Source: a virus. Taken from it: DNA of 64,000 bases. Positions within the stretch are counted from its first letter, which is position 1. Each line of letters begins with the position of its first letter. Of this stretch, positions 1 to 64,000 are shown piece by piece. A program made the position numbers and the translations under genes. The stretch spans positions 45,531 through 109,530 of IMG/VR virus record IMGVR_UViG_3300036861_001106. One strand, written 5' to 3'. The notes beneath the pieces were generated by a model. It made no database searches. It saw only the letters and a program-made list of their open reading frames with translations, and was not told the origin of the DNA.

Positions 1-25
1 CGACAGCCGCCGGACCACCGCGTAG

Positions 26-54
26 TTGACAGGTGTCAGCCCGTGGGGTAGAAT
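26..54 (+). promoter_or_regulatory. sigma70-type promoter, probably giving a leaderless mRNA
   Basis: TTGACA(26-31)-17 nt-TAGAAT(49-54); GTG start 6 nt downstream with no SD. Confidence 0.75.
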
Positions 55-60
55 AAGACT

Positions 61-486
61 GTGCCGACACCACTTGCAGCCAGCAGCATGTCCCTCCGCA
101 GCCTCGACGGCGGCAACATCACCACCTTCTCCGTCGACCCCACCCGGTACGACCCCTTCCAGAATGCCAAGCGCGGCAGCAGCCACCGGGTCCTCTCCGG
201 CTCCGTCATCCACCAGGACCGTGGGCTGCAGGTGGCGGACTTCGTGATCAACCTGGAGGCTGAGGTCACCGACTATGTGACATGTCAAGACCTCTGGACT
301 AAGTTTCGAAGTCAGGGCACGACCTGGGAGCTGCGGGACTGGTTCCCGAATCGCTTCGAGGTGCTCTTTGCCCCAGGACAGGCAGCCTTCCACCCAGTCC
401 CAATTCGAGGAAGCTGCGACAGCTTCGAGATTTCGATGGTCTTCTACGTTGTTAGAGTGATACAGTGGTTCGGTTCCTCGTATTGA
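61..486 (+). CDS. hypothetical protein, likely virion/tail component
   Basis: 141-aa ORF with host-like codon usage behind a consensus promoter; structural-region context. Confidence 0.65.
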   Translation: MPTPLAASSMSLRSLDGGNITTFSVDPTRYDPFQNAKRGSSHRVLSGSVIHQDRGLQVADFVINLEAEVTDYVTCQDLWTKFRSQGTTWELRDWFPNRFEVLFAPGQAAFHPVPIRGSCDSFEISMVFYVVRVIQWFGSSY

Positions 487-496
487 GGAGGCTTGC

Positions 497-1378
497 TTGG
501 CTGACCAGCTCAAGGTCTTTGGTGCGCTTGGCGGTGGCGTGGGTGACCTCTGGTGGGACTGGCTTCACGAACCCAGCTTTCGCAAGCTGGCCAGTCTCGT
601 GGAGCGCAATGGCGCGCGCGTGCGCATCTACTCCCAGTGTCACTGCGCTGGTGCTGCCACGGACCTGTTCCACGGTCACCCCCACGTCCATGAGGTCGTG
701 GAGGAGCCCTGGGCACCACCCACGCCCGAGCTGCAGCACCGGTGGAACACCCCCACTGCGGATGGCTTCATCCCGCTCTCGCGCAATGACCTGCTGCATG
801 ACGCGGGGGTGCGCCAACTTGACCTTCAACAACCGCAGATCCACCTGCTGGAGGGTGAGCGTCACCTGCTTGGTCAACTCCTGACGCGGCGCCCCTGCGT
901 CGTGGCCCAGCCCTACGCGGGGCTCTCTGACCGCGATGGCTTTGACGTGGCTGCCATCGCACGGCTGGCTGCAGCCCTGCAGCACCTCGCACCGGCGGCC
1001 AGCCTCCTGGTGATTGGCCGGAACCATGACCGCGGCCACAAGTACACACAGGAGCTGTGCCCAGCCGCACCAAACCTCACCGACCTGATTGATCAGCTCA
1101 ACATTCGGGTGACCTACCACCTCGTGGCCAATTGTGACGCCTTTGTCGGGGCGCACTCAAACCTCATCCGCGCTGCCTGGGACCACCGGCGTCGCACGGT
1201 GCTGGTGGTGCCCGAGCCCCTGATGACGCGCCACCTGCCGACGCTGGACTCAAAGTACACCTACGGGCTGCGACACCCAGAAAATAGGGTATTCACGTAT
1301 CCCTTCGACCATGGTCAGGAGCGACAATTTGACCAGCTCGACACCAGCGCCATCGCCGAGTTCCTCCTGCGGGGCTGA
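497..1378 (+). CDS. glycosyltransferase, GT9/heptosyltransferase-like (divergent)
   Basis: GGGVGD N-terminal motif, HPHVHEV, DLIDQL...CDAFVGAHS C-terminal GT-B motif; SD GAGGAGG. Confidence 0.7.
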   Translation: MADQLKVFGALGGGVGDLWWDWLHEPSFRKLASLVERNGARVRIYSQCHCAGAATDLFHGHPHVHEVVEEPWAPPTPELQHRWNTPTADGFIPLSRNDLLHDAGVRQLDLQQPQIHLLEGERHLLGQLLTRRPCVVAQPYAGLSDRDGFDVAAIARLAAALQHLAPAASLLVIGRNHDRGHKYTQELCPAAPNLTDLIDQLNIRVTYHLVANCDAFVGAHSNLIRAAWDHRRRTVLVVPEPLMTRHLPTLDSKYTYGLRHPENRVFTYPFDHGQERQFDQLDTSAIAEFLLRG

Positions 1379-2111
1379 GCAGCGCGAGCGCTGCCCCGCC
1401 TGTGCTCGGGACTTGCTGTACCCCCACCAGCGGGGACTTGGCTACTGCTACCACTGCTTCACCTACTGTGCTGCTGACCGACACACGACTGCGGTCTATG
1501 ACCGTGCCTACGTGGCAGAGCGCTATGATCGGTACCCAGCCATGCAGCAGATGAGCGAGCTGCGCCTGCGCGTGTTGTGGCACGTCCTGAGCCTGCACGA
1601 GTGTGCTGCCACCGGCGAGCAGCTTCGCCGGGGCCGGCTCCTGGACGTGGGGTACGGGAATGGCAGCTTCATTCGCGCCGCCGCTGCCGTCGGGTGGGCT
1701 GCCGTGGGGAATGACGTCAACCCCACCGAGTACCCCGGTGTGCGGCGCGTGGCGCTGCCGACAGACCCACTGCCGCCGGAGGAGCGCTACCGGGTCATCA
1801 CGTTCTTCGACTCCCTGGAGCACTTCGAGGACCTGGCCGCGCCACGAGCGGCAGCGCTCAGCACTGACTGGCTGATGATCAGCGTGCCCCGGGCTCCCCG
1901 GAGCTTCCCCAGTCGACCCTGGAAGCACTTTCGACCTGGGGAGCACCACCACTACTGGTGGAACCCCCGGTCGTTCGAGCTGATCTTCACGACGCCGGAG
2001 GTGCAGGCGCGGCTCGTCTACGCCGAGCACCCGGAGGACCACATTCGCGGGACACTGCCGGATGGAGTGCCGAACATCATGACCTGTGTCCTGAGGCTGG
2101 AGCGGCTGTGA
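1311..2111 (+). CDS. class I SAM-dependent methyltransferase with N-terminal Cys cluster (start uncertain)
   Basis: LLDVGYGNG motif I, ITFFDSLEH, HFRPGEH; CxxC...CxxC. Confidence 0.8.
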   Translation: MVRSDNLTSSTPAPSPSSSCGAEQRERCPACARDLLYPHQRGLGYCYHCFTYCAADRHTTAVYDRAYVAERYDRYPAMQQMSELRLRVLWHVLSLHECAATGEQLRRGRLLDVGYGNGSFIRAAAAVGWAAVGNDVNPTEYPGVRRVALPTDPLPPEERYRVITFFDSLEHFEDLAAPRAAALSTDWLMISVPRAPRSFPSRPWKHFRPGEHHHYWWNPRSFELIFTTPEVQARLVYAEHPEDHIRGTLPDGVPNIMTCVLRLERL

Positions 2112-2770
2112 GACACGACATCTTCCACGTCAGCGAGCGGTACCCAGTGCCCATCTCCAGCTTTGCAGTGCCCTCGGACATCACCATCTTTGGCGGCCGC
2201 TGGGCAGATGACACGTATTACGCGGATTACGCGGGCATTGCCAGGAAGTACCGGCCCGAGGAGATCCTGGAGATCGGGGTGCGCTTCGGTTACTCCGGCA
2301 TTGCGATGTGCCTGGGTGCCCTTGCAGGACGCCCAAATTACGATCCAGAGGTGTGGATCCTCGGCTACGATGGAATCGACGCTTGCTTCTTCAGTCACCC
2401 TGAAGATCCAGCAGTCTCAAGCAACGAGGTTGCCAGCGCGAACTTCGCAGCCCAGACGCCAAGCGTTGGTGTTGAGCTGTTTCGCCACGACACACGAGCG
2501 GGGCTGCCCGAGAAGGTGTGTCAGTACCTTGGAGTCTATGACCTTGTCAACGTTGACGGGGACCACTCCTACGAGGGGTGCTACCGCGACCTTGTCAACA
2601 TCTGGCCCCTGACTGCCCCTGGTGCGGTTGTGATCGTAGACGACACGGGGATGACCGACGTGAAGCGCGCGGTGGAGCAGTTCCGTGACGAGCACCTTGC
2701 GGAGTTGCAGGCGTTCCAGTGGCACGAGAATGAGCGTGGGCTGGCGCTCCTGCAGCGGAACGCAGGCTGA
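2108..2770 (+). CDS. class I SAM-dependent methyltransferase (Methyltransf_24-like)
   Basis: ILEIGVRFGYS, DLVNVDGDHSYEG, GAVVIVDD; GTGA overlap with upstream stop. Confidence 0.85.
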   Translation: MRHDIFHVSERYPVPISSFAVPSDITIFGGRWADDTYYADYAGIARKYRPEEILEIGVRFGYSGIAMCLGALAGRPNYDPEVWILGYDGIDACFFSHPEDPAVSSNEVASANFAAQTPSVGVELFRHDTRAGLPEKVCQYLGVYDLVNVDGDHSYEGCYRDLVNIWPLTAPGAVVIVDDTGMTDVKRAVEQFRDEHLAELQAFQWHENERGLALLQRNAG

Positions 2771-3300
2771 TGGGAAAGCGTGCCTACTTTGTGCTTGGCC
2801 CCGAGAACTCCGGCACGAGGTTCTTCCGGCGGTGCCTCTGCTCGGCAGGGTGCTACGGTGACCCGGACGCCGGTGAGAGCACCGATGACCTGTGCTTCCG
2901 CGACAAGCCAAGCAAGCTCGCACTTGCGCGCAGCGTGCCCAATGGGCTGCTGGTGCCGGACGTGCTTGCCATCGCGGGGCTGCTCAAGGCAGCGGGGTAC
3001 CGGGTGACGCCCATCCTCATCTCTCGGCGCAGCGACTTCGTGGTGGCAGGGCAGTTGAAGAACTACGAGGGGCGCACCTTCGAGGCGGCGCGGCAGACGA
3101 TCCTGGTGGCGGCCAAGCTGGCCTACGAGCTGGCGAGCTGGCTGAAGACGACCCTGGTCGTGGTGCCGTACGGGCTCTTCGTGACGGTGCCGGAGGTGCG
3201 GGGACACCTGTTTGCGCAGCTCGGGCTGCCGCCGCCAACCGTCGAGGTCGTCAACGCCAATGAGAAGTACGGGCTGGCAGGGCTGCTGCTGCCGTTCTGA
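2770..3300 (+). CDS. sulfotransferase-like/P-loop protein
   Basis: FVLGPENSGTRF resembles the PAPS-binding loop; VVPY..F....E....LFAQLGL C-terminal pattern. Confidence 0.5.
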   Translation: MGKRAYFVLGPENSGTRFFRRCLCSAGCYGDPDAGESTDDLCFRDKPSKLALARSVPNGLLVPDVLAIAGLLKAAGYRVTPILISRRSDFVVAGQLKNYEGRTFEAARQTILVAAKLAYELASWLKTTLVVVPYGLFVTVPEVRGHLFAQLGLPPPTVEVVNANEKYGLAGLLLPF

Positions 3301-3312
3301 GGGGAGGCTGAC

Positions 3313-3996
3313 TTGGTTGTCGAGGTGGAGTTCCTGACCGAGCCGGAGTGGTGGAAATTTGATCGTCGGCTGGTGGACCAGGTGGCCTTCCCGCTGGGTG
3401 ACCGGTACCCGCAGGAGATCATCGACCGGTACTTCGCGGTCTACGGTGGCCTAGTCCACAAGTTCCGCCCACGACACATGCTGGAGATTGGCGTGCGGTT
3501 CGGCTACACGGGCATCGTCTGCTGCGCGGCAGCGCTGGCGGCGGGCGTCGAGCGCTTCGAGTACCTGGGCATCGACGATGAGAGCTACCACGCCGGGTCG
3601 TGCCAGCAGGCCAACGACAACTTCCGCATCGTTGGGTTCCACGCGCGCTGTCGGGCGCTGCGGTGGAACTCCTTCGACGGCATCCCGGCCAAGCTGGGGA
3701 CCTTTGACCTCATCCACGTCGACGGCAACCACGACAAGCACGGGGTGCTCAATGACCTCATGAACGTGTGGCCCATCCTGCACCAGCGGGGCTTCGTGAT
3801 CCTCGATGACTACTACTTCCCCCAGATCAGGGAGGCCATCGACCAGTGGCTGGAGGAGTTCGTGGACAGTGACAACGTCGTGGCGGTGCAGTTCGTGGAG
3901 GATGAGCGTGGCCACGCCATCATTCGCAAGACAGGGCTGCGCAGGGAGGAGCTGCAGGACCAGGAGGGGTTGGTGATGGAGGCCCTCACCCTGTGA
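3313..3996 (+). CDS. class I SAM-dependent methyltransferase (Methyltransf_24-like), paralog of 2108..2770
   Basis: MLEIGVRFGYT, FDLIHVDGNH, GFVILDDY. Confidence 0.85.
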   Translation: MVVEVEFLTEPEWWKFDRRLVDQVAFPLGDRYPQEIIDRYFAVYGGLVHKFRPRHMLEIGVRFGYTGIVCCAAALAAGVERFEYLGIDDESYHAGSCQQANDNFRIVGFHARCRALRWNSFDGIPAKLGTFDLIHVDGNHDKHGVLNDLMNVWPILHQRGFVILDDYYFPQIREAIDQWLEEFVDSDNVVAVQFVEDERGHAIIRKTGLRREELQDQEGLVMEALTL

Positions 3997-5033
3997 TTGC
4001 GGAGGCTACTCGCGTGCTCAAGGTGTGGCCCACTCGGGTTGTCCGTGAGCCAAAGCTCAAGAAGATCACCGTCTTCCGACAGCTTGGCGGAATCGGTGAC
4101 GTCCTGATGTGCACGCCAGTGTTCCGCGGGCTCAAGGAGAAGTACCCCGGGTGCTTCTTGACCGTGGCGACTGACAGCAGCTACATGGCGGGCTGTCTGC
4201 CGATGATCTTTCGGCACAACCCCTTCATCGACGATCTCGTTCACGTCAACCCCTTTGAGTTTGTCTGCTCTCCCACGCGGCACGTGCGGCAGGAGTTCCG
4301 CAACGCGCCGAACCACGCTGACATGGTGCCTCACTGCGTGCGGGACACGGACCTGGTGATCGACCTGAACGTCGTCTGCGCCCTGACCGAGACTGCCCAG
4401 CAGCCCCACGTCAAGGACCACCGCACGGACATCTGGTGCCGGGCTGCGGGGGTGGCACCCTCCAACCGGCGCCCCATCCTGCACCTGACCGGCAGCGAGC
4501 TGGCGGAGGGAGCACGGTGGTGTGAGGAGCGCCTCGGGGCCGGCGTGCGGGTCGGCGTGGTGCTCACCACCAAGGACCCGGCGCGGGACTGGCCCTTCGC
4601 CTCCCAGTTCGCCTGGGAGCTGCAGCAGCGTGGCTACAAGGTGTGCTCGATCGATGCACTCAAGAAGGTCACGGACCAGGTGCCAGCCATGCTCGGCATG
4701 CACATCCGCAAGGTGGCTGCCGCCATCGCCCACCTCGACGTCGTCGTCTCCCCGGACACCGGCATCCTCCACGTCGCGGGCACGCTGGGGGTGCCGGTCG
4801 TCGGCCTGTTTGGTCCCACCGACGGGGCCCTGCGGATGCGGGAGTACCCTGGTAGCTACGTCAACCCCACCGCCATTGTGGACTGTGCTCCCTGCTGGTA
4901 CCTGCATCCCTGCCGGAAGGAGAATCCGAAGGAGCCGGCGAAGCACTACGTGTGCATGCGACGCCTCACCAAGGAGCTGGTGCTCCACGAGCTGGAGGCC
5001 ACCCTCCGACGCTTCGGCAAGGAGCCGCTGTAG
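3993..5033 (+). CDS. GT9 family glycosyltransferase (ADP-heptose:LPS heptosyltransferase-like)
   Basis: GGIGDVLMCTP, HNPFID, SPDTGILHVAGTLGVPVVGLFGPT, CAPC...C...CM. Confidence 0.9.
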   Translation: MIAEATRVLKVWPTRVVREPKLKKITVFRQLGGIGDVLMCTPVFRGLKEKYPGCFLTVATDSSYMAGCLPMIFRHNPFIDDLVHVNPFEFVCSPTRHVRQEFRNAPNHADMVPHCVRDTDLVIDLNVVCALTETAQQPHVKDHRTDIWCRAAGVAPSNRRPILHLTGSELAEGARWCEERLGAGVRVGVVLTTKDPARDWPFASQFAWELQQRGYKVCSIDALKKVTDQVPAMLGMHIRKVAAAIAHLDVVVSPDTGILHVAGTLGVPVVGLFGPTDGALRMREYPGSYVNPTAIVDCAPCWYLHPCRKENPKEPAKHYVCMRRLTKELVLHELEATLRRFGKEPL

Positions 5034-5059
5034 GCGGTATAATGACAAGGAGGAGCTTG

Positions 5060-5392
5060 ATGAAGATTCGTCAGTTCAGCGCGGTGGTTGTGGTCCTTGG
5101 CCTGTTCTTGCTGGCACTACCATTGCCGGCCAACGCCAGCCCCACCGGGCGGCGCAACACCGCCCTCGGAGTCAGCGCGCTGGCCATCTACGAGATTGCC
5201 CGGGGGAACAACGGGCTTGGGCTGCTGAGCGCCGCGGGCGCAGTCGTCGCTTGGAACCGCTACAGCCAGGGACGGCGCGAGGAGCGCTGCCGGGACGCCT
5301 TCAATGCGGGTTTCCGGGCGGGTGTGCGGCGGGCGTGGCGGGAGTGCCCCGACCGTGGGCGTCATCGGGGTCAGCGGCGTCGAGGCCGCTGA
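5060..5392 (+). CDS. small exported/membrane protein
   Basis: TATAAT plus SD AGGAGG upstream; signal peptide ending ANA; hydrophobic Gly/Ala-rich segment. Confidence 0.7.
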   Translation: MKIRQFSAVVVVLGLFLLALPLPANASPTGRRNTALGVSALAIYEIARGNNGLGLLSAAGAVVAWNRYSQGRREERCRDAFNAGFRAGVRRAWRECPDRGRHRGQRRRGR

Positions 5393-5405
5393 CGGGAGCT
5401 GAGCT

Positions 5406-5777
5406 GTGCCAGCGTCACTGAGAATGCTCGACAGCGACGAGTCCACGGTCATCACGACGTCCGATCAGGGGAACGTGCCGACCCCGGGCTCGTCCACCGC
5501 CAAGAAGTTCTTCGTGCAGAACTTCGGCACCTCGACAGCGGAGGACGTCGTGGTCACGATCGAGGCAGTGGGGACCAACGACGGGGCGGACTACACGCAG
5601 ATCGCTGCGGATGTCGCGGGCTCGCCGGGGACGTTCAGCCAGAGCGACGTCAACCTGGGCGACATCGCTGCCTTGGACGACGCACCCTTCTGGGCGCAGA
5701 TTGTCCAGCCGAGCGGCCTCACCGCTGACAACAATCCCCGGCGCAGCAGCCTCGTGGCGTCGGGCACAACCGTCTAG
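5406..5777 (+). CDS. putative virion structural protein (Ig-like, beta-rich)
   Basis: acidic, Thr/Ser/Gly-rich 123-aa ORF; VQNFGTSTAEDVVV. Confidence 0.6.
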   Translation: MPASLRMLDSDESTVITTSDQGNVPTPGSSTAKKFFVQNFGTSTAEDVVVTIEAVGTNDGADYTQIAADVAGSPGTFSQSDVNLGDIAALDDAPFWAQIVQPSGLTADNNPRRSSLVASGTTV

Positions 5778-5784
5778 GAGCACC

Positions 5785-6045
5785 ATGGGCAAGCAGGCTA
5801 CGGACGTCGACGTCAAGACCACCACTGTTGAGCGCCACCTGGACCAGGCGACGGCGGACGCGCATGAGCTGGTGCCGGGCGACTGGTGTGTCCTCCTGAA
5901 CGAGGAGGGCTTCGAGACCGGGCGGTGGGGCATCGTGTGCAACTCCCTGCGCAACACCGCGCACACCCTGGAGGTGCGGCTGGGGGCTGACCCGATCCGC
6001 ACCTTCCCGCGCCGCAAGCTGCGGTGGCTGGGGCCGTTGGACTAA
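5785..6045 (+). CDS. hypothetical protein
   Basis: SD AGGAG plus ATG; good codon bias. Confidence 0.6.
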   Translation: MGKQATDVDVKTTTVERHLDQATADAHELVPGDWCVLLNEEGFETGRWGIVCNSLRNTAHTLEVRLGADPIRTFPRRKLRWLGPLD

Positions 6046-6055
6046 AGGAGAGGCA

Positions 6056-6631
6056 ATGGAGCGACGGGACCTGTTTCGCAAGGCACTTGGCGCGGTTGCT
6101 GGCACAGCCTCGGCGCTGCTGGTGGGCCGCTACGTTGACCCGCCGGTGAGCGTGGCACGGCTGGAGGCGACAGCCCTGGCGCCAGCCACGTTGGGGTTCT
6201 CCAGCCCGCCGCTTGAGCCGGGCAGCGTTGAGTGGTACTTTGCGGACGGCACCCTGAAGGGGACCACCGTGGTGCCCATCATCAATTACAAGGAAGATAG
6301 TGATCGCTACTTCATCCTTGCTGGTCACGTGCCGGCCATGTTGCTGGGCCACTGGTCCAAGACCCGGGTGCTTGACGTCGGTCTTGCCTGGACGTACTTG
6401 CACGGTGAGCGCGGTGACCTGACCCTGGGTGTGCCGGCAACTGGTCCGCTGGCCCCGGGGACCCTCTTCATGTGGGCGGAGGGTCCGGCGGCTGGCCGCT
6501 GGGGCGTCGTGACCAAGCCCTACCTGCAGTTGCCAAGCATCCAGCGCCATCTGGCGGACGGGAACTTCGAGGCGATGCTGGCCACCGAGGAGGGTCGTGT
6601 CCTCCTCGTGCACCGCAGCCAACTGGGCTGA
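6056..6631 (+). CDS. hypothetical protein with twin-arginine-like N-terminus
   Basis: MERRDLFRKALGAVAG followed by a hydrophobic stretch; SD AAGGAG. Confidence 0.6.
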   Translation: MERRDLFRKALGAVAGTASALLVGRYVDPPVSVARLEATALAPATLGFSSPPLEPGSVEWYFADGTLKGTTVVPIINYKEDSDRYFILAGHVPAMLLGHWSKTRVLDVGLAWTYLHGERGDLTLGVPATGPLAPGTLFMWAEGPAAGRWGVVTKPYLQLPSIQRHLADGNFEAMLATEEGRVLLVHRSQLG

Positions 6632-6642
6632 GGGAGACCACC

Positions 6643-6810
6643 ATGACACTCAACCTGCTGCAGACTGTCGACGCCCCGGAGAAGCCCATGGACCCGACGG
6701 CCCCGTGGTGGCCCAGGGAGGAGCCCCTGGCGCCGCCCACGGAGCCGGACGTGCCCTACGAGGCGCCGCCGGCGGACGATGAGCCGGACGACGATGAGGA
6801 TGACGACTAG
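6643..6810 (+). CDS. small acidic Pro-rich protein
   Basis: SD GGGAG; stop overlaps the stop of the convergent endonuclease gene. Confidence 0.45.
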   Translation: MTLNLLQTVDAPEKPMDPTAPWWPREEPLAPPTEPDVPYEAPPADDEPDDDEDDD

Positions 6811-7673
6811 CCGAAGCGGAGCTGGTCCCGGTACTTCGGGAGCGCCAGGTAGTGGTCCAGGACCCGCTGGCGCTTCCGGGGGAGGTAGATCGTGGCCCCC
6901 TCGTAGAGGAGGTTCACGATGGGGAGGCACTGAGCGTTGCCGTGAAACTGCAGCTTCCAGGCGGTCTTGCTGTTCTTGGCAGCGACGGTGTGACCACCAA
7001 TCTCTGGTAGTTCGATTTTCAGATACTCATGTGCAGCCTTGGCAAATGCTTCGGTGGACACGATCTTGATGGCGGCGTTCGGTGGGCATACCCCATCCTT
7101 GCGAGGGCGATTTCCAGCCTGGGATCGAAACATGCCGTCGCCGTCGAAGTAGCCGCGAAGATAATGCGGCTGCAAACGCCACGAGATGAAGTGCCAGGTA
7201 AGCTTTGTCGTCTTTCCTGGTATGATGCCAAATTTCTCAACATCTCGTAGAAGGTTGACCGAAACCAATGCGAGCCGGCTCGTGGGGTGTCCATTCGCAA
7301 GGTAATGGTACAGGGGATTTTCACACTCTGTGTCTCTCCTGAAAGACTCCAGGTGATCGGCATCTTTCGATGAAAGATTTACGATTACAGAGTTTCTCTG
7401 CGGACAGGCGTAGCCGTCTGCAGCAAGGAAACCAAGCCAGTAGGCTTGGCGTTCAGTCTCAATTGAAGAAAAGTAGCCTTCATTGAGGCTGAACTTTCGC
7501 TGGCAAGCTGATCGGTCGCGCCTAGTTATGCCTGCCATTTTCAGACAGGCGTAGATTGGCATCTCTGAGCAGCCAAACAAAGCAGCGAGTTCGTAGGCGC
7601 TCTTGCCCTCTCGGTAGAGACGGCAAACGACTTCCTTCTGACATTCTGTGAGATGGCCTCTGTAGTTGCTCAT
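6807..7673 (-). CDS. free-standing double-motif LAGLIDADG homing endonuclease with N-terminal HTH
   Basis: AYWLGFLAADG and HYLRGYFDGDG motifs; lower GC than flanks; own promoter. Confidence 0.9.
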   Translation of the reverse strand: MSNYRGHLTECQKEVVCRLYREGKSAYELAALFGCSEMPIYACLKMAGITRRDRSACQRKFSLNEGYFSSIETERQAYWLGFLAADGYACPQRNSVIVNLSSKDADHLESFRRDTECENPLYHYLANGHPTSRLALVSVNLLRDVEKFGIIPGKTTKLTWHFISWRLQPHYLRGYFDGDGMFRSQAGNRPRKDGVCPPNAAIKIVSTEAFAKAAHEYLKIELPEIGGHTVAAKNSKTAWKLQFHGNAQCLPIVNLLYEGATIYLPRKRQRVLDHYLALPKYRDQLRFG

Positions 7674-7678
7674 ATCGG

Positions 7679-7707
7679 AGTCTACAGATTTTGTCTCCAA
7701 ATGTCAA
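7679..7707 (-). promoter_or_regulatory. sigma70 promoter for a leaderless endonuclease mRNA
   Basis: TTGACA-17-TAGACT, ATG 5 nt downstream at 7673. Confidence 0.7.
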
Positions 7708-7765
7708 CTGGCTGCCACGACTTTTTGCGGGAGCGTGGCTAAAAAGTGAAAGGAGGTGCGGTCTC

Positions 7766-8739
7766 ATGGCCGCTACCTTTCTCGTGGAACCAGCGTAACG
7801 GAGCGAGCGGCACGGCGACAGACCTCGGATCAAGCGGAAATTTGGCTTCAAGAAGTTGGCCCCTCGCGTAGGAATGCGTGAGTGAAAACGGCGTGAATTG
7901 CGGGAAGCCTACAGCGAAGGCCATGGTAATCCGCAGCCAAGCTCGACAGGGCACTGGTTGTCGAGAAGGTTCAGAGACTAGAGGGTGAGTCCCAACAATA
8001 AGCCCTCCACGAGCGCGCCGCACCCAGATCGGGTGATGAGATAGTCCAAGCATCGGGGAAACCCGGTGAACTAGAACTTCAAGACCACGGACACGACGGG
8101 GATTGGAGATTACGCCGCGAATCCGGTCTCAGCCGGCTCGAACTCAATGGAAGTCGTACTGCGGATGCACTTCACAGGGTCTGCGGCCCCTCCAGCCTGA
8201 AAGGGCTGGTCGTGATGGCGTGAATTCGGGGAAGCCTACAGCGAAAGCCATGGTAATCCCGACCCAAGCTCTCCAGGAATGGTGAGAAGGGCTAGAGACC
8301 AGAGCAAGTAGACGAGACCCGTCGAACGCTCCACGAGCGCGCCACACCCCTCGGGGTGATGAGATGGTCCGACACTCCGTGGAAACGCGGAGAGCCTTGG
8401 ATAAAGAGCCAAGGTGTAACTGGTGCCTTCAACCGCATCGCCGACTTCCGATTCTGGCAATCGACGGCGTTCTCGCCGTCCACCGGCTTGCAGGTCTTCT
8501 GGTCCGGCACGCAGGTCATCTACCTGCAGCCGACCACCGGCACGTCGTCCATCGCCACGTCGTCCATCCCGACGACCGACCCTGGCACGGCGAACGTCAG
8601 CGTGGGTGGCTCCCTGACCGGATGCCTGACGACATCTGGTTTTACGGACCACATCTACCTTCAGCTCAGGACTGCGTCCAACGCTGCGGCAGGTGACACA
8701 TCGCTCGGAACTTTCACGGGCAGCTACACTGAGAACTAA
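7766..8739 (+). CDS. ~166-aa putative virion protein split by two group I introns (exons 7766-7847, 8075-8180, 8426-8739; exon 1 has a +1 frame discontinuity at 7778-7781)
   Basis: SD AGGAGGTG plus ATG; spliced product MAATFSWNQRNGASGTATDLGSSGNLA|NFKTTDTTGIGDYAANPVSAGSNSMEVVLRMHFTG|SFNRIADFRFWQ...YTEN stays in frame across both junctions. Confidence 0.75.
7848..8074 (+). ncRNA. group I intron 1 (227 nt, no ORF)
   Basis: 5' exon ends in U, intron ends in G; IGS GAAGTTGGCC (7852-7861) pairs over 10 nt with ligated junction GGCT|AACTTC including the U.G pair; P7 GACTA/TAGTC; core GAATTGCGGGAA...AATCCGCAGCCAAG. Confidence 0.9.
8181..8425 (+). ncRNA. group I intron 2 (245 nt, no ORF)
   Basis: P1 GGGU/GCCC; core GAATTCGGGGAA...AATCCCGACCCAAG; P7 GACCA/TGGTC; P9 hairpins; terminal G; removal restores the frame (T|CC = Ser). 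Confidence 0.85.
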
Positions 8740-9413
8740 GGTGCGTGCCACTGTCAGAATCCTGATCGCTGCCCTGGCCCTCTTTGCCAGCGCCTTCTGG
8801 CTCGCGCTCTCCGGCGTCATCTGGCTCGACTGCCCGTGGCTCGGTGCCCTGATGGGGGCCCTCGGGGGGCTCGCCTTTGGGGCGGCCCTCTGGCTGCTCG
8901 GGGTGCTCGACGAGGGGGCCAATGGCGCACACTGAGCTGATGCAGGTCACCTTCAGCGGGTACTGCTGGCGCTGCGGGGTGCGGCGGTTCAACGAGGTCT
9001 GCCTGGAGTGGCCGGTGCCCAAGGACTGGCTCGTCAGGGCCATCACGCGGCTGGAGGGGAGGGGCTGGTGCTTCGTCGATGGCACCAGCGAACACACCGC
9101 GCGGGCGTACTGCAAGCAGTGCGTGGAGGCCACGGAGGGGTGATGAGCCTGCGCGAGACCAACTTCGTCCTGGCGCAGCGAGCGCCCACCAGTAGCACCC
9201 TGCGGCTGGAGACGGCAAGCGGCGACCTGGTGACCGCGCGACCCTGGGACCGCGTCAAGGTCCCCCTGCTGGTGCGGTGGTGTGGCCGGGTGTTTCAATT
9301 TCAGTTCAACTCCTGCCACAGCCGCATTCACAACTTCCGCGAGCTGGCCCCCGAGGACGCGGCAACTGCCGTGGGGAGCTTTGAGGTGCACGAGCTTGAG
9401 TAGAGGAGGTTCC

Positions 9414-10208
9414 GTGACCGAGATTGAGCTGACCGAGGCCCCCCGGGAGGGTGAGGCGCAGCGCGGGGACTTTCGCATCCAGATTGCCCCATGCAACGTG
9501 ACGGGGGAGCGCGCGAAGGTCATCAGCCACATGGCGGGCACCATCGACCTGGAGCTGGACAGCGGGGAGCAGAAGTCCCTCGACGTCTGGGTGAGCTACA
9601 GCGCCGAGGGGCTGGCGACGCTGCAGCGGACCCTGGAGGCAAGCCCCTTCCCGGTGGACCTGCCGACGGCGGAGGAGATTCGGAAGAACGTGAAGTACCA
9701 GTGGGTGGCGCACTACGCTGACGGGGAGGTTGTGGCGCAGTTCCCAGACGACCTGAACCTGGGGCACCTGGACCTGCCGCGCGTGCAGCGCCTCGTGCTT
9801 GAGCCGCGGGGGGAGAACGTCGACGGGCTGCCCCACTTCTGCCTGGACCGGCAGTGCGGCTTCCAGTACCTGGACCTGACGGGCATGTGGCAGCCCCTCT
9901 GTGACAAGGCGACGCGGGCCCCGTTGCCCTGCCCCACGGTGCCCTTCCACCTGGAGTACCAGCGCCGCGTGCACGTGACCTTCGTCGCGGGTCCCGGGGT
10001 GGAGGAGTGCTTCCCCCCGAGCGTGCGCCAGGAGCTGGGGTGGCGCGTCGACTGCCTGCACGGCGACGCGCAGGAGACCTGGTTCATGATCGCCGTCGAG
10101 GACAGCGACGGGACGTGGCAGGTGTGCCGCCAGGAGCCCGTGGGGTCACGGCACTTTGGCCCGCGGGTGATCCCGGGTGACGTGCGGTTCATGGAGCCCT
10201 ACGGGTGA
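9414..10208 (+). CDS. hypothetical protein
   Basis: SD GAGGAGG plus GTG; strong codon bias; YQWVAHYADG motif. Confidence 0.65.
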   Translation: MTEIELTEAPREGEAQRGDFRIQIAPCNVTGERAKVISHMAGTIDLELDSGEQKSLDVWVSYSAEGLATLQRTLEASPFPVDLPTAEEIRKNVKYQWVAHYADGEVVAQFPDDLNLGHLDLPRVQRLVLEPRGENVDGLPHFCLDRQCGFQYLDLTGMWQPLCDKATRAPLPCPTVPFHLEYQRRVHVTFVAGPGVEECFPPSVRQELGWRVDCLHGDAQETWFMIAVEDSDGTWQVCRQEPVGSRHFGPRVIPGDVRFMEPYG

Positions 10209-10437
10209 GCCCCGAGGTGATCCTCCTCGACTTCTGGTGGCGCCTGCGCTGGCCGGCGCTGTGGCGGCTGCAGTGCTGACCGACGTGGAGCGGGCCGAGG
10301 CGCGCCTGCGGGCCGCCGCCGCCGTGGCGGACGAGCGGGACCGCACGACCGTGCGGGGCAGCGACCTGCAGCTCCTGCTGGTGCTGCTGACCAGCCTGCG
10401 GGAGCTGCTGGCGGACTGTCGACCGAGGGACTAATTG

Positions 10438-12135
10438 ATGGCTTGGCTTGTGGGTAGCTCAGACATTGCCAACCTCCGCGCGGACCTGTACGCCCTGTTG
10501 AGTGGCACCATGGCGGCTGGCACGCGCGGTGGTGGCCAGGCGGGCAATGGCGTCACCGTCGGTGGCACTGACGCCTGGACGGCACTGGACGGGACCAACT
10601 TCATCATCCGCAGCCAGCGCACGGAGAGCCCCTGGACCTCGGAGTATGGACTCTACCGCGGCGCCCCCCGCTTCGCCGCCCGCACCACCAGCACAGTCTT
10701 CCAGTCCGCCATCCAGACGCAGCTTGGCAAGCCTGCCTTCAGCGGGGCCTACTCGGGTGGCACCGCGCGGGTCTACCTCGCGGCCTTCGTCTCGACGGCC
10801 AACGGCACCCCGGGCTCCCTGACGGGCACCGTCATCACCTGGACCCTGGTGAATGCCGACACGGCGGCCACTGTGGCCTCTGGGACGACGAGTGCCTGGT
10901 CCGGGTCCACTGACACCAAGCTCATTACCAATGGCATCTCCCTCACGCTCACCCTCGGCGGCAGCGACCAGTTCGTGGGTGGTGCCAACGCCGTGCTCTG
11001 GCTGCGCGGCTACACCACCACGTTCACGCAGGGCATCGACTACTTCCCCGAGGCAGCAAACATCACCGGGGGCATCACGGTCTCCAACACCAGCGGGGGC
11101 AGCAACAACTACACGGGCGGTGGCACGGACTACACGCTGGTGCAGCAGGTGCACACGCACCCCATCGCCGTCGCCGACGCCAACACGATTGCCCCCTTCA
11201 GTGCCATCCTCGACTGGGGTGGCAACGGCTGTGGCTGCGGCATCGCCTGGAACGCAGGTGGCTCCCCGCCGGCAGTGGGGGCCAACTACTTCATCCCGGC
11301 GGACTACTCGCTGTACGGTGCTTACTACCAGGTGCCCAACCTCGTGGCCTCCACCGACTACAAGCTGACCGGGGCACCCATGGACGCGTGGGATGCCACG
11401 CTGGCGGTGGGCCGGTGGGTGATGACCAGCTCGACCACGACGCCCAAGTCCACGGTCAACACCACCCTGTTCTACGGCCGCGTGTTCAGTGGTGTGGGCC
11501 AGCCGACGAGTACCTTCATCAACTTCTGGATCAGCGTCAAGTCGGACAAGATCGTCATCATCCTCCGGGGTGACCCGGGGCAGAGTGGGCAGGTGACGAT
11601 GCTGACGCTGCAGCGCGCCACAGCACTGGTGGCTGCCGACAAGCACCCGTGGCTCTTCGCCTGCACGGGCTCGGCACCGAGCACCGACGGCTGGTTCGCC
11701 TACGAGGTGACCTCGAAGTACACCTACGAGCAGCCCTACTACGGGACACCCGCCACGACCGTGACGAGCCTGGGGCTGGCAATGTGGTCTGGCCTCCTCT
11801 CCAGCAACGCAGGCCGCACCGTGTTCGCCGGCATCCCCACGGCCAGCCTGCCGATTCAGAACCCCAACAACTTCGACCTGCGGTTCTGGCTCTACTCCAT
11901 CTACCCCTACTGCCTCAAGGGGGGCAGCAACCTCGCAGGCACCTTCGACGTGACCAAGAACGCTGGCATCCGCAGCAAGCTGCAGGGCATCTGGGTCATC
12001 GCCCTGGACAACTTCTCCTCCCTGGACACTCTGGCTGACAGCTCGGGGAACTACCTGCTCTTCACCCCCAACTCGGCCTTCGGGGCAGGCTCGGGGTCAC
12101 AGGCGTACACAGACCTGGGCGTTTTGAACGAATAG
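10438..12135 (+). CDS. putative tail fibre/virion protein
   Basis: 565-aa Gly/Thr/Ser-rich, beta-rich ORF in the structural region. Confidence 0.7.
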   Translation: MAWLVGSSDIANLRADLYALLSGTMAAGTRGGGQAGNGVTVGGTDAWTALDGTNFIIRSQRTESPWTSEYGLYRGAPRFAARTTSTVFQSAIQTQLGKPAFSGAYSGGTARVYLAAFVSTANGTPGSLTGTVITWTLVNADTAATVASGTTSAWSGSTDTKLITNGISLTLTLGGSDQFVGGANAVLWLRGYTTTFTQGIDYFPEAANITGGITVSNTSGGSNNYTGGGTDYTLVQQVHTHPIAVADANTIAPFSAILDWGGNGCGCGIAWNAGGSPPAVGANYFIPADYSLYGAYYQVPNLVASTDYKLTGAPMDAWDATLAVGRWVMTSSTTTPKSTVNTTLFYGRVFSGVGQPTSTFINFWISVKSDKIVIILRGDPGQSGQVTMLTLQRATALVAADKHPWLFACTGSAPSTDGWFAYEVTSKYTYEQPYYGTPATTVTSLGLAMWSGLLSSNAGRTVFAGIPTASLPIQNPNNFDLRFWLYSIYPYCLKGGSNLAGTFDVTKNAGIRSKLQGIWVIALDNFSSLDTLADSSGNYLLFTPNSAFGAGSGSQAYTDLGVLNE

Positions 12136-12158
12136 TTCGGCTGTAAAAGGAGTGCGCA

Positions 12159-12524
12159 ATGGCCTCGTTTGACTTCAACCAGACCGCCGCCGTGATCGAC
12201 GGCACGACGACCACAACCTACCAACCAGTCGACTTCACCGACGCCAATGTCGCAAAGCATCTGGAGAAGGATGTGAACGTCGCCGCGCTGGCCACGGACG
12301 CGGAGATCAGCCTGGACGGGCTGACGGTGAAGCACCTGCGGCTGGTCTGCGGGGCCACCATCTCCGTGAAGCTGAACGGCACGGGCAACACGGCCATCGC
12401 GTTGACCCCGAACGCCGACCACCCGGCGGTGCTGTGCCTCATCGGGTGCAACGTGACGTCGATTCACGTGACCAACACCGGCGCCTCCGCCGTGGAGTTG
12501 AAGCTGATCGCAATGGCTGAGTAG
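12159..12524 (+). CDS. putative small virion protein
   Basis: SD AAGGAG; beta-rich composition. Confidence 0.6.
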   Translation: MASFDFNQTAAVIDGTTTTTYQPVDFTDANVAKHLEKDVNVAALATDAEISLDGLTVKHLRLVCGATISVKLNGTGNTAIALTPNADHPAVLCLIGCNVTSIHVTNTGASAVELKLIAMAE

Positions 12525-12533
12525 AGGAGGAAC

Positions 12534-12737
12534 ATGGGCAACTGGGCAATCACCATCCAGGGCATTGGTGCCCATCACAACAAGCTTAACTCGGGCGACG
12601 CCAACCGGATGGCCCGGAGATTTGTCCGGCAGTTGCGGAACGCGGGGCACACCGTCGTGCGGGCTGACTTCACGCACGGGGCCAACGAGGACCTCTGCGA
12701 CGAGCACCTGGCACACCCGGACGATCGGCTAAAGTAA
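12534..12737 (+). CDS. hypothetical protein
   Basis: SD GAGGAGG, 67 aa. Confidence 0.6.
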   Translation: MGNWAITIQGIGAHHNKLNSGDANRMARRFVRQLRNAGHTVVRADFTHGANEDLCDEHLAHPDDRLK

Positions 12738-12768
12738 GATTCTTCACGCGCGGCGAAAGGAGTAGGCA

Positions 12769-13671
12769 ATGCCCGAGCAGACCCTCGACATGCGCGCCTA
12801 CATCTTGCCGCGCTACACCCCCACGGCCTTTGGTGACGCCCCGGACGACAGCATCGGTGGCATCGCCACCACCGACGCGCCCCCCGCGCTCGACTACTAC
12901 GAGGGTGAGCAGGAGCAGGCCACCACCCGCGGCGACGCCAGCCTCCCCGTCTACATCTGGGACCTGGGCGTGCCCACGGTCGGTGGCGTCGTCACCGTGC
13001 GCCTGCGGATGCGGGCCAACATCCGCAAGACGCAGGAGCAGACGATCCAGCTCCGCGCCAAGGTCACCAACCAGGTCCTGCGGCAGATCCAGATTCGTGC
13101 CTACGTCGTGCGCCCGGTGCGAAAGACCATCAGGATGCGAGCCCGGATCTTCACGGGCGTCTCCACCAAGACCATCCGCCTGCGCGCGAACGTCCGCAAC
13201 ACGGTGACCCGCACGCTCACCATGCGTGCGTCGATCCAGCGGCCCAACTTCCAGATTCAGCTCCGGGCCAGGATCACCAAGGCGGTGTCGCAGACCATCC
13301 AGCTCCGCGCGGCCATCACCCCGCAGACCCTGCAGAAGATCGATCTTAGGGCCAACATCCAGGCAGTGGCCACACAGTCGCTGCAGATGAGGGCAAGAAT
13401 CCAGCCCTTCACCGACCTGCAGATGCGGGCGAGGATCCGGCAGGTCGTCTCGACTACGCTGGAGCTGACCTGGAACGCCGCCGAGCCCCTGCGGTCGCCG
13501 CTGCTCCTCACCTGGAACGCGGGCGAGGGCACGCGGACGTCACACGTCATCACGATGCGCGCGATGATCGTCAGCCCACGCAGCACGACGGTGGAGCTGG
13601 AGTGGCGGGTGGAGGCGCCGGTACCCGAGGGGCCGGTCACGGAGCCGATTCAGAAGCTGGAGACACCCTGA
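12769..13671 (+). CDS. virion protein with ~11 tandem 12-15-aa [IL]x[LMI]RAx[IV] repeats
   Basis: LRMRANI, IQLRAKV, IQIRAYV, IRMRARI, IRLRANV, LTMRASI, IQLRARI, IQLRAAI, IDLRANI, LQMRARI x2. Confidence 0.75.
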   Translation: MPEQTLDMRAYILPRYTPTAFGDAPDDSIGGIATTDAPPALDYYEGEQEQATTRGDASLPVYIWDLGVPTVGGVVTVRLRMRANIRKTQEQTIQLRAKVTNQVLRQIQIRAYVVRPVRKTIRMRARIFTGVSTKTIRLRANVRNTVTRTLTMRASIQRPNFQIQLRARITKAVSQTIQLRAAITPQTLQKIDLRANIQAVATQSLQMRARIQPFTDLQMRARIRQVVSTTLELTWNAAEPLRSPLLLTWNAGEGTRTSHVITMRAMIVSPRSTTVELEWRVEAPVPEGPVTEPIQKLETP

Positions 13672-13875
13672 TGCCAAGTTCAGAGGACTTTGAGCGGGTG
13701 CGCCCTCTCCTGCGGGAGGCAGCGCACTTGTGGAGCAACTACCGCGACTTCTACCGTCACTTGACGGTGGAGGAAAGGGTTTACTGCCTCCCACCCTCCC
13801 TGGTGGAAGATTTTGAACGGCTGGGGAAGGTGATCGGCGACGTCGATCTGACCATGGCTGACATCTAGGGGCTAA

Positions 13876-16809
13876 ATGGCACGCTACGGTCTTGTCATCG
13901 CGCTCGACACAGGGCGCCTCGTGCAGATTGACCACGACACTGGGGCGTGGGTCCGCAACTACGGCGCCCTGAACGAGACCTGGGCCGGCAACGTCAGCGA
14001 CTTCGACCCGACCACCGGGCTGCCCACCCCGGAGGCCCTCGGCGCGACCGACACCAGCAACCCCTGCGGCACGACGGCGACCAGCGCGCTCGCCTACCTG
14101 CTGGACCCCAGCACCTGCCGCGTCCTCGCCTTCGACCCCCTCACCGGTGACCTCTATGCCACCTTCGGCGGTCGGCGCGGGATCGGCAGCGGCAAGATCA
14201 CCCCGGACCCCACGCGGCGCTCCATCATCGCGCTCGCGAATGGCAAGATCTGGGTCACCGACAATGCGGGCGACTTTCTGGTCCAGTTTGCCACCGGGGG
14301 CACCTTCGAGGCGGACCACGCCATCAGCGGGTGGGCCACGGCGCTCAGCCTCGCCTTTGACCAGTGCACGGGCTTCGCCTTCGACGTGGCGCGGCAGCGG
14401 TACTGGGCACTCGTCGGCGCCACCGCCACGACGTACCTCATCGAGCTGGACACCAGCCTCGTGCCCACCGGCACGGTCATCGACCTCACGACGCGCCTGG
14501 CCAGCAGCCTCGGCATCACGGTCAGCGGCCACGGTGGGAGTGACCTGGGGCGTGCGCAGACCCGGGGGCTCTTCTTCCACAACGGCTACCTGTGCCTCAC
14601 CTCCACGACCTACGTCGTCAAGGTCGACCTCACCAACAGCAGCGGGGATCAGCTCCTCAAGACGTTCGCGCAGGACGTCGGCCCGGGCGCCTGGGCCAGC
14701 GATGGGACCGAGTTCTCCTTTGTGGGGCGCGACCAGGTGGACGGGCAGCCAGTCGTCCACGTCCTGACCGTTGCCACCCTGGCGGAGCGCACGTACGGAT
14801 TCCAGGTCACCGTGGACGATGGCGACCCCACCCACGTGGCTGCGCCGTGGGACTTGACCGTCTCCCCCAACGTTGAGGACCCCAGCACCCGCACCAGCCG
14901 GGACCTGCAGGTCCGGGCGCGCATCCAGGCCACCGCCACGCGCGGCATCCAGCTCCGGGCCAGCATCCGCAACACCGTCCCGCGGACCCTCGACGCCCGG
15001 GCGCGCATCCTCCAGGGGGCCATCCAGCAGCTCACGATGCGGGCCCGCATCGTCGAGGCGACGACGCTGCTGGACCGCATGACGACGGCCTGGACGCTGG
15101 AGGACAGCGTCGGCAGCTTCAGCCGCGGGCTCACCCTGAGCTGCGCGGCCAACCCGGGGCTGGCGGTGGGGGACACCGTGACGCTCTACGCGGGCTACAA
15201 CGACCCCGTGGACGGACCCACCCTGGTCAAGGTCTTCCACGGCGAGGTGGACGACGTCACCGTGGCGGAGGAGGCGGACTCCGCCCTCTACACCTTCACC
15301 CTGCGGGATGTGGGGGCCAAGGAGGCCAACAGCCGCCGGGTCACCCGCACGACGCAGACGCAGTTCCCGCGCACGACGACCGACGTGCCGTCGGTGAACG
15401 CGAACAACGCCCTGCTGGACCATGGAATTCTCAACCTGCCGGACTTTGAAGCTGGCGTAGGCGCTGGTGCCCCAGCCTTCTCCTTCTACGGCAACTTCAC
15501 GGCGCGGGACGTGTCGCCCATCCAGGTCCTGCAGCAGCTCACCGAGCCGTGGAACCTGTTTGCCAGCAACCAGTACTACCCCACTGTGCGCGACGGGCGC
15601 ACCTTCAGCCAGCACATCAACTGGGCCAACCCACCAGCGGATGGGTACCGGCTCCCCCGGGCCCGGCTGACCAGCCAGGTGCTGAAGCAGCAACGGTACA
15701 TTGAATCGCCCAACCTGGTGGGGCTGGCCATCCAGGTGCGCGGCGCGACCTTCACGCTGCAGATCATCGACCAGCTCGGGCCGCAGACGCGGATTGAGTA
15801 CATGCGGTCGCTGGCCCAGAGCGACGTCACGACCCCCAGTGCCAGCAACATTGGCACCACGGCCTTCGCCACCGAGTACGTGCTCACCGAGACCAGCAAC
15901 GTCGAGGAGACCTGGGGGGACAAGGTGCTGTCGCGCACCTCCGAGACCTACGAGTCGCGGTTCACCTCCACGGACGGCGGCGGGGGGGGCACGAAGCTCA
16001 TCCACCGGGAGGTGGAGGCCAACCTGTACTTCGAACCGCCCGGGGACCTTGGCTTCGACTCCATCCAGACCTCCAGCGCGGGCCCCTCCCCGCTGGCGCT
16101 GCCGCTGCAGGTCAACTCCATCGTGTCCGGCATCGACCCCACCGACTCGGTCTTCCGGGAGCTGCAGCGCACGCAGACGAACTACTACTACGATGCCAAG
16201 AACAACCTTGCGGCGGAGAGCACGAGCGTCACCCTCTTCGATTCAAGCACCAACACCTGGAAGCTGGACAGCGTCCAGCAGCGGTTCCACAGCGAGACCA
16301 CCGGGGGCAGCACGCGCACGCGGCGGCTCTCCTTCGCCAACGACGATGGCACGCTCACCTTCGACACGGCGGATGGCCAGCAGGTCGGGGGACGCCGGCC
16401 CAACCCGGCCCTCATCTCGGGCCTCGCCTCGGTGGTGACGTCGCAGGCGATGTTCCCGATCCCTGACATTGTGGTCGACTTTCTCGGCTCGCACGTTAGC
16501 CTCCCGGTGGCCACGCCCACGTGGCTCTACGAGAACCCACTCCTGGGGCAGGACGACTGCGAGACGGTCTACAGCTTGGCGGTCACGGAGCAGGGGCTGC
16601 AGGCCAACCCGCTGGTCCGGTGGGAGACGATCGACTTCGCGGGGCCCTTCGACCCGAACCTGCAGTCGGGCATGGCCCTCCAGTTGGAGCGCCAGCCCGG
16701 GGTGTGGGTGGACTACTGGGTGGAGAGCGTCGCCCACAGCTACACGGCGGACGAGGCACTGTCCCGGGGGTCGGCCAAGAGGATCACAACTGACCCGCTG
16801 CCAGCATAG
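13876..16809 (+). CDS. large tail/baseplate protein (propeller-like N-terminus, 4 RARI repeats, hub-like C-terminal part)
   Basis: 977 aa; GDTVTLYAGY...VFHGEVDDV and YWVESVAHSY patterns resemble tail hub proteins. Confidence 0.7.
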   Translation: MARYGLVIALDTGRLVQIDHDTGAWVRNYGALNETWAGNVSDFDPTTGLPTPEALGATDTSNPCGTTATSALAYLLDPSTCRVLAFDPLTGDLYATFGGRRGIGSGKITPDPTRRSIIALANGKIWVTDNAGDFLVQFATGGTFEADHAISGWATALSLAFDQCTGFAFDVARQRYWALVGATATTYLIELDTSLVPTGTVIDLTTRLASSLGITVSGHGGSDLGRAQTRGLFFHNGYLCLTSTTYVVKVDLTNSSGDQLLKTFAQDVGPGAWASDGTEFSFVGRDQVDGQPVVHVLTVATLAERTYGFQVTVDDGDPTHVAAPWDLTVSPNVEDPSTRTSRDLQVRARIQATATRGIQLRASIRNTVPRTLDARARILQGAIQQLTMRARIVEATTLLDRMTTAWTLEDSVGSFSRGLTLSCAANPGLAVGDTVTLYAGYNDPVDGPTLVKVFHGEVDDVTVAEEADSALYTFTLRDVGAKEANSRRVTRTTQTQFPRTTTDVPSVNANNALLDHGILNLPDFEAGVGAGAPAFSFYGNFTARDVSPIQVLQQLTEPWNLFASNQYYPTVRDGRTFSQHINWANPPADGYRLPRARLTSQVLKQQRYIESPNLVGLAIQVRGATFTLQIIDQLGPQTRIEYMRSLAQSDVTTPSASNIGTTAFATEYVLTETSNVEETWGDKVLSRTSETYESRFTSTDGGGGGTKLIHREVEANLYFEPPGDLGFDSIQTSSAGPSPLALPLQVNSIVSGIDPTDSVFRELQRTQTNYYYDAKNNLAAESTSVTLFDSSTNTWKLDSVQQRFHSETTGGSTRTRRLSFANDDGTLTFDTADGQQVGGRRPNPALISGLASVVTSQAMFPIPDIVVDFLGSHVSLPVATPTWLYENPLLGQDDCETVYSLAVTEQGLQANPLVRWETIDFAGPFDPNLQSGMALQLERQPGVWVDYWVESVAHSYTADEALSRGSAKRITTDPLPA

Positions 16810-16817
16810 GAGGTACG

Positions 16818-17084
16818 TTGGCCAACATCGCTGAGATTCTGGCGCAGCGCCGGCGGGAGGCCACTCCTGGCACCGCTGCCAGCACCGCCGGCGCCGTGGT
16901 GAGCGGCATCATCGTTGCCCAGGCGGGGCCACGCTTCGTCGTGTCGGTGGCGGGGATGGACAGCTTCGCCGCGGAGACGATTGTGACGGAGACCCTGCGC
17001 GAGGGCGACCGGGTCTGGATCGCCACCGGCAAGGCGACGGCGGTGATCGTGGGGCTGCAGGGTCGCGATTCAGAGTTCGACTGA
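16818..17084 (+). CDS. small tail/baseplate protein
   Basis: SD AGGAGG; LREGDRVWI OB-like motif. Confidence 0.6.
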   Translation: MANIAEILAQRRREATPGTAASTAGAVVSGIIVAQAGPRFVVSVAGMDSFAAETIVTETLREGDRVWIATGKATAVIVGLQGRDSEFD

Positions 17085-18208
17085 TGGCCAACCTCCTCGA
17101 CGCCTTTGAGCCCCACCGCACGGCCACGGGCCAGCCGCAGGAGCAGGGCGCGGCGCTGCGCATCGTCCCGGCGCAGCCCACCGGCACGCCACCCAACACC
17201 GTGTGGATGGGACCGGAGTTGGGCTACCTCTACTACACCGGCTCCCAGCCCAAGGCGGATGACCTCGTCGCCGTGGTGGGCATCCAGGGAGCGCAGGTGG
17301 TGATGCTGCGGGAGACCCCGCCGCTGCGCGACCCCGTGATCGTCAGCGGCTGCAAGTGCCGCTGCCAGGCCGGGGTCGGCACGATCTTCACGGTGATCAG
17401 CAACGTCAGCAGCCAGCGCCTGTCGCACGTCGTGGCGTTCGGCGTGCCGGACTTCCCGGTGCAGCAGTTCTTTGGGCACGAGGAGACCTTCAGGATCGTG
17501 GGGCTGGCGGTGGACCGGCTCACGCCCTTCACGCTCTACCTGCTCGACGACCGGCGCTCGCTCTTCAACAAGGTGACGGACGCCAGCCCCCTGCAGCAGG
17601 TGCCGGAGAACAGCTACTACACGGTCGTCCAGCTCGACCTGGTGGGGGACACCTACGCGGCGACGGCCAGCTACACCCTCGCCAACCCCGGGGTGCCCGG
17701 GTCCATCATCTTCACGCTCGACCCGGTGGAGGACCTCATCCGCAACCAGCTTGACCCGCCGTCGATCTACCCGGGGAACCCACTCTCCGTCATCGACAGT
17801 CAACTGCACGTGACCATGAACCGCGCGCCGGCCCGGTACCAGCGCCTGGAGGCGGGGGTGCTGGTGACCCACACCCTCACGCTGGACGGCGACCCGTACG
17901 CCAAGGGGCTGCGGGGGCGCATCGTGCAGGTGCGCGACCGGCCCGCGAAGCGGCAACTGCGCTACGCCATCGCCTGGGCTGGCAGCGACAGCTTCGACGA
18001 CGCCAAGCCAGGAGCTGCCTTTGAGGTGCTGGAGTTCAATGACGCCGACGAGATCACCGCCCGGGTCACGGACGCGGCGCTGATTAGCCCCTTCCAACTG
18101 GCGAACAACTGCAACCGCCTGGTCGTGCTGCAGTCCGACCGCTACGGCCGCACGGCCAACGACCTGGGCGGCACGGCCCTGCCGCGGGAGGCGGACGAGG
18201 AGGCCTGA
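17084..18208 (+). CDS. putative tail protein
   Basis: TGATG coupling; 374 aa. Confidence 0.6.
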   Translation: MANLLDAFEPHRTATGQPQEQGAALRIVPAQPTGTPPNTVWMGPELGYLYYTGSQPKADDLVAVVGIQGAQVVMLRETPPLRDPVIVSGCKCRCQAGVGTIFTVISNVSSQRLSHVVAFGVPDFPVQQFFGHEETFRIVGLAVDRLTPFTLYLLDDRRSLFNKVTDASPLQQVPENSYYTVVQLDLVGDTYAATASYTLANPGVPGSIIFTLDPVEDLIRNQLDPPSIYPGNPLSVIDSQLHVTMNRAPARYQRLEAGVLVTHTLTLDGDPYAKGLRGRIVQVRDRPAKRQLRYAIAWAGSDSFDDAKPGAAFEVLEFNDADEITARVTDAALISPFQLANNCNRLVVLQSDRYGRTANDLGGTALPREADEEA

Positions 18209-19422
18209 TGGCGGGTGAGAAGGAGTTCATCGCCGACTTCTGCAAGGCACGCCGCTTCACGCGGTTCCAGACGAAGCGCAACCTGGCTGCGCCCCTCGAC
18301 GTCCTGGACGTCACCACCATCGCGCCGCTGGGCTGCAACCTGATCGCCGGGCACCAGGGGACGGAGGCAGGGGTGATCCTCTCGACGGTGGACCACCGCA
18401 CGGGGGGCTACGGCAGTGCCATCCTCACCTCCGCAGACCCTGAATCGGTGTTCAACCCAGGCCCGGCGACCAACGTCGACGCCACGCCCACGCTGCAGCT
18501 CACGGGCGCGGCGACCCTGCCCTTCCCCACCACCAACGTGTCCTCCACGATCGACTACAACCTCGCCGGGCGCCTCTGGTGGGCCGAGGTGGACGACGTC
18601 GAGACCTACGGGGAGAATCAGCGGAACGCCCTCACCTTCGGCTTTGGCGGCGACTACGGCCCCACGAAGACCCTGCACCTGCCCACCGGCAAGGAGTTCA
18701 CGCACTCCTTTGGCCGCCTGGCCTACCACGTCTACACGAATCAGGTCCTCATGCCGCGCCTCAACGTGCCGCTGACGCCCCTGGGGCTGGGGTACGTCCC
18801 CAGCCACAGCCGGTACGAGTGGCCGGCGGGCGTGCCGGGTGTGGGGGGGATTGCGACGGAGACCAGCTTCGCCGGGGAGGTGTGGAGCTTTGGCGTGTTC
18901 TTCTACCAGGTGCACCCGGCGCTCGTCGGGTTCAACGGCGAGGAGGTCTCTGACTACATCCTGAACCCCCTCCAGCCCCACGTGGTGCAGAATGACATCT
19001 TCGACCGGAAGTACTGCTACGTCGACCTGGAGACCCTGACGTGGCCCGCCTACGGGGGCAGCGTGGCTCGTGCCTACACCATCCCCGGTGGGCTGCGGCC
19101 GCAGTCGGTGATCTACAGCCAGAGCGCCAACTCCCCGGGCTGGACCCTCACGATCAACGGCACCCCGATTGGCCTCGGTGGGGGGAGCGCCGTGCTACCC
19201 ACGCCGCAGCTCATCCCCTTCCCCCCCTCCTCGGTCGGTGGCAGTGCCACGCCCTGCGACGCGGCGACTGAGGCAGACCTGGGCCTCGACACGACCCTCT
19301 TCACCTTCGTGGCCACGGGCTTCGCGAAGGTCCTGACGGTGGGACCACTCCTCTTCAGCGGGCTGGCAGGCCCCCGGCAGTACGAGTTCATCGTGTCATT
19401 CCTACACGTGCCGCCGCCATAG
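18208..19422 (+). CDS. putative tail protein
   Basis: TGATG coupling; 404 aa; last gene of the + strand block. Confidence 0.6.
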   Translation: MAGEKEFIADFCKARRFTRFQTKRNLAAPLDVLDVTTIAPLGCNLIAGHQGTEAGVILSTVDHRTGGYGSAILTSADPESVFNPGPATNVDATPTLQLTGAATLPFPTTNVSSTIDYNLAGRLWWAEVDDVETYGENQRNALTFGFGGDYGPTKTLHLPTGKEFTHSFGRLAYHVYTNQVLMPRLNVPLTPLGLGYVPSHSRYEWPAGVPGVGGIATETSFAGEVWSFGVFFYQVHPALVGFNGEEVSDYILNPLQPHVVQNDIFDRKYCYVDLETLTWPAYGGSVARAYTIPGGLRPQSVIYSQSANSPGWTLTINGTPIGLGGGSAVLPTPQLIPFPPSSVGGSATPCDAATEADLGLDTTLFTFVATGFAKVLTVGPLLFSGLAGPRQYEFIVSFLHVPPP

Positions 19423-19926
19423 GACGCACTCGATCAGGGGGGTGACGTCCCACCCCTGCCCCGGCACCCAGGTCAGCGTGAAGGTCTGCGGCGGGGTGGG
19501 CCACTGGGTGAGAGAGGTGCGCCCTGGGTCCTCGAACATCGCGAGCGTCCAGGTGTGGGTGCGCACCAGGCTCGCGTACGGCACCGCGAACGCCTGCCGG
19601 CGCGAGCTGCCCAGGTCCCGCAGCTCCGTGAGCACCAGGGCCACGCTGCCAGCGTCGTGCGCGCGCTGCAGCCCCCGGTGCTGCGAGGGTCGCACGTCGG
19701 CGAGCCTCACCACGACCGTGTCGGGACCCCAGCCGTGGGGCTTGTCGCGCGTGCCGAGCTTCCGCAGCTTCGTCTCGATCTTCACGTGCCGCCCCCGCAC
19801 CCCGCACACGAGGTCGCAGGGCTTGGACACGCCACGGGCGAGGTCAGAGAAGCGGTCAGCGTCACAGCCTGCGGCCCGGAGGGCCTTGATCAGCTCGGTC
19901 TTGAAGTCAGCCTCGCGGTAGTTCAC
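19402..19926 (-). CDS. PD-(D/E)XK nuclease, Holliday junction resolvase-like
   Basis: EADFK...KPCDLV...KIETK...VRPSQH motif set. Confidence 0.7.
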   Translation of the reverse strand: MNYREADFKTELIKALRAAGCDADRFSDLARGVSKPCDLVCGVRGRHVKIETKLRKLGTRDKPHGWGPDTVVVRLADVRPSQHRGLQRAHDAGSVALVLTELRDLGSSRRQAFAVPYASLVRTHTWTLAMFEDPGRTSLTQWPTPPQTFTLTWVPGQGWDVTPLIECVLWRRHV

Positions 19927-20192
19927 CGGCCATTCTCCTGGCGGCGCTCAGCCCACCGGCGGCGCTGACTTGCCCCGATCTTGGCTCTGGTCGCGGCTGA
20001 CAGCCGCTTCCCCAGGCGTGCCGCCCGCAGCTTGGCCCGGGTCTCGAAGCTGGCCTGCTGCCCCAGGCGTGCTGCCCGGAGCTTCGCCCGCGTGGCCGCC
20101 GTGACGGGCCTGCGCTGCGCCTGGCTCAGGACCAGCACGCGCCGCTCCAGGGCAGCAAGGTGCTGCAGCAGGTCCTGCAGCGGCCAGCTCAC
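19923..20192 (-). CDS. NUMOD3-repeat DNA-binding protein
   Basis: three (S/T)xxTRAK(L/I)xA repeats and no nuclease domain. Confidence 0.7.
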   Translation of the reverse strand: MSWPLQDLLQHLAALERRVLVLSQAQRRPVTAATRAKLRAARLGQQASFETRAKLRAARLGKRLSAATRAKIGASQRRRWAERRQENGR

Positions 20193-20569
20193 TGGACCTC
20201 CAGGTCATCCAACGGTACCGTCGTGACTGGCAGCAGCTCGCGGCTTGGCGACTGCCGCTCCACGTCCTCGTCGTCGTGGTGGGTGGAGGTCTCAAGCAGG
20301 ACCAGTTCTGGCGCAGCCATGGGGCACCAAAACATGTGCCATGACCCCGTGGGTACCTCCACGATGACCCCCGGAGTCAGGTCGATGGGCTCGCCGTCCA
20401 GCAGCATGCCCCCACGGCCGCGTTCCACGATGAAGCACTCCGACTTCACCCTGTGCCGGTGGAGGGAACAGCGCCAGCCGGGCTTGACGAGCAGCCGCTT
20501 GGCGCAGAGCTGGGGGCTGTTGAAGTAGACAAGCTCAGTACCCCACGCTTTGGAAATTCGGTGGCTCAT
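20189..20569 (-). CDS. cupin (sugar-phosphate isomerase-like)
   Basis: KAWGTE...CAKRLLV..G.RCSLHRH.VKSECF...WHMF...ETSTHH. Confidence 0.8.
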   Translation of the reverse strand: MSHRISKAWGTELVYFNSPQLCAKRLLVKPGWRCSLHRHRVKSECFIVERGRGGMLLDGEPIDLTPGVIVEVPTGSWHMFWCPMAAPELVLLETSTHHDDEDVERQSPSRELLPVTTVPLDDLEVQ

Positions 20570-21609
20570 GTGGGTGTCTCCGCGATGGGTGAGCCGACTC
20601 CGTACTGCCTGCAGCAAAGTGCGGCTTTATCCTGCCCCACCCCCACCAGCACGCTCAGCGCATCATAGCTCACCTCGGTCCCATGTGGGTGCGGTGCTGC
20701 CGGGTGGCTGAGCTGGACGGCGATGGCTGCCAGGAAGGCGTCGCCAGCCCCCGTCACGTCCACCACCTCGGTGGCGCGGCTCCGGTGCAGTCCCGTCGTC
20801 ACAAAGGTGCGCAGCCCCCCGCAGCCAGTGCCGACCGCGCGGTAAGCAGCCACGCCAAACTCGCCCAGGGTCACGAGGACCAGGTTGGCGGCGAGCCTGG
20901 GCCACGACCAGGCCGGTTCATCGATGAACCCAGGCCATGCCGCATCCATCTCATGGCAGTTGCACACCAGCGCGTCGGCGGGGAACTGTGCCCACCGCGC
21001 GGGCTGCTTCGAGTTCACGACGGCCAGGAGCCGGTGCTCCTCCACGAATGCACCGAGCCTCTCCACGAGCTGCGCCCCAGGGTCCCCAGTGAACATGCCC
21101 TTGTCGTAGTCCACCATGACAAGCACTGGTGGGGTTGGCGTGCAGCGGAGGGAGTTGCGCAGGTTCTCCAGCAGGCCAGCGACGTCAGGCGGCTGGAGGG
21201 TGAGGTCCGAGTCCCGGTCGAGGCGCACGACCTGGCGGTAGCGGTCGCCCGGGCGCTGCAGGTAGACGCGCTCCTTCACGGTGTTGATGCCCACCTGCCG
21301 CTGGAGGGCGTAGCAGATCCCCACGTCCGCCTGCCGCGCCAGGCTCTGGATCAGCGCGGCCTCGCTGCCCTGGCGCCCCAGGAGGCAGTGCAGCCGCGTG
21401 CGCCGCCCACTCAGCAGCCGCGCCCACCGGGCCACGTTGCCGGCGAGGCCCAGGTGCACCTCCCGGCGCTCCTGGTCGCCGATGGGGCACTCGGGGCACT
21501 CTGGGGACTGGCGCTGGTGCTGGATGAAGCGGCCCACGTCGACGCCACAGTCGCCAAGTACCCAGATTGGCGCGCCTTGCGCAGTCACTGAGCCCGTTGA
21601 GTCAACCAC
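20566..21609 (-). CDS. HldE/RfaE-like sugar kinase (PfkB family; heptose-7-phosphate kinase-like)
   Basis: VLGD, GLAGNVA, TVKER...RLDRD, DYDKG, VTLGEFG, DVTGAGDAFLA. Confidence 0.8.
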   Translation of the reverse strand: MVDSTGSVTAQGAPIWVLGDCGVDVGRFIQHQRQSPECPECPIGDQERREVHLGLAGNVARWARLLSGRRTRLHCLLGRQGSEAALIQSLARQADVGICYALQRQVGINTVKERVYLQRPGDRYRQVVRLDRDSDLTLQPPDVAGLLENLRNSLRCTPTPPVLVMVDYDKGMFTGDPGAQLVERLGAFVEEHRLLAVVNSKQPARWAQFPADALVCNCHEMDAAWPGFIDEPAWSWPRLAANLVLVTLGEFGVAAYRAVGTGCGGLRTFVTTGLHRSRATEVVDVTGAGDAFLAAIAVQLSHPAAPHPHGTEVSYDALSVLVGVGQDKAALCCRQYGVGSPIAETPT

Positions 21610-21953
21610 TCCTCACCCTCCTTGTCCCCCTGCTCAGCGTCGCGCGCCCAGTCCCAGACCACGTACGTCTTCTTGTTCTCCGTGCAGAGTTGCTGGCTCT
21701 GCAGGACCCAGCCCTCACCCTCCGGCTGCAGCGGGTTCGGCACCTGCTGACCCGCTCGCACCTCCTGCATCGTCCGCGTCAGTTGCTTGAACATCTGAAC
21801 TACCTCCCGGCACCGTGGTGGTGTACCGCTGAATGTGCGCCAACAGCCCCTCACAGCGGGCCAGCGCCTCCTCGACGCGGCCAAGCTTGCCCTCAAGCTG
21901 CTTCAGCCGTTGCTCCAGGTCATCGAATCGCGCGTCCGGGGTGTGGTACAGGT

Positions 21954-22544
21954 TCACCGCGCCGCCTCCGCGCGCTCCCGCAGCGTCGCCACCATGCGCT
22001 CAAGCTGCGGCGTCAGCGCCCCGGTCACCGGGTCGAGGAGCTGCAGCAGCGTGAAGCTGCCCTTCTGCTGCACCTGTGACCGCGCCAGCAGGTGGTTCAG
22101 GTCGGTCAGCCACTGACCCAGGCGCATGGTTGACCATCCCTTGGCGCGCTCCACGTCCTTTTCCTCCAGGCGCAGCTTCACCCGCCAGGGGAGGTCCACC
22201 AGGCAGAGGAGCCACGCGTCGCGCGCGGCCAGGTCCGCGTCGATGGCGCGCCACTGGGCCCCGGTGAGGTCGCTGGCCTCCTCGCCCGCGCAGGCCCCTG
22301 CCGTCAGGTGGCAGCGCGCGATGACGAGCGGCTCAGCAGTGAGGGGGCGCTGCAGGGTCCACTGCAGGTTCTTGAACTCCTGGTCGACCCGCACGGCGTG
22401 GCGGCGGAGGGTGGCGGGCACCTCCTGGGCCAGCCGTTGCGCCAGCGTGTGCACGCCCGAGCAGGGCATGCCGTCGACGATCACCAGCGGCGGGGGGGGT
22501 GGCTTCTTGGGTAAGTCCAGCAGCGAGCGTGGTCTCTTGTCCAT
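21954..22544 (-). CDS. dNMP kinase-like protein with degenerate P-loop
   Basis: IVDGMPCSGVHTLAQRLA (Walker A Lys missing); LVIARCHL in place of the usual DR motif. Confidence 0.55.
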   Translation of the reverse strand: MDKRPRSLLDLPKKPPPPPLVIVDGMPCSGVHTLAQRLAQEVPATLRRHAVRVDQEFKNLQWTLQRPLTAEPLVIARCHLTAGACAGEEASDLTGAQWRAIDADLAARDAWLLCLVDLPWRVKLRLEEKDVERAKGWSTMRLGQWLTDLNHLLARSQVQQKGSFTLLQLLDPVTGALTPQLERMVATLRERAEAAR

Positions 22545-23035
22545 CACCAGGGCTCCGAGGTCCACTGATACCGCCGGAGGTGCTCGGCGACCTCCGCGTC
22601 GGTGTCACTCCACTCCTTGACCATCTCGCGGCTCAGGGCGTGGAGGTAGGTCTCTGGGTTCTCTGTCACCTGCACCCTGGCTACCTGCGGACCTGCGACG
22701 GGGGCAGCCAGTGCCTCCTCCAGGGTGTGGAAGATCGCAAGCCCAAGCTCCTGTGCCAGGCCCAGCTCCTGGTCAGCCCCGGGCGACGGGGCCAGGTAGA
22801 GGAGGCCCTGACACTGCCGCACCCACGTCAGGGCCCACTGCAGCCAGCGGTGGTAGGGCACCTCCGTGCCCCGCCCCACGTTGTGCAGGTGCCAGAAGTG
22901 GCTGAGCAGGGGGCAGAAGGGCTCGTGCCCCGCCAGCAGGAGGGCAGTTGCAGCCTCCAGGCTACGAAGCACGTTGCGGTGGACGGCCTCCGGGGTTGCC
23001 GCCGTGTACGGCGAGGCGATGTAGATCCGCATCAC
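22544..23035 (-). CDS. nucleoside 2-deoxyribosyltransferase-like (DUF1937/DUF4406-type) protein
   Basis: IYIASPYT...FCPLL.H...SPGADQELGLA. Confidence 0.7.
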   Translation of the reverse strand: MMRIYIASPYTAATPEAVHRNVLRSLEAATALLLAGHEPFCPLLSHFWHLHNVGRGTEVPYHRWLQWALTWVRQCQGLLYLAPSPGADQELGLAQELGLAIFHTLEEALAAPVAGPQVARVQVTENPETYLHALSREMVKEWSDTDAEVAEHLRRYQWTSEPW

Positions 23036-23538
23036 GTCCCTCCCTCGGGGCCAGGTGGTCCAATGGGTGGGGTGATCGCGGCGATCTCCGCCACCTTGGC
23101 GGCGACGTCGGCGGCCTTGACGGCGGCGTGCGCCGTGCGCTCGGCCAGCTCCGTCAGCGTGGTGGCCTGGACGGCCGCCTTCACCTCCCCCTCGTCGCGG
23201 CCCAGGAGGCGCTCCGCCTGGGCAGTGCGCGCCAGCAGCTCGGCCAGCCGGCCGTTCACGACGATCCGCATCTCGTTCAGCGCGGCGGCGTTCTCAGTGC
23301 CCTTGATCAGCGCCAGGACGGCGGCGATGGTGGGCGCCGTCACGGCCACGATGGTCGCGATGAGCTGCGAGTTGTCCTGCTCGGGGCGCAGGATGAGGAC
23401 GACGACGATGGTGGCAAGGGTGACCATCGTGCCGCCGATGGCCAGCAGGAGGTACGGCCACTTTGGCGCTGGGACAAACTCCGGCAACACCTGCGTGCCC
23501 CCGGGGGCGAGTGGGACCTTGGTCATGGGTGGGGTCAT
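23032..23538 (-). CDS. two-TM membrane protein (holin-like)
   Basis: two hydrophobic helices followed by VNGRL coiled coil. Confidence 0.55.
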   Translation of the reverse strand: MTPPMTKVPLAPGGTQVLPEFVPAPKWPYLLLAIGGTMVTLATIVVVLILRPEQDNSQLIATIVAVTAPTIAAVLALIKGTENAAALNEMRIVVNGRLAELLARTAQAERLLGRDEGEVKAAVQATTLTELAERTAHAAVKAADVAAKVAEIAAITPPIGPPGPEGGT

Positions 23539-23613
23539 TCATTCCTCATTTCTCCTGGCCAGGAAGTTCAGTGGTTCTGGACTCCGTATTGCCTTTCCTT
23601 CCTTCTCGGGTCC

Positions 23614-24003
23614 TCATCGCTTGAACAAGATGATGGCGCTCACGGTGGCACTCATCAGGGCCAGCAAGCCCGTGATGATGACCGCCACCAGGTTCCACTT
23701 CCCCTTCGTCTCCTCGATTGACCGGATCTCCAACGCCTTCCGCACGTCAGTCAGCGTGGCGGTGAAGTCGGCGATGGTGCGCTCCATGAGCGTCACGCGA
23801 ATCAGCAGTGGGGGCTGCCCATTGCCGTCGCGGATGATCTTGAGCACGGTGTCCAGGTTGCGGGTCAAGGATTGCACGTCTCGGGTCAGGTCCTGCACGT
23901 CGCGCCGGATCTCCGCGACGCTCAGGTCCGTCGTTGTCAGGGCCGGGTTGACTGCCACCTGGACTGGCCGGGGCTCCGGGTTGTTGCCGGGCTCATTCGC
24001 CAT
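23614..24003 (-). CDS. coiled-coil protein with C-terminal TM (holin-like)
   Basis: GNGQPPL..RV..ME and C-terminal hydrophobic helix. Confidence 0.55.
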   Translation of the reverse strand: MANEPGNNPEPRPVQVAVNPALTTTDLSVAEIRRDVQDLTRDVQSLTRNLDTVLKIIRDGNGQPPLLIRVTLMERTIADFTATLTDVRKALEIRSIEETKGKWNLVAVIITGLLALMSATVSAIILFKR

Positions 24004-24517
24004 GAGTGTCGCCGCGCTCATTGATCTTGTCTTCCTGATCGCGGCTCTTCCGCTCGACCTTCTCGCGCATCTCCCTCAAGTTTGCTCGCAATGACTTTAG
24101 CTCCTCATAGAGTTGGGGCAACCCCTGCAGCACGGGGTCGCTGATCTGTCGGGTCACGAATGGGACCATGAACGCAACTGCCACCCAGGAGGTCACCGCC
24201 GCAAGCAGGTTGATTGCCACCTGCAGCCGGTACGCTGGCCACCAGAACGAGGCGGCTCGCATCAGGTGGGTCAGTCCGGCGGTGAAGATGAAGATCACGA
24301 AGCTCTGGGTGATCCGCTTGTCGAGGACGAGGGCGAACCCGTTGCGCCGGGAGGCCGCCGCAAGGATCATGATTGGAATGGCGAGGTAGACCGTCACGAT
24401 GGAGAAGTTGCTGACGATCGTGGCGTCAGCCAACCGGTCGGTCCACCCCCCGCCTGCGGCGGGAGACTCAAACGGCGTGGCGTCGAACAGCCAGTGAACG
24501 AATCCTATCACTCCCAC
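23993..24517 (-). CDS. stand-alone ETR1/ethylene-receptor-like three-TM sensor domain plus coiled coil
   Basis: SNFSIVTVYLAIP, FVIFIFTAGLTHLM, FWWPAY...AAVTS match the ETR1-type membrane domain pattern; SD GGGAGG plus GTG. Confidence 0.7.
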   Translation of the reverse strand: MGVIGFVHWLFDATPFESPAAGGGWTDRLADATIVSNFSIVTVYLAIPIMILAAASRRNGFALVLDKRITQSFVIFIFTAGLTHLMRAASFWWPAYRLQVAINLLAAVTSWVAVAFMVPFVTRQISDPVLQGLPQLYEELKSLRANLREMREKVERKSRDQEDKINERGDTHGE

Positions 24518-24954
24518 GTCTCTCCCCTCCCGCCAGCTTGCACGACTGGCTCGATGAACGCCCAGAAGAAGCGGCGCTCGGTCCTCATTGCAACCCCCAC
24601 TTGCAGGCGTACCGGGAGGTAGTGCCCACCTTGCGTGATTGCCGACAGCGTCAGCTCCTGTCCCACGATTGGTGCATGTCCCGTTCGCTGGTAGGTCTCG
24701 ATGCCTCGCAGGTGGGCGGCTCGGTGCTCCGGTGGGATGATCGTGCTGGCCAGGGGGAGCCCAAGTGCCTCCGCGCGCGACCAGCCAAAGGTCGCCTCGG
24801 CGGCTGTGTTCCACTCAATGATGCGTCCCTCCGGGTTGATGGCGATGAAGGGTGTGGGGCAGTCGTCCATGATTGCCCGAAACACGCTCAGCGGCAGCGT
24901 GGGAGGGATGATGGCGGGCGCTGGCTGTAGCAGCCGACGGAAGAAGTCGATCAT
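24508..24954 (-). CDS. stand-alone PAS domain protein
   Basis: FRAIMD...INPEGRIIEWNTAAEATFGWSRAEALG...IIPPEHRAAH. Confidence 0.9.
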   Translation of the reverse strand: MIDFFRRLLQPAPAIIPPTLPLSVFRAIMDDCPTPFIAINPEGRIIEWNTAAEATFGWSRAEALGLPLASTIIPPEHRAAHLRGIETYQRTGHAPIVGQELTLSAITQGGHYLPVRLQVGVAMRTERRFFWAFIEPVVQAGGRGETWE

Positions 24955-25292
24955 GGGTGACCTGCGTCCTCGCTGACCTTGGTCTTCATTGTCTCCTGAA
25001 TCAACGCCTCCAGCTTTGCGATCCGCTCGTTGGCGATGTAGAGGTCAGTCTTGACGGCGCTGAGGTTGGAGTTCGTCAGCTCGTGGATCTTGTCCAGCTT
25101 CTCGTCGGAGCGCGCTGCAATCGCCTTCGTGGTGTCCTTCAGGTCCTGCACCTTCTCGTCGACGTTGTCAACGGTGCGCGCGGTCACCGCCTGGAGCGTC
25201 TGGATCCGCGCGCTAGTCCTCCAGGCGGTCACGAGGTTGGTCAGCACGAGCCCAACCGCAGCGATGATGGTGAGAATCTCCTGACTGGTCAT
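24951..25292 (-). CDS. N-terminal TM coiled-coil protein
   Basis: hydrophobic N-terminus, heptad repeats, IHELTNSNL. Confidence 0.6.
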   Translation of the reverse strand: MTSQEILTIIAAVGLVLTNLVTAWRTSARIQTLQAVTARTVDNVDEKVQDLKDTTKAIAARSDEKLDKIHELTNSNLSAVKTDLYIANERIAKLEALIQETMKTKVSEDAGHP

Positions 25293-25400
25293 CGGGCACA
25301 GCACCTCCAAATTGGGCGTTAGCTGCTTCTTGCAGCTCGTTGTCCCCGGTGACGCATTCAGGCAGTCGCAATGCGTCAGTAGCCGTCGTCGGGTTTGAAG

Positions 25401-27428
25401 TTACTCTCTTGTTCTCTCCTCCGCCTGCCTCTTCCAGTGCTCCATTCTGGCAACTGCGATCTCACAGTACCTGGGGTCGCCCGGCGGCTCCCCCTGCTCG
25501 ATGCCCAGGAAGCGGAACCCCTCCAGGACCGCCGCGCAGCCAATCGAGCCTGAGCCGCAGAATGGATCGATGAGGAGCCCCCCTGGCGGGGTGATCAACT
25601 TGCACAACCATCTGCACAGCGCAATACTCTTTACAGTGGGATGGTTGTTCTTGACCTTGACCGGGGCCCACCTAGGTTCAGCCTCCAAGCCCCCTGGATT
25701 GACGCGGTTCAGGATGGCATGGTCGAGTTCGTCGAGGCCCGCCTCTTTTTCGGAGCGGCTCGCCTTCGCCTGGTATTTCCACAGTATCGGGTCGATCTCG
25801 CCATCCCCATCGTTTCCACGGGTGGCGGCGGCAATGGCAAGCTGAACAGAGCCACACCACCGTCTCAACTTTTGAATAGTCGGAATGATGCCGATGCTCT
25901 CCAGGTCTTCCGCAATCGGTGCAAGGCTTTGGATCAGGATTTGCTCTTTGAGCGCGCAGATAGAATCCTGTCCAGGAATTAACCCCCGGCAAAGGTCTGG
26001 CTTTTTCTCGGCAATAGCTTGAGCAATAGTTGTTCCGCATCTCTCGCACAGGCTTGCCACAGACCAGACATGATGGGCGATCTGTTCGGGAAGCGATGCC
26101 GGAGCACTTAGCAGAACAGAAGATTCGCTCGTTGGATTCATATTCCCAGAATCGCTTCCCGCACTGGCGACAGAAATGCTCTCGCTTTGGTTTCTGACCT
26201 CGACTTCGGCAGGTTGATGTCTTTGAGCACGAGTTTGAACAGAAACGCCTGCTTGGTTTCGTTGGAGCAAAGAGGTTACCGCACCATTCACAGGGTCGCA
26301 ACTTGTCGGTTGATGACATAAAAAGCACTTTCTCGCGTCTTGGAAGTTCGGAAAGAATCGCGAGGGCGACTTGAGCAACTTGGACGCCTTGCAGCCGTCC
26401 TCATCCAGCTTGCGCACCGGGCAACCCGGCACACATGCCCAGAGGTCCACCACCTCCAGCCCCTCCGCGTCGCCGTAGCCCTCAAAGGTGTCGTGCCAGT
26501 CCTCGTGCTCCTTGTCGTCCTGATTGTAGAACGGGTTCTTCTTGCCTCCCTGAGTCACGGTCGTCGGGCAGCCCTTGACCTTCTGCGTGCCGACAAGCAC
26601 ACAGTGTTCGCTGTGGGTGAGCAAGAGATTCGGAGCGTGTCGACCCTTCTTCCCCCGGCGCGCCTGCACCTCCTCCGGCGGCATGTCGCGGATCTTGAAG
26701 GTGTCCTCGCCAAGGTAGCCGTTAGTCCGCCCATAGCTCCCTGTCTTGTGCCAGCCGGGGACATCGTCGCTGGTGCGACGCACCTCGCAGGCACCGACGT
26801 TCAGGGCACCCACACCCCACTTGAGCAGGTTGTCGGCGATTGACCCCTTGAAGGGCTTCTGAACCAACCACCAGCACTCAACTGCGGGCTTGGTAGCGTT
26901 ACCCCAGCCCAGCCACTGCTGACCCTCTTCGGAGGTGGGCTCCAGCACCTTGCTCTGCAGACGCTCACGGTCGGGGTTACTGGCGAAGGCGTTGCCCCTG
27001 ATGTCCTGGTTGGTCCAGGGGCGCTCCCCTACCGCGACTGGCTCGGCACCAACCTTGCGATCCACGTCGATGGCCACGTTGCGATTCTTGGGAAAGCCCT
27101 GACCGTGGATGTGGTAGATGCACTCCTGCACGAAGAAGCCAGCATCCTCCAGTGCCCAGGCAGTCCAGTGGCTAGTCCGGGGAAAGGCCCACACCAGGCC
27201 GTAGGCACCTGGCTTGAGCACCCGGTGTGCCTCCCGCATGACCTCGCTGAGCCATGCCACCCACTGATCTCGGCCGCCCTTGTTGCCGTCCCAGGCGCGC
27301 CCCATGAACGAGGCGCCCCCCGGGGGGTCGGTGCAGAGCGCATCGATGCTGCTGGAGGGCAGCTTCCGCAACACCTCAAGAGAGTCACCGAGGATGACCT
27401 TGCCCCAGCTTCCCACGCGCCAGATCAT
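25401..27428 (-). CDS. N6A/N4C DNA methyltransferase (beta class) with a ~175-aa in-frame insertion
   Basis: GDSLEVL, CTDPPG, RVLKPG, GQGFPK, NNHPTVKS, LIDPFCGSGS; insertion lies between SRFFPNF and WKYQAKAS. Confidence 0.9.
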   Translation of the reverse strand: MIWRVGSWGKVILGDSLEVLRKLPSSSIDALCTDPPGGASFMGRAWDGNKGGRDQWVAWLSEVMREAHRVLKPGAYGLVWAFPRTSHWTAWALEDAGFFVQECIYHIHGQGFPKNRNVAIDVDRKVGAEPVAVGERPWTNQDIRGNAFASNPDRERLQSKVLEPTSEEGQQWLGWGNATKPAVECWWLVQKPFKGSIADNLLKWGVGALNVGACEVRRTSDDVPGWHKTGSYGRTNGYLGEDTFKIRDMPPEEVQARRGKKGRHAPNLLLTHSEHCVLVGTQKVKGCPTTVTQGGKKNPFYNQDDKEHEDWHDTFEGYGDAEGLEVVDLWACVPGCPVRKLDEDGCKASKLLKSPSRFFPNFQDARKCFLCHQPTSCDPVNGAVTSLLQRNQAGVSVQTRAQRHQPAEVEVRNQSESISVASAGSDSGNMNPTSESSVLLSAPASLPEQIAHHVWSVASLCERCGTTIAQAIAEKKPDLCRGLIPGQDSICALKEQILIQSLAPIAEDLESIGIIPTIQKLRRWCGSVQLAIAAATRGNDGDGEIDPILWKYQAKASRSEKEAGLDELDHAILNRVNPGGLEAEPRWAPVKVKNNHPTVKSIALCRWLCKLITPPGGLLIDPFCGSGSIGCAAVLEGFRFLGIEQGEPPGDPRYCEIAVARMEHWKRQAEERTRE
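25678..26319 (-). CDS. Zn-finger HNH homing endonuclease nested out of frame inside the MTase gene
   Basis: repeated CxxCG...FCSxxC modules and CTDCG...HRHHSDYSK...VVWLCSACH...H; lower GC. Confidence 0.8.
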   Translation of the reverse strand: MSSTDKLRPCEWCGNLFAPTKPSRRFCSNSCSKTSTCRSRGQKPKREHFCRQCGKRFWEYESNERIFCSAKCSGIASRTDRPSCLVCGKPVREMRNNYCSSYCREKARPLPGVNSWTGFYLRAQRANPDPKPCTDCGRPGEHRHHSDYSKVETVVWLCSACHCRRHPWKRWGWRDRPDTVEIPGEGEPLRKRGGPRRTRPCHPEPRQSRGLGG

Positions 27429-28329
27429 CGTCCCCCCTCCGTCGGCAGCGGCGCGGGGCCTGGCGCGTTGGCCGGGCCGTTGGGCACGAGCACGGTGGGC
27501 GGGGCCGGCGCAGCCACGAACGGCAGGTACACGCCGACGTAGAGGATCACGAACAGGATGAGGATGACGAGGACGAGCACCTCAAACACCCGCAGGTGCC
27601 ACCACTCACCGTTGTCACTCCCAGCCACCCAGCGTGGCATTATTTTTCCCCCTCCTCCTTCTCGTCCCCCCACACACCCCAGTCCTGCAGCAGCTCGCGC
27701 GCCAGGACGGCCACGAAGGCCACCACCAGCAGGAAGGCTGCCCCCAGGATGATGTTGGCGGTGGTCAGGTGCCCCGCGAGCCACGTGAGTGCGAGTTCCA
27801 TGGCTTGATTCTACCGGGGAGATACGTCCTTGTCAACTACCTGCGCCTGAAGAGGCACGGAGCAGCAGCCCCGTGCCTCCAGGTCAGGGGACAGGCGGGG
27901 TTGGCGGCAGCGCCGCCTCCAGCTTGTCAGCAGCGGCCGTCAGGTCGCCCATGACAGCCTGCAGCGCAGCCACCTGCGGGGTGAAGTCGCCACCCCCACC
28001 GTCACCAGCCTGCAGCGCAGCCACGACGGCGTCGACGTCGGTGCCGACGCGCGTGACGGCCGCCTGCACGTCGCTGATGGCAGCAGCAAGGTCAGCCAGG
28101 GTTGCCATTAGTTTCTCACCTCCCAGCCGGGCCAGCGTGGCCTCGTAAAACGCGGCGAACGCAAGCGCCGCAGTCAGCAGCAGGACGAACAGTTCCATCA
28201 GAGGAACACGAACAGGAGTGTCGCGATGAGGCCGACGATGCCGAGCACGATCGCCGGGATCACCATCCCCAGAAAGTGTAGGCTGAGCAGCCCGGTGAAG
28301 ACCCCCATGGCGACTTTGCCAATGCTCAT
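27425..28329 (-). other. cluster of very small membrane/coiled-coil peptides
   Basis: several short hydrophobic ORFs with SD or coupled starts (e.g. 28198-28329, start 27801, 27884-28107). Confidence 0.5.
27808..27836 (-). promoter_or_regulatory. sigma70 promoter, leaderless transcript
   Basis: TTGACA-17-TAGAAT, ATG 6 nt downstream (27801). Confidence 0.75.
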
Positions 28330-28390
28330 CTCTCTCACCTCCCTGAATCTCGGGTTTCTGAAGTTCATAGGCGTGGGCAGTGTCTAGGGA

Positions 28391-28696
28391 CTAAAAATCG
28401 TCTGCGTGTGCCGTAGCGCCTCCCACACGCGCTTCGTTGACGTTCCGTAAGCCCTTCGGCTGTTCAATCAGACGATTGCGCTCCCAAACCTTGGGAAGTC
28501 CTCGGCGTTCGAGGTGGTGAATCACGTAGACTTCCTCACCACTCTCCGTAGCTTCGGCGAGGGTGCAGCTCTTGCAGCGGTGCTGCACGCTCTTGCCAGT
28601 AGCTCGCTTCTTGGGCGCGTAGGTGATGAAGACCAGCCGCTTGTCTCGGCAGGCAGGGCACACCTTCTCCTGGCGCTCGTAGTTCGCGATCGTCAC
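28391..28696 (-). CDS. Zn-ribbon protein
   Basis: CPAC...CKSC; GTGA overlap with the dnaE stop. Confidence 0.55.
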   Translation of the reverse strand: MTIANYERQEKVCPACRDKRLVFITYAPKKRATGKSVQHRCKSCTLAEATESGEEVYVIHHLERRGLPKVWERNRLIEQPKGLRNVNEARVGGATAHADDF

Positions 28697-31600
28697 TGCC
28701 CGTCCTCCGAATCAATCATATCAGTTTTCAAGTCCGGCTTCCACGCCCTCCACCGCCGCAGCCGCCGCGCCTCCTGCGCGTAGAGGCGCCCGTCCGGCGC
28801 CTGCCAGCACCGCACGAGCCACGTGTTGCCCAGCCCCAGCCCCGGGCCATCGAGCAGCCTGGCCGTTTGGTGCCGCTTCCAGGCCTTGGCGCTGAAGCCC
28901 ACGTCGACGCTGCCGCTCTCGTCCGTCAGGGTGCAGCGCAGCTTGAGCCGGGGCTCCCCTGGCGCCGGTGGTTGGCTGCCGTACTTCTTCGCCTGCACCG
29001 CCAGGTCGATCAGGCTGCGCTCCGTCACGCGGCCCAACACCGTCACGCTGTCGTCGCGCACCTCCCGCCACCGGATCGGCTGCAGGCCAAGCTGCTCACG
29101 GTACGCCCGCTCCGGCGGGGTGAGGGGGCGCAACGGGTACCAGCAGGCGAGGTGCTGCAGCACGTCACTGTCCAGCCCGGCCGGCGTCACCACCGCTGCC
29201 AGGGGCTCGCGCACGGTCTTGGGCAGCGCCGCCAGCAGCTCCTGCCAGCCCCGCGGGGCCAGCCGCAGGACCTTGGCCGCGGACTTCGCGGCGCACCCCC
29301 GGAGGCTCACGAGCCCCCCGCGCACGCGCCAGGGGTCCACCGGGTCGTGGGTGAAGTCGGCGGCGGGGTCGGTGGGGTTGAGGAGGCTGACCCGCCCCCC
29401 GCGCTCCAGGAACTCGCGCAGCAGGGCGAACCGGCGCTCGTCGGGGTCCAGGTTGCCGACGTGGCGGCACAGGGCAGCGGTGAAGAGCCCGGGGTGGTGC
29501 ACCTTGAGGTAGCCCGTCCAGGCACCTAGGTAGGCGTACTGGCAAGCGTGCGCCTCGCAGAAGAGATAATTGGCAGCCTTCTTCACCTGAAGGAACGCCT
29601 CAATGACCTGCGCCACCGGCACGCCAGCCTGGTACCAGCCGAGACCGAGGGGCTTGCGGTACGCCTCAATGGCGTCTGCCCCACCGCTCTTGCTGGCCAG
29701 CTTGCGGATCTTGTGGACGTCCTCGATCGGCAGCCCGGCGAGCTGGGCCAGGGCCATCGCCTGTTCCTGATAGACGACCGTGCCGTAGGTCAGGCCCAGG
29801 ATCGCCTGCAGCTCAGGGATCAGCGTCGGCATCTCCTCGCGCCCCCACTTGCGCGCCACGAAGCGCTTGACCCCGCCGGACTGCAGGGGGCCCGGGCGCG
29901 CCAGTGCGGACACGGCAGTGAACTCCTCGAAGTTGGCGGGCTGCAGCTCCCGCAGGATGTTGCCGGCGGCGCGTCCCTGGAGTTGGAAGATCCCCAGGTT
30001 CTGCCCCTGCGCCAGCATTGCCAGCACCGCCGGGTCCTCCAGCGGCAGGGCGTAGAGCCACTCGGGGGACTTGCCCAGGGCCTGCAGTGTCTCCGCCACT
30101 GCGGTCAGGGTGCGACTGCCGAGGAGGTCGATCTTCAGCAGCCCCTGCGCGGCGGCGGTCGCCATGTCCACCTGCGCCGTGCGCTCCTTCCCCGGGCGTG
30201 CTCCCACCGCCACGACCTCCGCCAGCGGGCGGTCGTCCAGGAGAGCCCCCCCGGCGTGGACGCTGAACTGCCGCACCTGCCCCTCCAGTTGGGCGGCGAT
30301 GGCGAGCTGCGGGCAGTAGGTCAGCAGCTTCTGGGCCTTCTCGCTGGTCTCGAAGAGCCGCGCCAGCACCCCGTAGTCGTGGAGCCCCGCGCCCTGATCC
30401 TCCCCCTCCGGCACCAGCGTGGCGGCGTGGTGCATGACCTTCTCCGGCAGGTCGTAGGCCTTGCCCACGTCCAGCAGGGCCTGCCGGGCGCCGAAGCGTG
30501 AGAGGGTCGCCACGTGCGCCACGTGCGCCACGCCGTACTTGGCTTCGAGATACTCGAAGGCTTCATGCCGGCGGTCGTGCTGGAGATCCAGGTCAATATC
30601 AGGCAAGTCAGCCCTTGTTTGGTCTAGGAACCTCTCGAAAGGCAGGTTGTGCTTGATCGGGTCCACCACCGTGACGCCGAGGCAGTGGAGGAGGAGGGAC
30701 CCACCGGCGCTGCCGCGGGGGACGATGAGGATGTGGCGGGCCCGCATCTCCCGCACGAGGTCAGCCACGACGAGGAAGTAGTCAGCGAATTGCTTCTCAC
30801 AGACCACCGTCAGCTCCCGCTCCAGGCGCTGGTGGTAGGTGCCAACGACGGCGAGGCTCTTGTCCTCGGTGATCCTCTTCAAGCCCTGCCAGGCCAGCTT
30901 CCGCAGCATCTCCACCGCCGACCCGAACCCTGCGGGCACCGTGAACCGAACCCCCGATCCCTTCGGGCACTCCGCCACGCACCGCTCCGCCAGCGCCACG
31001 CTGCGCTCGATCGCCGCCACCAACTCGATGGTGGGGACGCCGGGCAGCACCGCCTGGCAGCGCGCGAGGATCTCTTCACCGCTGCATCTATGGTGGTAGG
31101 TTGGCAGCTTCACGCTGCGGTGGGGGTCGTTGACGCGCTGGCCGAGGTTCACCGCCAGGAGGGTGTCCTGGGCCGCCATGTCCTCCGGGCGCGGGGCGTG
31201 GGCGTCGCTGGTGACCACCAGCGGGATCTCAAGCTGCCGCGCCAGCCGCCACAGCACCGGGCAGGCAGCCTCGCTGATGCCGAGCCCGGGGCAGGGGATG
31301 ATCTCCACCAGGAAGTGCTCGACGTGCGCCTGCATCCAGGCGAGCCACGCCGCTGCCTCGTCCACCCGGCCAAGGTTGATGAGCTGCGAGGGGTGCCCGA
31401 TCACGCAGCCGGAGAGGACGAGCATGTCCCGCTCGCAGTGGCGGGCCAGCATCTGCCGGTCAACCAGCGGCTTGCGGTGGTAGTGCGTGAACGACTCGCT
31501 GACGAGCGCCAGCAGGTTGCGGTACCCCACCTGGGTCTGGGGGATGAGGGTGAGGTGCGCCCGCTTCAGGGCCTCCTGCTCCCCCTTGCGCCGGTCGCCG

Positions 31601-31842
31601 CCCTTGTCCTGGCCGAGCAGGGTCACGTCCTCGACGTAGTAGGCCTCTACGCCGAGGAGTGGGCGCAGACCGGCCTTCGTGGCCTCCTGCTGGAAGTCGT
31701 GGTGCCCCGCAATCGTTCCGTGATCGCAGCAGGCGACGTGTGACTGCTGTAGCTCCAGCACGCGGGCAGCATGCTGGCTTGGAGTTCCAAACCCATCAAG
31801 CGCAGAGTAGGTTGAGTGGCAGTGGCAGTCAACGAATCTCAT
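28693..31842 (-). CDS. dnaE: DNA polymerase III alpha subunit (phage-encoded, PHP domain)
   Basis: HCHSTYSALDG, DHG, GVEAY, TSDAH, RGSAGGSL, LPFERFL, PDIDLD, LLKIDLLG, GIFQL, RPGPL, VYQEQ. Confidence 0.95.
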   Translation of the reverse strand: MRFVDCHCHSTYSALDGFGTPSQHAARVLELQQSHVACCDHGTIAGHHDFQQEATKAGLRPLLGVEAYYVEDVTLLGQDKGGDRRKGEQEALKRAHLTLIPQTQVGYRNLLALVSESFTHYHRKPLVDRQMLARHCERDMLVLSGCVIGHPSQLINLGRVDEAAAWLAWMQAHVEHFLVEIIPCPGLGISEAACPVLWRLARQLEIPLVVTSDAHAPRPEDMAAQDTLLAVNLGQRVNDPHRSVKLPTYHHRCSGEEILARCQAVLPGVPTIELVAAIERSVALAERCVAECPKGSGVRFTVPAGFGSAVEMLRKLAWQGLKRITEDKSLAVVGTYHQRLERELTVVCEKQFADYFLVVADLVREMRARHILIVPRGSAGGSLLLHCLGVTVVDPIKHNLPFERFLDQTRADLPDIDLDLQHDRRHEAFEYLEAKYGVAHVAHVATLSRFGARQALLDVGKAYDLPEKVMHHAATLVPEGEDQGAGLHDYGVLARLFETSEKAQKLLTYCPQLAIAAQLEGQVRQFSVHAGGALLDDRPLAEVVAVGARPGKERTAQVDMATAAAQGLLKIDLLGSRTLTAVAETLQALGKSPEWLYALPLEDPAVLAMLAQGQNLGIFQLQGRAAGNILRELQPANFEEFTAVSALARPGPLQSGGVKRFVARKWGREEMPTLIPELQAILGLTYGTVVYQEQAMALAQLAGLPIEDVHKIRKLASKSGGADAIEAYRKPLGLGWYQAGVPVAQVIEAFLQVKKAANYLFCEAHACQYAYLGAWTGYLKVHHPGLFTAALCRHVGNLDPDERRFALLREFLERGGRVSLLNPTDPAADFTHDPVDPWRVRGGLVSLRGCAAKSAAKVLRLAPRGWQELLAALPKTVREPLAAVVTPAGLDSDVLQHLACWYPLRPLTPPERAYREQLGLQPIRWREVRDDSVTVLGRVTERSLIDLAVQAKKYGSQPPAPGEPRLKLRCTLTDESGSVDVGFSAKAWKRHQTARLLDGPGLGLGNTWLVRCWQAPDGRLYAQEARRLRRWRAWKPDLKTDMIDSEDGQ

Positions 31843-32252
31843 CGGTGCCGGACTCCCCACTCACGCTCGAAGAGGCGACGGATGCGCGGGGACTGCAGGT
31901 CAGCGAAGGACCAGACCCTGCGGTGGCAGTAGTTGCAGCGCACTGGCATCTCCTCCTCGGGGACCTGCACCATGCCCTCGAACTCGGGGTAGAACGGCAG
32001 TGCGCCCATCTTTCGGCACGGGTCGCAGCGCCCATCTACCATGGGGCTCTCTTCAAAGCACCGCGCGCAGGTGAAATCCTCGTCCTCGTCCAGCTCGCAG
32101 TCACACCGTTCGCAGTGCGTGTTGGCGTAGCGCGTCTCGTCGAGGGGCTCGTGACAGCTATCGCAGAGGCAGACGCCGCCTGGACCTGTGATTCGTGCCT
32201 GGTGGCAGCACTCGCAGATGATGGAGCCATCGGTCAGCCGGTCAGCGATCAT
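31839..32252 (-). CDS. Cys-rich Zn-finger protein
   Basis: six CxxC pairs; ATGA coupling to dnaE. Confidence 0.6.
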   Translation of the reverse strand: MIADRLTDGSIICECCHQARITGPGGVCLCDSCHEPLDETRYANTHCERCDCELDEDEDFTCARCFEESPMVDGRCDPCRKMGALPFYPEFEGMVQVPEEEMPVRCNYCHRRVWSFADLQSPRIRRLFEREWGVRHR

Positions 32253-32264
32253 CCGAGTTCTCCT

Positions 32265-32896
32265 CTAACGCCGATGTTCGTTGCAAAACGGTGACCGTTG
32301 GTGTTCCGCAATGTCACTGGTGAGGTAACCACAGATGGGGCAACGCAACATCGGCAGTGCAGGTTCGCCGCTGACCTCATCGGGTGGAATCTCCATCTCA
32401 TCGACTGCGGGGATCTCCGCCGCGATGGCAGTTGCCTGAGCAGCCAGGTGTAGAAGCTGCATCTTGGCCAGATCTAGACGTGCCTGGACGATGTCTCGGC
32501 GTTCCTCCTCAAGCTGCCACCTTTCCCGTTTCCCTGTGGCCACGTCCTCGGTGACCTCGGCTAGTCCCTCCCACCTGGACCGCAGGTACCAGCGCTGCCA
32601 TCGGACGTGCTGTGCCAGCTCCTGCTCCTGCTGATGGGCGCGCTCGCGCTTCGTCATCTTGATCCGCTTGTCTGACATCACATTCCCTCCAGTTCGGTAA
32701 TCAGGAACTCATCGCCTGCCTCTCTCGCCTCTCGCAGGGCCAGCGCCCACTCGTTGCCAGCCTCGTAGGCGTCCAGCATCCCGTCGTGCTGCGCCTGGGT
32801 GAGGTGCCCCCACTCTAGGTTTCGTCGGAGGTGCCTAAGCATCGCCTCCCGTTGCCATTTCTGAGACCGGAGTCGCTTCGCTCTCTCTCGCGTCAT
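32265..32896 (-). other. two hypothetical genes (32265-32681, 32678-32896)
   Basis: coupled ORFs with SD sequences. Confidence 0.55.
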
Positions 32897-32939
32897 GATC
32901 TTAATCCTCCTGCCTGCTTCGCAAGCAACCGTAATGCCA

Positions 32940-33170
32940 AATCCTCACACGGCACACAACGATAACTATAACTTTCTTAGTGCACGCACCATGCGCATGT
33001 ATACATGCGCATGGCGCGTGCATGAGAATTCTTCATGAACCCGTGAGACCCGTGAGACCCGTGAGACATGGAAGTACCATGAGACTTTTAGGCACAAAAC
33101 ATGCCTCACAGGTTCATCACGGGAACCTTACAAAACTCTACATCTCTCACATCCCCCCATTCTCACGGGT
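32940..33170. repeat. putative replication origin: 42-bp palindrome plus CCCGTGAGA iterons
   Basis: palindrome 32981-33022; three tandem CCCGTGAGA at 33040-33066; inverted copy TCTCACGGG at 33161-33169; relatively AT-rich; immediately downstream of the primase/helicase gene. Confidence 0.65.
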
Positions 33171-34923
33171 TAGATGCCCCCTGGAGGATCGGTTCCTCAG
33201 CTCCCAGTTTCAGCCCATCACGGACACGGAGGGACTTCTTCTGCTCAGCGTCCCACTGAAACCGCGCCTTCGGGAAGCCGAGCTGGTTCAGCCGCTTCCC
33301 GAAGGCGTCCTTGTTGAGCACCTTCTCGTTCCGGTAGCCTGATCGGTCGCACCAGCGCTGGTAGTGCTCGTAGAGGAGGTTGACAGCCACCCACTGGTCA
33401 GCACGCCTGCAGCAGCACTCGTCGAGGAACTGGGCCACGGTGTCCTGGGAGAGGTAGTACTCCTCCTTCAGCCTGGCGCTTTCCTCCGGTGGGGCAAAGT
33501 GCCAGCCGCGCTGTTGCAGCCTGCGTAGGCCGGTGAGGGCAAGGTTGAAGATGCCTGGCAGCTCCAGGCGCAGCTTGTGATCCAACCTAGTGTCAGCGGG
33601 CATGACCTGTTCATCCTTTCGCCAGGGGTCCGCCTCCCCGAACTTGCGGCGCCACTCGATGATGAGCAGCCGGCGGAAGTAGCCGCGGGTGAGGTCCAGG
33701 GTCTCCGGCAGCGTGTTGCAGGAGATCACGAAGCGCATGGTGGGACGGAAGCGAAACTCCTTGCCGTAGGGGTGTCGAGCCTGGATGGGGTCCTCCCCGG
33801 TGAGGATCTTCAGCCACTTTCCACCTGTCCGCATCTCCTCCGGTGCGGGCTCGTCGATGAAGCCCACTAGCTTGCCCATCAGGCTGGCTCGGTGGTAGCT
33901 GGAGGTGAGGTTCTGCAAGATGACGGCTGCGCACTGCTCCTCCCCCACCAGCCGCCGCAGCACACGTGCGAAGGTTCCCTTGCCGTTGCTGCCCTCGCCG
34001 ACGTTCACAAGCGCATCCTGGTTGCTGATGTTGCTGGTGAGGCAGCAGCCTAGCCACTCCTCCAGGAGGGAGATCCACTCCAGGCACGGTGTGCCATCCT
34101 CGTTTACGAGCACTTCTCGCAGCCACTGGGTGAAGCGTGGGCAGTCCGCCTTGGGGTCGAATTCGTAGTCGAGGCAGTAGGTGAACCGATGGCATCGGGA
34201 ATGTGGGAGGAGCTTGTCCTGGGCCAAGTCGTAGATTCCATTGCGGAGGGGGATGAGACCGGGGTTTTCATTCAGTTCCTGTGCCTTGATGATGCCCAGG
34301 TCGGTGCGGGCCAACTTGCGCACCCCCTCGATCACCTTGGGGCTCACGCTCACCCCCACGTTGCGTAGGAAGAGGTGGATGGCGGGGTCAACTTCGTCGT
34401 CCGGCGCCACATTCAGCCAGTGTGTGCCTGTGTAGCGAAACCAGAGGTTGCCAGTGACTGCCAGGAAGTCACTCTCAACCTCGCTGGCCCAGATGTTGGC
34501 CAGCTTGTCGAGCCCCTTCGGTCCAACCTCGGTCTCCAGGTGGCCCTTCTCCTGTAGCCATGCCCGCATGTCCTTGAGCCTGTACTTCCTTGGTCCTCCT
34601 TCCCTCAGGCTGTGGGCGTGGCTGCACTTGAAGACGACGTACGGGTACTCCGTGCCGGACCCGTCGCGCACGAAGGTGCTGACGTGGCGCGTCTCGGTTC
34701 CATGCTCATCAGCCCATGGGCATGTCACGTGGTGCTTGTCGGCCTCGCTCCGGTCCCGGGACAGGTACAACTCGGCCCTCTTGAGGGCCTCAAGCAGCTC
34801 CTGACCCTCCCTGGCTCGGTGGGGGTTCGTCTCTCCTTTCCCAGTCTTGGTGCCCTCACTTCCGTTTGCGCTGGTCGGCGGTAGGTTGCTGATGATTTCG
34901 TCGATGTTCATTGCGACGCTCAC
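33163..34923 (-). CDS. P4/D5-family primase-associated SF3 helicase
   Basis: GEGSNGKGT Walker A, GFIDE, KILTGEDPIQAR, CNTLP, GYFRRLLII; N-terminal CPW..EH...CSHAH Zn motif. Confidence 0.9.
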   Translation of the reverse strand: MSVAMNIDEIISNLPPTSANGSEGTKTGKGETNPHRAREGQELLEALKRAELYLSRDRSEADKHHVTCPWADEHGTETRHVSTFVRDGSGTEYPYVVFKCSHAHSLREGGPRKYRLKDMRAWLQEKGHLETEVGPKGLDKLANIWASEVESDFLAVTGNLWFRYTGTHWLNVAPDDEVDPAIHLFLRNVGVSVSPKVIEGVRKLARTDLGIIKAQELNENPGLIPLRNGIYDLAQDKLLPHSRCHRFTYCLDYEFDPKADCPRFTQWLREVLVNEDGTPCLEWISLLEEWLGCCLTSNISNQDALVNVGEGSNGKGTFARVLRRLVGEEQCAAVILQNLTSSYHRASLMGKLVGFIDEPAPEEMRTGGKWLKILTGEDPIQARHPYGKEFRFRPTMRFVISCNTLPETLDLTRGYFRRLLIIEWRRKFGEADPWRKDEQVMPADTRLDHKLRLELPGIFNLALTGLRRLQQRGWHFAPPEESARLKEEYYLSQDTVAQFLDECCCRRADQWVAVNLLYEHYQRWCDRSGYRNEKVLNKDAFGKRLNQLGFPKARFQWDAEQKKSLRVRDGLKLGAEEPILQGASNP

Positions 34924-35657
34924 TCCCTGATGTCGATGATCTTGGCGATTCGGTGGGGTCGTCCCTCCTCGGGACAGTGTGACCCCTTGCAGGCCATGGT
35001 GCCGTAGAGTCGCACCAACCGTGCTGCGTTGTGCGTGGTGACGTCGATCATTACCTCCTCGTCGCTGAACTTGGCAGTCAAGCGTTCCAGGACTTCACGG
35101 CACTTGTTCAGGTGCTCCACGTCGTTAGGAAGGTCGACCCGCATCAGCACGTGCGCTCCATTGCCGGAGGCAGCAGTGATCAGCCCCTGGTGGCCAGTGG
35201 CGGTGAGGAAGTCTCGAACTGTCATTGCACGCTTGACTGCCTTCAGTAGCTCCTGGTTCGTGCTGCTGATCCCGGGGACCGGGGGTGTTCGCTTGACGTC
35301 ACAGTCGATGAGGAGCCATGTGCGTCGTAGCACGTGGTCATCCATCGTCGTGCTGCGTGGTCTCCAGCGTAGCCGATTCTTGCACCGGCAGATCAGGTCG
35401 CGACGGATGGGATTGGACACGAAGTAGACCCCCTCTGCTGCGCCGGAGAGCCGGGCCGCATCCCTCACCATCGCGCGTGGGTCGTCATAGTAGCCTGATA
35501 CGGTGGTCTCATACCGGTGATCGGGGTCACTCCTTGGGTCTGACCAGTTGATTGCGCGTAGCTCCCAGCAGCAGTCAGGACTCCACCGCATGATCTTTGT
35601 CATCACCAGACTTAGCTGCTTGAGGTCGAATCGTTGAGCCTCGGCGCTCACACTCAT
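34920..35657 (-). CDS. AEP-type primase catalytic domain (stand-alone)
   Basis: GVYFVSNP, WLLIDCD, SGNGAH, HNAARLVRLYGT. Confidence 0.75.
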   Translation of the reverse strand: MSVSAEAQRFDLKQLSLVMTKIMRWSPDCCWELRAINWSDPRSDPDHRYETTVSGYYDDPRAMVRDAARLSGAAEGVYFVSNPIRRDLICRCKNRLRWRPRSTTMDDHVLRRTWLLIDCDVKRTPPVPGISSTNQELLKAVKRAMTVRDFLTATGHQGLITAASGNGAHVLMRVDLPNDVEHLNKCREVLERLTAKFSDEEVMIDVTTHNAARLVRLYGTMACKGSHCPEEGRPHRIAKIIDIRE

Positions 35658-35874
35658 CTCCTTTCGGTGGGGACCGTTGGTGAAATTCAAACGCGCCACT
35701 TGACAGTCGAGTGCTTCCTCGGTATCATGAGAGTGGCTCGACAAGACTCTCCTTGGTCCGAAGAGCTTTCTGTGCGCGGTCTACCTGACCCTACCCATCC
35801 GTCCTCGAAGCCACAGCCGGTCCCCACTAGCTGTGGCTTCCTCCATGGTAACGCTTTCCTCCTCCCACGTCAAG

Positions 35875-35900
35875 CAAAATAGGGGGCCTCGCGGCCCCCA
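35875..35900 (-). terminator. intrinsic terminator after ssb
   Basis: GGGGCC-GCGA-GGCCCC hairpin followed by TATTTT. Confidence 0.6.
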
Positions 35901-35921
35901 GCGTCAGCTTCTCACCGTCCC

Positions 35922-36620
35922 TCAGGCGAACTTGTCGCCAGCCGCCGGCACCTCGCGGAACCCGGGCTCGCGATACCCATCTGGGAAGCGGATGACGAAT
36001 TTTATCGACTCCACCTCTGTCCCGTCAGCGCGCTCCCACTTCTGCTTCTCCGGCACAACCTCCACCCACAGCCGCTTCCCAACTGCGGTCTCGCGGCGCA
36101 TCCGCACCTTCCCGGTCTCCGCGTCGCGCAGCCCGATGGCCTCGGCGAAGCGGTACGTCTTCACCACCCCGCCCCCCTCAATGGGGAAGTACTCGTCGCG
36201 GTAGTTGCCCTTGTTCGGCCCCGCCAGGCACTTCAACTCCACCTTCTTGGACTTGTTCCCTGACCGCGCGAGGTGGGGCTCGTAGCTCATGACCTCGCAG
36301 TAGTGCCAGCCCTCCGGCCACTCCAGCTTCAGGTCGCTGGGGTCCAGCTCCACGAGGTCCTCGTCCTCGTCCTCCGCCTCGTCGAACAGCCCACCCTGCC
36401 CTACCAGGGTCTCCTCCGCTGCGCCGTTGGCGCTTGCAGCCGGGGTCCTTGGCTGTGCCGGGGGTGGCGCTGCGGCAGTTCGTGTTGCCGTCTTGGGTGC
36501 CTCCGCTGCCGGTGGCCTGCTCGGCCCTGTCACCGGCTCCTCGTTCTCCAGGAACGCCAGGATCTCCGCGTCCTCCTCCGCGCTGAAGGCTCGGGTTCCA
36601 GTTGTCTGATCGCTCGTCAT
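35922..36620 (-). CDS. ssDNA-binding protein (DUF669-like)
   Basis: WPEGWHYCEV...SGN....V OB-fold pattern; acidic termini; next to the recombinase. Confidence 0.6.
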   Translation of the reverse strand: MTSDQTTGTRAFSAEEDAEILAFLENEEPVTGPSRPPAAEAPKTATRTAAAPPPAQPRTPAASANGAAEETLVGQGGLFDEAEDEDEDLVELDPSDLKLEWPEGWHYCEVMSYEPHLARSGNKSKKVELKCLAGPNKGNYRDEYFPIEGGGVVKTYRFAEAIGLRDAETGKVRMRRETAVGKRLWVEVVPEKQKWERADGTEVESIKFVIRFPDGYREPGFREVPAAGDKFA

Positions 36621-36622
36621 CG

Positions 36623-37312
36623 TCAGTTCTCCTCCTGTGTGTCGTCTTGTGTGTCATCAAGGATCGCGCGCATGTCCTGGTCTGGCCAGAACAGCACGTG
36701 CGCACACTGCTCGCTGATCACCTGCCGGCTGCAGGCGTTGAACAGCATCCGATCCGGGTTCGTGATCCACGCCCCTGGGCCGCGAGGACCACTCCGCACG
36801 AGCCCAGCCTGCCTCGCCTGGTCGATGGTGTACGTCACCCGCGCCAGCTCGTGGCCTCGGCGCCACAGCGCCACGGTGCAGGCGGTGGCGCTGCGCTCCA
36901 CCACGCGCAGCTCGTACCCGTTGCGGCGCGCCAGTGCCCGCTGGAGCTGCGCGCTGAAGCTGATGCTGCCCTGGACCAGGAAGATGTGGCTGCAGCCCAC
37001 CATGGGGTTCAACCCCAACTCCTGAGCCAGCACCATCTTCGTCATCAGCTCTGCGCCCTTCACGCCGGGGTACAGGTTGGACTTCGCCGCCACCAGGGCC
37101 AGGTACTCCAACTGCTTGAGGCTGAGCTGGCGGGCCACCAGGGGCTCGGCGGGGGCCACCAGCCCCGTCTCTGCCCGCTGCAGCGCCACCGGTGGTGGCT
37201 GTGCCGTCTCCGCAGGCTCCACCGTCCCTGCGTAGGCTACCTCAATCTCCTCAGGTCCCTCCACCTCGGTCTCCACCATGTCTTCATTGCTCCGTTCCAT
37301 CGTCTCCGTCAT
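36623..37312 (-). CDS. RecT/Sak-like single-strand annealing protein
   Basis: AQELGLNPM....IFLVQG, YTIDQARQAGL...W...PDRML. Confidence 0.75.
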   Translation of the reverse strand: MTETMERSNEDMVETEVEGPEEIEVAYAGTVEPAETAQPPPVALQRAETGLVAPAEPLVARQLSLKQLEYLALVAAKSNLYPGVKGAELMTKMVLAQELGLNPMVGCSHIFLVQGSISFSAQLQRALARRNGYELRVVERSATACTVALWRRGHELARVTYTIDQARQAGLVRSGPRGPGAWITNPDRMLFNACSRQVISEQCAHVLFWPDQDMRAILDDTQDDTQEEN

Positions 37313-38369
37313 TCTCACCCTCGTTCTCGCACGTGCCTGCCGTTCGCAGGACATCAGCACAGCCTTCCACCCACGGGGCCAGGAACTCCCCCAGCTCCAC
37401 CTTGAAGCGGTTGAACTCCCGGCCACGAAACACGCGCACGTGCGCCGGGTGGTGGATGGTCCGCACCCGGCCAATGCGCTTGTGGGGTTCAAGCCACCAT
37501 CCCAGGGCATTCTTGACGCACAGCTCCGCCACCTTGCCGAGGCAGAGGATGCGCTCTACCGTCTCCTCAGGGTCCAGGGAGTCCAGGAGGCTCCAGCGAC
37601 CCACCTCGGGCCTGAAGGTGCTGGCGTTGCACCAGGCGCCCTCCTCCCACCGCAGCCCGACCTCGTCCACCGCGCGCCACAGGAGCTGGCTCGCCGGGCC
37701 CCGGCTGAAGGGCAAGTCCGGCGCATCCCCAGCCCCCGTCAGCGGGCACACCCCCGGTGCTGGCCCCTCACCAATCACCAGAAACTGCGGCTTCACGCTG
37801 CCCGTCGCCAGGCTCGGTGGGGGCCGGCCTTGTGCCAACGCCTCCAGCCTGCGGGCGAGGTCGAGTGACTCCTGCAGCACCGGGCTCCCCGGCCCCAGCA
37901 GCTCGCTGCGCGTGGCGCGCACGGTGGGCAGCCGCGTGCGCCACCCACCCCGGATCTCGTGTGCCGCGCCATCGCGGTACCAGTCCACTACCCTCGCTGA
38001 GTCGAAGTGCCGCAGCTCCAGCGGCAGGTCCTCTTCCGCCACGTCGCCGTCCGGGAGGACCACCAGCACCACCGCGCCCAGCGCCAGCGCGCACAGCTCC
38101 ACCTGGCGCCATGCCTCGCACCGCTCGGGGTGGTAGCCCAGGAACGCCAGCCGCACCACGTCGCTCAAGTGACTGCGCAGCAGGCAGAGGCGCGGCTGCG
38201 CGTCAGCCAGGAGATGTAGCAAATTTCCGGCGAACATGTTCGGCTCGACCTGGTACCGGCGCAAGCTGTACGCCCAGTGGTCGCGCAGGTGCAGCCCAAC
38301 GTCAATCAGGTCGGTCTCGACTGGCCCTTCGATGACGATCATGGTTTTTTTACTCGTCGTTGTGAGCAA
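37284..38369 (-). CDS. dNMP-kinase-like / uracil-DNA glycosylase superfamily fusion
   Basis: N-terminal MIVIEG with degenerate P-loop and RSHLSDVV; C-terminal FLVIGEGP, PFS, WCNA, ILCLGKVA, IHHPAH (UDG fold). Confidence 0.65.
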   Translation of the reverse strand: MLTTTSKKTMIVIEGPVETDLIDVGLHLRDHWAYSLRRYQVEPNMFAGNLLHLLADAQPRLCLLRSHLSDVVRLAFLGYHPERCEAWRQVELCALALGAVVLVVLPDGDVAEEDLPLELRHFDSARVVDWYRDGAAHEIRGGWRTRLPTVRATRSELLGPGSPVLQESLDLARRLEALAQGRPPPSLATGSVKPQFLVIGEGPAPGVCPLTGAGDAPDLPFSRGPASQLLWRAVDEVGLRWEEGAWCNASTFRPEVGRWSLLDSLDPEETVERILCLGKVAELCVKNALGWWLEPHKRIGRVRTIHHPAHVRVFRGREFNRFKVELGEFLAPWVEGCADVLRTAGTCENEGENDGDDGTEQ

Positions 38370-39264
38370 TTATGTATGGGGTTCCTTTGAGGATTATAGG
38401 CCCATGAGGAACCCGAAATTGCGATCGTGTTTCGTTATTCACATGTAGGTTCCAGCAGTAACCTAGCGTTCTAACGTGGTCGACGATTGCGTTGCCGCTA
38501 AGACGAGATTGCAGCAGGGCCTCATGGAATCGGTGGCGGGGATCTTCGCGTTTGAGCCCATCATTGAGCGCAACGCTCCTTAAGAAGGGCTCTGCAATTC
38601 TAGGGCAGTGTCTTAGAATTGCGAGGCAGAACGCCAGGTTGTGACTCGTTGTTAGCCTAATCCGAATTGCCGTGTTGCACCCTTCCATGGCATATCCAAG
38701 AGATTCACCTGCTTGTAGGAATTGCCTGGAAAGTTCGACGCGTTCGATCCGCGACATTGGAACCTTCAGCATTCCCTTTTTCATCATGGAAGAGTGGCTA
38801 AATCCGACCAGTAAGAATGGCATCGCCGAGTGCAGTCGCGATCGAATTCGACTGGGAATCATGCTCAGATCCTTTTCTTCGATCCCCTTGAGGATCTCAT
38901 GGGCGTCTCGGCGTGTTCCTGGCTCGGTATCGAAGTGCGCCCATAATGCCTTTCGGTCTTCCTCGCTTGGAACGTTGTAATACAGCAGTGTGCATCGCAG
39001 GGGATGCGACGCCTTTGTCGTGCTGACGCAGCGGTGAAAGCCGTCGATCAGGCGTACGTCGTTATCGACCTGGCAGAGGGTTAAAGCAGTGAGTGGAAAC
39101 CGACCAGTATTGATCATCCGAATCATCGATTTGATGCTGGCCTCCTTCAGGGGTCTCTGCCACACGTAGTGAAAATCGTCAACAAAACGCTGTGCCATTT
39201 TAGCGTCCAGCAAAAGATGTTCTGATCGGTGGCTGATTACTCTTGTGTCGTGCATGGTCATCAT
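38350..39264 (-). CDS. ParB/Srx-like domain protein
   Basis: QRPL...LIDGFHR motif; lower GC. Confidence 0.6.
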   Translation of the reverse strand: MMTMHDTRVISHRSEHLLLDAKMAQRFVDDFHYVWQRPLKEASIKSMIRMINTGRFPLTALTLCQVDNDVRLIDGFHRCVSTTKASHPLRCTLLYYNVPSEEDRKALWAHFDTEPGTRRDAHEILKGIEEKDLSMIPSRIRSRLHSAMPFLLVGFSHSSMMKKGMLKVPMSRIERVELSRQFLQAGESLGYAMEGCNTAIRIRLTTSHNLAFCLAILRHCPRIAEPFLRSVALNDGLKREDPRHRFHEALLQSRLSGNAIVDHVRTLGYCWNLHVNNETRSQFRVPHGPIILKGTPYIIAHNDE

Positions 39265-39275
39265 CTCATTCCTCC

Positions 39276-40262
39276 TCAGTCTTTCAACAAACGCTCCGCT
39301 AGGGCGCGGCGCATCTCCGGCGGCAGTTGTCTGGCGACGCACTCGACGAGGCGCGCACAGGTCTCGTTGTCGTAGTAGCGAAACAGGGTCCTTGCGTGGT
39401 CCGGGACCGGATCTGCTTCTGTAGCTTTTTCCACGGGGACTCCTGCCACCTTCTGGCGTTCTCTCTCTGTGCAAGCGTCGTGCCACTTCTTGGCTTCACG
39501 TACTTCTCGATCGAGTTTAAGTCGCTCTTCGCGTTGGCGTTCCTTTCGTCGGTCGTCCGCTGTCCAAAGTTCGGAGGTTGTGGAGGTTTTCGGCTTCATC
39601 TCCTCCTTTCCTCGCGTGCGTGCCTCGCGCGACGCTGTGTAAGTTGTCTTTCGGCCTGCCTTGACCTCCGCGTACAGCTCGGGTGCGTCCTTTCTTACCT
39701 TCTCCAACTCCTGCAGCGCCCGTCCCTTCACCCCAAATGCTGCTGCCGCCAGGTCCCGCGCCCGCGTCCCGCACGTCGGGGCCTCCGGTGCCTGCTCACC
39801 AGATTGTGGTGAAATCGCCACAATCTGGCTGAAGGTCCCCGACTCCTCGTCTCGCGGCTTCTGCAGTGCCTGCTCTCGGGCCTGCGCTGCCTTCTGCGCT
39901 GCAAGCTTCGCGGCGAAGTGTGGCTTCAGTTCCAGGGCGATTGCTTCCCGCTCTCCTGTGGTCAGGTGACGCCGGCTGAGATTCGCACGGATTACGAAGT
40001 CTAGCGCGGTATCGTTTCCAGTTGGCTCGAACTCCATGAAGGTAGGTTGGACATCCAGCTCAATGCAGACCGCATGTCGGTTTCGGCCATCCAGAATCTG
40101 GTTCTCGTAGAGTACGATTGGGAAGACGCTGTCGTAACCACGGTCGCACACGTTGAGCGCGAGTTTCTCTCGCTCTTCGGGTGTCATCAGTCGGAATGTG
40201 TCTGCCAGTGGGTGCGCCGTTAAGCCGCGCCAGTTGGCAATCTGAAAGCTTTTCTCACTCAT
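39276..40262 (-). CDS. ParB-like N-terminal domain protein with HTH
   Basis: HPLADTFRLM, PIVLYENQILDGRNR, ANLSRRHLT, RARDLAAAAFGV. Confidence 0.8.
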   Translation of the reverse strand: MSEKSFQIANWRGLTAHPLADTFRLMTPEEREKLALNVCDRGYDSVFPIVLYENQILDGRNRHAVCIELDVQPTFMEFEPTGNDTALDFVIRANLSRRHLTTGEREAIALELKPHFAAKLAAQKAAQAREQALQKPRDEESGTFSQIVAISPQSGEQAPEAPTCGTRARDLAAAAFGVKGRALQELEKVRKDAPELYAEVKAGRKTTYTASREARTRGKEEMKPKTSTTSELWTADDRRKERQREERLKLDREVREAKKWHDACTERERQKVAGVPVEKATEADPVPDHARTLFRYYDNETCARLVECVARQLPPEMRRALAERLLKD

Positions 40263-40278
40263 TTCTTTCTTCTCCTGA

Positions 40279-42021
40279 TCACCCTGCTGCAAGTGCCGTG
40301 CCATCGCTGACCAGCGTCTTGATCAGGTCCACCCGCTTCTTCCTTGCTGCATCAATGTCCTCGTCGATCGTGCCCTGCAGGATGAGGTCGTAGATGACGT
40401 ACGACCGCCTTCTTCCTAGCCGGTGGCCCCTGTCCTCGCTTTGTAGTCGCTCCAGGATCTGGAAGGTGCCGGAGTGGTAGATGAGGACGTCCGCCGCTGG
40501 CGCGTCGATGCCGTACGCCCCGGCGCTGACGTTGATCACCAGGATCCGCAGGCTGTCCCCCCGGTCCCCGAAGCGACCCAGGGCTACCTCGCGCGCCGCC
40601 GGCTTCGTGCGACCGTCAATGGCCCCCACTGCGAGCCCTGCCGCCTGTAGCTCACCCACCACGCGATCCAGCTCCGGTTGGAAGCGCGTCCAGACGATGA
40701 TCTGTGCGTCGCTATTCTCAATCGTCTCCAGACAGAACTGCAGCACCCACTCTGTCTTTGGACTTGGTAGCAGGTCCACTCGCCCCTCATCCTCGCCCTC
40801 CACCTCCGTCAGGGGCAGCAGCCCCGCTGTCACCTGCTGCTGCCGCGTGCAGCGTGCGATGGCGGAGGCGATCGTCAGCGTTCCCTTCCTACCATCCGCC
40901 AACGCGGTCTCCAGCCCGTACTGCCCGGTCACCTGCTGGTACACCTTCGCCTGCGCGGGGCTCATCTTCAGGCGCACCTCACGGTAGGTCTTCGGCGGCA
41001 TGTCCGTCACCGCCGCCTTGGTGGCCCGGTAGGCGGTGCGGTACATCCTGTCCACCAGCTCCGGCAGCTTGTCCGTGCGGACGCCCACGCACTGCCACCC
41101 GGTGAAGCCCCCCAGGTGGCAGTACCGCTTCATGAACGACCAGTAGCTGCCCGGGAACACGGTGGGGTCGGTGAACTGGAACTGCGCCCAGAGGTCGCCC
41201 GGGTCCGCGCCCATCGGCGTGCCCGTCAGGGTCACCCGCCAGCGGGCTGCCCTGGCCACCTTGCGGGCTGCGCGGGAGACCTGGGAGGTTCGTCCCCGGA
41301 TGCGGCTGGCCTCGTCAGCGACGATGAGGTCCAGTTTCCCCGCCAGCGCCGCCAGCTCCTCCTGCAGGAGGTACAGCACGTCCCAGTTGAGGATCAGGAT
41401 TGTTGGGTCAAGCTGCTCCTGCCGGGCCAGGGCCTTGAGCAGCCTGCCGCGCTCGACCACGGGCCCGGTGAGAACCAGCACCTCGGCGCCCGGGTAGCCG
41501 TTCGTGGCGCACACGCGCCACTGCTCCATGATGACCTTCGGGCACAGCACCAGCACGAGCCCGCACCGCAGCGCACGCATCAGGTCGGTCGCAAGTCTGC
41601 TCTTGCCCATGCCCATGTCGAGCCAGCACCCGAAGCCATGGCCACCCTGGCCGAACACGCGGAGGCACTCTGCCAGGCACTCAACCTGGTGGCGGAACGG
41701 TGGTGGCAAGCCTGGGGCTGGCTCGGGGTAGTGGGCCTCCCACGCCGTGGCGCTCGGCAGCAGCTCCGCCCGCAGGGCGAGGTACGCGTCCTCCACCCCG
41801 TCGAGCTTGCCGACCGTCTCCAGCATGCGCAGCGCCGTCACCGTCGGGGGCAGCAGCAGCACCGCGCGCTCCCCAGCCGAGCCAAGCGCGTAGCGTGCCC
41901 CCGGCACTGCCTCCAGCAGCGCCAGTGCCCCCTCCGTCCCGACGTAGGCAAGCTTGCCGCCAATCACCCCGGCGCGCGGGTGTGGCACGACAGCGCGGTG
42001 GCGCGCCTCCTTGACCTCCAT
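40279..42021 (-). CDS. SNF2-family helicase
   Basis: DMGMGKS, IVADEA, LTGTP, QSEDRGHRLG. Confidence 0.92.
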   Translation of the reverse strand: MEVKEARHRAVVPHPRAGVIGGKLAYVGTEGALALLEAVPGARYALGSAGERAVLLLPPTVTALRMLETVGKLDGVEDAYLALRAELLPSATAWEAHYPEPAPGLPPPFRHQVECLAECLRVFGQGGHGFGCWLDMGMGKSRLATDLMRALRCGLVLVLCPKVIMEQWRVCATNGYPGAEVLVLTGPVVERGRLLKALARQEQLDPTILILNWDVLYLLQEELAALAGKLDLIVADEASRIRGRTSQVSRAARKVARAARWRVTLTGTPMGADPGDLWAQFQFTDPTVFPGSYWSFMKRYCHLGGFTGWQCVGVRTDKLPELVDRMYRTAYRATKAAVTDMPPKTYREVRLKMSPAQAKVYQQVTGQYGLETALADGRKGTLTIASAIARCTRQQQVTAGLLPLTEVEGEDEGRVDLLPSPKTEWVLQFCLETIENSDAQIIVWTRFQPELDRVVGELQAAGLAVGAIDGRTKPAAREVALGRFGDRGDSLRILVINVSAGAYGIDAPAADVLIYHSGTFQILERLQSEDRGHRLGRRRSYVIYDLILQGTIDEDIDAARKKRVDLIKTLVSDGTALAAG

Positions 42022-42023
42022 CG

Positions 42024-42320
42024 TTACTCGCCCGCCAGCTCGTCGGTCCTGGCCTGCTCCTCCGCCACGCGCAGCTCCTCGGCGCGGGTGACCAGCTTGT
42101 GCACGCGGCTGCCGACGCCGCCGCTGCCTCCTAGCTTGCCGATCTTCTGAAAGTGCTGCACGCCATGGCGCGCCTTCGTCGTCGTGCCACCCTTCTTGCC
42201 GATTGCCGCGTAGAACTCACTGCCGTGCCTGTTTCGACAGGCAGTGCCCCGGAGGTGCATTGTGTCACGACATGTCGCCTGGCCCGCGTTCGGGTTCTTC
42301 GCGTTTGGTCTCGCCATCAT
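42024..42320 (-). CDS. KGG-repeat (GsiB/YciG-like) small protein
   Basis: HGSEFYAAIGKKGG, HGVQHFQKIGKLGG. Confidence 0.7.
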   Translation of the reverse strand: MMARPNAKNPNAGQATCRDTMHLRGTACRNRHGSEFYAAIGKKGGTTTKARHGVQHFQKIGKLGGSGGVGSRVHKLVTRAEELRVAEEQARTDELAGE

Positions 42321-42351
42321 CCTCTCCTCGCCCTGCGAGGGCTGAAAATTG

Positions 42352-42426
42352 CGCTTGCTTTAGTCTACCGACGCTTGCTTCCAACGTCAAGTCTCCTTGA
42401 CAAAACGCTTGCTTCGCGGGCACAAT
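42352..42426. promoter_or_regulatory. back-to-back sigma70 promoters with three CGCTTGCTT boxes
   Basis: (-) TTGACG-17-TAGACT 42390-42362; (+) TTGACA-18-CACAAT 42397-42426; boxes at 42352, 42372, 42406. Confidence 0.75.
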
Positions 42427-42449
42427 CAGGTGAGGAGGCTTCCCTGCTG

Positions 42450-43205
42450 ATGAGTGCTGACGCGCCCGAGACCCCCCGCGACGGTGAGTACCTCCCGACG
42501 TCCGCCGAGGCTGCCCTGCAGTTCCAGTCCCTGCGCGTGCTGCGGTTTGCGGAGGAGTACGTGCGGTGCGGCAACATGCAGGAGGCAGCGCGCCGCGCCG
42601 GCTTCACCGGGAGTGAGCCGCAGCTTCGACGGTGTGCCCAGCGACTGCTGGCCCGCGAGGACGTGGGGAACTACGTGGTCGCGCACCTGCGCTCCATCGT
42701 CTCGCCCGCCGAGGCGGGGGCCATCCTCTCCTCCATCATCCGCGGTTCGATGGGATTCTTCATCGACATCACGGAGGAGGGCACCCCCGTGCTGAACCTC
42801 AACAAGCCCGAGGCCCAGGCCAACCTGCACCTCATCAAGCGGCTCAAGCCAACTAAGCTGGGCTTTGAGATCGAGCTTTGTGACAAGATGCCAGCGCTTG
42901 CCCTCTACGCCAAGTACGCGCCGCCGCTCGACCAGCGCGCGATGCAGCGCCGCGCGGTGGAGGAGCTGCTGCAGGCTCTCCCGCCGAAGCTACGGGATGA
43001 GGCGCGGGAGGCGCTGTGTCAGGACCATGGCGCCAACCTCCAGGTCAGTGAGGGGCCTGACGGGGGTGACATGGCCAGCGCCGCTGCCGAGGTGGATCTC
43101 TCTTGGCTAAGACCGGAGGAGGAAGCAGCAGCAGCTACCACTACCACTCCCACTCCCACTGTTGCTCCAGCCCCTGAGGTAGAGGATGAGCCTGAATCTT
43201 GGTGA
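42450..43205 (+). CDS. terS: terminase small subunit
   Basis: FAEEYV.CGN..EAARRAGF...QRLL; IKRLK....GFEIELCDK; upstream of terL. Confidence 0.85.
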   Translation: MSADAPETPRDGEYLPTSAEAALQFQSLRVLRFAEEYVRCGNMQEAARRAGFTGSEPQLRRCAQRLLAREDVGNYVVAHLRSIVSPAEAGAILSSIIRGSMGFFIDITEEGTPVLNLNKPEAQANLHLIKRLKPTKLGFEIELCDKMPALALYAKYAPPLDQRAMQRRAVEELLQALPPKLRDEAREALCQDHGANLQVSEGPDGGDMASAAAEVDLSWLRPEEEAAAATTTTPTPTVAPAPEVEDEPESW

Positions 43206-44943
43206 GCAGATTGCGGGGTACATTCGCTCGCTGATTCCCGCATCTGACCTCTCCTCCGCCATCGGCTCCGACGAGCGCGAGGCGTGGCGGCAGCGGTACT
43301 GGTCGGACCCTGTCCTCTTTGCGCGTGACCACTACCGGTGGCACAACGACCGGTGGCTCGCGGCTTACCAGCAGGACATCCTGCGCCGGCTCCACACCCA
43401 CAAGCGCGTTGCTGCCTACGGACCCCGCTCGTTTGGCAAGACGGCGACCGTTGCCCACGCTTGCCTTCACTTCTGTCTCACCCGCGACGGCTTCACTGAC
43501 TGGAAGATCCCCACCACCGCTGGCGGCTACCGGCAGCTTGAGAAGTACCTGTGGCCCGAGCTGCACAAGTGGGCGCGCCTCCTGCGGTGGGACAAGCTCT
43601 GGCGCAAGCCCTTCTCGCGCCGTGACGAGCTGATGAAGCTCTCCCTGGAGGGGGAGACCGGCTCCGCCTTCGCCGTGGCCTCTGACGACGCCGCCCTCAT
43701 TGAGGGCGCACACGCCACGCAGATGCTGTTCATCTTCGATGAGTCGAAGAGCATTCCCGACTCCGTCTTCGATTCTGTGGAGGGCATGCTGGCCGGCGCC
43801 GGCCTTGATGACCAGGAGGCGTACCTCCTGGCGACCTCCTCCCCCGGCGACGTCAGCGGGCGCTTCTGGGCCATCTGCGACCGGCAGGAGAAGTTCGCCG
43901 ACTGGGACGTGCGGGAGGTGCGCATCGAGGAGGCCATCGCCGCGCGCCGCGTCAGCGCTGACTGGGCGCAGAAGCGCATGCTGCAGTGGGGGTACAGCTC
44001 CACCCTCTTCCAGAACCACGTCCTCGGCCGCTTCGCCAGCGCCGCCAGCGACGGCGTCATCCCCAGCTTCTGGGTCGAGGAGGCGCAGGCGCGGGGCCCG
44101 CAGGAGGCGCGTGGGCCCGCCGACGGCGCCAGCGTCGTCAACTTCGGGGTGGACGTGTCGCGCGGTGGGCGCAACGAGACCGTGATTGCCGTCCGCCGGG
44201 GCTGGGCCATCATCGACCTCATCGCCTGGCAGGACAACGACACCCTCAAGGTGGTCAAGCGGGTCAAGGAGGCAGCCGCGAAGTACCGCCCCGCCGCCAT
44301 CATCATCGACGCGGTGGGTGTGGGTGCTGGCGTGTTCGACGTCCTGCGCGACGAGGACTTCCCGGTGGTGTCCTTCCACGGCGGCGAGGCTGCGCCGGGT
44401 CCTGACTCCACCGGGGAGGTTGAGTTCCTGAACTTTCGCGCCTGGGCCTGGTGGCACCTGCGCGAGCTGCTCAACCCCCACGGGCCCGTCAAGCTCTCCC
44501 TGCCCGAGGATCGTGTCCTCCTCACGCACTTGACGGTCGGGACCTACAGCAAGGTGGGTGACCGGCTCAAGCTGGAGAGCAAGGAGGAGATCGAGAAGCG
44601 CCTGCGGAAGCTGAACCCCAACCCCGAGGAGAGCTGCTCCCCCGACCGCGGCGACGCCGTCGTCATGTGCTTCTCGGACGACAGCACCAGCAACTTCGCC
44701 ACCCTCTACACCGTCCACACCGCCGCCTCCCTCGCCGTCGAGGCGCCCCGCCTGCAGGGTCTCCCCACGTCGCCCGTTGCCCTCACCCCCACCGCTGCGA
44801 CCGCAGCGTTCGTCGCGCGGGAGCAGTGGTACGCGGCGCAGCAGGCTGCGCGGGAGAAGCAGGCGCGCCCGCTGGAACAGCAGCTCGACAGCCTGTTGTG
44901 GCAGCGGGCGCACCGGAACCACGACGTTTGGAACCAGGACTGA
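43186..44943 (+). CDS. terL: terminase large subunit
   Basis: GPRSFGKT, FIFDES, NFGVDVSRGGRNET, IDAVGVGAGV, SPDRGDA. Confidence 0.92.
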   Translation: MSLNLGEQIAGYIRSLIPASDLSSAIGSDEREAWRQRYWSDPVLFARDHYRWHNDRWLAAYQQDILRRLHTHKRVAAYGPRSFGKTATVAHACLHFCLTRDGFTDWKIPTTAGGYRQLEKYLWPELHKWARLLRWDKLWRKPFSRRDELMKLSLEGETGSAFAVASDDAALIEGAHATQMLFIFDESKSIPDSVFDSVEGMLAGAGLDDQEAYLLATSSPGDVSGRFWAICDRQEKFADWDVREVRIEEAIAARRVSADWAQKRMLQWGYSSTLFQNHVLGRFASAASDGVIPSFWVEEAQARGPQEARGPADGASVVNFGVDVSRGGRNETVIAVRRGWAIIDLIAWQDNDTLKVVKRVKEAAAKYRPAAIIIDAVGVGAGVFDVLRDEDFPVVSFHGGEAAPGPDSTGEVEFLNFRAWAWWHLRELLNPHGPVKLSLPEDRVLLTHLTVGTYSKVGDRLKLESKEEIEKRLRKLNPNPEESCSPDRGDAVVMCFSDDSTSNFATLYTVHTAASLAVEAPRLQGLPTSPVALTPTAATAAFVAREQWYAAQQAAREKQARPLEQQLDSLLWQRAHRNHDVWNQD

Positions 44944-45026
44944 CCCCCCCCACCCTTCCTCGCGGATCCCTCTTCGTCGTCAGGGGCACTCCGTCTGAAA
45001 ATTTGGGGTCAGGATTCAGCATTTTT

Positions 45027-45515
45027 TCAGGCTGGGTGATTAGCGCATATCTTTCTTGCCATTTCAATAAACTCATCATCGGACATTGATGATTTTATGA
45101 TGTTTATCCTCCAACAACACAGGACGGTATTCTCTTTGGTATACCCTTTAGTGACCTTTTTTCGGCTTACGGATACACAAGCCGGATCGTTTCTTTTTAT
45201 CGTCATTTGTTCTCCTGTATAGTAGCAAAGTCCTTTTTGCAACTCCCAAAGTACTTTTAAGTGGTTCTCATCGATGTCAAAACTTAAATTTTGACACTTT
45301 GCTCTTGCCCTTGCTGATAAGAATCTGTAGTGAAAGATCGCTGTCTGTGCCCAAGTCTTGGATTGGGTTTTATACTTCTCATTGCTCGTCCGGTAGTACT
45401 TCAAGCTTGTGCACTTCTTGCACCGCCCCTTTACCGTCTCATAGAAGCAGTCTGGATCTTGGCAGCCACACTCTTTGCACAAGTGCGGCCTCGGCTTGGA
45501 GCCTCTTTTCCCCAT
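45027..45515 (-). CDS. His-Me finger endonuclease-like protein, AT-rich, possibly inactive
   Basis: QKGLCYYTG...SVSRKK...GYTKENTVLCC..IN..K (the usual SxDR reads SVSR). Confidence 0.7.
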   Translation of the reverse strand: MGKRGSKPRPHLCKECGCQDPDCFYETVKGRCKKCTSLKYYRTSNEKYKTQSKTWAQTAIFHYRFLSARARAKCQNLSFDIDENHLKVLWELQKGLCYYTGEQMTIKRNDPACVSVSRKKVTKGYTKENTVLCCWRINIIKSSMSDDEFIEMARKICANHPA

Positions 45516-45783
45516 CGGATTACCCTGTCTGGTGGGGCAGAGCAGTGCCCCCTCCCTTTTTCAGCCTACTCGCCGAGCACCTGCGTGTAGCTCTCCCGGT
45601 ACTCAGCGTCATCGATGACCTTCTTCAACTCGTTCTTGTCGTTGAACAGCACCCAGTCGCCGGGCTGACCCAGGGTCACGCTGATTCCGCCAGCGACCTT
45701 CACTCGTAGGGGCTCCTCAAGCTGCACCGCGCTCAGCACGCTGGAGAGCTTCGTCACCTGCCGCATCGTTCCTCCTCTCAGGC

Positions 45784-45812
45784 AAGAAAAGGGGGTACCC
45801 GAGGGTACCCCC
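45784..45812 (-). terminator. intrinsic terminator
   Basis: GGGGGTACC-CTCG-GGTACCCCC followed by TTTTCTT. Confidence 0.75.
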
Positions 45813-45835
45813 GCTCAGTCAGCTAGCAGTCACAA

Positions 45836-46507
45836 CTAGGCCAGCTTCAGGACCGGCCACTTCTTGCGCTTCAGAAAGCCGAGTGCGCCGAACCCCAGCA
45901 GCCCCAGCGAGCAGGGCTCGGGGACCGGGTTAGGTAGGCAGTCGCCCTTGTCGTAGCGGAACTGTGCCATGGCGAAGTCCACGTCGGAGTGCGCCACGAC
46001 CTTCGAGAACAGCGCGCCGTCGTCCACCGAGGCGAACAGCCGTGCACCCGCCGCGCCATCCACGGGGCGCGTGATGCTGCCCAGCAGCACGTCACCGGCG
46101 TCGTAGAAGTCCGCCGTGATGTCATGCACCGCGAACGGGTTGGGCTCCGCCTCGAAGCCGAAGATGCTCGTCGGGGAGCTGAGGAGCATCGTGACCGAGG
46201 TGGCTCCCTTGGTCCACAGGACCGCGGGGGTGGCGCTCTCGCTGTCCGGGGGGCTGCTCCAGGTCGCCCAGCCGCCGCCCGGGACCGTCCGCTTCTGCAT
46301 CAAGGAAGAAAACGAGACGGTCTCCGTGCCGTCCGTGATCGAGCCGACGTCAGTGAAGTTGGGCAACCCACTGAAGTCGATCTTCGTGGTGACGAAGGTG
46401 TACAGCACGGACGGCGAGGAGATGTCCTCAAAGGTGGCGTGCGCCGGGCGGGGGCACGCCGCGCAGGTCAGCAGCAGCGACAGGGCGACCAACAGCTTGT
46501 GCTTCAT
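45836..46507 (-). CDS. PEP-CTERM surface protein
   Basis: signal peptide ending AHA; C-terminal VPEPCSLGLLGFGALGFLKRKK; SD GGAGGAG. Confidence 0.9.
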   Translation of the reverse strand: MKHKLLVALSLLLTCAACPRPAHATFEDISSPSVLYTFVTTKIDFSGLPNFTDVGSITDGTETVSFSSLMQKRTVPGGGWATWSSPPDSESATPAVLWTKGATSVTMLLSSPTSIFGFEAEPNPFAVHDITADFYDAGDVLLGSITRPVDGAAGARLFASVDDGALFSKVVAHSDVDFAMAQFRYDKGDCLPNPVPEPCSLGLLGFGALGFLKRKKWPVLKLA

Positions 46508-46631
46508 GTAACTCCTCCCCCTCGCGGGGCTGTCAGGGGCTCCTTGCGGAGCCAGTTCCTCACCCGGCGCGACCCTCTCACGGGTCCCTGGCGTCGGGCA
46601 ACTTGCTTGGTGCAACCTCCGTGCCAAACCG

Positions 46632-49600
46632 CTAGCCAGCGTGAAAGTCGGTGAGGATGACGCCAGGGGTTCCCTGCGTCGTGAGTTCCTCGCACGTTGA
46701 GAACGTCGCATCAAGCCAGGCGCGCTTGCCCTCGGCGCCGACACTGTGCTCGGCTGCAATCGCTCGCGCCTCCTCTGCCGTGGCAGCGCGCACCACAAGG
46801 CCATAGGTGCAGTCATAGGTGATCAACCACGGATTTTGCGCCTTCGTGTCAGGCAGCCCCTCTCTTTCTCGTAGCAGCCAGAGCTTCATGCCTCCTCCTT
46901 CGCGTGCTGCCGCGCTCGCCGTTCGTCCCGCCTCTCCACGTACAGCTCCACCGCCCGCAGGGGGTCCTCCAGGTAGCACTCAGCGAACAACACGCCGTCG
47001 AAGTCGTCCTTCGAGACGTCCTCATAGTGCACAGCGATGGAGACTGCGTCAGCCACCTGGTGGATAAAGTCGAGCCTCTCCTCTGGGCACTCCTTCTCCG
47101 CCGCGCACACGGTCATGCTAATTGGCTTTTGGACTCGGGTGATCGTGATCGGCCAGTCAGGCCGCAGGGTGCGTGCGACCATTGCGGCAATCGTCACCTG
47201 GTTGCGCCGGTAGGTCTCGAACTCCTCGTCGGTCACCTCCCAGCCGGCCGGCTTGATGGCACCCACTCGGAGGTGGGTCATGATCTTCTCGTCACTCATC
47301 CTCTGCGTCCTTCCACACCTCTGCTGAGACTGGGTACGTGCTGGTGCTGCCGGTCAACAGCCTCACCGGCACCCACACGCCCGGTGCCTTGCGGCCCTGG
47401 CGGGCGCGCGTGTGGTTCACCTGCGTCGCCGGCACCTCGCGCCGGCCCGGCTCGCTGCACAGCCACACCTCGCGCGTCACCGCGCGGGCGAAGCGGTAGA
47501 GCCGCACGCCGCCCCGCGTGTCCTCCACGGCGTACCACCACCTCACTGCCTGCCCTCCCACCACGCCTGGGCCTTCAGTGCCACCAGCAGGATCACGATG
47601 CCCACCAGCAGGGCCCCGCCCATGATCGCCCCTGGCGACAGCGTCTCGACGCCGCCGCGGGCCAACATCATCACCGCTGCACCTCTGCCACGTGCCTCAC
47701 GTTCATCTCTTGGCTCCTTTGTCGCCGTCCGCCTCCAGCCAGTGGTGCTTCCTTCGCCACTCTCGCAGCACCTTCTCGGGGTTTGGCTCAGTGCGGGCGT
47801 AGCGCAGCAGCAGCGCCTGCCCCACCGCCTCGCGCTCGTTGAGGTCATCCATGAGGGCGTTGTAGTCACTCCCCGACAGGTTGATGCTGTTGTAGGGGCT
47901 CATGTGGCGGTTGCGGCTCACCGTCGCACCTCCGCCACGCGCTCCATGATCACCAGGAAGCGCGCCCCGTTCGAGTACTGCACCACGGTGACCCCGCCCG
48001 GCGTCACCCGCCACCCCCGCCCCAGCCGCCCGCGCAGCTCGCTCGCCAGCTCGCTGTCCGTGCACCACACGAAGTCCTGCTGGCGCACCTGCTTGAGCAT
48101 CCCGCCGGTGGGGCCAAACCCCCCCGTCGTGCCCGGGCTCACCCGCTCCGCCTGTGCCTGCGTCACGTGGCAGAGCCCCGCGCCCGTGAGCGCCACGATG
48201 GCCAGGAGGCCAATGAGCGACCGGTGCTCCTGAAGTTGCAGCCGAAGTTCCTTGAGCATCACTCCTCCTTCATTGCGCGCTGCAGCTCAGCGAAGTCTTG
48301 GTCGACGGCGCGCATCGTCATCTGTAGGGCATCGCTGATTGCGCTTTGAATGCTGATCGTGTAAGTGGTCCTCCCATTGATGAAGATGTGGATGCATCCC
48401 CGCCACAGGTTCAATTCACCTTGGAAGTGAATCTCACCACGCACGTTTGGGGCGTAGAACTTTGTCCACCTGCCGTCGGGCAGCTCACGCCACCCTCTCA
48501 CTGCGTCTTGACTGTCCATTCTCCCCCCAGGAGCCGCTCCAGCTCCGCTGTCGCCGTTGCCTCGTGGCCCTGCCGCACGCCGCGCAGGGTCACCTCACTC
48601 CCTGCCTCGTTGCGGACCACCACCCGGCGCTCCTGCACCACCCGCGTCTCCACGGTGATCAGTTGCACGTTCCACTCCCCTCGGAGCGTGCCAGGATGAA
48701 CTCTGCTACCTCCGCGCGGAAGGCCACGTACCGCGCGTCCTGTGGGCTCCCCACCAGGCCAAACATGCCACTTGCTCCCTGTGGGTCACCTCGTTCCATG
48801 TTCTCGGTGGTCAGGCCGACCATGATTTCAGCCGGCGCAAAGCCACTCGCCTGCGCCAGGATAGCAAGCGTTTCCCCGAACTTTAGTGCCGCCGCCGTGG
48901 CCTCCTGCTCGGTTGTTGCCTTTCCCCGGAGGCGGCTCCAGGTTCCCTCATTCACGGTCACGAGGATCTCCACCTCGCCCCCGCGGCGTTGCACGCGGGC
49001 CATGAACTCCTCAGCGAATTGAACGCGCTCCACAGTCATCGTCTCCCTCCCGGCAGGAGCCCAAAGCCCCCTGCCAGCACCAGGCACGTCATGGCGATCA
49101 CCACGCCGTTCACCGCCCACCCCACCAGGCTCGGGCACACCTGCATGCCGAGCCAGCCAACGAGGAGCCACCCGAGGAACCTCATCGGTCTGCCTCCGTC
49201 GGCGCAGTGAACTTGTCACCCCACGCGCACTCCACTGGGATGGCCACGAGCAGGCACTCTCGCTCCTCCAGCCAGGGCCCACGCCGCACTTTCTCATCGG
49301 CAGACTCCCAGAAGCAGGGTTGGAGGCTCTGCCACCGACCATAGTCTTCAGACATCACTCCAACCAGCTCATAGCCCCCGCCGATGCGGCCCTCGCGCGT
49401 GTTGGTGATTCGGCCGCGCCCCAGGACGAAGCCCTGCGACGCCGCCAAGCCCTCGACCACGCCGCGCTTGAAGTCCTCAGGCAGCTCTTTCAATCCCGTC
49501 TCCCTCCTCACAACACCCGGTGGCGCAGCGCCGTCTCGTCGCCGTACAGGGTGCAGGCCAGCGCCGCCATCACTGCCCGGTTCGCCTCCTCCACCGTTCG

Positions 49601-50078
49601 CAGGGGCCACGGCACGCGCAGGTGCCCCTTGCAGTCCAGGGGGAACAGGCGCGCGTCGGCGAGCAACTCGTTGAGCCGCCGCAGCTCCCCCGTCAGGCAG
49701 TCCACCCGGTGGGTGCCCCCGGTGGGCCGGTGGCCAATCGTCCCCTTGCTGCGGTAGATCGTGATCACCTCCGCGCCCGGCGGGAGCAGCCGGCGGAGGG
49801 TCATCAGCGCCCGGTCCTGCGCCTCCGCCTCGCACGCCCCGTGCGTTCCTGTGAGCCTCACCTCAGACCTCCTTTTTCACCAGCTCAACCACGCGCCGCG
49901 CCTCACCACTGTGTGCGACCACGCGCTGGGCACTCTCGCGTGTCAAGGTGAACCCCGCACTCCGGTAGGTCCCCAGCGTGCGCCGGAATACTTGGTTGGC
50001 GAACCCCTCGTCGTCGTCCGACCAGGCGCTGATCAGCGTCCCCGTCTCCGCGTCCGTGGTCTGCACCTGCCACCTCAT
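46632..50078 (-). other. array of small hypothetical early genes
   Basis: tightly coupled short ORFs with SD and overlapping stop/start. Confidence 0.6.
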
Positions 50079-51361
50079 TTGTCCTCCCTCTGGAACTTGT
50101 ACTCGTACCCGTCGCACCTATGAACTTTCTTGCAGGCGCGGTGAGTGACTTCAATACTGCCACCTATTTTAAATGACCCAGAGGCCCTGACTGCCACGCG
50201 TCCAACGTGGGTCATTCTGACCTCCTTTCTTGTTACCGTCGCGCTCACGATGTCTCCCGTTTGAAATCCGAAGTGCAGCTTCTTTCGGGTTCGGTGCCTC
50301 GTGGGGAATCCATGCGCGTTCAGGCCGCACATCTGTCGCTTTCCCCACCCTGTGGCCTTGATGCTGAGGGGGCGAATTCCCCTGACTTGAAGCTGTTCCG
50401 GTGTGCTCGCGCCAACGCAGGCTGCATCAAGCCAGTGCTCCTTTGGCAGTCCCAGGCGCGTTCGGTTGAACTTCGTGCGCCCGCCAGTGCCAACTTCAAT
50501 CGGCAGCCCAGTTGCTGTCAGCCGTCGCCACAGGACCCACCGCGTTGCGTTGACTGCCGCCGCGTCCTTGAGTGGGGCCTTCAGCCCGGCGAGGATCTTC
50601 TTCAGGACCTCAGGGTGTCTGGCCAGGAACTCCTCCACTGGCCGGTTGCTCTTGGCCTGGTTGCACGGCCCACACGCGAGGGTGAGGTTCGAGACGCGGT
50701 GCGTGCCGCCTCCATCGCGCGGGCGCACGTGTTCCACCTGGAGCGGGACGTGTTCCGCATTACAGTAGGCGCACCTCCGGCCCCACTTCTCCAGCAAGTA
50801 CTCCCGCACCTCATAGCCAGCCAGCTCACCCTGCTGGTACTCGACTCCTGTCACCTCCGGGTTCTGCAACGCCTGGGTGTCGAAGCGCACCGTCTCCACG
50901 CTTAGTGCGCCAACGGGCGCGAACCGGCACAGGCGGCCCACCCACGTCTCCACGTTGGCCACCCGGCTCTCCAGCGACGGCGGCAGCCAACCCTCCCGTC
51001 GGGTGCGGTTGTCAAAGCGTGGCTTGCGGTAGCGCGTCTTCCGGTTTCGGCGGTTGCGTCGAACTGCGCTTCGTTTCTTCATGCACTTCTCAATGAGCAT
51101 GCCATGGTGCTCGACCTCTGCGGCGAAGATGACGGTCGCTGCCACGTCGTCCACAAGGGCAACCCCTGTGACCTTGCTGCCTGGGTCCAACTTCAGGCGC
51201 AGGGGGCGTGGCGTGGCGTCCACCACCTGTCGCCGCAGGATGATGGTGAAGGGAAAGCGCCGCAGCACGGCCGCTCTTCCCGTGGCCAGCAACTTCCGCG
51301 CCACTGCGGCGTGGCAGGGCGTCAGCGGCTGGCGATCCGCGTTCAGGACAAAAACTCGCAT
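50075..51361 (-). CDS. iscB: IscB RNA-guided endonuclease (428 aa; PLMP, split RuvC, bridge helix, HNH)
   Basis: MRVFVL...PLTPCH, LKLDPGSK (RuvC-I), RRNRRNRKTRYRKPRFDNR, VETVRFD (RuvC-II), CAYC...EHVRP...SNLTLAC..CN..K (HNH), HWLDAACVG (RuvC-III). Confidence 0.95.
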   Translation of the reverse strand: MRVFVLNADRQPLTPCHAAVARKLLATGRAAVLRRFPFTIILRRQVVDATPRPLRLKLDPGSKVTGVALVDDVAATVIFAAEVEHHGMLIEKCMKKRSAVRRNRRNRKTRYRKPRFDNRTRREGWLPPSLESRVANVETWVGRLCRFAPVGALSVETVRFDTQALQNPEVTGVEYQQGELAGYEVREYLLEKWGRRCAYCNAEHVPLQVEHVRPRDGGGTHRVSNLTLACGPCNQAKSNRPVEEFLARHPEVLKKILAGLKAPLKDAAAVNATRWVLWRRLTATGLPIEVGTGGRTKFNRTRLGLPKEHWLDAACVGASTPEQLQVRGIRPLSIKATGWGKRQMCGLNAHGFPTRHRTRKKLHFGFQTGDIVSATVTRKEVRMTHVGRVAVRASGSFKIGGSIEVTHRACKKVHRCDGYEYKFQREDK

Positions 51362-51619
51362 CGCTGCGAACTCCTCTCGCGAGGGTAAGGTTTGCCTCGA
51401 CGATGTTAGCAGGCGGCCGTCTCCCGGACTCACTGTGGCACCCACGTGAACCTCGCTTAAAGCCCGGGTTACAGGGCGGCAGGCTGGCAACGCACCCGCC
51501 GGTGTGAACTTGGGCGCTCTCTGCTAACGTAGCCCGTTGACCGGCTGACGCCGGTCCTGGCTGGGTCTGGTCTGCCAGGGAGCGAGTTAACCTCGCTCCC
51601 ATGCGCGCGTGGGGCAGAC
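51362..51619 (-). ncRNA. omegaRNA scaffold
   Basis: directly upstream of iscB; 5' stem GTCTGCC/GGCAGAC followed by CAGAC, CTACGTT, GGGTGC..GCCAGCC and AACATCGTCGAGGCAAACCTTACC elements typical of omegaRNAs. Confidence 0.85.
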
Positions 51620-51841
51620 GAACCGTGGCCAATGCGCGGGCGGCTGGAACCTCTCGCTCCCATGCGCGCGTGGGGCAGACTTGTCGCGAATGAGGCCGGA
51701 GTGGCGGAACAGCCTGCCTCCCGCGCGCGCGTGGGGCAGACTGGTGGACCCAGCTACGGTCGCCCAACGTCGCCCTGCCTCCCGCGCGTGTGTGGGACAG
51801 ATGACCGGGCCGATGACCTCCCGCGCGTGTGTGGGGCAGAC
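51591..51841 (-). CRISPR. mini CRISPR-like array: five 29-nt repeats, three 32-nt spacers and one 10-nt remnant
   Basis: repeats at 51591, 51652, 51713, 51774, 51813; (-) consensus GTCTGCCCCACRCRCGCRYGGGAG(CG/GC)AGG; period 61, 61, 61, 39. Confidence 0.85.
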
Positions 51842-51842
51842 C

Positions 51843-53434
51843 TCATTGCCCTCGTCCCTTCCACCACGCCATGCAGAACCCCACAATGAGCGCCACGAGC
51901 CAGATGAGCAGGAACAGCCCTAGAGTCCGCGCGTCGATCACTGTGCTGCCCCGGGCCACTCAAAGCTGAATGGCTCAACCGCCTCCCCGGCCATGAACTG
52001 CGCGATCTTCTCCCCTACGGCATCAGGTAGCCGCACGGTGGCCTCACCTTCAATGAAGACTACCAGGCAGCCGACGCTCCTGAACCTCACCCCTGCCGCC
52101 TTGAGTGCCACTGCCACGCAGCAGTGCGTTGTTGCTCGCTCACCCACGGTCAGGGCCTCGCGTGCCTGGGCGATGTGCTCCGCTGTCACCTCAATCCGCA
52201 TCGTCACTTGCCTCCCGCTGTGCCGCCTCAATCTCGTCGGCCAGCCGCTCCCAGTCGAGCGCGCACTTCCGCCAGTCCGCCGCCGCGCGCTCGTGAAACT
52301 CGCGCCACTCTGCCCGGCGCCACCACCGCCGCGCCTGTGCCGCCACCTCATGCTCGCGCACCAGCTCATAGCACCTTGCTGCTTGGGCGCGGAACCACTT
52401 GGTGTCTGCCATTGCCGCCTGGGGGAACATTGCTACTTTCCTGCGCAGCCACTCGTTGTCTGCCATGGTCGCCTCCTGCACCCTCTGTGCCAGTCTGCCG
52501 TTGCTTCCTCACGACGCAGTGTTGTGCCGCTCCGCGACCGCCCAGAAGAGGGCATCGAACTCCACCGGCAGCAGGTCGTCCAGCGGGCAGCCGTCCTCGT
52601 CGACGTTCCGCGCCCCGTTGTGGCTGTCGACGGGCTCGATGCAGATGCTCCAGCCCTGCGCCGTCACCTCCCGCTGGAGGTCCGCCGCGAACTCGCGGAC
52701 GTCGCCAGCCCAGAGCGGACCCAGCATCGCCGCGTCAATCTGGTACGTAATTGGTTCCACGCCGCTACCTCCGGCCTTCTTCCTCACGCCTCCACCTCCC
52801 GCCACCGCCCCTGCGCCACCCGCCGCGCCTGCCGCGCCGCCCGCCGCTCCTGCTGGCGCAGCGTGCGCTCAAACTCGCGCTCTGCCGCCTCCGCTGCCAG
52901 CTCGGCGCGCTGCGCCTTCGCCTCCAGCCACTGCCTCACTGCTCGGTCCATCCCTCTCCTCTTTCCCTACTCGTACGCCGCGCCCCGCGCGTCCAGCTCC
53001 TCCTCACAGTCCGCCTGCTGCGCCTCCCAGCGGTGGACGTCCTCATCGAGGTGCTGCCACTCCTTCAGTCCCTTCGCCGCGAAGGCGCGCTTGATCCGGG
53101 CAATTGCCGCCTGCGCGCGGGCCTCTGTCCAGTAGGCCCGCAGCGCCTCCGTGTCCAGGTCTTGTAGGCTTCTCATTGCGCCTCCGGGTCGACCGTCGTC
53201 TCGATCACCTCGCACCGCACGAGGCGGTACTCTTCCCGCATTGGCGAATTCAACGCGGTTGGGCTCCTCTTCTCCCAGTCACGCCGCTCCTCCACCGCGA
53301 GGTTGTAGCGCGCCCGAGCGAGCTGCTCGTTGGTCGTGCGGGTGCTCCCGCTCACCGGTTCCATCTCCGACCAATCGGTGGCCTGACCGACGAATCGTTT
53401 CTCCACAACGTAAAAAGTCATCACCTCACTCCTC
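51843..53434 (-). other. array of small hypothetical early genes
   Basis: coupled short ORFs. Confidence 0.55.
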
Positions 53435-54076
53435 CTAAACCTGCGCCCCACGCCCGCGGGCGAAGGTGCACGCCTCCTGCCACCCCAGCGCCGTGAAGAT
53501 GCCGCTCTTCGGGCCAAAGTAGCCATTCCCCGGCTCCTCGAAGAACCTGTACCTAACGGCGTGGTCTCCAGGTGACCAAGTAGCGACGTACAAGCCGACT
53601 GCCTTGCATGCTTCTTGAAGTCTTTCCAATCGCGTCTTCTTTCCAGTCATTCGATTTCTTTCCTGTCGCTTCTCGCGTCTTTGTGAGTTTTTGCATTCTC
53701 GGCAGACTCGCCGTCCTCGCTTGTCTTTGGGGCCATAAGGATGCCCGTGAGGACAGTGGGTCTTATTGGCAAGTATTGTAGCCGCACCGTCTTCTTCCTT
53801 GATATGCTCCGCTGCTGTTTTCGGCTCCAGGTGCTCAAAGTTAGCGCAGGCGCGATTTCGACATCGATGATGCAATTGCTGATCCTCCGTTAGAGGCTCA
53901 ACGAAGTGCGCATAAACGACTCTGTGAACAACATGCGCTTTCCTACTCATGCGTGCTTCGCCATACCCGCGCGTGTTTAACCTTGGGTACTCCCAGCATC
54001 CCGTTTCGAGCGCGCTTGGCTCGCAAATCTTCAGGCGCAGGAGGACTTCTCCAATCGTAAGCGTTGGCATCGGCAT
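53435..54076 (-). CDS. HNH endonuclease reading in frame into a downstream small gene
   Basis: CWEY...GYG...HRVVY...HHRCRNRACAN..HL, KTHCPHGHPY...CREC; internal ATG at ~53650. Confidence 0.8.
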   Translation of the reverse strand: MPMPTLTIGEVLLRLKICEPSALETGCWEYPRLNTRGYGEARMSRKAHVVHRVVYAHFVEPLTEDQQLHHRCRNRACANFEHLEPKTAAEHIKEEDGAATILANKTHCPHGHPYGPKDKRGRRVCRECKNSQRREKRQERNRMTGKKTRLERLQEACKAVGLYVATWSPGDHAVRYRFFEEPGNGYFGPKSGIFTALGWQEACTFARGRGAQV

Positions 54077-54886
54077 CAGTTTACCCCGTCACCTGGGCTG
54101 TAGGTTGTCACGTAGAGCCCCACCTTCTCACATGCAGCCTGCAGTTGTTCAAGCCGTGTCATCTTCGTCAGCCCTACCCTCTCGCAAGTCGCTCGCAGTC
54201 GTTCTAGTCGTGTCATCGTCAAATCCACGCCCGTTCAAGCTTGTACGCCCCGCGCTCGTCCCGCGTGTCAGCACCCCAGAGCGCGTGCATCAGGTCGTAG
54301 ACGACCGCAAATCCCATGTCCATGCCCCCGCCTTCCACGATCAGCCCCTCATGGTCCTTGTGGTGGTGGTACATGCCTGTCGCAGCAATGAGCCTGTTCA
54401 GGTGGAACGGTCCCCCCTTCGGGTGCCACTCGTTTGTGTGCCACGTGAAGAAGCCAATCACGCGCCGACTACTCCCCTTCCGCCAGTGCCGCAGCACGCA
54501 GTACACTGTCGTGCCCGCTGGGCAGACCTCTCTCAAGCCCTCAAGCGCTTCCTCTCGCGTCATCATTGTTCCATCCTCCTACCCTACTTATCGGTCGCTC
54601 GCCCGCCTCTCTCAATCAATCCTTTGGTGGATTCCCGCGTGTCAGCCTCAGGAAGGCAATCACCTCCCGCTCTGCGTTCACGACGCGCTCCAGCGCCCAC
54701 CTGCACGCCTCCGCGTCGCCCGCGCAGGCGAGGTCGCTTGTGCCCTCCGCCTCCCCGTCGCTCGTCTTGACGTCAAACCCCGCGAGCGTGAGGATCTCCT
54801 TCACGCGCCGGGCCTGCCGCTTCTCGGCGAACGTCGTGAGGTACCCGTACTCCTTTGTCACCACGCCTCTACCTCCGTCCTGGCTT

Positions 54887-55360
54887 CTAGTAGCGTCGCG
54901 AGATCCAATTGGTTGCGGCCGTCATGTCAAAGATCCGAAACTGTCGTCCTGCCGGAGCAAGCTGGACTGCCAGGCGTTGCATTGCAGCGGTCGCCGCCGC
55001 CCCGCGTGGGGTTGTCCAGTGGTCGCCTGACAGCACAAGGATTCCTTCTGCCGTTGGCCACTGGAAGAGCCCATTCAGTAGGACGTACGGAATCTTCTCA
55101 TCGCAACTGCCGCTGACACCTTGATGCTTCACCTCGATCGTCACTGTGGGGGTGCCATCCTGAAACAGGAGAAAGTCGACAACCCCCGCCGTTTGGTAAA
55201 TCGTGGTGAATGGAAACTCCCTGACGGCAATCAGGTCGTTAGCTCGCTCGCGGGCCCAGCGTGCGTGAGGCATGACCTTTACGCCCCGCGCAGTCAGTGC
55301 CATTGCAATGACCTCCTCGCCGGAGGCACGCCCGCGTGTGGTCTCCCCGCCGCCGGCCAT
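54887..55360 (-). CDS. PD-(D/E)XK restriction endonuclease-like protein
   Basis: VDFLL...IEVKHQGVSGSCDEKIPY; TAATG coupling to the MTase. Confidence 0.7.
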   Translation of the reverse strand: MAGGGETTRGRASGEEVIAMALTARGVKVMPHARWARERANDLIAVREFPFTTIYQTAGVVDFLLFQDGTPTVTIEVKHQGVSGSCDEKIPYVLLNGLFQWPTAEGILVLSGDHWTTPRGAAATAAMQRLAVQLAPAGRQFRIFDMTAATNWISRRY

Positions 55361-55926
55361 TACTCGCCTCCCCCACACCGGAGCACAGTTCCAAAGTCGG
55401 CGAACACCCGCGCAAAGCGCGTGGCATCAGGCCCAAAGTAGAGGAAGGCCTGTCCCCGCGTGTTTCCACTGACGCGCTTCCCGTCGATGTTCTCAAACCC
55501 GATGCGGTGGTTCGTGAAGCACACCGCAGTCGCGGTGCCTAGGAGCAGTTGAAAGAACCTCGTCTCGGTCGCGTTGTTGACGAGGACGATCCCTGCCTGA
55601 AATCGCCCGCTGTGGAAGGCTGCCACGAACTGCTGACACGCTTCAAGCACGAGCGCGCCAGAGTACGGCGGGTTCATCCAACAACTGCTCACCTCGGGCC
55701 ACTTCGGGCCCGCAGGCGCCGGCCGCTGGGCCGTGAAGAAGATGCGCGCCCCAACGCGCTCGTTTGCTGCCACGCTGGAGTACGGGTCAAGGTCGATTCC
55801 GCCCAGCACCCCGCGCGCCGCGTCAAGGTACCGCGCCGGCGTGTTCCACGAATCCGAATCCCGTGCCTCACTGCCTGGGGTCCGTCCAATGTACCCCAGG
55901 TGTTCCTTTGCCGCTGTTGTCACCAC
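55360..55926 (-). CDS. phage Dam-like N6-adenine DNA methyltransferase
   Basis: SDSWNTP, IDLDPYS, WMNPPYS, LVNNATET.FFQ, RIGF. Confidence 0.9.
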   Translation of the reverse strand: MVTTAAKEHLGYIGRTPGSEARDSDSWNTPARYLDAARGVLGGIDLDPYSSVAANERVGARIFFTAQRPAPAGPKWPEVSSCWMNPPYSGALVLEACQQFVAAFHSGRFQAGIVLVNNATETRFFQLLLGTATAVCFTNHRIGFENIDGKRVSGNTRGQAFLYFGPDATRFARVFADFGTVLRCGGGE

Positions 55927-57700
55927 GCCTCGACCACCCTTCCCTCGCGCGTCAGGCGCCCCGCCATGCCCGCCCGCTGCAGCCACGCCAACCACCCAAT
56001 CGCCTCCCCGCGCCCCGCGACCCGCCGGAACTCGCACCACGCCCCGTCAACGCGCCGCTCGACCACGTACCCCACCCTGACCTCCTTCCTGCCTCCTCGT
56101 CTCCGCTCGCGCCTACTCCCCGCTGCTGGAGTACCCCGCCGTCAGTGCCTGCAGCACCTCCCGGACGTGCGCCAGTTGCTGCTCTTCTACTGCGCGCGTC
56201 GCCGCTCCTCCCGCCCATGCCGCCGCCCGCGCTGCCGTCGCTGCCGCCTCGCTCGCTGCCCGCGCCGCCCGCATCGCCGCTCTACACACCGCCCTCAGCT
56301 CCGCCGTCGTGACCTCCCCGCGGAGCCACCGCCGCTTCGCCTCGATGGCCGCCCACGAGCGCGCGTCTGGCTCCCGCCCCGCCGCCCGCTCCGCCTGCAG
56401 GGCGTCCTCCGCGAAGTTGCACGCGAGCCAGTGCAGGGCTGCCGCTGGCAGGAACTCCTCGCGGAGGAGGAGCCAGAGTCGATCCGCCGCAGGGATCGGG
56501 AGGTCGCAGGCCTCCAACGGGGTAAGCTCCGCGCGCCCCGCCGCCAGGGTCTCGACTCGCGCCCGACTGTAGCACGGATCAAAGCTCATCACCAGGTCAA
56601 CCGTCAGGTTCCTCACTCCAGCACCTCCTCCACATGCTCCCGCGGGAACCGCGCCAGGATCGCGCCCAGCGCCCGCAGGGCCTGGCGGCGCGCCTGCGAG
56701 CGCGACCGCGTGAAGCCCGCCGTCGCACAGACCACCGTCCGCACCGCGCGCCCCTGGGGGTCATGGTGTGTACAGGTCACCAGCCCGTCAAAGCCACCCT
56801 CCGCCGCGCGCGTGATTGCCCGGTACGTCCGGGTCGGCAGGTCAGGCTCAAACGTGGGCGACCACACCCGGTACGTGCTGATCATTACTCTCTTCTCCTA
56901 ACCGTTAGGTCCTCCTCGCAGGCTCTTGTCATAGTTACAGATTCAAATCGCCTAGTTTTCATCGCGCCTGTTCCTGCAGCCGCCGAATCTTGGAGTCCTG
57001 TGCCGTGTCTAGAACCATCGTCGCGCGCTCAACTGTTTCTTCGTCCCAGGATGTTGGATCCAAGGGGATGCCCGCCTTCCTGAGCGCTCGCTCTGCTTCC
57101 TGCGTCGTTAGCTGTGCCTGTTCCCATGTCATGGCCTATCCCTCCTCCTCGTCTGGCCAGCAAGTGACTTCCTCGCGCTTGTTGCTGTATCGCCCCGTTC
57201 CCGTCAGGTATTCATAGTCATCCTGACAGAGAGTCCCGTCGGCATCATAGTCCTTTCCGGCGATCGGCTCTCTCCCTGTGAGGAGCCGAAACCCAGGGTA
57301 AACCCTTGGCGACCCGTTAGGCTTTCGGCAATAGAGACAGTAGACAGTTGATGCTCCTCCGTCAAATCCTGTGCCTGGCGATACCATGTATCCCGTTCCC
57401 TCGCAGTGTTCGCAACCCTTCATCCCTCGCTTCCCTCCCGCTGGAGTTCGCCCAGCAACGCCTTCCCAGCGTCCGTGTAGCCGCAAACGGCATCCCTTCC
57501 CTCTCCCTGGCACCACACGAGTCCCTTCTTCACGAGGGATGACAGCACGCCTGCCCGGCTCCTGGAGCCGCTGACCACGCTCCAGGACCAGGGACGGGAG
57601 TCGGCGGTCCCGTCAGAGTACTCATCCTCCATGATGGCCAGGAAGACGTCCAATTCCTTCGTGGTCAGATTCCGCCGTGCATCCATCTTCATCCCTTCAT

Positions 57701-58401
57701 CCCCTCTAGCCGTGCCTTGAGCCGCTCGTCCGCACACCGACACTGCGTAGAGTACCGCTCGCCTTCTCCTCCTCGGATTCTGCCTTATTGAGCGCGTCCG
57801 CTCGCGCTCTCGCAGCTTCACGGGACACAAAACGAATCAATTGCCCATTCTTCCCTTTGAGGTAGCATCGTCCCTCCGGCTTGCAGACGAAGTATCTTCG
57901 CTTGCCTGCCCCGTCGTTGGCCGCGCGCCACTTGACAATTTCCATTGCGTTAGCTCGCCTTCGCCACCTCTCCGCCGACGAACTCTCGTAGCACCTCGCG
58001 CTGGCGAAGGGCTGCAGCGAACTCGCTCGTTGCTTCCGCCCGTGTCAATCGCTCTTCTGCTGTCAGTGTTCCCATAATTGAGTCCCTAACTCCAATCCGT
58101 CACCACGCGCCCGTCGCACAGGATACGGCCAGCCATTCCCTCTCTGTCTAGCCACAGCAACCATTTCAAAGCGCCGATTCGCTGTTCTGCTGTGGTGAAC
58201 GCTTGCCAGCCGTTCTCTGTGAGACATTGAATTTGGTAACGCATCCCTTCAAATCTCCCTACCAAGAGGCGCCGATCGCGCCTTAAACCCGCCGACCGAG
58301 TCGAACAGCCCGACGTCCCCTGCGGGCTAATCTCTTACCCCTTCCCCTCCAGCCGTGCCTTGAGCCTCTCGTCGGCGCACCGACACTGCGTAGAGTACCG
58401 C
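57701..58401. repeat. 58-bp direct repeat (57701-57758 / 58344-58401)
   Basis: 54/58 identical by eye. Confidence 0.85.
58286..58328 (-). ncRNA. tRNA-like minihelix (acceptor-like stem plus T-arm)
   Basis: AGCCCGC/GCGGGTT stem, AGGGG linker, GGCTG-TTCGACT-CGGTC. Confidence 0.5.
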
Positions 58402-61400
58402 ACGCGCCCGTAGTAGTCATTTCCCTCCCAGACGTCGGCAGCATCCCTCTTGTCAGCGTAATCCTCTGCCCCCGCGTACTTCACCTGCCAGGACTCCACC
58501 ACGGCCGTCGGGAACCGCTCGAAGAGGAGGTCGAAGAATGCGCAATGCCCATGGTAACAGACCGCGTTGACCCGCCGCGGCCGCTCATGGTGAAGTTGAT
58601 CCACGCGCCGGAACTTCTCCCCCAGCGGTCTTAGCGTGAACCTGACGATGACTCCCCACTTCCGCGACACCTGGGCCGTCCCCACACTCAGCTTGACGCC
58701 GACCTCAGCCGCGACCTTCTCTAGCTCGCTGGCCGCAACAGCCTTGCACGTCATCCCTGTTCCCTCCTCCTGGCCTCTATCGTCCGAATCTTGTCCGGCA
58801 ATCGCATCGGACAGCATCCCCTTCATCCGCCATAAACTGCGCACACCACGAGGCCTTTGGATTCTGAATCTCGATGATGGCCAGGGACTCGATGTCAAAT
58901 GGCTCGCTCGCGTCGCCCAGCCGCGTCAAGCGCTCCTCCTGCTCCTCCTCCGTGGCCCCATAGTCGGCAAGCTCTTCCTGCGATACCCCGAGGTGGTCGA
59001 TTTTCCCCGAGTCCGCCAATTCGTCTAGCGCGTCCTGCAAACAGTCCGCGAATACAACGCCGACTGCAAACCCATGGTCATGAAACAGCCAGGGGCGCAC
59101 GTTGTACGGGTTACTCTCCCCCGCTGGAATCCAATCGAGCGGATTCACCACGTCGGCGTCAGTGAACGTAAGCTCCCCGTACTGCAGTTTGATGATGGCA
59201 TCCATGGTCGTCTCCTCCTTCTACTCCTGGACTCCAACCGATCGGATGATTGCCACGAGCGAGAGACCGTCAGTCGTGATGAAGTCTAGCTCTCCCTCGT
59301 CGTATGCCCCGCAGGGTTGATGCTCATGTACTTCCTGCCCATGCTCCCGCACGGCTCGTCGTGCTATCTCCGTCGCTCGCTCTGCCGTCGCACAGATGGC
59401 TGCAAGCTCAAACGCCCTTCCACTCACGGTCGCGCGCTCAACAACCCAAACTCTCATCCTCGTTCCTCCCTACTCCTCCCCAAACCGCTCCGTGTACCGC
59501 TCCACCCAGTCACCCCAACAGCCCACATAGAACGTCCCCCGCGCGTAGTCGAATAGCACCGTCAGCGCGTACGCGTCCCCCATGTTCACGTACTCTAGCC
59601 CGTGGAACTCCCTCAGCGTGTCCTGGCGCGACCTGAGGACCTCAACCCCATGCCCGCCGATGAGCTCGTCGATCCGCCCGAGCGCCATGCCCGCATTGCA
59701 CGTCTTGTCGTCGCGGTAGTCCTCCATGACCCGCCGTACCGCCGTCGGACACTTGCAGCCTAGCCTCTCGATCGTCTTCACGCTCGGTAGTCGCATCCTC
59801 GTTCCTCCTACTCCAGTTATCGGCGTGCGCTCGCTCCCCTGTATCGTCCGAACGGTGGAACCTAGCCGCACCTCTTCCTCAGTTCCCTCAGCCGTGCCTT
59901 GTCCCTCGTTGCGAATAGCCCGTCCAGTACCTTGCTGTGGACGCTCCCCAGGGTCTCGCTCCCGTTCCCGGCTTGCGAACCCGCGACGATCAGGTAGTGA
60001 AGCGCTCGCGCCTCCTCCTCCGTCAGTTCGATCCTGAACTTCAGCATCCCGCCGTCCTCTCCTCCGCCATGCGCTCGCCAACGAGCGCGTCAAGCGCCAA
60101 CCACGCCGCCGCTTCCCTCATGGCCGCATCCGATCGCCCGACCCCACCGATCGACCCCAGGATGCGGAAGTCATCCTCTCCCTCCTCCCCATCGAGGAGG
60201 AACACCTCGTCTCGCCCTGTGTCGCAACCTGTGTCCGGGTCGACGTCATCACGCCACGAGCGCCACCAGAAGCGGCGCTGTCCCTCAAGCTCCGCGCGGG
60301 CGAGCCGCATCGCCACAATGGCCCTGTCCCTCATCCCCACGTCCTGGCGCGCCAGGAAGAACTTGAACGCCGAGCGCAAACGCCAACAGGTCGCCATCTA
60401 ACCCTCCGCCTCGTGCCACATGGGCAGGAGATGCCCGTTCTTGCCCGACTCGTAAGCGGTGAAGTGAATGTCTTCCCCGTCCGCCAACCAGACGAACCCG
60501 CTGACCGTCTTCCCCCGCACCTTCACGCTCGCAGGGATGCTGAAGTATGTCTTAGGTTCACTCGTCAGCCGCGCGTACCGCCGGACTCCGTCGCTACAGA
60601 GCACCTTCCGCGCACCGACTCGCACCTCGTACTCTTCCCAACAACGGCGCGTGACGAACTCTGCCTTCATCGCCTAACCCTCCTCGTCCGGGTCTCGCGC
60701 GACGTAGTACGCCAGGAGCCGCCCGTCGCCACCATGTAGTTCACTCCCCTGCCAGGAGCCTCCGAACCCTAGAGCCCTGACTCTTTGCCGGATCCCCTCC
60801 TCCGTTCGGCTACACTCAACAAGCTCGTGGCTCGCATGATCGCCGATGATGACTGCAATGAAGATCACCATTACCTAACCCTCCTCGATCCGCACCACCA
60901 CGCGCACCACGTAGCGTCCCCCACCCTCCCAGCAGAAGAGGAGGTGCGTGAAGCCCGCCGCCAACAGGTCCTCCCTCTCCCTCGCCCAGGCGCGCGAGAG
61001 CCTGCCGTCGTCAAGCCGGATGGCCGTGCCATGCTCCTGGAGGTGCGCCAGCACGCTCTCCTCCTCGTCGAAGTCGCAGACCGAGTAGGGTCCCCCGCAG
61101 CCAAGCTGTTCCGCCAGCCGCGCGCGTGTCACGCGACCCTTGATCACCTTGCACCTCCGCGCCTCGCGAATCGCTTCCGCCGCACCGTGAACCGCTCGCC
61201 AGCAATCGTCAGGACCTCCCAGGCACAGGGGACCACGTAGAGCGTCGCCCGCTCTCGCGCGGTCTCAATCGCGACGCTACACCTCTCCTTCATGGTGCCT
61301 ACGTCCTCAGGCACGTCGACGCGGTAATAGTCGTATCGGTACCTGCTGGCCATCTATCCCTCCTCTTGGCCATTGCGCCAGATTGAAACAAGCTCGTAAC

Positions 61401-62486
61401 CCGCGGGTATCTCCTCATCGCCCTGTTCCCAACCGTGTTCTCCCGCTATCGCGTGAGTCCAGCAGAGGTGTCCGAATCCCTCTGGCGAACTCTTGTAGCG
61501 AATGACACGGTAGGTTAGCATCGGGAAGTCTCTAGAATAGCTCTTCGCTTGAAGTTCAGCCGTCTGGAGACTGTAGCCGTAGAAGGCATGCTCTCTGGCC
61601 ATCTATCCCTCCTCTTCGTAGGTCGGCGGGTACCATCGCGTACCGTCGGGCCGATCAACAAACGCGAGTCCATGCTCCTCCTGGAGCCGTTGGGCGATAG
61701 CACACGCGGCCGCATAGCTCGTCGACTTGTCTGCGGGCCGATAGCCGCCGAGCGCTTCGCTATCATGTACGAACACGTAATAGACCTGTCCAAGCTTCCG
61801 CACATCAATCCTCCTCGGTCGCCAATCGCCTACCCCCGATCGAGCACCACCACCTGACCGCCCAGTAACTCCCAGCGTACCTCCCGTAACTCTCTGGCGC
61901 TGAACAGGCTTCCAGCAGCGAACGCGTGTTCCCCGTTCACCCAGAGCCGCGGGTGACACCAGATGCAGTCCTCGTCGTCGCAGTCCTCCTGGTCGCAACA
62001 GTCGCGTGACCTCTCCTCCTCCTCCCGTGCAGCCTCCTCCGCCGCCGCAAGCGCGAGATCAGGCCTGAGCGCAACGTAGGTGCCCATCGCGTCGCATTGT
62101 GAGTAGCCGTAGCTTGCCGCGTAGTACGTGAACCGTCCCATTGTCCCCACCGTTCCCTTCCTAACCCGAGTAGTCGCCCGACTGAACCTAGAAGCCCGAC
62201 AATCCGATTCCTGAGGCCTCCCTGACCCAGGAGGCCTCACCCCCTGCCCAGTCTCAACCAGCCGTGTCCTAGCGGCCCCGACGCCTGACCTCTGCCACCA
62301 CGAACCCCGCAGCGTAGACCGCTGGAGCCACCTGTCTCCACCCTCTCCCCTCCAGCTTGCTGCAGGCCTCCACCACGCTCCCCGTCCGGCGCTCCCGCAA
62401 CGTCGTGCGCCCCGTGTCAACCCGCGTGTAAGTGACGGTAACCACCCTGACCTCCTCCCAACTACGAGGCCCACAAGCAGGCCCAA

Positions 62487-62530
62487 AGCCGTGTCCGGGA
62501 GTCGAACCCGGACCAACACCCCTCACGGCC
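62487..62530 (-). ncRNA. tRNA-like minihelix (acceptor-like stem plus T-arm)
   Basis: GGCCGTG/CACGGCT stem, AGGGG linker, TCCGGG-TTCGACT-CCCGGA. Confidence 0.55.
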
Positions 62531-64000
62531 TCCCAGCCAGGCGCCGGACCCAACCGACCAGCCGCCACCACCAACGACCGACGTCCACCACCCAGACCTT
62601 CCCGTCCTCCGCATCGAACAACTGAATCACTTCGTCCCTCCGGCCCCACCGGCGCCACCTAGCACCCAGCAACCCAGCAGAACTCCGACTCCTGGCACGG
62701 CTGACCGCTAGCTCCCCCACCGGTCAACCCCGCACCCCTCCTCCTCCAGCTTCTCGATCTCACGCCAGAAGGCCTCACGACGCCCCAGAAGGCCAAGGTA
62801 CTCCGGCGTCCTTCCCTCCCGTAGCCAGAGGTCAGCGCAACGGTTGTCTAGCCGGTGGAACTCAGCCCTGAGCTCACTCAGGTACGCGCGTGCTGTCCCT
62901 CGGACGATCATGGCCCCCTCCTCCTCCAACAGCCAGGCCCACCATCGAGCCAACCCCCACCCCCGTCTCGAACCAGCCACTCCCCGACGGAGAGTAGGAC
63001 GTCAACCCTCCCCCCTACTCCCCTGACCGCCAGGAGGCCCTGGCAACCCTGCCTAGTAACCCCGCAGCGCCCGATTGAATGGCTCCTGCGCCCCATCATG
63101 GATGTACAGGTTCCGGTCAGCCGACCGATCGTAAGCTGACACCTCCCAGGGGTACTCGCAGTTCCAATCTGCCAGCTTCCGCCGACACTCCTCCTCCGTG
63201 GCCGCGTAGTCAAGCACGACCGACTCCTCAGCCCCAGGCTCATCCCGAAAAATCTGATACCGTCGCTTCATCACCTTTCCTCCAAAAACCTTGACAAGCC
63301 AACCCTGCGGACGCTTCCTCGGTGAAACAAACTCGTTTCACCACAACGTTCGGCCCCTAGAAGCCGCGAGCCTTGAGGAGTAGCCAACCGATCAGCACAA
63401 TCACGAACGGCATCGCGAACAGCGCACACACAGTCAGGAACGTCATCAAACCTAGCATTGTCCTTCTCCTTTCTTGCGTAGGTCGGGAGGCCCTCGACCC
63501 CTCCTTCTAACATCGGTCGGCAACCCACACCCTGCGCCGACCCCCTCCGCAGTTCCGTCTCCAGGATTTTCATCCTCGGTCCGTTCCTGCTTCCACAACA
63601 GTTATCGGTTGACCTCCTGCTTGCCTGTAGGGCTTTCTTCAGCTTTCTTTCTCCAGCCACCACCCTTCCCTGCAGGAGCCGTGCCAATGCCCTGTGCCGT
63701 GCGCCAGGGCTCGATTCTAGGTGGGTCTGGCGCAGGCCCGGTGTCTCCAGGCCTGACCTGCGAGGATTGGCGTCCTACGGGGTTGCCGTGGCGTGCCTTA
63801 GGATAGAGGTGTGGATTGACAACCGTGCGAGGGCTATTACGGTTGGTAAGATCCGAGTATACCTGATTACGTTTCGGATGTTCCTTGCCTAGCTCTGGCG
63901 TTATGTCATAGCACCCCAGCAGGTCGGCCTGTTCCGCTCGATCCGGGGGACCCCTGCCGGCTTGTTCCGGGGGACCAGGGGGGGGGAGGCGGGGCCGGGT

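Follow-up and report, generated by a model that had tools for sequence, protein, structure and literature searches.

Two compact group I introns probably split a small conserved phage gene that appears to be a recurrent intron target

Introduction

Group I introns of phages mostly reside in DNA-metabolism genes (PMC11878797), and both introns and homing endonucleases tend to target conserved codons (PMC2790892). Small structural genes are also on record as hosts. In phage Twort, the small tail tube gene orf142 (142 aa) carries three ORF-less IA2 introns, two of which are highly similar and flank a 23-nt internal exon whose skipping has been demonstrated (Landthaler and Shub 1999, as described in PMC10136302 and PMC11878797). 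In the GC-rich Cluster J mycobacteriophages (106-117 kb), spliced introns that share sequence occur in the capsid gene of LittleE and in a minor tail gene of BAKA and Optimus (PMC3706429); one of the Cluster J introns, of 265 bp, has no ORF, and a LAGLIDADG gene is encoded within an intron, on the opposite strand. In phages of the Bastillevirinae, single genes contain two or three group I introns that leave small internal exons, and occupancy varies among relatives; these introns average ~800 nt, often contain endonuclease genes and interrupt DNA polymerase, terminase and nucleotide-metabolism genes (PMC11878797). Finally, an intron without its own endonuclease can spread with the help of a free-standing one, as for T4 mobE and the nrdB intron, with co-conversion tracts of up to ~2 kb. 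In these cases of trans or collaborative homing the enzymes are of the HNH or GIY-YIG type, the genes serve nucleotide metabolism, and both cleavage and inheritance have been demonstrated (PMC2790892).

Here we describe a locus from an uncultured phage that combines several of these features. Like orf142, it is a small phage gene with more than one ORF-less group I intron, and a related pair surrounds a short exon. It differs from orf142 in having two introns and a 106-nt exon whose skipping would shift the frame, in belonging to a GC-rich uncultured phage, and in being a 166-aa gene known from sequence, whose product is only tentatively placed in the virion by gene order; the two host proteins are unrelated by sequence. 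As in Cluster J, a GC-rich phage has group I introns in its structural block, related intron sequence at two places, an opposite-strand LAGLIDADG gene and glycosyltransferases among the structural genes. In Cluster J, however, the related introns lie in different genes of different phages, whereas here a single gene has both, next to a free-standing endonuclease gene. The arrangement of a free-standing endonuclease gene next to endonuclease-less introns within a ~2-kb range is shared with T4, but the enzyme is a LAGLIDADG protein and an ortholog of it sits beside an intronless allele. Compared with the Bastillevirinae, the introns are minimal (227-245 nt) and the host is a small structural-block gene.

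The case is thus a clear further example of the kind known from Twort and Cluster J, with no new element or mechanism. What sets it apart is how small the introns are, the uncultured, GC-rich lineage that carries them, and how many different sites relatives use within a single 500-nt gene. The case also takes phage group I introns outside DNA-metabolism genes, as members of a compact family in GC-rich uncultured phages.

Results and discussion

A conserved gene in three exons

The genome is a 109,530-bp IMG/VR virus record, complete with direct terminal repeats; the window analysed here is its right-hand 64 kb (64,000 nt). We read positions 7766-8739 of the window as one small conserved gene in a structural-gene block, made up of three exons and two group I introns, and put the probability of this reading at roughly 85%. 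Its splicing is predicted from the sequence. The features are:

6807-7700, minus strand: free-standing gene for a double-motif LAGLIDADG homing endonuclease, oriented away from the split gene (PF14528, 28.5 bits; phrog_4645, E 6.7e-45)
7750-7758, plus strand: strong Shine-Dalgarno sequence AAGGAGGUG, read from the sequence, 7 nt ahead of the ATG at 7766
7766-7847, plus strand: exon 1, 82 nt, with one surplus base at ~7778-7782 (MAATF in the ATG frame, FSWNQRNGASGTATDLGSSGNLA in the +1 frame; tblastn with P0008 and P0011)
7848-8074, plus strand: group I intron 1, 227 nt, ORF-less (RF00028, 79.4 bits; junction backed by homologues)
8075-8180, plus strand: exon 2, 106 nt, encoding NFKTTDTTGIGDYAANPVSAGSNSMEVVLRMHFTG and the first base of a Ser codon (72% identity with P0008 residues 27-62)
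8181-8425, plus strand: group I intron 2, 245 nt, ORF-less (RF00028, 46.7 bits, E 1.8e-10; family alignment and covariation)
8426-8739, plus strand: exon 3, 314 nt including the TAA stop (77% identity with P0008 residues 60-165)

A search with the exon-3 translation retrieved 93 proteins at E <= 0.01, mostly of 164-170 aa. Full-length homologues read ...GSSGNLxNFKxxDT... and ...HFTG(S/T)FNR..., and the window has GSSGNLA-NFKTTDT and MHFTG-SFNR with equal spacing (a hyphen marks the junction). Intronless homologues of 165-167 aa align gap-free over both junctions (GSSGNLA-NFK and HFTG-SFNR), residue for residue, which is what an earlier note on this DNA had called for when it predicted a spliced gene from the letters. 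The same note held that ORF calling had overlooked the gene, and the databases agree: the sole recorded call, P0001, is 126 aa long, and its first 23 residues are translated intron 2. Because P0001 starts within intron 2, the split gene was missed by annotation. This artefact is a concrete case of how gene callers mis-annotate intron-split phage genes.

Identity and splice sites of the two introns

Intron 1 matches the Rfam group I model RF00028 at 7839-8068 with 79.4 bits, above the curated gathering score of 50 bits. Intron 2 matches at 8171-8392 with 46.7 bits, 3.3 below that cut-off, with E 1.8e-10 locally and 3.9e-12 genome-wide. These are the only two matches in the whole 109,530-bp genome, and both lie in the split gene. 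No ORF of any size lies inside either intron. The covariance-model search therefore bears out the proposal of two ORF-less group I introns in one small gene, with intron 2 just under the threshold.

The boundaries that had been proposed around the 106-nt exon also hold. The last exon bases are U7847 and U8180 and the last intron bases G8074 and G8425, so both introns have U at -1 and a terminal G. As the earlier note had it, each intron has an internal guide fitted to its own site. In intron 1 the guide GAAGUUGGCC (7852-7861) is fully complementary to the ligated junction GGCU-AACUUC, save for the canonical G.U wobble at the cleavage site, which gives a 4-bp P1 (GGCU/GGCC, with U7847.G7858) beside a 6-bp P10 (GAAGUU with AACUUC). 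In intron 2 the guide GCCC at 8186-8189 pairs with GGGU in a 4-bp P1 (U8180.G8186) whose loop is of five bases only; inspection of the sequence found no P10 for this intron. Intron 2 also has an extra 3' hairpin, CCUUGG-AUAAAGAG-CCAAGG, beyond P9. The register of the Rfam P1 alignment would place the first 5' splice site after U7848; we rejected this site, which brings in a stop codon or loses the invariant Asn27 and destroys the 10-nt guide match.

The group I core helices P3-P9, including the P3/P7 pseudoknot, are backed by covariation. Between the two introns, P4 changes from UGCGGG/UCCGCA to UCGGGG/UCCCGA and P7 from GACUA/UAGUC to GACCA/UGGUC. In the proposed pathway, each intron would fold in the transcript and pair its own guide with the last four exon bases (GGCU or GGGU). 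The introns would then be removed by the usual two guanosine-initiated transesterifications, to leave a message predicted to encode a ~166-aa beta-sandwich protein. The further suggestion of the earlier note, that splicing may gate late expression, is speculative.

A one-base frame break in exon 1

The continuous ~166-aa spliced protein expected from the earlier note stands as far as the junctions and the gap-free homologues go, but not as an open frame from the start codon. From ATG 7766 the exons sum to 82 + 106 + 314 = 502 nt, one base more than 167 codons. The ATG frame encodes MAATF, the conserved N-terminus of the family, followed by LVEPA and a stop, so that only 10 codons precede the stop, and the sequence FSWNQRNG... 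resumes in the +1 frame from 7779. In tblastn searches with P0008 and P0011, residues 1-5 lie at 7766-7780 and residues 5-27 at 7779-7850, in different frames. The four bases CUCG occupy the place of one codon in homologues, and the break at 7778-7782 is not located at either splice junction.

As the out-of-frame ATG, its ribosome-binding site and the five MAATF codons are all intact, the break most likely reflects an error in assembly or consensus calling, or else a change that occurred very recently. Because the conserved start does not share a frame with the rest of the spliced message, the gene could be inactive in this genome, with the introns as relics in a pseudogene. We consider such a dead gene improbable: apart from the break all three exons are open, with 67-77% identity to homologues, the intact start region means that any break would be very recent, the genome record is complete with terminal repeats, and the gene is conserved throughout the phage group. 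Moreover, an in-frame GTG at 7746 could still yield a 173-aa product that keeps the FSWNQRNG strand, with the nearest Shine-Dalgarno-like element 12 nt away. Programmed +1 frameshifting at UUU-C (7778-7781) is a yet more remote reading. A tRNA-Phe could re-pair from UUU to UUC, and the MAATF-S-WNQRNG... product would have the exact length of the homologues; but the A site has no slow or stop codon, and there is no stimulatory Shine-Dalgarno-like element at the distance seen for RF2, the sole one lying 20 nt upstream.

Introns at other positions in relatives

Intron occupancy was surveyed in 41 IMG/VR loci that encode relatives of the protein. Most of these are uninterrupted, and each of the two sites is polymorphic for the presence of an intron. 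The related contig L044 has an exon 3 protein 80% identical to that of the window, with introns at site 1 and at about codon 46 and an empty site 2. Its second intron lies only 60 nt beyond the first, and the 5' boundary of that second intron is ambiguous (C at -1 or a two-residue insertion). Locus L036 has a group I intron (91.5 bits) with an HNH endonuclease gene inside, and L035 has a homologous insertion; both interrupt codon 28 behind its first base, at a point 4 nt downstream of site 1. In L040 an HNH-bearing insertion follows the second base of codon 63, again 4 nt downstream, here of site 2. This insertion is without an Rfam match, and its group I assignment, made by eye from AGACUA...UAGUC, U at -1 and a terminal G, makes a weaker case. 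In L022 two introns (70 and 61.5 bits) lie just past codon 153 and are followed by a LAGLIDADG ORF.

The occupied positions fall at or near invariant or nearly invariant residues (N27-F28-K29, P43-G47, G61/F63/N64 and A150-S154), in keeping with the known preference of introns and homing endonucleases for conserved codons. The codon clusters where introns 1 and 2 of the window are inserted, N27-F28-K29 and G61/F63-N64, are among the most conserved in the gene. Because introns are predicted at no fewer than six positions in other uncultured phages, all at conserved codons, the gene is, as far as these loci can be read, an intron hotspot and a recurrent target. The split gene, with endonuclease-bearing and endonuclease-free introns in relatives and a free-standing endonuclease nearby, is a convenient natural system in which to study how introns choose and change their sites.

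Several close protein relatives (among P0002, P0003, P0010, P0025 and P0034) have truncated N-termini, suggestive of further introns.

Relationship of the two introns

The earlier note described the two introns as sharing a near-identical core with compensatory changes. The strings that it quoted and the changes in P4 and P7 are present, but over the core the introns are only ~68% identical and the strings are largely family-wide: all 12 aligned introns have part of them unchanged, whereas the P5 stretch is confined to introns 1 and 2. Across P4-P5 the pair comes close to 85% identity. Between the two introns, eleven base pairs have changed on both sides and two on one side. The two-sided changes make the divergence of the introns old, and both must have been held to the ribozyme structure through it.

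Another 13 viral contigs share the core pattern AGAGACYAG...CCACGAGCGCGCC, each scoring over the Rfam cut-off, and four MAG contigs of soil bacteria have it too. The host genes of this family include the split gene, tape-measure genes and another gene that follows an endonuclease-like ORF. RNAalifold, applied to 12 family members, found compensatory changes in 36 of the 54 pairs and predicts P2, P3, P4, P5, P6/P6a, an extra hairpin between P7 and P3', P8 and P9; the extra hairpin would resemble the P7.1 element of subgroup IA. Introns 1 and 2 are each 74-75% identical to L051, an intron from another gene of another phage. In its 3' half, intron 1 shares 79% identity and the same inserted hairpin with the L044 intron at site 1, against 66% identity with intron 2. 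The GGAUAAAGAGCC hairpin is found only in intron 2 and the L044 introns. In the intron tree, intron 2 groups weakly (87/83 support) with the second intron of L044, which occupies a different site, and the placement of intron 1 is poorly resolved. Introns 1 and 2 are accordingly two diverged members of a compact intron family that is widespread in GC-rich uncultured phages, and not recent copies of each other.

The neighbouring endonuclease gene

The minus-strand ORF at 6807-7700 is intact and encodes a protein with a double LAGLIDADG motif and an N-terminal helix-turn-helix region. Its likely start is ATG 7673, which gives 288 aa; a sigma-70-like site at 7707-7679, a consensus match only, would start transcription at about this ATG. 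The match to phrog_4645 ('endonuclease') covers profile positions 36-302 of 308. The GC content of the gene is 0.53, compared with ~0.65 in the flanks. From its 5' end it is 148 nt to the start of intron 1 and 481 nt to that of intron 2, both inside the ~2-kb co-conversion distance.

Outside this genome the closest homologue of the endonuclease is P0098 (50% identity), encoded on a 4,587-nt NCBI contig. The split-gene homologue P0002, 86% identical and truncated at its N-terminus, also comes from a 4,587-nt contig, possibly that of P0098. In locus L002 this position is occupied by an orthologous LAGLIDADG gene, whose product is 29% identical and shares the C-terminal PKYRDQLRFG, and the adjacent allele of the split gene is intronless. 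In this single informative comparison, endonuclease and introns are not inherited together. Because the L002 ortholog stands beside an intronless allele, the endonuclease persists without the introns and is a resident of the intergenic site in its own right.

How the introns may have arrived and spread

Two explanations for the presence of related introns in one gene concern, respectively, their origin and their spread. The earlier note proposed that one intron was retargeted locally. On such a view it would have been copied to a site ~330 nt away, for example by reverse splicing, with its guide then adapted. Both introns are indeed members of one family, with 106 nt between them, their P4-P5 stretches are alike as noted above, both 3' exons have CUUCAA within their first eight bases, and a topology that forced the two as sisters, though not favoured by the tree, was not rejected (p-AU 0.74). 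In addition, the relative of intron 2 at a different site in L044 means that this lineage changed site at some time. Against this, the pair is less alike over the core than either intron is to L051, the 11 compensatory pair changes indicate an old divergence, the 3' half of intron 1 is nearer to the site-1 intron of L044 than to intron 2, and intron 2 shares the GGAUAAAGAGCC hairpin with the L044 introns alone. Given the core identity, the similarities to L044 and L051 and the poorly resolved tree, a recent local duplication is unsupported; an ancient one is conceivable, and we regard local retargeting overall as unlikely.

The endonuclease may, on the evidence of the gene arrangement, co-convert the introns. 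In trans or collaborative homing, the LAGLIDADG protein would cut the endonuclease-free and intron-free alleles of co-infecting phages, and repair would co-convert the endonuclease gene together with both introns. An intact double-motif protein with near-full profile coverage, a gene that lies <150 bp from exon 1 with the introns 150-750 bp away, and a dip in GC content that suggests a foreign origin all speak for this, as do the possible linkage of P0098 and P0002 on one contig and the precedent of T4 mobE and the nrdB intron. The ortholog in L002 beside an intronless allele speaks against it, and the introns in L044, L035, L036 and L040 come with other endonucleases or none visible. On balance we hold such homing to be a tentative explanation, possible but short of an even chance. 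It concerns the spread of the introns and is compatible with two introns in a single gene.

A more general idea is that minimal, endonuclease-free introns repeatedly move among nearby conserved sites by a change of guide (reverse splicing), and not by endonuclease-driven homing. We think this doubtful. If true, it would explain the related introns at site 1, at about codon 46 and at site 2 in phages with 80%-identical proteins, and population variants would catch ribozyme retargeting in action.

The encoded protein and its gene context

The ~166-aa protein has no family match in Pfam or PHROG, no sequence relative in the PDB and no tblastn match in 50,697 isolate phage records; a scan of viral contigs with exon 3 alone found nothing nearer than 63%, and a search of genome contigs turned up no relative. 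An AlphaFold model of the close homologue P0008 is a beta-sandwich (pLDDT 88.8). Foldseek searches of the PDB and BFVD gave no match at E <= 0.001, matches in the ESM Atlas were to unnamed viral clusters only, and the best VIA-align hits were FimA-type chaperone-usher pilins at Z 6.8, which is within the stated noise range of the tool. The neighbouring large proteins of the genome likewise have no Pfam or PHROG matches.

With no Pfam, PHROG or PDB match and a fold match of only Z 6.8, the argument for a virion role comes from gene order. Upstream on the same strand, the genome has a methyltransferase-rich cassette as well as genes for a portal protein and a protease-capsid fusion. Relatives place the split-gene homologue after the genes for the major head protein and then a glycosyltransferase, and ahead of a ~200-aa gene followed by the tail fibre gene. 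Because the homologue sits between the major capsid and tail-fibre genes, a virion gene is a reasonable inference, and from this position we lean towards a Ser/Thr-rich, possibly glycosylated protein of the virion surface.

Group I introns in relatives of the 166-aa gene

Among the viral loci encoding relatives of the split gene, L044 specifies a protein 80% identical to that of the window and carries two introns of the same family, separated by a 60-nt exon (L044:1-465). Its second intron lies at approximately codon 46, and site 2, the insertion point of intron 2 in the window, is empty. The 5′ boundary of this second L044 intron implies either a C at position -1 or a two-residue insertion.

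In three AT-rich relatives, introns bearing HNH endonuclease genes are found exactly 4 nt downstream of site 1, the insertion point of intron 1 (L035 and L036), or exactly 4 nt downstream of site 2 (L040, a putative group I intron). A further relative, L022, has a pair of adjacent group I introns, scoring 61.5 and 70 bits, directly after codon 153; a LAGLIDADG ORF follows them.

L036:3076-3996, HNH-bearing intron
L035:3243-3996, HNH-bearing intron
L040:3327-3998, HNH-bearing putative intron
L022:4463-4937 and ~5100 onward, the two group I introns and the LAGLIDADG ORF

Exon 1 of the split gene contains one surplus base at window 7778-7782, overlooked in the earlier note, which separates the conserved start (SD, ATG, MAATF) from the remainder of the gene.

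A free-standing LAGLIDADG gene beside the split gene

An intact, free-standing LAGLIDADG gene lies within a GC trough next to the split gene. L002 has an orthologue at the corresponding intergenic site, 29% identical and sharing its C-terminus; the 166-aa gene beside that orthologue lacks introns. Because a promoter-like site ends 6 nt short of the window gene's ATG at 7673, the LAGLIDADG transcript would be leaderless if that site were used.

Window 6807-7700, minus strand, LAGLIDADG gene
Window 7707-7679, minus strand, promoter-like site TTGACA-17-TAGACT
L002:2834-3958, minus strand, orthologous LAGLIDADG gene
L002:4001-4498, intronless 166-aa gene, adjoining the LAGLIDADG gene

The intron family in other genes and contigs

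Tape-measure genes are split by the same intron family in three viral contigs (L055, L057 and L061). In eight of nine others (L050-L054, L058-L060 and L062), a family intron follows an endonuclease-like ORF with the motif YNGV.FRSSYEVRFA...LPDF and precedes another gene; the exception, L051, has a short, different ORF upstream. The core pattern also occurs in four MAG contigs (L067-L070), whose labels (Solirubrobacterales, Actinomycetes, Acidobacteriota and Vicinamibacterales) may offer a clue to the host range or to prophages.

Upstream genes and other elements

Three distant relatives have a glycosyltransferase gene (phrog_7162) a short distance upstream of the 166-aa gene, a position that a methyltransferase-rich cassette takes up in this genome. 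Such neighbors suggest that the Ser/Thr-rich 166-aa protein is modified.

L033:2878-3945, glycosyltransferase gene
L040:1685-2809, glycosyltransferase gene
L036:1227-2933, glycosyltransferase gene
Window 1311-3996, methyltransferase-rich cassette

Among the upstream structural genes of the same phage, a single 1164-aa ORF (L064:13152-16643; genome 33152-36643) matches a head maturation protease over residues 391-650 and a major head protein over residues 918-1140, and appears to be a protease-capsid fusion.

Elsewhere in the window, a HEARO RNA (RF02033; 91.4 bits, cut-off 83) and its adjoining ORF look like an IscB/IS200-605-type element within the phage genome.

Window 51385-51619, minus strand, HEARO RNA
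Window 50075-51490, minus strand, 471-aa ORF

Follow-up and report, generated by a model that had tools for sequence, protein, structure and literature searches.

A predicted HNH endonuclease gene read out of frame within a phage DNA methyltransferase-like gene: a widespread family at the SRFFPNF/KYQAKAS site

Introduction

The closest described counterpart of the element studied here is the ShiLan domain, a hidden out-of-frame HNH endonuclease in the mycobacteriophage DNA methylase gp65 (Gosselin et al. 2023, PMC9957025; Arsenault, Gosselin & Gogarten 2025, Genes 16:178, PMC11855218), known from ten nearly identical mycobacteriophage copies (PMC11855218). A second published case is Pacc40 gp60, where a nuclease-like ORF is nested out of frame in a phage methylase ORF that remains uninterrupted, and where related free-standing copies are located upstream of insert-free methylases (PMC11855218).

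Phage group I introns with HNH genes (I-HmuI, I-TevIII, I-PfoP3I) likewise occupy conserved sites and show a patchy distribution suggesting homing, but they have a ribozyme core, are spliced from the RNA and do not keep the host frame open. Inteins with a homing endonuclease are inserted in phase in conserved motifs and are translated with the host protein. In yet another arrangement, mobE in the nrdA gene of Aeromonas phage Aeh1 reportedly splits its host gene, the two resulting polypeptides being said to reassemble.

Here we analyzed a phage methyltransferase-like gene in the window (the whole stretch of viral DNA under study, 64 000 nucleotides long), in which a sequence-only reading had seen a zinc-finger HNH gene nested in the −1 frame. 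The novelty which that reading implied was too high, since the layout had already been published as the ShiLan domain (PMC9957025, 2023; PMC11855218, 2025). When we re-derived the ShiLan layout from the ShiLan DNA (JN020143.1), the two elements were found to share the host family, as the window methyltransferase matches A1, E and F1 mycobacteriophage methylases, together with an in-phase insertion of about 190–200 codons having no host-frame stop, a complete zinc-ribbon HNH gene in the third (+2 = −1) frame that begins a few codons into the insert, and a lack of either intron or intein signature. In both, the first part of the insert is similar to what follows the site (PMC11855218), AlphaFold models the insert with low confidence as a loop that is helical in a small part (PMC11855218), and nuclease and host gene do not co-diverge. 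The window element can accordingly be described in ShiLan-type terms, with its site in a methylase motif, its open in-phase host frame, its alternate-frame HNH ORF without intron or intein signature and its distribution disjunct from that of the host gene.

It is not the ShiLan domain proper, an assignment that we rejected on account of the other site, the absence of a ShiLan-type tblastn match and the only distant profile homology. The ShiLan insert lies at GWGTALKP/AFEPIVVARKP, with SRFFPVFRYEAKAP uninterrupted, and the insertion motif of the window is intact in both ShiLan and Pelly, as SRFFPVF(K/R)Y(Q/E)AKAP. In the ShiLan nuclease two ribbons flank an I-HmuI-like core (EHRHIME..VHH.NG..DNR..NL), unlike in the window nuclease with its three N-terminal ribbons followed by a C-terminal CxxC-HRHH-CxxCH core, and the two are distant homologs (hhalign probability 94.4%, E 9e-8, 88 columns). 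A tblastn search of the window nuclease against 50 697 phage records gave no ShiLan-type match, its matches being limited to LR745208.1 and some distant free-standing HNHs. Pacc40 gp60 is set apart from the window by its description, with another methylase family, another site and another nuclease. Its free-standing copies recall one locus (L001), where a copy of the window nuclease is found upstream of an insert-free methylase.

Results

The host gene and the boundaries of its insert

The uninterrupted host ORF matched PF01555 (E 3.7e-18, 66.7 bits against a cut-off of 26.7; Pfam) as well as phrog_67 (PHROGs), which places its product among the beta-class N6/N4-type DNA methyltransferase-like proteins. 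The alignment with insert-free homologs that had been proposed earlier was made with nine relatives, the closest among those aligned (P0004–P0008 and P0010–P0013; 497–542 aa, 46–59% identity), which lack the 188 residues and show ..SRFFP.F.YQ.KPS.. at the site, and it fixed the insert boundary exactly between SRFFPNF and KYQAKAS. Two of these relatives, P0005 and P0008, apparently have only a 10–13-residue scar of the insert left in the alignment. The part downstream of the insert opens with KYQAKASRSEKE, followed by NHPTVKS and then by motif I. The positions of all features are collected in Table 1.

What the sequence-only reading had seen was confirmed throughout. The lower-GC segment of about 530 bp splitting SRFFPNF from YQAKASR proved to be 564 bp long with 52.5% GC, as compared to 63.4% in the two exons and 64.9% in the window, and the methyltransferase frame, noted as open over about 175 codons, runs without a stop through all 188 codons of an insert with a length divisible by three. 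The degenerate direct repeat at the insert ends has its counterpart in a duplication of RFF...RF.Y in relatives. Among the sequencing runs listed as containing the stretch there was no RNA run, and the only two were soil-metagenome DNA runs, possibly the window's own source, whose contigs had neither an insert-free joint nor a variant, a result that bears on neither expression nor polymorphism.

Table 1. Features of the methyltransferase-like gene and its insert (positions in the window)
Feature	Position	Strand	Remarks
Methyltransferase ORF, uninterrupted	25401..27428	−	675 aa + TAA stop
Methyltransferase part upstream of insert	26343..27428	−	aa 1–362, end ...KSPSRFFPNF; alignment with insert-free relatives P0004–P0013
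Mobile insert, read in two frames	25779..26342	−	564 nt = 188 codons, Q363–W550; alignment and homologous inserts
Methyltransferase part downstream of insert	25401..25778	−	aa 551–675
Direct repeat, degenerate, first copy	26328..26351	−	PNFQDARK, resembles WKYQAKAS after the insert; read from sequence
Direct repeat, second copy	25758..25781	−	WKYQAKAS, true continuation of the methyltransferase motif
Hidden HNH endonuclease ORF (predicted)	25678..26328	−	216 aa, offset +2 (= −1) from the methyltransferase frame
Zinc ribbon 1	26227..26292	−	CEWCG...RFCSNSC; invariant Cys columns
Zinc ribbon 2	26104..26172	−	CRQCGKRF...IFCSAKC
Zinc ribbon 3	26011..26070	−	CLVCGKPVREMRNNYCSSYC; most conserved block of the nuclease family
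HNH (beta-beta-alpha-metal) core (predicted)	25822..25923	−	CTDCGRPGEHRHHSDYSKVETVVWLCSACHCRRH; invariant C, H, R, H, H, Y, W, C, C, H, H columns
CTTTTTA run	26319..26325	−	directly before ATG at 26319; not a canonical slippery heptamer; not conserved
Host-frame CxLC motif	26316..26327	−	C368 F L C371; nearly invariant in the family
Host-frame LCxxC motif	26037..26051	−	L460 C E R C464; held by fixed synonymous HNH-frame codons

The nested ORF encodes a conserved, predicted HNH nuclease

The zinc-finger HNH protein that had been read in the −1 frame was borne out as a complete three-ribbon ORF, which starts with GTG at 26328 (216 aa) or ATG at 26319 (213 aa) and stops with TGA at 25678–25680. 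Because the usual stop after ...RPDTVEIP is absent from the window copy, its last ~36 codons extend into the downstream methyltransferase part. The ORF contains three CxxC...CxxC ribbons followed by the pattern C..CG..GEHRHH.DY...VWLC..CH...H. The family alignment had 25 invariant columns, with all of the Cys and His motifs among them, and the CxxC-bracketed His motif CTDCG..GEHRHHSDY...VWLCSACHCRRH was invariant in 38 sequences. An AF2 model of the nuclease reached a pLDDT of 89.6, with zinc ribbon 1 resembling YacG/FCS fingers upon model comparison. Judged by this conservation and by the model, the ORF encodes a real, conserved protein.

Its assignment as an HNH nuclease rests on the motifs together with weak structural scores (Z about 4), and we here refer to it as a predicted nuclease. 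When residues 114–173 were compared with known structures using VIA-align, the best matches were the HNH nucleases 4h9d (Z 4.0) and 5h0o (Z 3.8), the other top matches being SciA, Ref, IscB, McrA, Cap5, Hpy99I and I-HmuI, all of them weak with Z ≤ 4. Using Foldseek with the whole, beads-on-a-string model yielded zinc-finger (C2H2) arrays only. Pfam gave no HNH family for either the window nuclease or 38 members, a PDB profile search had an IscB HNH as its best match at E 0.32, and the PHROGs search found an HNH family at E 0.007 only, aligned on a zinc ribbon.

A widespread family at the same site

Relatives of the nuclease were encoded at 68 metagenome loci and four IMG/VR loci, and about 65 metagenomic loci carry the same nuclease at the same site as the window insert. 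Wherever flanking methyltransferase pieces were present the nuclease was in the −1 frame relative to them, with the N- and C-terminal methyltransferase parts in one frame at 34 of 35 loci. The family comprises at least 46 non-redundant members with 42–63% identity, from soil, freshwater, sediment and sludge metagenomes and also from a 485-kb phage and from phages using code 25. Four loci having six apparent stops in the nuclease frame were considered as decayed copies, which was rejected as all of these stops are TGA at glycine positions, i.e. code 25. The hidden HNH family at the SRFFPNF/KYQAKAS site is new and widespread, although its layout as such has been published.

The nuclease was more conserved than the host gene, with an identity of 0.56 versus 0.42–0.45 for the exons, and its identity between loci was not correlated with that of the host exons (Spearman 0.03 and 0.10, as compared to 0.33 for exon versus exon). 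That nuclease divergence does not track host-gene divergence fits with homing.

Constraint on both reading frames

With its at least 46 diverse non-redundant members, the window family permits statistical tests of both frames, in contrast to ShiLan. Analysis of stop-codon depletion across homologous inserts, as had been suggested, gave a clear result: the host frame across the nuclease region had no stop at any of 62 loci, where permutation of synonymous HNH codons predicted 1.55 per locus, and where the third frame had 6.9 stops. Homologous inserts often carrying stops, as looked for in evidence against an overprinted element, were not seen. Four more low-GC loci had both frames open under code 25, and the exception was a single host-frame TAA at L066, where the near-identical sibling L067 has GAA. 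Family-wide, the summed log10 P for the open frame was −59, for loci that are partly dependent and of which 46 are non-redundant.

Synonymous sites gave the same picture. For pairs at 40–70% amino acid identity, fourfold third positions were identical at a frequency of 0.53–0.54 in the nuclease versus 0.31–0.42 in the single-coded exons of the same loci, and when codons able to create stops were omitted the values were 0.517 and 0.32–0.33, respectively. Comparison of different columns, used as composition control, gave 0.31–0.32 and ruled out base composition as the cause of this similarity; the site-specific excess was 0.20–0.23 for the nuclease and 0.03–0.05 for the exons. Identity in the methyltransferase frame was 0.358 as compared to 0.251 in simulations (z = 67). 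Due to this synonymous-site constraint in the nuclease, both frames look selected. Part of the constraint could reflect nucleotide-level functions, such as an internal promoter or RNA structure, rather than a host-frame peptide.

We consider it likely that the insert represents a homing-endonuclease cassette that does without splicing and belongs to the 'hidden out-of-frame HNH' kind, and the comparative evidence supports what had earlier been proposed, i.e. an overprinting mobile element that keeps the host frame open in a tolerant loop. A predicted three-zinc-ribbon HNH gene lies in the −1 frame inside the SRFFPNF/KYQAKAS motif of a phage methyltransferase-like gene, and would be removed at neither the RNA nor the protein level. 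The length in multiples of three and the codons that avoid host-frame stops argue that ribosomes translate the methyltransferase straight through the insert, giving a 675-aa protein in which a 188-residue loop, mostly poorly ordered and partly helical, would separate the target-recognition region from the AdoMet-binding C-terminal half, presumably leaving a methyltransferase that still works. The nuclease would be produced separately from its own ATG or GTG start, would cut insert-free alleles at the RFF..KAS coding site and would then be copied in by recombinational repair.

Might the insert have become more than a selfish element? It is possible, and in our judgment falls just short of an even chance, that the overlap of ~140–190 codons is truly dual-coding, with both products under purifying selection and with an overprinted host-frame peptide that has acquired a conserved structure, possibly consisting of CxLC...LCxxC, conceivably as a zinc site, plus two or three helices. 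A step further, and unlikely as we see it, the element would no longer be purely selfish, its host-frame peptide now being a working methyltransferase domain and the nuclease perhaps serving the phage, e.g. against competing phages. In favor of such domestication, the site-specific host-frame constraint exceeds stop avoidance, and C368, C371, L460, C461, C464, L498, L502, T517, L521 and G526, thus including CxLC...LCxxC, are nearly invariant in the host frame; behind LCxxC, Pro is encoded by CCT at 43 of 46 loci and Val by GTG at 44 of 46. AF2 modeling of the whole methyltransferase predicted helices at 446–474 and 490–536 in the insert. However, that model has a confident core with insert residues 360–552 mostly at pLDDT < 50 (as is the region 217–355), too low for positioning the loop, and both Cys motifs are absent from the four code-25 loci. 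The CxLC bases in most relatives also adjoin the −35 box of the insert's own promoter and may be conserved for that reason. Further against domestication, the closest relatives manage without the insert, two of them seemingly retaining only the scar described above, and nuclease and host gene do not co-diverge.

The host gene does not appear to be decaying

If the insertion had killed the methyltransferase, the ORF would be a decaying pseudogene and its open frame a matter of chance in GC-rich DNA. For the window alone, the open host frame was indeed not significant (P = 0.23, synonymous-codon permutation of the HNH gene), and the window nuclease lacks expression signals as well as its usual stop. 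There is also no motif IV of the type (D/S/N)PP(Y/F/W/H) with its aromatic residue in the window methyltransferase, where DPPGG replaces DPPY. This last feature is, however, common to all nine closest relatives, in which DPP is followed by G, S, A or C, with DPPY being present in more distant members of the family; as judged from the alignment, DPP with a small residue is a conserved subfamily trait and not a sign of decay. With DPPGG in place of the catalytic DPPY in the window protein and its subfamily, methyltransferase activity is to be regarded as putative. Both exons are intact, with their identity to the relatives maintained over the full length, and the AdoMet-binding motif I (FxGxG) is conserved as DPFCGSGS at aa 621–628. 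As 62 of 62 open frames with in-phase halves are not due to chance, we find inactivation of the host gene very improbable.

Neither intron nor intein signatures

Slightly less probable still is that the insert is an intron, i.e. a group I intron or an undescribed self-splicing or bypassed element, carrying an HNH ORF and with its open host frame being incidental. Phage group I introns often carry HNH genes, and the degenerate repeat by which the insert's 5′ end echoes the downstream exon recalls P1/P10 pairing, as was also remarked for the published cases (PMC11855218). Yet Rfam had no intron family match at E ≤ 10 within 25000–27600 and none at gathering score in 17 homologous loci, with covariance models detecting no P3–P9 core in either the window region or these 17 loci, in agreement with the lack of a group I core noted by the sequence-only reading. 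The nuclease ORF spans nearly the whole insert and extends beyond it, leaving no room for such a core, and the synonymous constraint is patterned as for a translated second frame. The alternative of unrecognized splicing or bypass, which had been left standing, is not needed, because an insert removed by splicing could be of any length and could carry host-frame stops, whereas the loci were in phase in 34 of 35 cases and stop-free in 62 of 62. The window insert hence differs from group I intron HNH elements in having no detectable core and a host frame under selection.

The insert is also unlike inteins, although true inteins occur at another site of the same methylase family, YG/SGFPKS. The absence of a C-terminal HN-C/S/T noted earlier was substantiated, as the insert starts with Q (or P, if the boundary is shifted), having no initial Cys or Ser, and ends with ...DPILW followed by Lys. 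No intein blocks or Hint family were found in the in-frame peptide using Pfam and sequence inspection. The nuclease is furthermore in another frame, so that the translated insert is not the nuclease. The likeness to mobE lies in a conserved gene being invaded with neither intron nor intein, and in a work-around that would spare host function, the difference being that the window host remains one polypeptide, translated through the nuclease gene.

Expression signals of the nuclease

Among 39 relatives, an ATG was found before the nuclease in 38, a Shine-Dalgarno-like sequence in 23 and a −10-like box in 20. Unlike ShiLan, most members of the window family carry a σ70-like promoter, resembling TTGACA-17-TGnTATAAT, and a Shine-Dalgarno sequence within the insert. 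The window copy has neither Shine-Dalgarno sequence nor promoter ahead of the nuclease ATG, so if expressed its nuclease would be initiated internally on the methyltransferase mRNA. Lacking both expression signals and the usual nuclease stop, the window insert may be an ageing copy.

The sequence-only reading had suggested −1 frameshift expression at C TTT TTA. Methyltransferase residues 1–370 would in this way be fused to the HNH part and lend it a DNA-recognition part. Even if the nuclease is constantly in the −1 frame and a −1 slip at this U-rich run, located immediately before the ATG in a copy without a Shine-Dalgarno sequence, would enter the nuclease frame exactly at that ATG, we find the idea unsupported and as improbable as an intron, since CTTTTTA does not fit X XXY YYZ and is not conserved, the relatives carry their own start signals as given above, the nuclease frame has stops ahead of the ATG in most of them, and the constant −1 offset is more simply explained as the overlap that is cheapest to keep stop-free (1.5 stops expected versus about 9). 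A conserved slippery site was likewise rejected, with canonical heptamers between RFF and the nuclease N-terminus in only 9 of 39 relatives, at scattered positions and no more commonly than in control exons.

Discussion

The findings support a third solution next to introns and inteins, namely read-through, by which a homing endonuclease gene can reside inside an essential-looking motif and leave its host gene unbroken. With the published cases amounting to ten nearly identical mycobacteriophage copies and one other insert, any selection on the host frame was a matter of conjecture, whereas the family described here is old and diverse enough for testing it. Nested nucleases of this kind are missed by gene callers and annotators, with the host being labeled as a long methylase with a domain of unknown function.

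Counting the window site, at least four positions are now seen to be invaded in the PF01555 phage methylase family. The others are the ShiLan site, the GFPKS site, where inteins and a further hidden HNH occur, and a stretch preceding HPTVKP. Such a multiply invaded methylase is a good model for selfish elements competing over one gene. Should the overlap be truly dual-coding, the methyltransferase would fold around a complete internal transcription unit with promoter, Shine-Dalgarno sequence and gene. It would then rank with the longest same-strand overlaps in phages for which selection on both frames can be measured, and would provide a natural example of a selfish element driving the de novo birth of a domain.

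Anatomy of the methyltransferase locus

The methyltransferase gene was found to carry an insert that stays open in the methyltransferase (host) frame and that, in the -1 frame, encodes a hidden nuclease with three CxxC...CxxC ribbons followed by C..CG..GEHRHH.DY...VWLC..CH...H. The nine closest methyltransferases aligned (46–59% identity, 497–542 aa) read uninterrupted across the site (...SRFFP.F.YQ.KPSRSEKE...), and the limits of the insert could therefore be fixed as listed below. Its GC content was 52.5%, compared with about 63% in the flanks, and a stretch of its host-frame peptide reads SLCERCGTTIAQAIAEK. The nested ORFs, the drop in GC and the insert-free alignment agreed that the description given in the sequence-only reading was correct, including both boundary motifs.

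Features of the nested locus, in window positions
Feature	Positions	Strand	Description
Methyltransferase ORF	25401..27428	minus	675 codons; PF01555 (E 3.7e-18), PHROG 67
Nuclease ORF	25678..26328	minus	216 codons, inside the methyltransferase ORF, offset +2 (= -1)
Insert	25779-26342	minus	Q363-W550; 564 nt, 188 codons, no host-frame stop
Nuclease read-through	25678-25785		36 codons into the downstream YQAKAS... exon, -1 frame
Motif IV	27320-27334		Methyltransferase aa 32-36, DPPGG

Motif IV of this methyltransferase thus deviates from the catalytic DPPY, and DPP is likewise followed by G, S, A or C in its closest relatives (P0004–P0013) and in the methyltransferase at 3941-5488 of the phage locus L001. 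The window enzyme and its closest relatives also read VWA.PRTSHW instead of LAFGGTRT.HR. These proteins form a conserved subfamily devoid of the motif IV aromatic residue, and because of that absence the reaction they catalyse may not be standard N6A/N4C methylation.

The host frame is kept open across the family

For the window alone, the host (+1) frame remained open in 23% of trials upon permutation of synonymous nuclease codons, and its openness is thus not more than expected by chance. Comparison across the family settled the question. A search with the nuclease pattern gave 4 IMG/VR and 68 metagenome loci, and in every locus showing methyltransferase pieces the nuclease lay between the N- and C-terminal parts, at the RFF / Y..KAS motif, and always in the -1 frame relative to the methyltransferase. 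The two parts shared a frame in 34 of 35 loci, and in all 62 of the 62 loci tested no stop interrupted the methyltransferase frame over the length of the nuclease, with 1.55 stops expected per locus by permutation (probability of an open frame per locus, 0.004–0.57) and a mean of 6.9 stops in the third frame of the same set. Removal of near-duplicates left 46 lineages with 42–63% identity to the window protein. The open frames and conserved phase support the earlier proposal of an overprinted, splice-free homing element residing in a tolerated loop.

Four metagenome loci of 31–36% GC (L064, L065, L070 and L072) had internal stops in both frames, which could suggest broken copies. That was ruled out, since every one of these stops was a TGA standing in for a Gly of the relatives; with code 25 (TGA = Gly) both nuclease and methyltransferase were intact and ended with TAA or TAG. 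These loci seem to come from phages that infect Gracilibacteria/Absconditabacteria-type hosts and have the same hidden HNH element. The sole genuine host-frame stop found in the family was a TAA just after RFFKTC in locus L066 (1038-1040), where GAA is found in L067, an almost identical sibling (G-to-T). This stop could mark an inactive allele or have arisen as an error in sequencing.

Both frames appear to be under selection

The third base of each nuclease codon serves as the second base of a codon in the host frame, and every synonymous change in the nuclease therefore alters the host-frame peptide. Fourfold degenerate positions in the dual-coded region were compared with those in the single-coded exons flanking the insert, also after exclusion of codons in which T occupies position 2, these being the only ones able to create host-frame stops.

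Identity at fourfold degenerate third positions
Measure	Dual-coded	Single-coded exons
Identical, pairs binned at 40%-70% aa identity	0.53-0.54	0.31-0.42
Identical, without T-at-position-2 codons	0.517	0.32-0.33
Different-column control for composition	0.31-0.32	0.28-0.29
Site-specific excess	0.20-0.23	0.03-0.05

Synonymous sites of the nuclease were thus constrained. Host-frame identity was also higher than when synonymous codons were resampled from the exon usage of each locus, conditioned on a stop-free host frame (0.358 observed versus 0.251 resampled, z = 67). By these measures both frames look selected. The clearest single case of constraint was the nuclease block CGKPVRLMR, in which Pro was CCT in 43 of 46 loci, Val was GTG in 44 of 46 and Leu was solely CTC or CTT, a codon choice that spells L-C-x-x-C in the host frame. 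Further kept in that frame were an upstream C-x-L-C and the blocks IL.Q.LA..A and TDTIPTT.SL..LFGSV..AI, and the host-frame peptide is thereby recognisably conserved. Because the bases of C-x-L-C lie next to the -35 box of the promoter-like sequence within the insert, and because both Cys motifs were absent from the four code-25 copies, part of the synonymous constraint may act at the nucleotide level, and the host-frame zinc site, if real, is not universal. To our knowledge, this is the first statistical demonstration that such a host frame is selected, for openness as well as for sequence.

Neither intron nor intein features were found

With Rfam, the window region gave no match at E≤10, nor did any of 17 homologous loci give one at gathering score, and the nuclease ORF occupies the insert and extends past its end. 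Splicing would not need phase or freedom from stops, which argues against removal of the insert from the transcript. The in-frame insert peptide had no Hint blocks and no initial Cys or Ser, and its last residue is Trp, followed by Lys. As judged from sequence, the insert is neither an intron nor an intein, in agreement with the initial impression that hallmarks of both were missing. An AlphaFold2 model of the methyltransferase (25-sequence alignment) gave a confident core, with the insert (360-552) mostly at pLDDT <50 and with helices at 446-474 and 490-536.

The hidden protein was not given any name by sequence searches against Pfam, PHROGs and PDB. In an alignment of 38 nuclease sequences, 25 columns were invariant, covering every ribbon and core Cys/His, and its AF2 model had a pLDDT of 89.6. 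A structural search against representatives with residues 114-173 gave HNH nucleases as top matches, with 4h9d as the best (Z 4.0, 56 residues, 3.5 A), then 5h0o (Z 3.8), and further SciA, Ref, IscB, McrA, Cap5, Hpy99I and I-HmuI. All scores were low (Z ≤4.0), as expected because the domain comprises only about 50 residues. Based upon motif together with fold enrichment in the modelled structure, we accept the protein as a probable HNH nuclease, as had been presumed for the -1 frame product.

Probable mobility and deletion scars, and a possible parked copy

Identity between loci in the nuclease did not follow exon identity in the host gene (Spearman 0.03 and 0.10, versus 0.33 for exon against exon), and the nuclease was more conserved (0.56) than the exons (0.42–0.45). 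The site was empty in the closest relatives of the window gene, two of which (P0005 and P0008) had, precisely where the insert would lie, 10–13 additional residues (FQ-SDPSDEIDFVTW and FP-GELPDEFVPW), resembling the first two and the last ~10 residues (the latter GDGEIDPILW) of the window insert and probably being in-frame deletion scars of a lost element. Together, these observations fit a homing cycle in which an element invades, decays and is lost, and wherein the nuclease would cleave the empty site. In a 485-kb phage (LR745208.1 = Ga0209518_1000006, loci L001 and L038; region 2990-5488 of L001), a nuclease copy with one in-frame TGA (L001 3100) overlaps the C-terminal part of a methyltransferase (ARFKYAPKAS...), the two being in the relative frame usual for the family. 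This fragment has no upstream N-terminal partner and is directly followed by a full insert-free methyltransferase (SRFFYCAKAS), and the arrangement may be a cassette of nuclease and 3' exon parked beside an empty allele.

Relation to the ShiLan domain and other invaded sites

Methylases of mycobacteriophages have been described to contain the ShiLan domain, an insertion of 202 codons devoid of stops (PMC9957025, 2023). It was later shown to hide an HNH gene in its third frame and to lack features of introns and inteins (PMC11855218, 2025); it starts with a repeat of downstream sequence and is loop-like in an AlphaFold model (PMC11855218). Upon re-examination of the ShiLan phage record (JN020143.1) we could confirm the published layout. 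The methylase family is shared with the window; however, the ShiLan insert site is GWGTALKP/AFEPIVVARKP, the motif at the window site (SRFFPVFRYEAKAP) is uninterrupted in ShiLan, and in the ShiLan nuclease two ribbons enclose an I-HmuI-like core. The two nucleases are distant homologs by profile comparison (probability 94.4%, E 9e-8), with a shared signal mostly in the CxxCGK.F..YPS...YCS..CSN ribbon. The window element is hence a new family of the published kind, distinct from the ShiLan domain itself.

Another case was Escherichia phage BUCT618 (OM735461.1, L077), having a 202-aa ORF (990-1595), not annotated in that record, nested in the -1 frame within a methyltransferase annotated as 620 aa (CDS 580-2442), with three zinc ribbons and an HNH-like CAMCG..EAHH...CVCHQCH. 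The insertion point follows GSGFPKSANVSKQIDQQ, SKAIDK is repeated behind the insert, stops number 0 in the host frame and 9 in the third, and the hidden ORF matches the window family (hhalign 97.5%, E 9e-12). In all, at least four sites of the methylase family were found to be invaded. A further hot spot was seen between AKAS..ER and NHPTVKP (L078 2700-3220, L032 900-1800, L067 610-1110, L070 1700-2200); in this stretch L032 has another zinc-ribbon ORF, and the ShiLan methylase (L078), annotated as gp65, gp66 and gp67, has a stop and a frame change. Inteins were seen at YG/SGFPKS in L046, L052 and ShiLan. The novelty is modest, and what is gained from the window family is depth.

Expression of the nuclease

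An ATG lies just ahead of the first ribbon in 38 of 39 relatives, with a Shine–Dalgarno-like sequence upstream in 23 and a -10-like box in 20 of the 39. The promoter-like form was often TTGACA-17-TGnTATAAT, located either ~33 nt upstream together with a Shine–Dalgarno sequence or 12 nt upstream, a position from which some loci would produce a leaderless mRNA.

In the window copy, as in L015, L040 and L068, the 5' part is short, with RFF and the ATG 32 nt apart, and shows neither promoter nor Shine–Dalgarno signal. The -1 frameshift earlier suggested at CTTTTTA found no support, since this run does not match the canonical form of a slippery heptamer and relatives share no such site. As the window copy has neither of the upstream signals and no slippery site is conserved, we tentatively prefer internal initiation, by which its nuclease would start on the methyltransferase mRNA, with ATG 26319 and GTG 26328 as candidate starts. 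The usual nuclease stop, after ...RPDTVEIP (family pattern ...VRP..I.I(L/P)), is also gone from this copy, which may be past its active phase. Sigma70-like promoters within the methyltransferase ORF, 12–40 nt before the ATG, were found in L008, L029, L032, L033, L048 and others. The family also shows that an insert of this kind can form a full transcription unit within a gene.

Follow-up and report, generated by a model that had tools for sequence, protein, structure and literature searches.

CRISPR-associated IscB is a published kind of system, which later papers credit to Altae-Tran et al. (2021), and it is presumed to represent the stage linking the OMEGA systems of transposons to Cas9. In one example, DelIscB, the upstream non-coding RNA holds an array, a repeat and an anti-repeat (PMC12660989). 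Among phages, the Thermus Lalka phages carry a TnpB-like nuclease, Cas12r, with degenerate 29-bp repeats and 31–33-nt spacers, for which the authors of a 2026 preprint propose host I-E adaptation (bioRxiv 10.64898/2026.04.20.719267). Virus-borne mini-arrays are also described (Medvedeva et al. 2019, PMC6858448), as is a phage Cas9 ‘biomimicry’ in which a phage tracrRNA pairs with host repeats (PMC10910872).

Here we describe a phage locus in which an array, an omegaRNA and an iscB gene form one cassette of about 1.77 kb (minus strand, 50072-51847 of the window, by which we mean the whole 64,000-nt stretch of DNA analysed). In the explanation that we favour, and to which we give a somewhat better than even chance, this is a CRISPR-associated IscB cassette whose guides come from an array built on the 5' end of its own omegaRNA, with units added on the omegaRNA-proximal side. 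Its features, in the order in which they are read, are as follows.

51840..51847, minus strand: direct repeat AATGAGGT, left copy, 8 bp, cassette boundary
51813..51841, minus strand: repeat R1, the most degenerate, 71% identity to R5
51812-51803, minus strand: 10-nt spacer stub between R1 and R2
51774..51802, minus strand: repeat R2, 71% identity to R5
51742..51773, minus strand: spacer 1, 32 nt, without a match in any search
51713..51741, minus strand: repeat R3, 86% identity to R5
51681..51712, minus strand: spacer 2, 32 nt
51652..51680, minus strand: repeat R4, 28 of 28 nt as in R5, differing only at base 29 (A, against G in R5)
51620..51651, minus strand: spacer 3, 32 nt, abutting the omegaRNA scaffold on its 5' side, the putative guide of the fused last unit
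51591..51619, minus strand: repeat R5, the first 29 nt of the omegaRNA
51385..51619, minus strand: omegaRNA (Rfam HEARO, RF02033)
51590-51587, minus strand: TTAA loop joining R5 to the anti-repeat
51570..51586, minus strand: anti-repeat (9-nt arm, one T, 7-nt arm), pairing with the repeat
51378-51371, minus strand: ribosome-binding site GAGAGGAG, upstream of the iscB start codon
50075..51361, minus strand: iscB, 428 aa, RRXRR/RuvC and HNH domains, catalytic and zinc residues intact
50072..50079, minus strand: direct repeat AATGAGGT, right copy, 8 bp, cassette boundary

Compared with these systems, the locus is most readily set beside CRISPR-associated IscB and DelIscB, with which it has in common a non-coding RNA that holds array, repeat and anti-repeat and then scaffold, and the absence of adaptation genes. 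It differs from CRISPR-associated IscB in its setting (a complete 109.5-kb phage genome and a mostly array-less clade) and in its build, with a 4-nt loop between R5 and anti-repeat, a 29+32-nt format and only two fully pairing-competent repeats. Canonical IS200/IS605 IscB (OgeuIscB type) shares the IscB and HEARO/omegaRNA families and a guide immediately 5' of the scaffold, whereas the window locus lacks TnpA, has an array in place of a transposon flank and is bounded by 8-bp direct repeats. Cas12r-CRISPR is likewise a phage-borne, transposon-derived class 2-type nuclease with a short degenerate array and no adaptation genes, but its effector is TnpB-like, its array lies downstream of the gene, and its spacer turnover, targets (integrative elements) and host are documented. 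The virus-borne mini-arrays are also short, without cas adaptation genes and with a presumed role in mobile-element conflicts, but they rely on host effectors and host-type repeats, whereas the window virus has its own effector and carries the repeat in that effector's scaffold RNA. The array-fed IscB design is already published, and the idea of host I-E adaptation has a published parallel in Cas12r; on present evidence the window locus is another independent phage-borne case of that design. As such it would be a plain form of the OMEGA-to-Cas9 step, in which the first 29 scaffold nucleotides literally double as the repeat and the older units may preserve former states of the scaffold end. With 1.8 kb, one protein and one RNA, it is a compact object for asking whether array units besides the fused one can be used, and whether another CRISPR class's adaptation module can extend such an array, which, if true, would account for arrays staying up to date in phages that carry no integrases.

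Evaluating the array itself, we found repeat start-to-start spacings of 39, 61, 61 and 61 nt, and because 61 is not divisible by 3, a protein-coding repeat was ruled out. Near-identity among the five repeats is limited to R4 and R5, and decay grows from R3 to R1 and R2, toward the 5' end and away from the omegaRNA. The initial annotation had described three unrelated spacers of 32 nt, and both points held, the spacers resembling one another no more than shuffled sequence does; their 3' ends (CA, AA and TC) hold no common terminal target motif. The claim that the last repeat is also the start of the omegaRNA held as well: the HEARO match spans the full model (1-211) and, at 91.4 bits, exceeds the threshold of 83, model position 1 falls on the first base of R5, and the omegaRNA lies directly upstream of iscB on the same strand. 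The 7-bp and 9-bp repeat:anti-repeat helices proposed earlier were recovered in the predicted minimum-energy fold, and the anti-repeat is unique in the phage genome at 0-1 mismatch. Predicted duplexes with the anti-repeat are strongest for R5 and R4 (-28.3 and -28.1 kcal/mol), followed by R3 (-21.8), R1 (-18.1) and R2 (-15.0); R3, with its weaker pairing, is predicted to fold on itself via CUGCC/GGCAG (-16.4 kcal/mol).

The protein is an intact IscB, as had been read from its residues. Pfam domains RRXRR (7e-69) and HNH (6e-10) are present, with the RuvC fold split by HNH. In an alignment of 18 proteins the columns of D59, E156, H211, N234, H309 and D312 are invariant, as are those of the zinc cysteines C197, C200, C230 and C233. 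From family motifs, we take D59, E156, H309 and D312 to be the catalytic residues of RuvC and H211 and N234 those of HNH. Solved IscB structures are matched as well (TbaIscB, 4.5e-42; OgeuIscB, 7e-24), and the closest IscB proteins (P0002-P0025) share 65-68% identity with that of the window.

To place the repeat, we turn to the relatives of this IscB, where 73 array-less loci begin their omegaRNA with this first module too (GTCA...CCCC-hairpin-GGGG-CTTG). One relative, L013 (64% protein identity), carries two upstream copies of its own omegaRNA 5' end, in a unit identical to R5 at 23 of 29 nt, with irregular spacings of 33 and 55 nt and intervening sequence that differs from the window's; in another, L024, the whole 58-nt first omegaRNA module is duplicated. 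Judged from this homology, the repeat appears to derive from the omegaRNA's own first 29 nt rather than from a borrowed class 1 repeat. Almost all other sampled members of the window's IscB clade are without arrays, so the array association probably arose independently, and two unrelated phage IscB loci, L005 and L235, have arrays of their own in other formats (37+34 and 37+37 nt).

The cassette boundaries are marked by the two copies of AATGAGGT. A 32-aa ORF lying upstream (51941-51843) has its stop codon in the left copy; the array begins 2 nt past this codon, and the left copy also holds the first two bases of R1. The right copy recreates an ATGA stop/start overlap with a 71-aa downstream ORF (50078-49863), the iscB stop codon overlapping the ATG of this next gene. 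Because the 8-bp direct repeat stands at both cassette ends, the array probably arrived with the cassette, which would have entered a phage operon whole, at a stop/start junction; the array is most likely older than this arrival. In L013 and L005 the flanking sequences show no relation to the window phage, which we count, with the 8-bp repeat, for cassette mobility. No empty insertion site came to light, a protein search with the upstream neighbour giving no related viral locus. A promoter scan found no sigma-70-type promoter near the array, so cassette expression would rest on read-through, and the cassette may be transcribed together with the phage operon.

Under this explanation the repeat would contribute the 5' strands of an outer helix and of a second hairpin, with a small hairpin between them, and the last unit (spacer 3, R5, TTAA loop, anti-repeat and scaffold) would act as a natural single-guide RNA, making the 3' part of spacer 3 the guide that IscB would most certainly use. 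The sole anti-repeat is fused in cis to R5, so the upstream spacers need processing or a competing fold; spacer 2 could serve as a guide if R4 replaced R5 on the anti-repeat, and spacer 1 and the stub are presumably older, decaying units. IscB would then cut guide-matching DNA beside a TAM, with a rival mobile element or phage as the most likely target, in line with reports on other phage CRISPR-IscB loci. Searches for such targets, proposed with the initial annotation, came back empty: blastn of the whole array gave no protospacer among INPHARED phages and only chance-level pieces among PLSDB plasmids, exact 3' 20-mers of each spacer had no match in IMG/VR, and within the phage genome itself no spacer recurs when up to 6 mismatches are allowed. 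With no protospacer found, the function against rivals is a proposed one. Sister loci were likewise sought in IMG/VR, where a 17-nt repeat core gave three single chance matches (without array or HEARO) and a 22-nt omegaRNA segment common with L013 gave none.

What the cassette explanation leaves unnamed is a ruler, which three exactly 32-nt spacers demand; it would have new units added at a fixed length, as a 28-nt repeat plus a 33-nt insert. The initial annotation had proposed a hybrid whose guides may be written by host I-E Cas1-Cas2 and read by IscB. Spelled out, the omegaRNA 5' end would have become an I-E-compatible repeat and host I-E Cas1-Cas2 would insert 33-bp units, and we regard this as unlikely while giving it more weight than the other alternatives. 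In E. coli I-E, repeat base 29 enters with the spacer, so that 28 nt are duplicated and 33 nt inserted, and the sole difference between R4 and R5, at base 29, is what such insertion would leave. The exact 29+32-nt format, seen three times, speaks for the same proposal, as do the Thermus Lalka phage Cas12r precedent (bioRxiv 10.64898/2026.04.20.719267) and an omegaRNA start that lies 5 nt before CCCC, closer to I-E spacing than the 8 nt of the relatives. So does the lack of adaptation genes: cas1, cas2 and cas6, reported missing from the window, are absent (as Cas1, Cas2 and Cas6e) from the whole 109,530-bp phage genome. The gene tnpA (Y1 transposase TnpA, PF01797) is likewise absent from the whole genome. 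If true, the hybrid would give a phage a one-protein nuclease with class 1-written guides, an IscB counterpart of the Cas12r proposal, and would show in a living system how the guide RNA of a transposon first turned into a CRISPR array.

To compare the array with type I-E arrays, we searched a 23-nt motif from the repeats in GTDB, with one genome per species (185,579 species). The motif finds genuine 61-nt-period arrays (L111, L157, L115, L118, L137, L172 and others), and 4 of the 5 genomes tested hold the I-E marker Cse1 (3 on the array contig, 1 on the array's chromosome), which favours the hybrid. The type I-E likeness thus stands in part, in the 29-nt repeat, the 32-nt spacers and the common GT-NNN-CCCCAC...GGGA motif. 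It fails elsewhere, in hairpin, 3' end, leader and decay polarity: type I-E repeats have a strong palindromic stem (the Cas6e hairpin) that the window repeats lack (predicted folds of -17.7 kcal/mol for L157 and -15.5 for L111, against -8.7 for window R4, z -0.15, and -5.8 for R1), most I-E-format repeats found end ACC(G)-like whereas the window's end GCGAGG, GGCAGG or GGTCAT, the AT-rich leader is absent, and decay runs in reverse. The window locus also has no cas genes, and its repeat is homologous to an omegaRNA. Outside the positions fixed by the search motif, identity to I-E repeats is near chance. With this motif, no array with the window's repeat was found in any of the 185,579 species genomes, nor any matching host array, a comparison also proposed earlier. 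Rfam CRISPR-DR gave no match to the window array, but none to genuine I-E control arrays either. No IscB occurs in the 105 motif-matched genome loci, and single-copy motif matches, having no IscB nearby, were ruled out as omegaRNAs (they are chance or something else). A comparison of the phage with these 105 loci, I-E arrays included, gave no convincing linking match, and no host of the phage was found. For guides written by host I-E Cas1-Cas2 we thus found no evidence: homology ties the repeat to the omegaRNA module of array-less relatives, the copies in L013 are spaced at intervals other than 61 nt, and the array probably entered along with the cassette.

We also considered the units as IS200/IS605 debris, in which repeated insertion or gene conversion would have stacked up remnants of the left end, each with its successive flank, in a selfish homing element for which the cis guide alone matters, and we hold this improbable. 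The position of R1, exactly at the cassette boundary, is the one expected of a left end, the boundary motif recurs at the right end, and ordinary IscB loci (L024, L013) show one-off duplications of the omegaRNA 5' module, in keeping with such an origin; a phage rich in homing-type elements would also suit it. Yet the phage has no Y1 transposase, and independent insertions would not be expected to leave three spacers of identical length, nor does a terminal target motif recur among the spacers. Moreover, IS200/IS605 elements make no target duplication on insertion, whereas this cassette is bounded by an 8-bp repeat, and R4 is predicted to be fully competent for anti-repeat pairing.

A decoy or anti-CRISPR mimic, in which repeats or anti-repeat would soak up host Cas6e/Cascade or crRNAs, is very improbable despite the motif-level resemblance to I-E repeats and the published precedent of a phage tracrRNA pairing with host repeats (PMC10910872), given intact IscB catalytic residues, window repeats that lack the Cas6e-recognised hairpin and real I-E repeats that are predicted to self-fold instead of pairing with the window anti-repeat, on which last ground we rejected decoying of host crRNAs as the main reading.

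The phage setting claimed for the locus was borne out, as the source record is a complete IMG/VR virus genome of 109,530 bp that has terminal repeats and encodes a phage replication module. This genome is rich in homing-type elements, among them group I introns and HNH genes. Cultured-phage IscBs (the Ralstonia Adzire group, Nodularia and Microcoleus phages) share about 51% identity with the window's; a repeat scan found no arrays upstream of iscB in the Adzire and Microcoleus phages, and the Nodularia phage iscB has only about 200 nt upstream. The DnaE-like polymerase of the window phage shares only 30% identity with Microbacterium phage polymerases.

The minus-strand genes around iscB in virus record IMGVR_UViG_3300036861_001106 include a genuine CRISPR-associated IscB that is intact, phage-borne and probably of independent evolutionary origin; its one unusual feature is a type I-E-like format. 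The features of the cassette and its boundaries are as follows, in window coordinates.

51941-51843, minus strand: 32-aa hydrophobic ORF, with GTGA and ATGA overlaps with its neighbours
51847-51840, minus strand: 8-bp direct repeat AATGAGGT, upstream copy, cassette boundary
51841-51813, minus strand: R1, 29-nt repeat
51802-51774, minus strand: R2, 29-nt repeat
51741-51713, minus strand: R3, 29-nt repeat
51680-51652, minus strand: R4, 29-nt repeat
51619-51591, minus strand: R5, 29-nt repeat, scaffold start
51619-51385, minus strand: omegaRNA (HEARO, RF02033), Rfam model 1-211
51586-51570, minus strand: anti-repeat, following R5 and a TTAA loop
51361-50075, minus strand: iscB, 428 aa, with ribosome-binding site
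50079-50072, minus strand: 8-bp direct repeat AATGAGGT, downstream copy, cassette boundary

Start-to-start distances from R1 to R5 were 39, 61, 61 and 61, so that the repeats enclose a 10-nt stub and three spacers, each exactly 32 nt long and no closer to one another than shuffled sequences are. The omegaRNA scored 91.4 bits against RF02033 (threshold 83), and since position 1 of this HEARO model is the first base of R5, R5 represents the scaffold's first 29 nt; folded together with spacer 3, the omegaRNA has a minimum-energy structure in which R5 pairs with the anti-repeat through a 7-bp outer and a 9-bp inner helix. The protein matches solved IscB structures and carries Pfam RRXRR (7e-69) and HNH domains. 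An alignment of 18 proteins places its acidic RuvC residues, the His/Asn of HNH and four zinc cysteines at invariant positions. Coordinates, HEARO match, fold and alignment thus confirm what the initial annotation had read from the sequence (iscB, omegaRNA, five repeats, 32-nt spacers, anti-repeat), and the absence of cas1/cas2/cas6 and tnpA that it reported for the window extends to the whole phage genome, where searches found no Cas1, Cas2, Cas6e or Y1 transposase. The design of array, omegaRNA and iscB is itself known: an array with a repeat:anti-repeat ncRNA upstream of iscB is already described for DelIscB in PMC12660989, which cites Altae-Tran 2021.

The IMG/VR virus record is 109,530 bp long with terminal repeats, is rated complete by CheckV and has a GC content of 65%; the window covers its bases 45531-109530. 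Genes around iscB lie on the minus strand and belong to a phage replication module (DnaE-like polymerase, primase, helicase, methyltransferases, HNH endonucleases). Identity of this polymerase to cultured-phage polymerases is only about 30%, so it does not identify the host. The phage has several homing-type nucleases, among them a free-standing HNH endonuclease 1.6 kb upstream of the cassette (53435-54076, minus strand; phrog_826, 3e-30), and a group I intron lies at window positions 7839-8068 on the plus strand (RF00028, 79.4 bits, full model covered).

Excising the cassette with one copy of AATGAGGT would bring together the stop of the upstream ORF and the ATG of the 71-aa ORF on the downstream side as an ATGA overlap, a type also seen at neighbouring gene junctions; the insertion point lies exactly at the stop codon of the 32-aa ORF. 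The flanks of two compared loci, L013 and the viral L005, are unrelated to our phage. The direct repeat, the predicted junction and the unrelated flanks point to a mobile cassette and indicate that array, scaffold and gene probably came as one unit; its spacers may have been acquired before its arrival.

We then assessed the proposal that a host type I-E system writes the guides of this array, which we consider unlikely. In its favor, three equal spacer lengths call for a ruler, and R4 and R5 differ at base 29 alone, the repeat base that in E. coli type I-E comes in with the spacer. Just this borrowing from host I-E has been proposed for the TnpB-like Cas12r of Thermus phages, whose arrays combine degenerate repeats of 29 bp with spacers of 31-33 nt (2026 preprint, bioRxiv 10.64898/2026.04.20.719267). 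A scan of GTDB (one genome per species) used a 23-nt motif matching R1, R3, R4 and R5 but not R2; it returned 105 places, the majority single copies at chance frequency and about ten true arrays with a 61-nt period. Of five array genomes tested, four carried Cse1, a marker of type I-E, which lay on the same contig as the array in three and on the array's chromosome in the fourth; the statement that format and motif are a I-E signature is therefore correct. Several features speak against membership in type I-E. The stem of genuine I-E repeats is strong (-17.7 and -15.5 kcal/mol), whereas R4 and R5 fold at -8.7 kcal/mol, no better than shuffles, and R3 uses another pairing. The 3' repeat ends are unlike those of I-E repeats, decay polarity is reversed, and identity outside positions set by the search motif is near chance. 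The array lacks a leader and begins 2 nt after the 32-aa ORF stops; its surroundings showed no promoter-like site. None of the genomes scanned held this repeat in an array, and homologous units in L013 are not spaced at the 61 nt of I-E and window arrays. Five Gemmatimonadota MAGs (L095, L113, L142, L161, L197) each carry a single near-identical 25-nt GC-rich motif, GT-G/C-AGCCCCACGCACGC...GGGAG, with neither an IscB gene nor an array around it.

Relatives of the IscB point to the scaffold itself as the source of the repeat. We retrieved 80 metagenomic and 48 viral loci, mostly at 44-64% identity (four viral matches partial), of which 74 and 41, respectively, had enough upstream DNA for scanning. 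An omegaRNA 5' module (GTCA, a few bases, CCCC, hairpin, GGGG, CTTG) is common to 73 relatives with enough upstream sequence, so the GT...CCCC...GGG look belongs to the omegaRNA family as such; arrays upstream of iscB were absent from nearly all the scanned loci. L013, the closest relative having upstream DNA (64% identity; HEARO match from base 93), repeats the 5' end of its omegaRNA twice upstream, with the copies spaced by 33 and 55 nt; one of these units matches R5 at 23/29 nt, and the window array is homologous to that of L013. At L024, an ordinary IscB locus, the whole 58-nt first module is duplicated with a 99-nt period (1909-2065); downstream of its iscB, a second complete HEARO scores 123 bits (L024:3674-3905). 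Two viral IscBs have arrays on phage contigs unrelated to ours and in formats that differ from 29+32 nt: L005 (101-kb IMG/VR contig, 40% identical), with six units of a 37-nt palindromic repeat at period 71 (2264-2639), and L235 (9-kb IMG/VR contig, 46% identical), with five to six 37-nt repeats at period 74-75 (1787-2180) and a HEARO (64.5 bits) starting about 88 nt past the last repeat. The L235 repeat terminates in ATTGCAAC, reminiscent of the 3' terminus of ATTGAAAC type that many class 1 repeats have. Given these four loci, arrays made from the scaffold's first module have several separate origins. Repeat identity declines away from omegaRNA and iscB in both the window and L005, and the newest units therefore adjoin the scaffold.

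Predicted trans duplexes with the anti-repeat are equal for R4 and R5 (-28.1 and -28.3 kcal/mol) and weaker for R3, R1 and R2 (-21.8, -18.1 and -15.0 kcal/mol), and the phage genome holds no second anti-repeat. Spacer 3 would be the cis guide, spacer 2 is plausibly usable as a guide and spacer 1 doubtfully so. No spacer target was found in INPHARED phages, PLSDB plasmids, IMG/VR (3' 20-mers), the phage itself or the 105 GTDB motif loci. Cultured phages also possess IscB genes, with no array in the two that had enough upstream DNA for a repeat scan (Adzire and Microcoleus). In cultured Ralstonia phages, as in Adzire (MT740725.1; L246:578-1500), an IscB 51% identical to ours is annotated as hypothetical or HNH and is preceded by a 920-nt gap with neither annotated gene nor repeats; these phages could offer an experimentally tractable phage IscB.

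Follow-up and report, generated by a model that had tools for sequence, protein, structure and literature searches.

The window analysed here is a stretch of 64,000 nucleotides (bases 45531-109530 of the IMG/VR record IMGVR_UViG_3300036861_001106), and the source record, 109,530 bp (~110 kb) in length, is classed as complete with terminal repeats. A phage-borne cassette of about 1.77 kb was identified in this window, consisting of a repeat array, an omegaRNA of the HEARO family and an iscB gene. On the minus strand the order runs from repeat R5 to repeat R1, followed by the HEARO omegaRNA and then by iscB. The direction of the transcript was set by the HEARO match and by iscB, both of which are located on the minus strand. 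The features are listed below, with the evidence for each in brackets.

50075..51361, (-), iscB, encoding protein P0001 of 428 aa, stop codon at 50075-50077 (Pfam, PDB and homologue alignment)
51385..51619, (-), omegaRNA (HEARO, RF02033), full model 1-211 (Rfam, 91.4 bits for a gathering score of 83, E 1.3e-18)
51570..51586, (-), anti-repeat, made up of 9 nt from the 3' side of hairpin b, then a U, then 7 nt from the 3' side of stem P1 (Rfam structure line, minimum-energy fold and duplex energies)
51587..51590, (-), TTAA loop, which with base 29 of R1 makes the 5-nt loop linking R1 to the anti-repeat (sequence and minimum-energy fold)
51591..51619, (-), repeat R1, covering P1 (5' strand), hairpin a and hairpin b (5' half) (the omegaRNA begins with these 29 nt)
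51620..51651, (-), spacer 1, 32 nt, candidate cis guide (directly 5' of HEARO model position 1)
51652..51680, (-), repeat R2, 28/29 identical to R1 (pairwise identity and duplex energy)
51681..51712, (-), spacer 2, 32 nt (unrelated to spacers 1 and 3)
51713..51741, (-), repeat R3, 25/29 identical to R1, self-closing by CUGCC with GGCAG (identity, energy and fold)
51742..51773, (-), spacer 3, 32 nt (position between R3 and R4)
51774..51802, (-), repeat R4, 21/29 identical to R1 (pairwise identity and duplex energy)
51803..51812, (-), spacer remnant, 10 nt (R5-R4 spacing of 39 nt)
51813..51841, (-), repeat R5, the most distal, 20/29 identical to R1 (pairwise identity and duplex energy)
51843..51959, (-), ORF of 38 aa with one hydrophobic stretch, its stop codon one base before R5 (ORF prediction alone)

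IscB is a small nuclease ancestral to Cas9. The phage protein gave a full-length match to the RRXRR domain (PF14239, 7.1e-69) and a match to the HNH domain (PF01844, 6.3e-10) of Pfam, and solved IscB structures (PDB chains) matched it at 4.5e-42 to 1e-22. Its N-terminal RRXRR/PLMP-RuvC region, its inserted HNH domain and its length are those of an IscB (about 400-500 aa). Upon alignment with 23 metagenomic homologues, identities of 59-68% were obtained with 98-100% of the length aligned, and D59, E156, H211, N234, H309 and D312, matching the expected acidic and histidine positions, were invariant in the phage protein and in all 23 homologues. As read from the sequence, the ORF is intact and its assignment to the IscB family is certain. 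The HEARO omegaRNA is located directly upstream on the same strand. No Y1 transposase (TnpA) of an IS200/IS605 context was found anywhere in the complete phage genome, and no promoter for the array, omegaRNA and iscB cassette was detected in the sequence. The array may be co-transcribed with the 38-aa ORF at 51843-51959. There is an overlap between this ORF and the end of the 143-aa gene upstream of it (phrog_19191).

The phage genome has a G+C content of about 64% and carries phage-like replication genes for a DnaE-like polymerase, a primase and a helicase. The DnaE is only about 30% identical to those of the nearest GenBank phages (Microbacterium phages), and the helicase neighbours found in the search for related phages are at most 29% identical. 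Just upstream of the IscB cassette is a cluster of DNA-acting genes at 53435-56040 (-), encoding an HNH endonuclease (phrog_826, 2.6e-30), a protein with a PD-(D/E)XK nuclease domain and a Dam-type N6-adenine methyltransferase. A Group I intron match (RF00028, 79.4 bits for a gathering score of 50) was found at 7839-8068 (+) of the window. The ORF at 45836-46816 (-), of 326 aa, carries a C-terminal PEP-CTERM sorting motif (PF07589, 9.5e-05), which may hint at an exosortase-bearing host. The ORF at 43141-44922 (-) was rejected as an antisense reading, the real gene being 43186-44943 (+) by GC3 analysis.

Repeats, spacers and the anti-repeat

The five repeats, each of 29 nt on the minus strand, are spaced from start to start by 61, 61, 61 and 39 nt in the order R1 to R5. 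The three full spacers show no significant mutual similarity (p > 0.05) and are all of 32 nt, and a simple tandem duplication is ruled out by this lack of relationship together with the uniform length. Sites with at least 20 of 28 matches to R1, searched on both strands of the 109.5-kb genome, were confined to the five repeats and one unrelated site, indicating that the array is not a product of chance; the repeat core does not occur again in the phage genome. There is no leader-like gap before the array, as R5 begins one base past the stop codon of the 38-aa ORF.

The first-pass annotation had proposed that the decay of the repeats increases toward the 5' end of the presumed transcript, and the graded pairwise identities (of 29 positions, 28 for R1-R2, 24 for R2-R3, 25 for R3-R4, 23 for R4-R5 and 20 for R1-R5) agree with this proposal. 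Its description of the individual repeats was likewise borne out. R1 and R2 agree in 28 nt, base 29 (G in one and A in the other) being their single difference; R3 and R4 share a distinct 3' end, GGGAGGCAGG, self-complementary to CTGCC, and in R3 it closes as CUGCC with GGCAG; and R5 is degenerate at its 3' end, where the last four bases differ, with the 10-nt spacer remnant at 51803-51812 beside it. The self-fold of R3 (-16.4 kcal/mol) was modestly below that of shuffled sequence (z -1.85; 10 of 200 shuffles were as good), and that of R4 was unremarkable (-8.3, z -0.8).

Position 1 of the HEARO model is the first base of R1, which spans model positions 1 to about 33. By the Rfam structure and the minimum-energy fold, R1 contributes the 5' strand of P1 (GUCUGCC), the small hairpin a and one half of hairpin b, the 5' one (GGGAGCGAG). 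The repeat is in other words the opening 28-29 nt of a HEARO-type omegaRNA, with the cut falling at the hairpin-b loop. The anti-repeat of the scaffold is complementary to this repeat over 7 + 9 bp, and the duplex energies with the anti-repeat at 51570-51586 were -28.3 kcal/mol for R1, -28.1 for R2, -19.6 for R3, -15.0 for R4 and -18.1 for R5. The earlier claim that only the two repeats proximal to the omegaRNA fully match the anti-repeat thus holds, with energies of -28.3 and -28.1 kcal/mol for these two versus -15 to -20 for the others.

Only R1 is covalently joined to the anti-repeat strands, via the 5-nt loop. Since R1 is joined in cis to the anti-repeat, spacer 1 plus the omegaRNA is predicted to be a natural single-guide RNA, as had been suggested at first sight of the locus, and it should serve as such for the intact IscB; the junction of the array to the omegaRNA supports this suggestion. 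The predicted pairing of R2 with the anti-repeat is about equal to that of R1, and the two compete for the anti-repeat in the predicted full-length fold. Use of spacer 2 in trans could be energetically feasible, although R1 competes in cis for the anti-repeat. The regular repeats, the unrelated spacers, their contiguity with the guide RNA and the complementarity of the scaffold anti-repeat to the repeat are altogether the characteristics of a CRISPR-associated IscB.

Relatives, targets and the origin of the repeat

Among the 80 closest genomic relatives of the phage IscB (53-64% identity; loci of Chloroflexota, Ktedonobacteria, cyanobacteria and others), none carried a spacer array. This comparison covered the genomic loci, leaving aside the contigs that encode P0002-P0025 (IscBs of 65-68% identity). 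A full HEARO copy was located directly upstream of iscB in all 20 genomic relatives tested. Most of the 5' ends of these 20 omegaRNAs follow one plan of P1, hairpin a, hairpin b and P1, with the sequence order GTCAG.., CCCC..GGGG, CTTG..CAAG, ..CTGAC, then CAGAC. This common plan indicates that the phage repeat is derived from the omegaRNA. With an array in 0 of the 80 relatives, the array of the phage arose independently. The HEARO score of the phage (91.4) was ranked lowest among the relatives tested, the IscB-adjacent copies of which gave 85-159 bits.

Periodic signals were detected at two relatives (L102 and L137), and were rejected as spacer arrays, being 67-nt whole-unit tandem copies at L102 and coding repeats at L137. 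At L102:2090-2290, three 67-nt whole-unit tandem copies (72-90% alike) are located upstream of a Microcoleus iscB as a true tandem duplication. Other arrangements were observed around relatives. In a Chloroflexia MAG, one iscB is preceded by two HEARO copies about 960 nt apart (L089:1290-1504 and 2253-2464), the second of which differs from the first at its 5' end; in a Blastocatellia MAG, a Twister-P5 ribozyme (L111:1215-1277 (-)) is located some 1 kb away from the omegaRNA of an IscB; and in K. racemifer, an IscB omegaRNA has a group II intron domain (L100:1902-2018 (+)) immediately upstream of it.

The protein search of viral contigs with IscB returned only one contig, L006 (IMGVR_UViG_3300029288_000111, 101 kb), with an IscB 40% identical to that of the phage. 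L006 resembles the phage locus in having an array, a last repeat folded onto an anti-repeat, a scaffold and iscB, and also in its degenerate distal repeats and shortened distal unit: the repeat identities rise toward the scaffold (83, 90, 93, 95, 100 and 100%), and the distal spacing is 53 versus 71. It differs in its repeat of 37 nt with a period of 70-71 nt. The omegaRNA of L006 was not detected by Rfam HEARO, and the L006 repeat was found among viral contigs only in its own contig. The two scaffold-proximal repeats of L006 (L006:3530-3639) share 40 identical nt, of which 3 (AAC) lie past the 37-nt core, with a spacing of 70, not 71, and the last duplication in L006 seems to have had shifted boundaries. 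Just upstream of its array, at L006:3121-3186, are three 22-nt tandem palindromic units (AGGTCACAGATTGTGACCT-like), which could be an operator or promoter element.

The search of viral contigs for the repeat pattern gave no match. The repeat core was found at 52 loci when 241 million metagenome records were searched, and at none of these did matches recur at the spacing of an array; by appearance these are chance GC-rich or unrelated sequences, and none has an omegaRNA-like continuation. In 401 Chloroflexota genomes the repeat core gave nine single hits with three mismatches each and no array. These searches bear on the idea that the upstream repeats are not guides for IscB and serve as RNA decoys aimed at a host CRISPR system of class 1, in the style of RNA anti-CRISPRs. 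Phages carry repeat-mimic RNAs, and both the 29+32 geometry and the closed hairpin of R3 would suit such a role. No array with this repeat was found, however, in the 241 million metagenome records or the 401 Chloroflexota genomes, the repeat descends from the omegaRNA, and the R3 hairpin is only marginally better than its shuffles, so that decoys are a very improbable explanation.

With respect to targets, the only spacer to match the phage itself was spacer 1, over 15 GC-rich nt (E 0.002), a match attributed to chance. The 3' 20-mers of the spacers gave no match in viral contigs (IMG/VR), no spacer target was found in GenBank phages, and the matches in plasmids were all non-significant. In the five genomes harbouring the nearest IscBs, Cse1 is missing.

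Direction of array growth

The array most likely grew, or stays uniform, at the scaffold end. As a whole, the best explanation of the locus is a phage CRISPR-associated IscB that gains units at the scaffold end and retires the older ones, for which we estimate a probability of roughly 0.55. A spacer inserted into R1 would duplicate R1 and become the cis guide at once. The older units would be displaced upstream, be freed of selection and decay, as seen in R3 to R5 and in the truncated distal unit. With no leader present, the polarity would then follow from selection for a guide that works. The constant 28/29 + 32/33 geometry and the unrelated spacers would point to a ruler-type host integrase (Cas1-Cas2 of I-E- or I-F-like geometry). 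Spacer 2 might be used in trans, or a deletion between R1 and R2, which are identical, might bring it up to the scaffold; the spacers lying upstream of R3-R5 have probably been retired. Growth at the scaffold end is favoured because R1 equals R2, the distal unit is truncated, no leader is present at the R5 end and L006 shows a parallel arrangement, and also by the functional logic that only the spacer adjoining R1 is a cis guide. It is a plausible reading of the repeats, favoured but unproven.

The variable columns of the repeats are nested. R1 and R2 differ from R3-R5 at positions 18, 19, 25 and 26, and R1-R3 differ from R4 and R5 at positions 12 and 14. Private changes are absent from R3, and only two are found in R4 (repeat table). 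If growth took place at the scaffold end, it is the functional R1 lineage that must have changed at 12, 14, 18, 19, 25 and 26, and the changes at positions 25-26, in the hairpin-b stem, would need compensating changes in the anti-repeat. Changes in the R1 lineage beside an unchanged relic R3 would be the reverse of what constraint predicts, and this pattern counts against growth at the scaffold end. The searches of viral contigs and metagenome records also gave no related array or related phage in which the varying end could be seen.

The same columns raise a serious alternative, albeit a somewhat unlikely one, in which the array is static or a hybrid. The block of R1, spacer 1, R2 and the scaffold and the block of R3-R5 would be two diverged alleles joined by recombination within a repeat, or R2 would be a single recent duplication; the gradient would then reflect selection on the cis repeat alone and neutral decay elsewhere. 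Such a junction is in agreement with the two repeat blocks differing at four linked positions (18, 19, 25 and 26) with no intermediate, and the lack of private changes in R3 suits a recent junction better than a long residence as a relic. The phage carries no adaptation genes, and neither targets nor sister arrays were found, which also fits an array at rest. The second nested split at 12 and 14 (R4 and R5 versus R1-R3) nevertheless fits a stepwise history better than a single junction, and three unrelated spacers of exactly 32 nt would still require a ruler mechanism at some time.

The pairing positions bear further on the canonical polarity, in which units are added at the 5' (51841) end, R1 is the original start of the omegaRNA and R2 has been kept by selection or gene conversion. 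No compensating change in the functional R1:anti-repeat pair is then called for, which makes it the most parsimonious account of positions 25-26. On this polarity, however, the newest repeats would be the poorest partners of the anti-repeat and the newest spacer would be only 10 nt long, there is no leader and R5 abuts a stop codon, and R2 must have kept its 28/28 identity through a period in which 8-10 changes accumulated in its sister lineages. L006, moreover, is degenerate only in its two distal repeats, like trailer ends, with no nested pattern. Addition at the 5' end is altogether quite unlikely.

The variable base 29 does not separate these readings. In the type I-E array of E. coli, the base that comes from the spacer is number 29 of the repeat lying 5' of that spacer, and integration at the second site takes place at the penultimate base of the repeat (PMC4574026). 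The variable base of the phage array also sits 5' of its spacer, as in E. coli, with one informative difference, and to this extent it matches the canonical polarity, yet it fits either growth end. Where the spacer-derived base falls is determined by how the integrase is oriented on the repeat and not by which repeat it uses, and base 29 therefore discriminates no growth end. Base 29 had been considered as a contradiction of scaffold-end growth on the basis of the E. coli I-E topology, and this argument was dropped as the base fits both growth models.

Comparison with known systems

CRISPR-associated IscB is a published type (Altae-Tran et al. 2021, Science 374:57, as summarised in the commentary PMC11610941). 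The guide RNA of DelIscB, upstream of its ORF, is composed of repeats, spacers and an anti-repeat; its processing into crRNA-like and tracrRNA-like parts is stated as still open, and so is how CRISPR-associated IscBs obtain or use more than one guide (PMC12660989). The phage locus is like this type in that the last repeat and the anti-repeat form a hairpin, making a natural single guide upstream of iscB, and in that no adaptation genes are nearby and the association arises sporadically. It is different in its repeat of only 29 nt with 32-nt spacers, in a recognisable standard HEARO 5' end split at the hairpin-b loop, in being carried by a complete 110-kb phage and in the documented graded decay toward the 5' end. 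DelIscB and the clade of the phage IscB probably have little sequence in common.

With the transposon-type IscBs (OgeuIscB and the K. racemifer IscBs; RF02033), the phage system shares the protein family, the architecture of the omegaRNA and the guide directly 5' of P1. Its closest genomic relatives (53-64%) are of this type, with one guide and no array, and the phage differs from them by the array and from transposon-type IscB in general by the lack of TnpA. As in type II CRISPR-Cas9, the repeat pairs with an anti-repeat of the scaffold and the effector is a RuvC-HNH protein. Unlike in type II, the last repeat is linked in cis to its anti-repeat, cas1, cas2 and csn2 are absent, and the array is upstream of the scaffold on the same strand, so that the scaffold-proximal unit is the 3'-most in the transcript.

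The array resembles those of type I-E in its 29-nt repeat, its highly uniform 32-nt spacers (32/33 nt in the I-E geometry, with a period of 61 three times) and its variable last repeat base. The first-pass annotation had taken this base to fit the 28+33 rule of type I-E integration: the 28/29 + 32/33 geometry stands and base 29 is compatible with I-E, but one variable base in five repeats is not diagnostic. Unlike type I-E arrays, the phage has no I-E cas genes, Cas1 and I-E Cas2 being absent from the complete phage genome, and no leader, with the ORF stop codon on one side of the array and the omegaRNA on the other. The repeat is of omegaRNA ancestry, and descent from the omegaRNA 5' end accounts for its sequence. 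The link to type I-E is weak, and the geometry is what it consists of.

Integration by E. coli Cas1-Cas2 at off-target sites, founding new arrays, has been reported (Nivala 2018, by the accounts in PMC7054753 and bioRxiv 10.1101/148544), which makes an origin by a host integrase mechanistically conceivable. In its full form the proposal is that the first 28 bp of the omegaRNA gene are a substrate for host Cas1-Cas2 with I-E-like rulers, and that the phage IscB thereby gains guides at the guide position and retires old ones upstream; at present it must be regarded as doubtful. CRISPR-associated IscBs are considered to be intermediates between the transposon OMEGA nucleases and Cas9. If the proposal were true, the locus would be a living intermediate from a one-guide transposon nuclease to an adaptive CRISPR-Cas9-like system, in which the array takes its polarity from selection for the cis guide instead of from a leader.

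The array is a real and well-defined feature, and nothing here shows ongoing adaptation. Its description in the first-pass annotation proved accurate, and the mechanism proposed there is supported in part. The locus offers a clean natural example in which the repeat is traced base by base to the omegaRNA 5' end and is split at a crRNA:tracrRNA-like point. Its 29+32 geometry and decay gradient make two ideas testable, namely that host integrases write guides into an omegaRNA gene and that use is limited to the one or two spacers adjacent to the scaffold. In practical terms it provides a compact IscB of 428 aa with a short, defined repeat:anti-repeat module. Within the category already published, what is particular to this phage is the repeat traceable to the HEARO 5' end, the 29+32 geometry and the independent origin.
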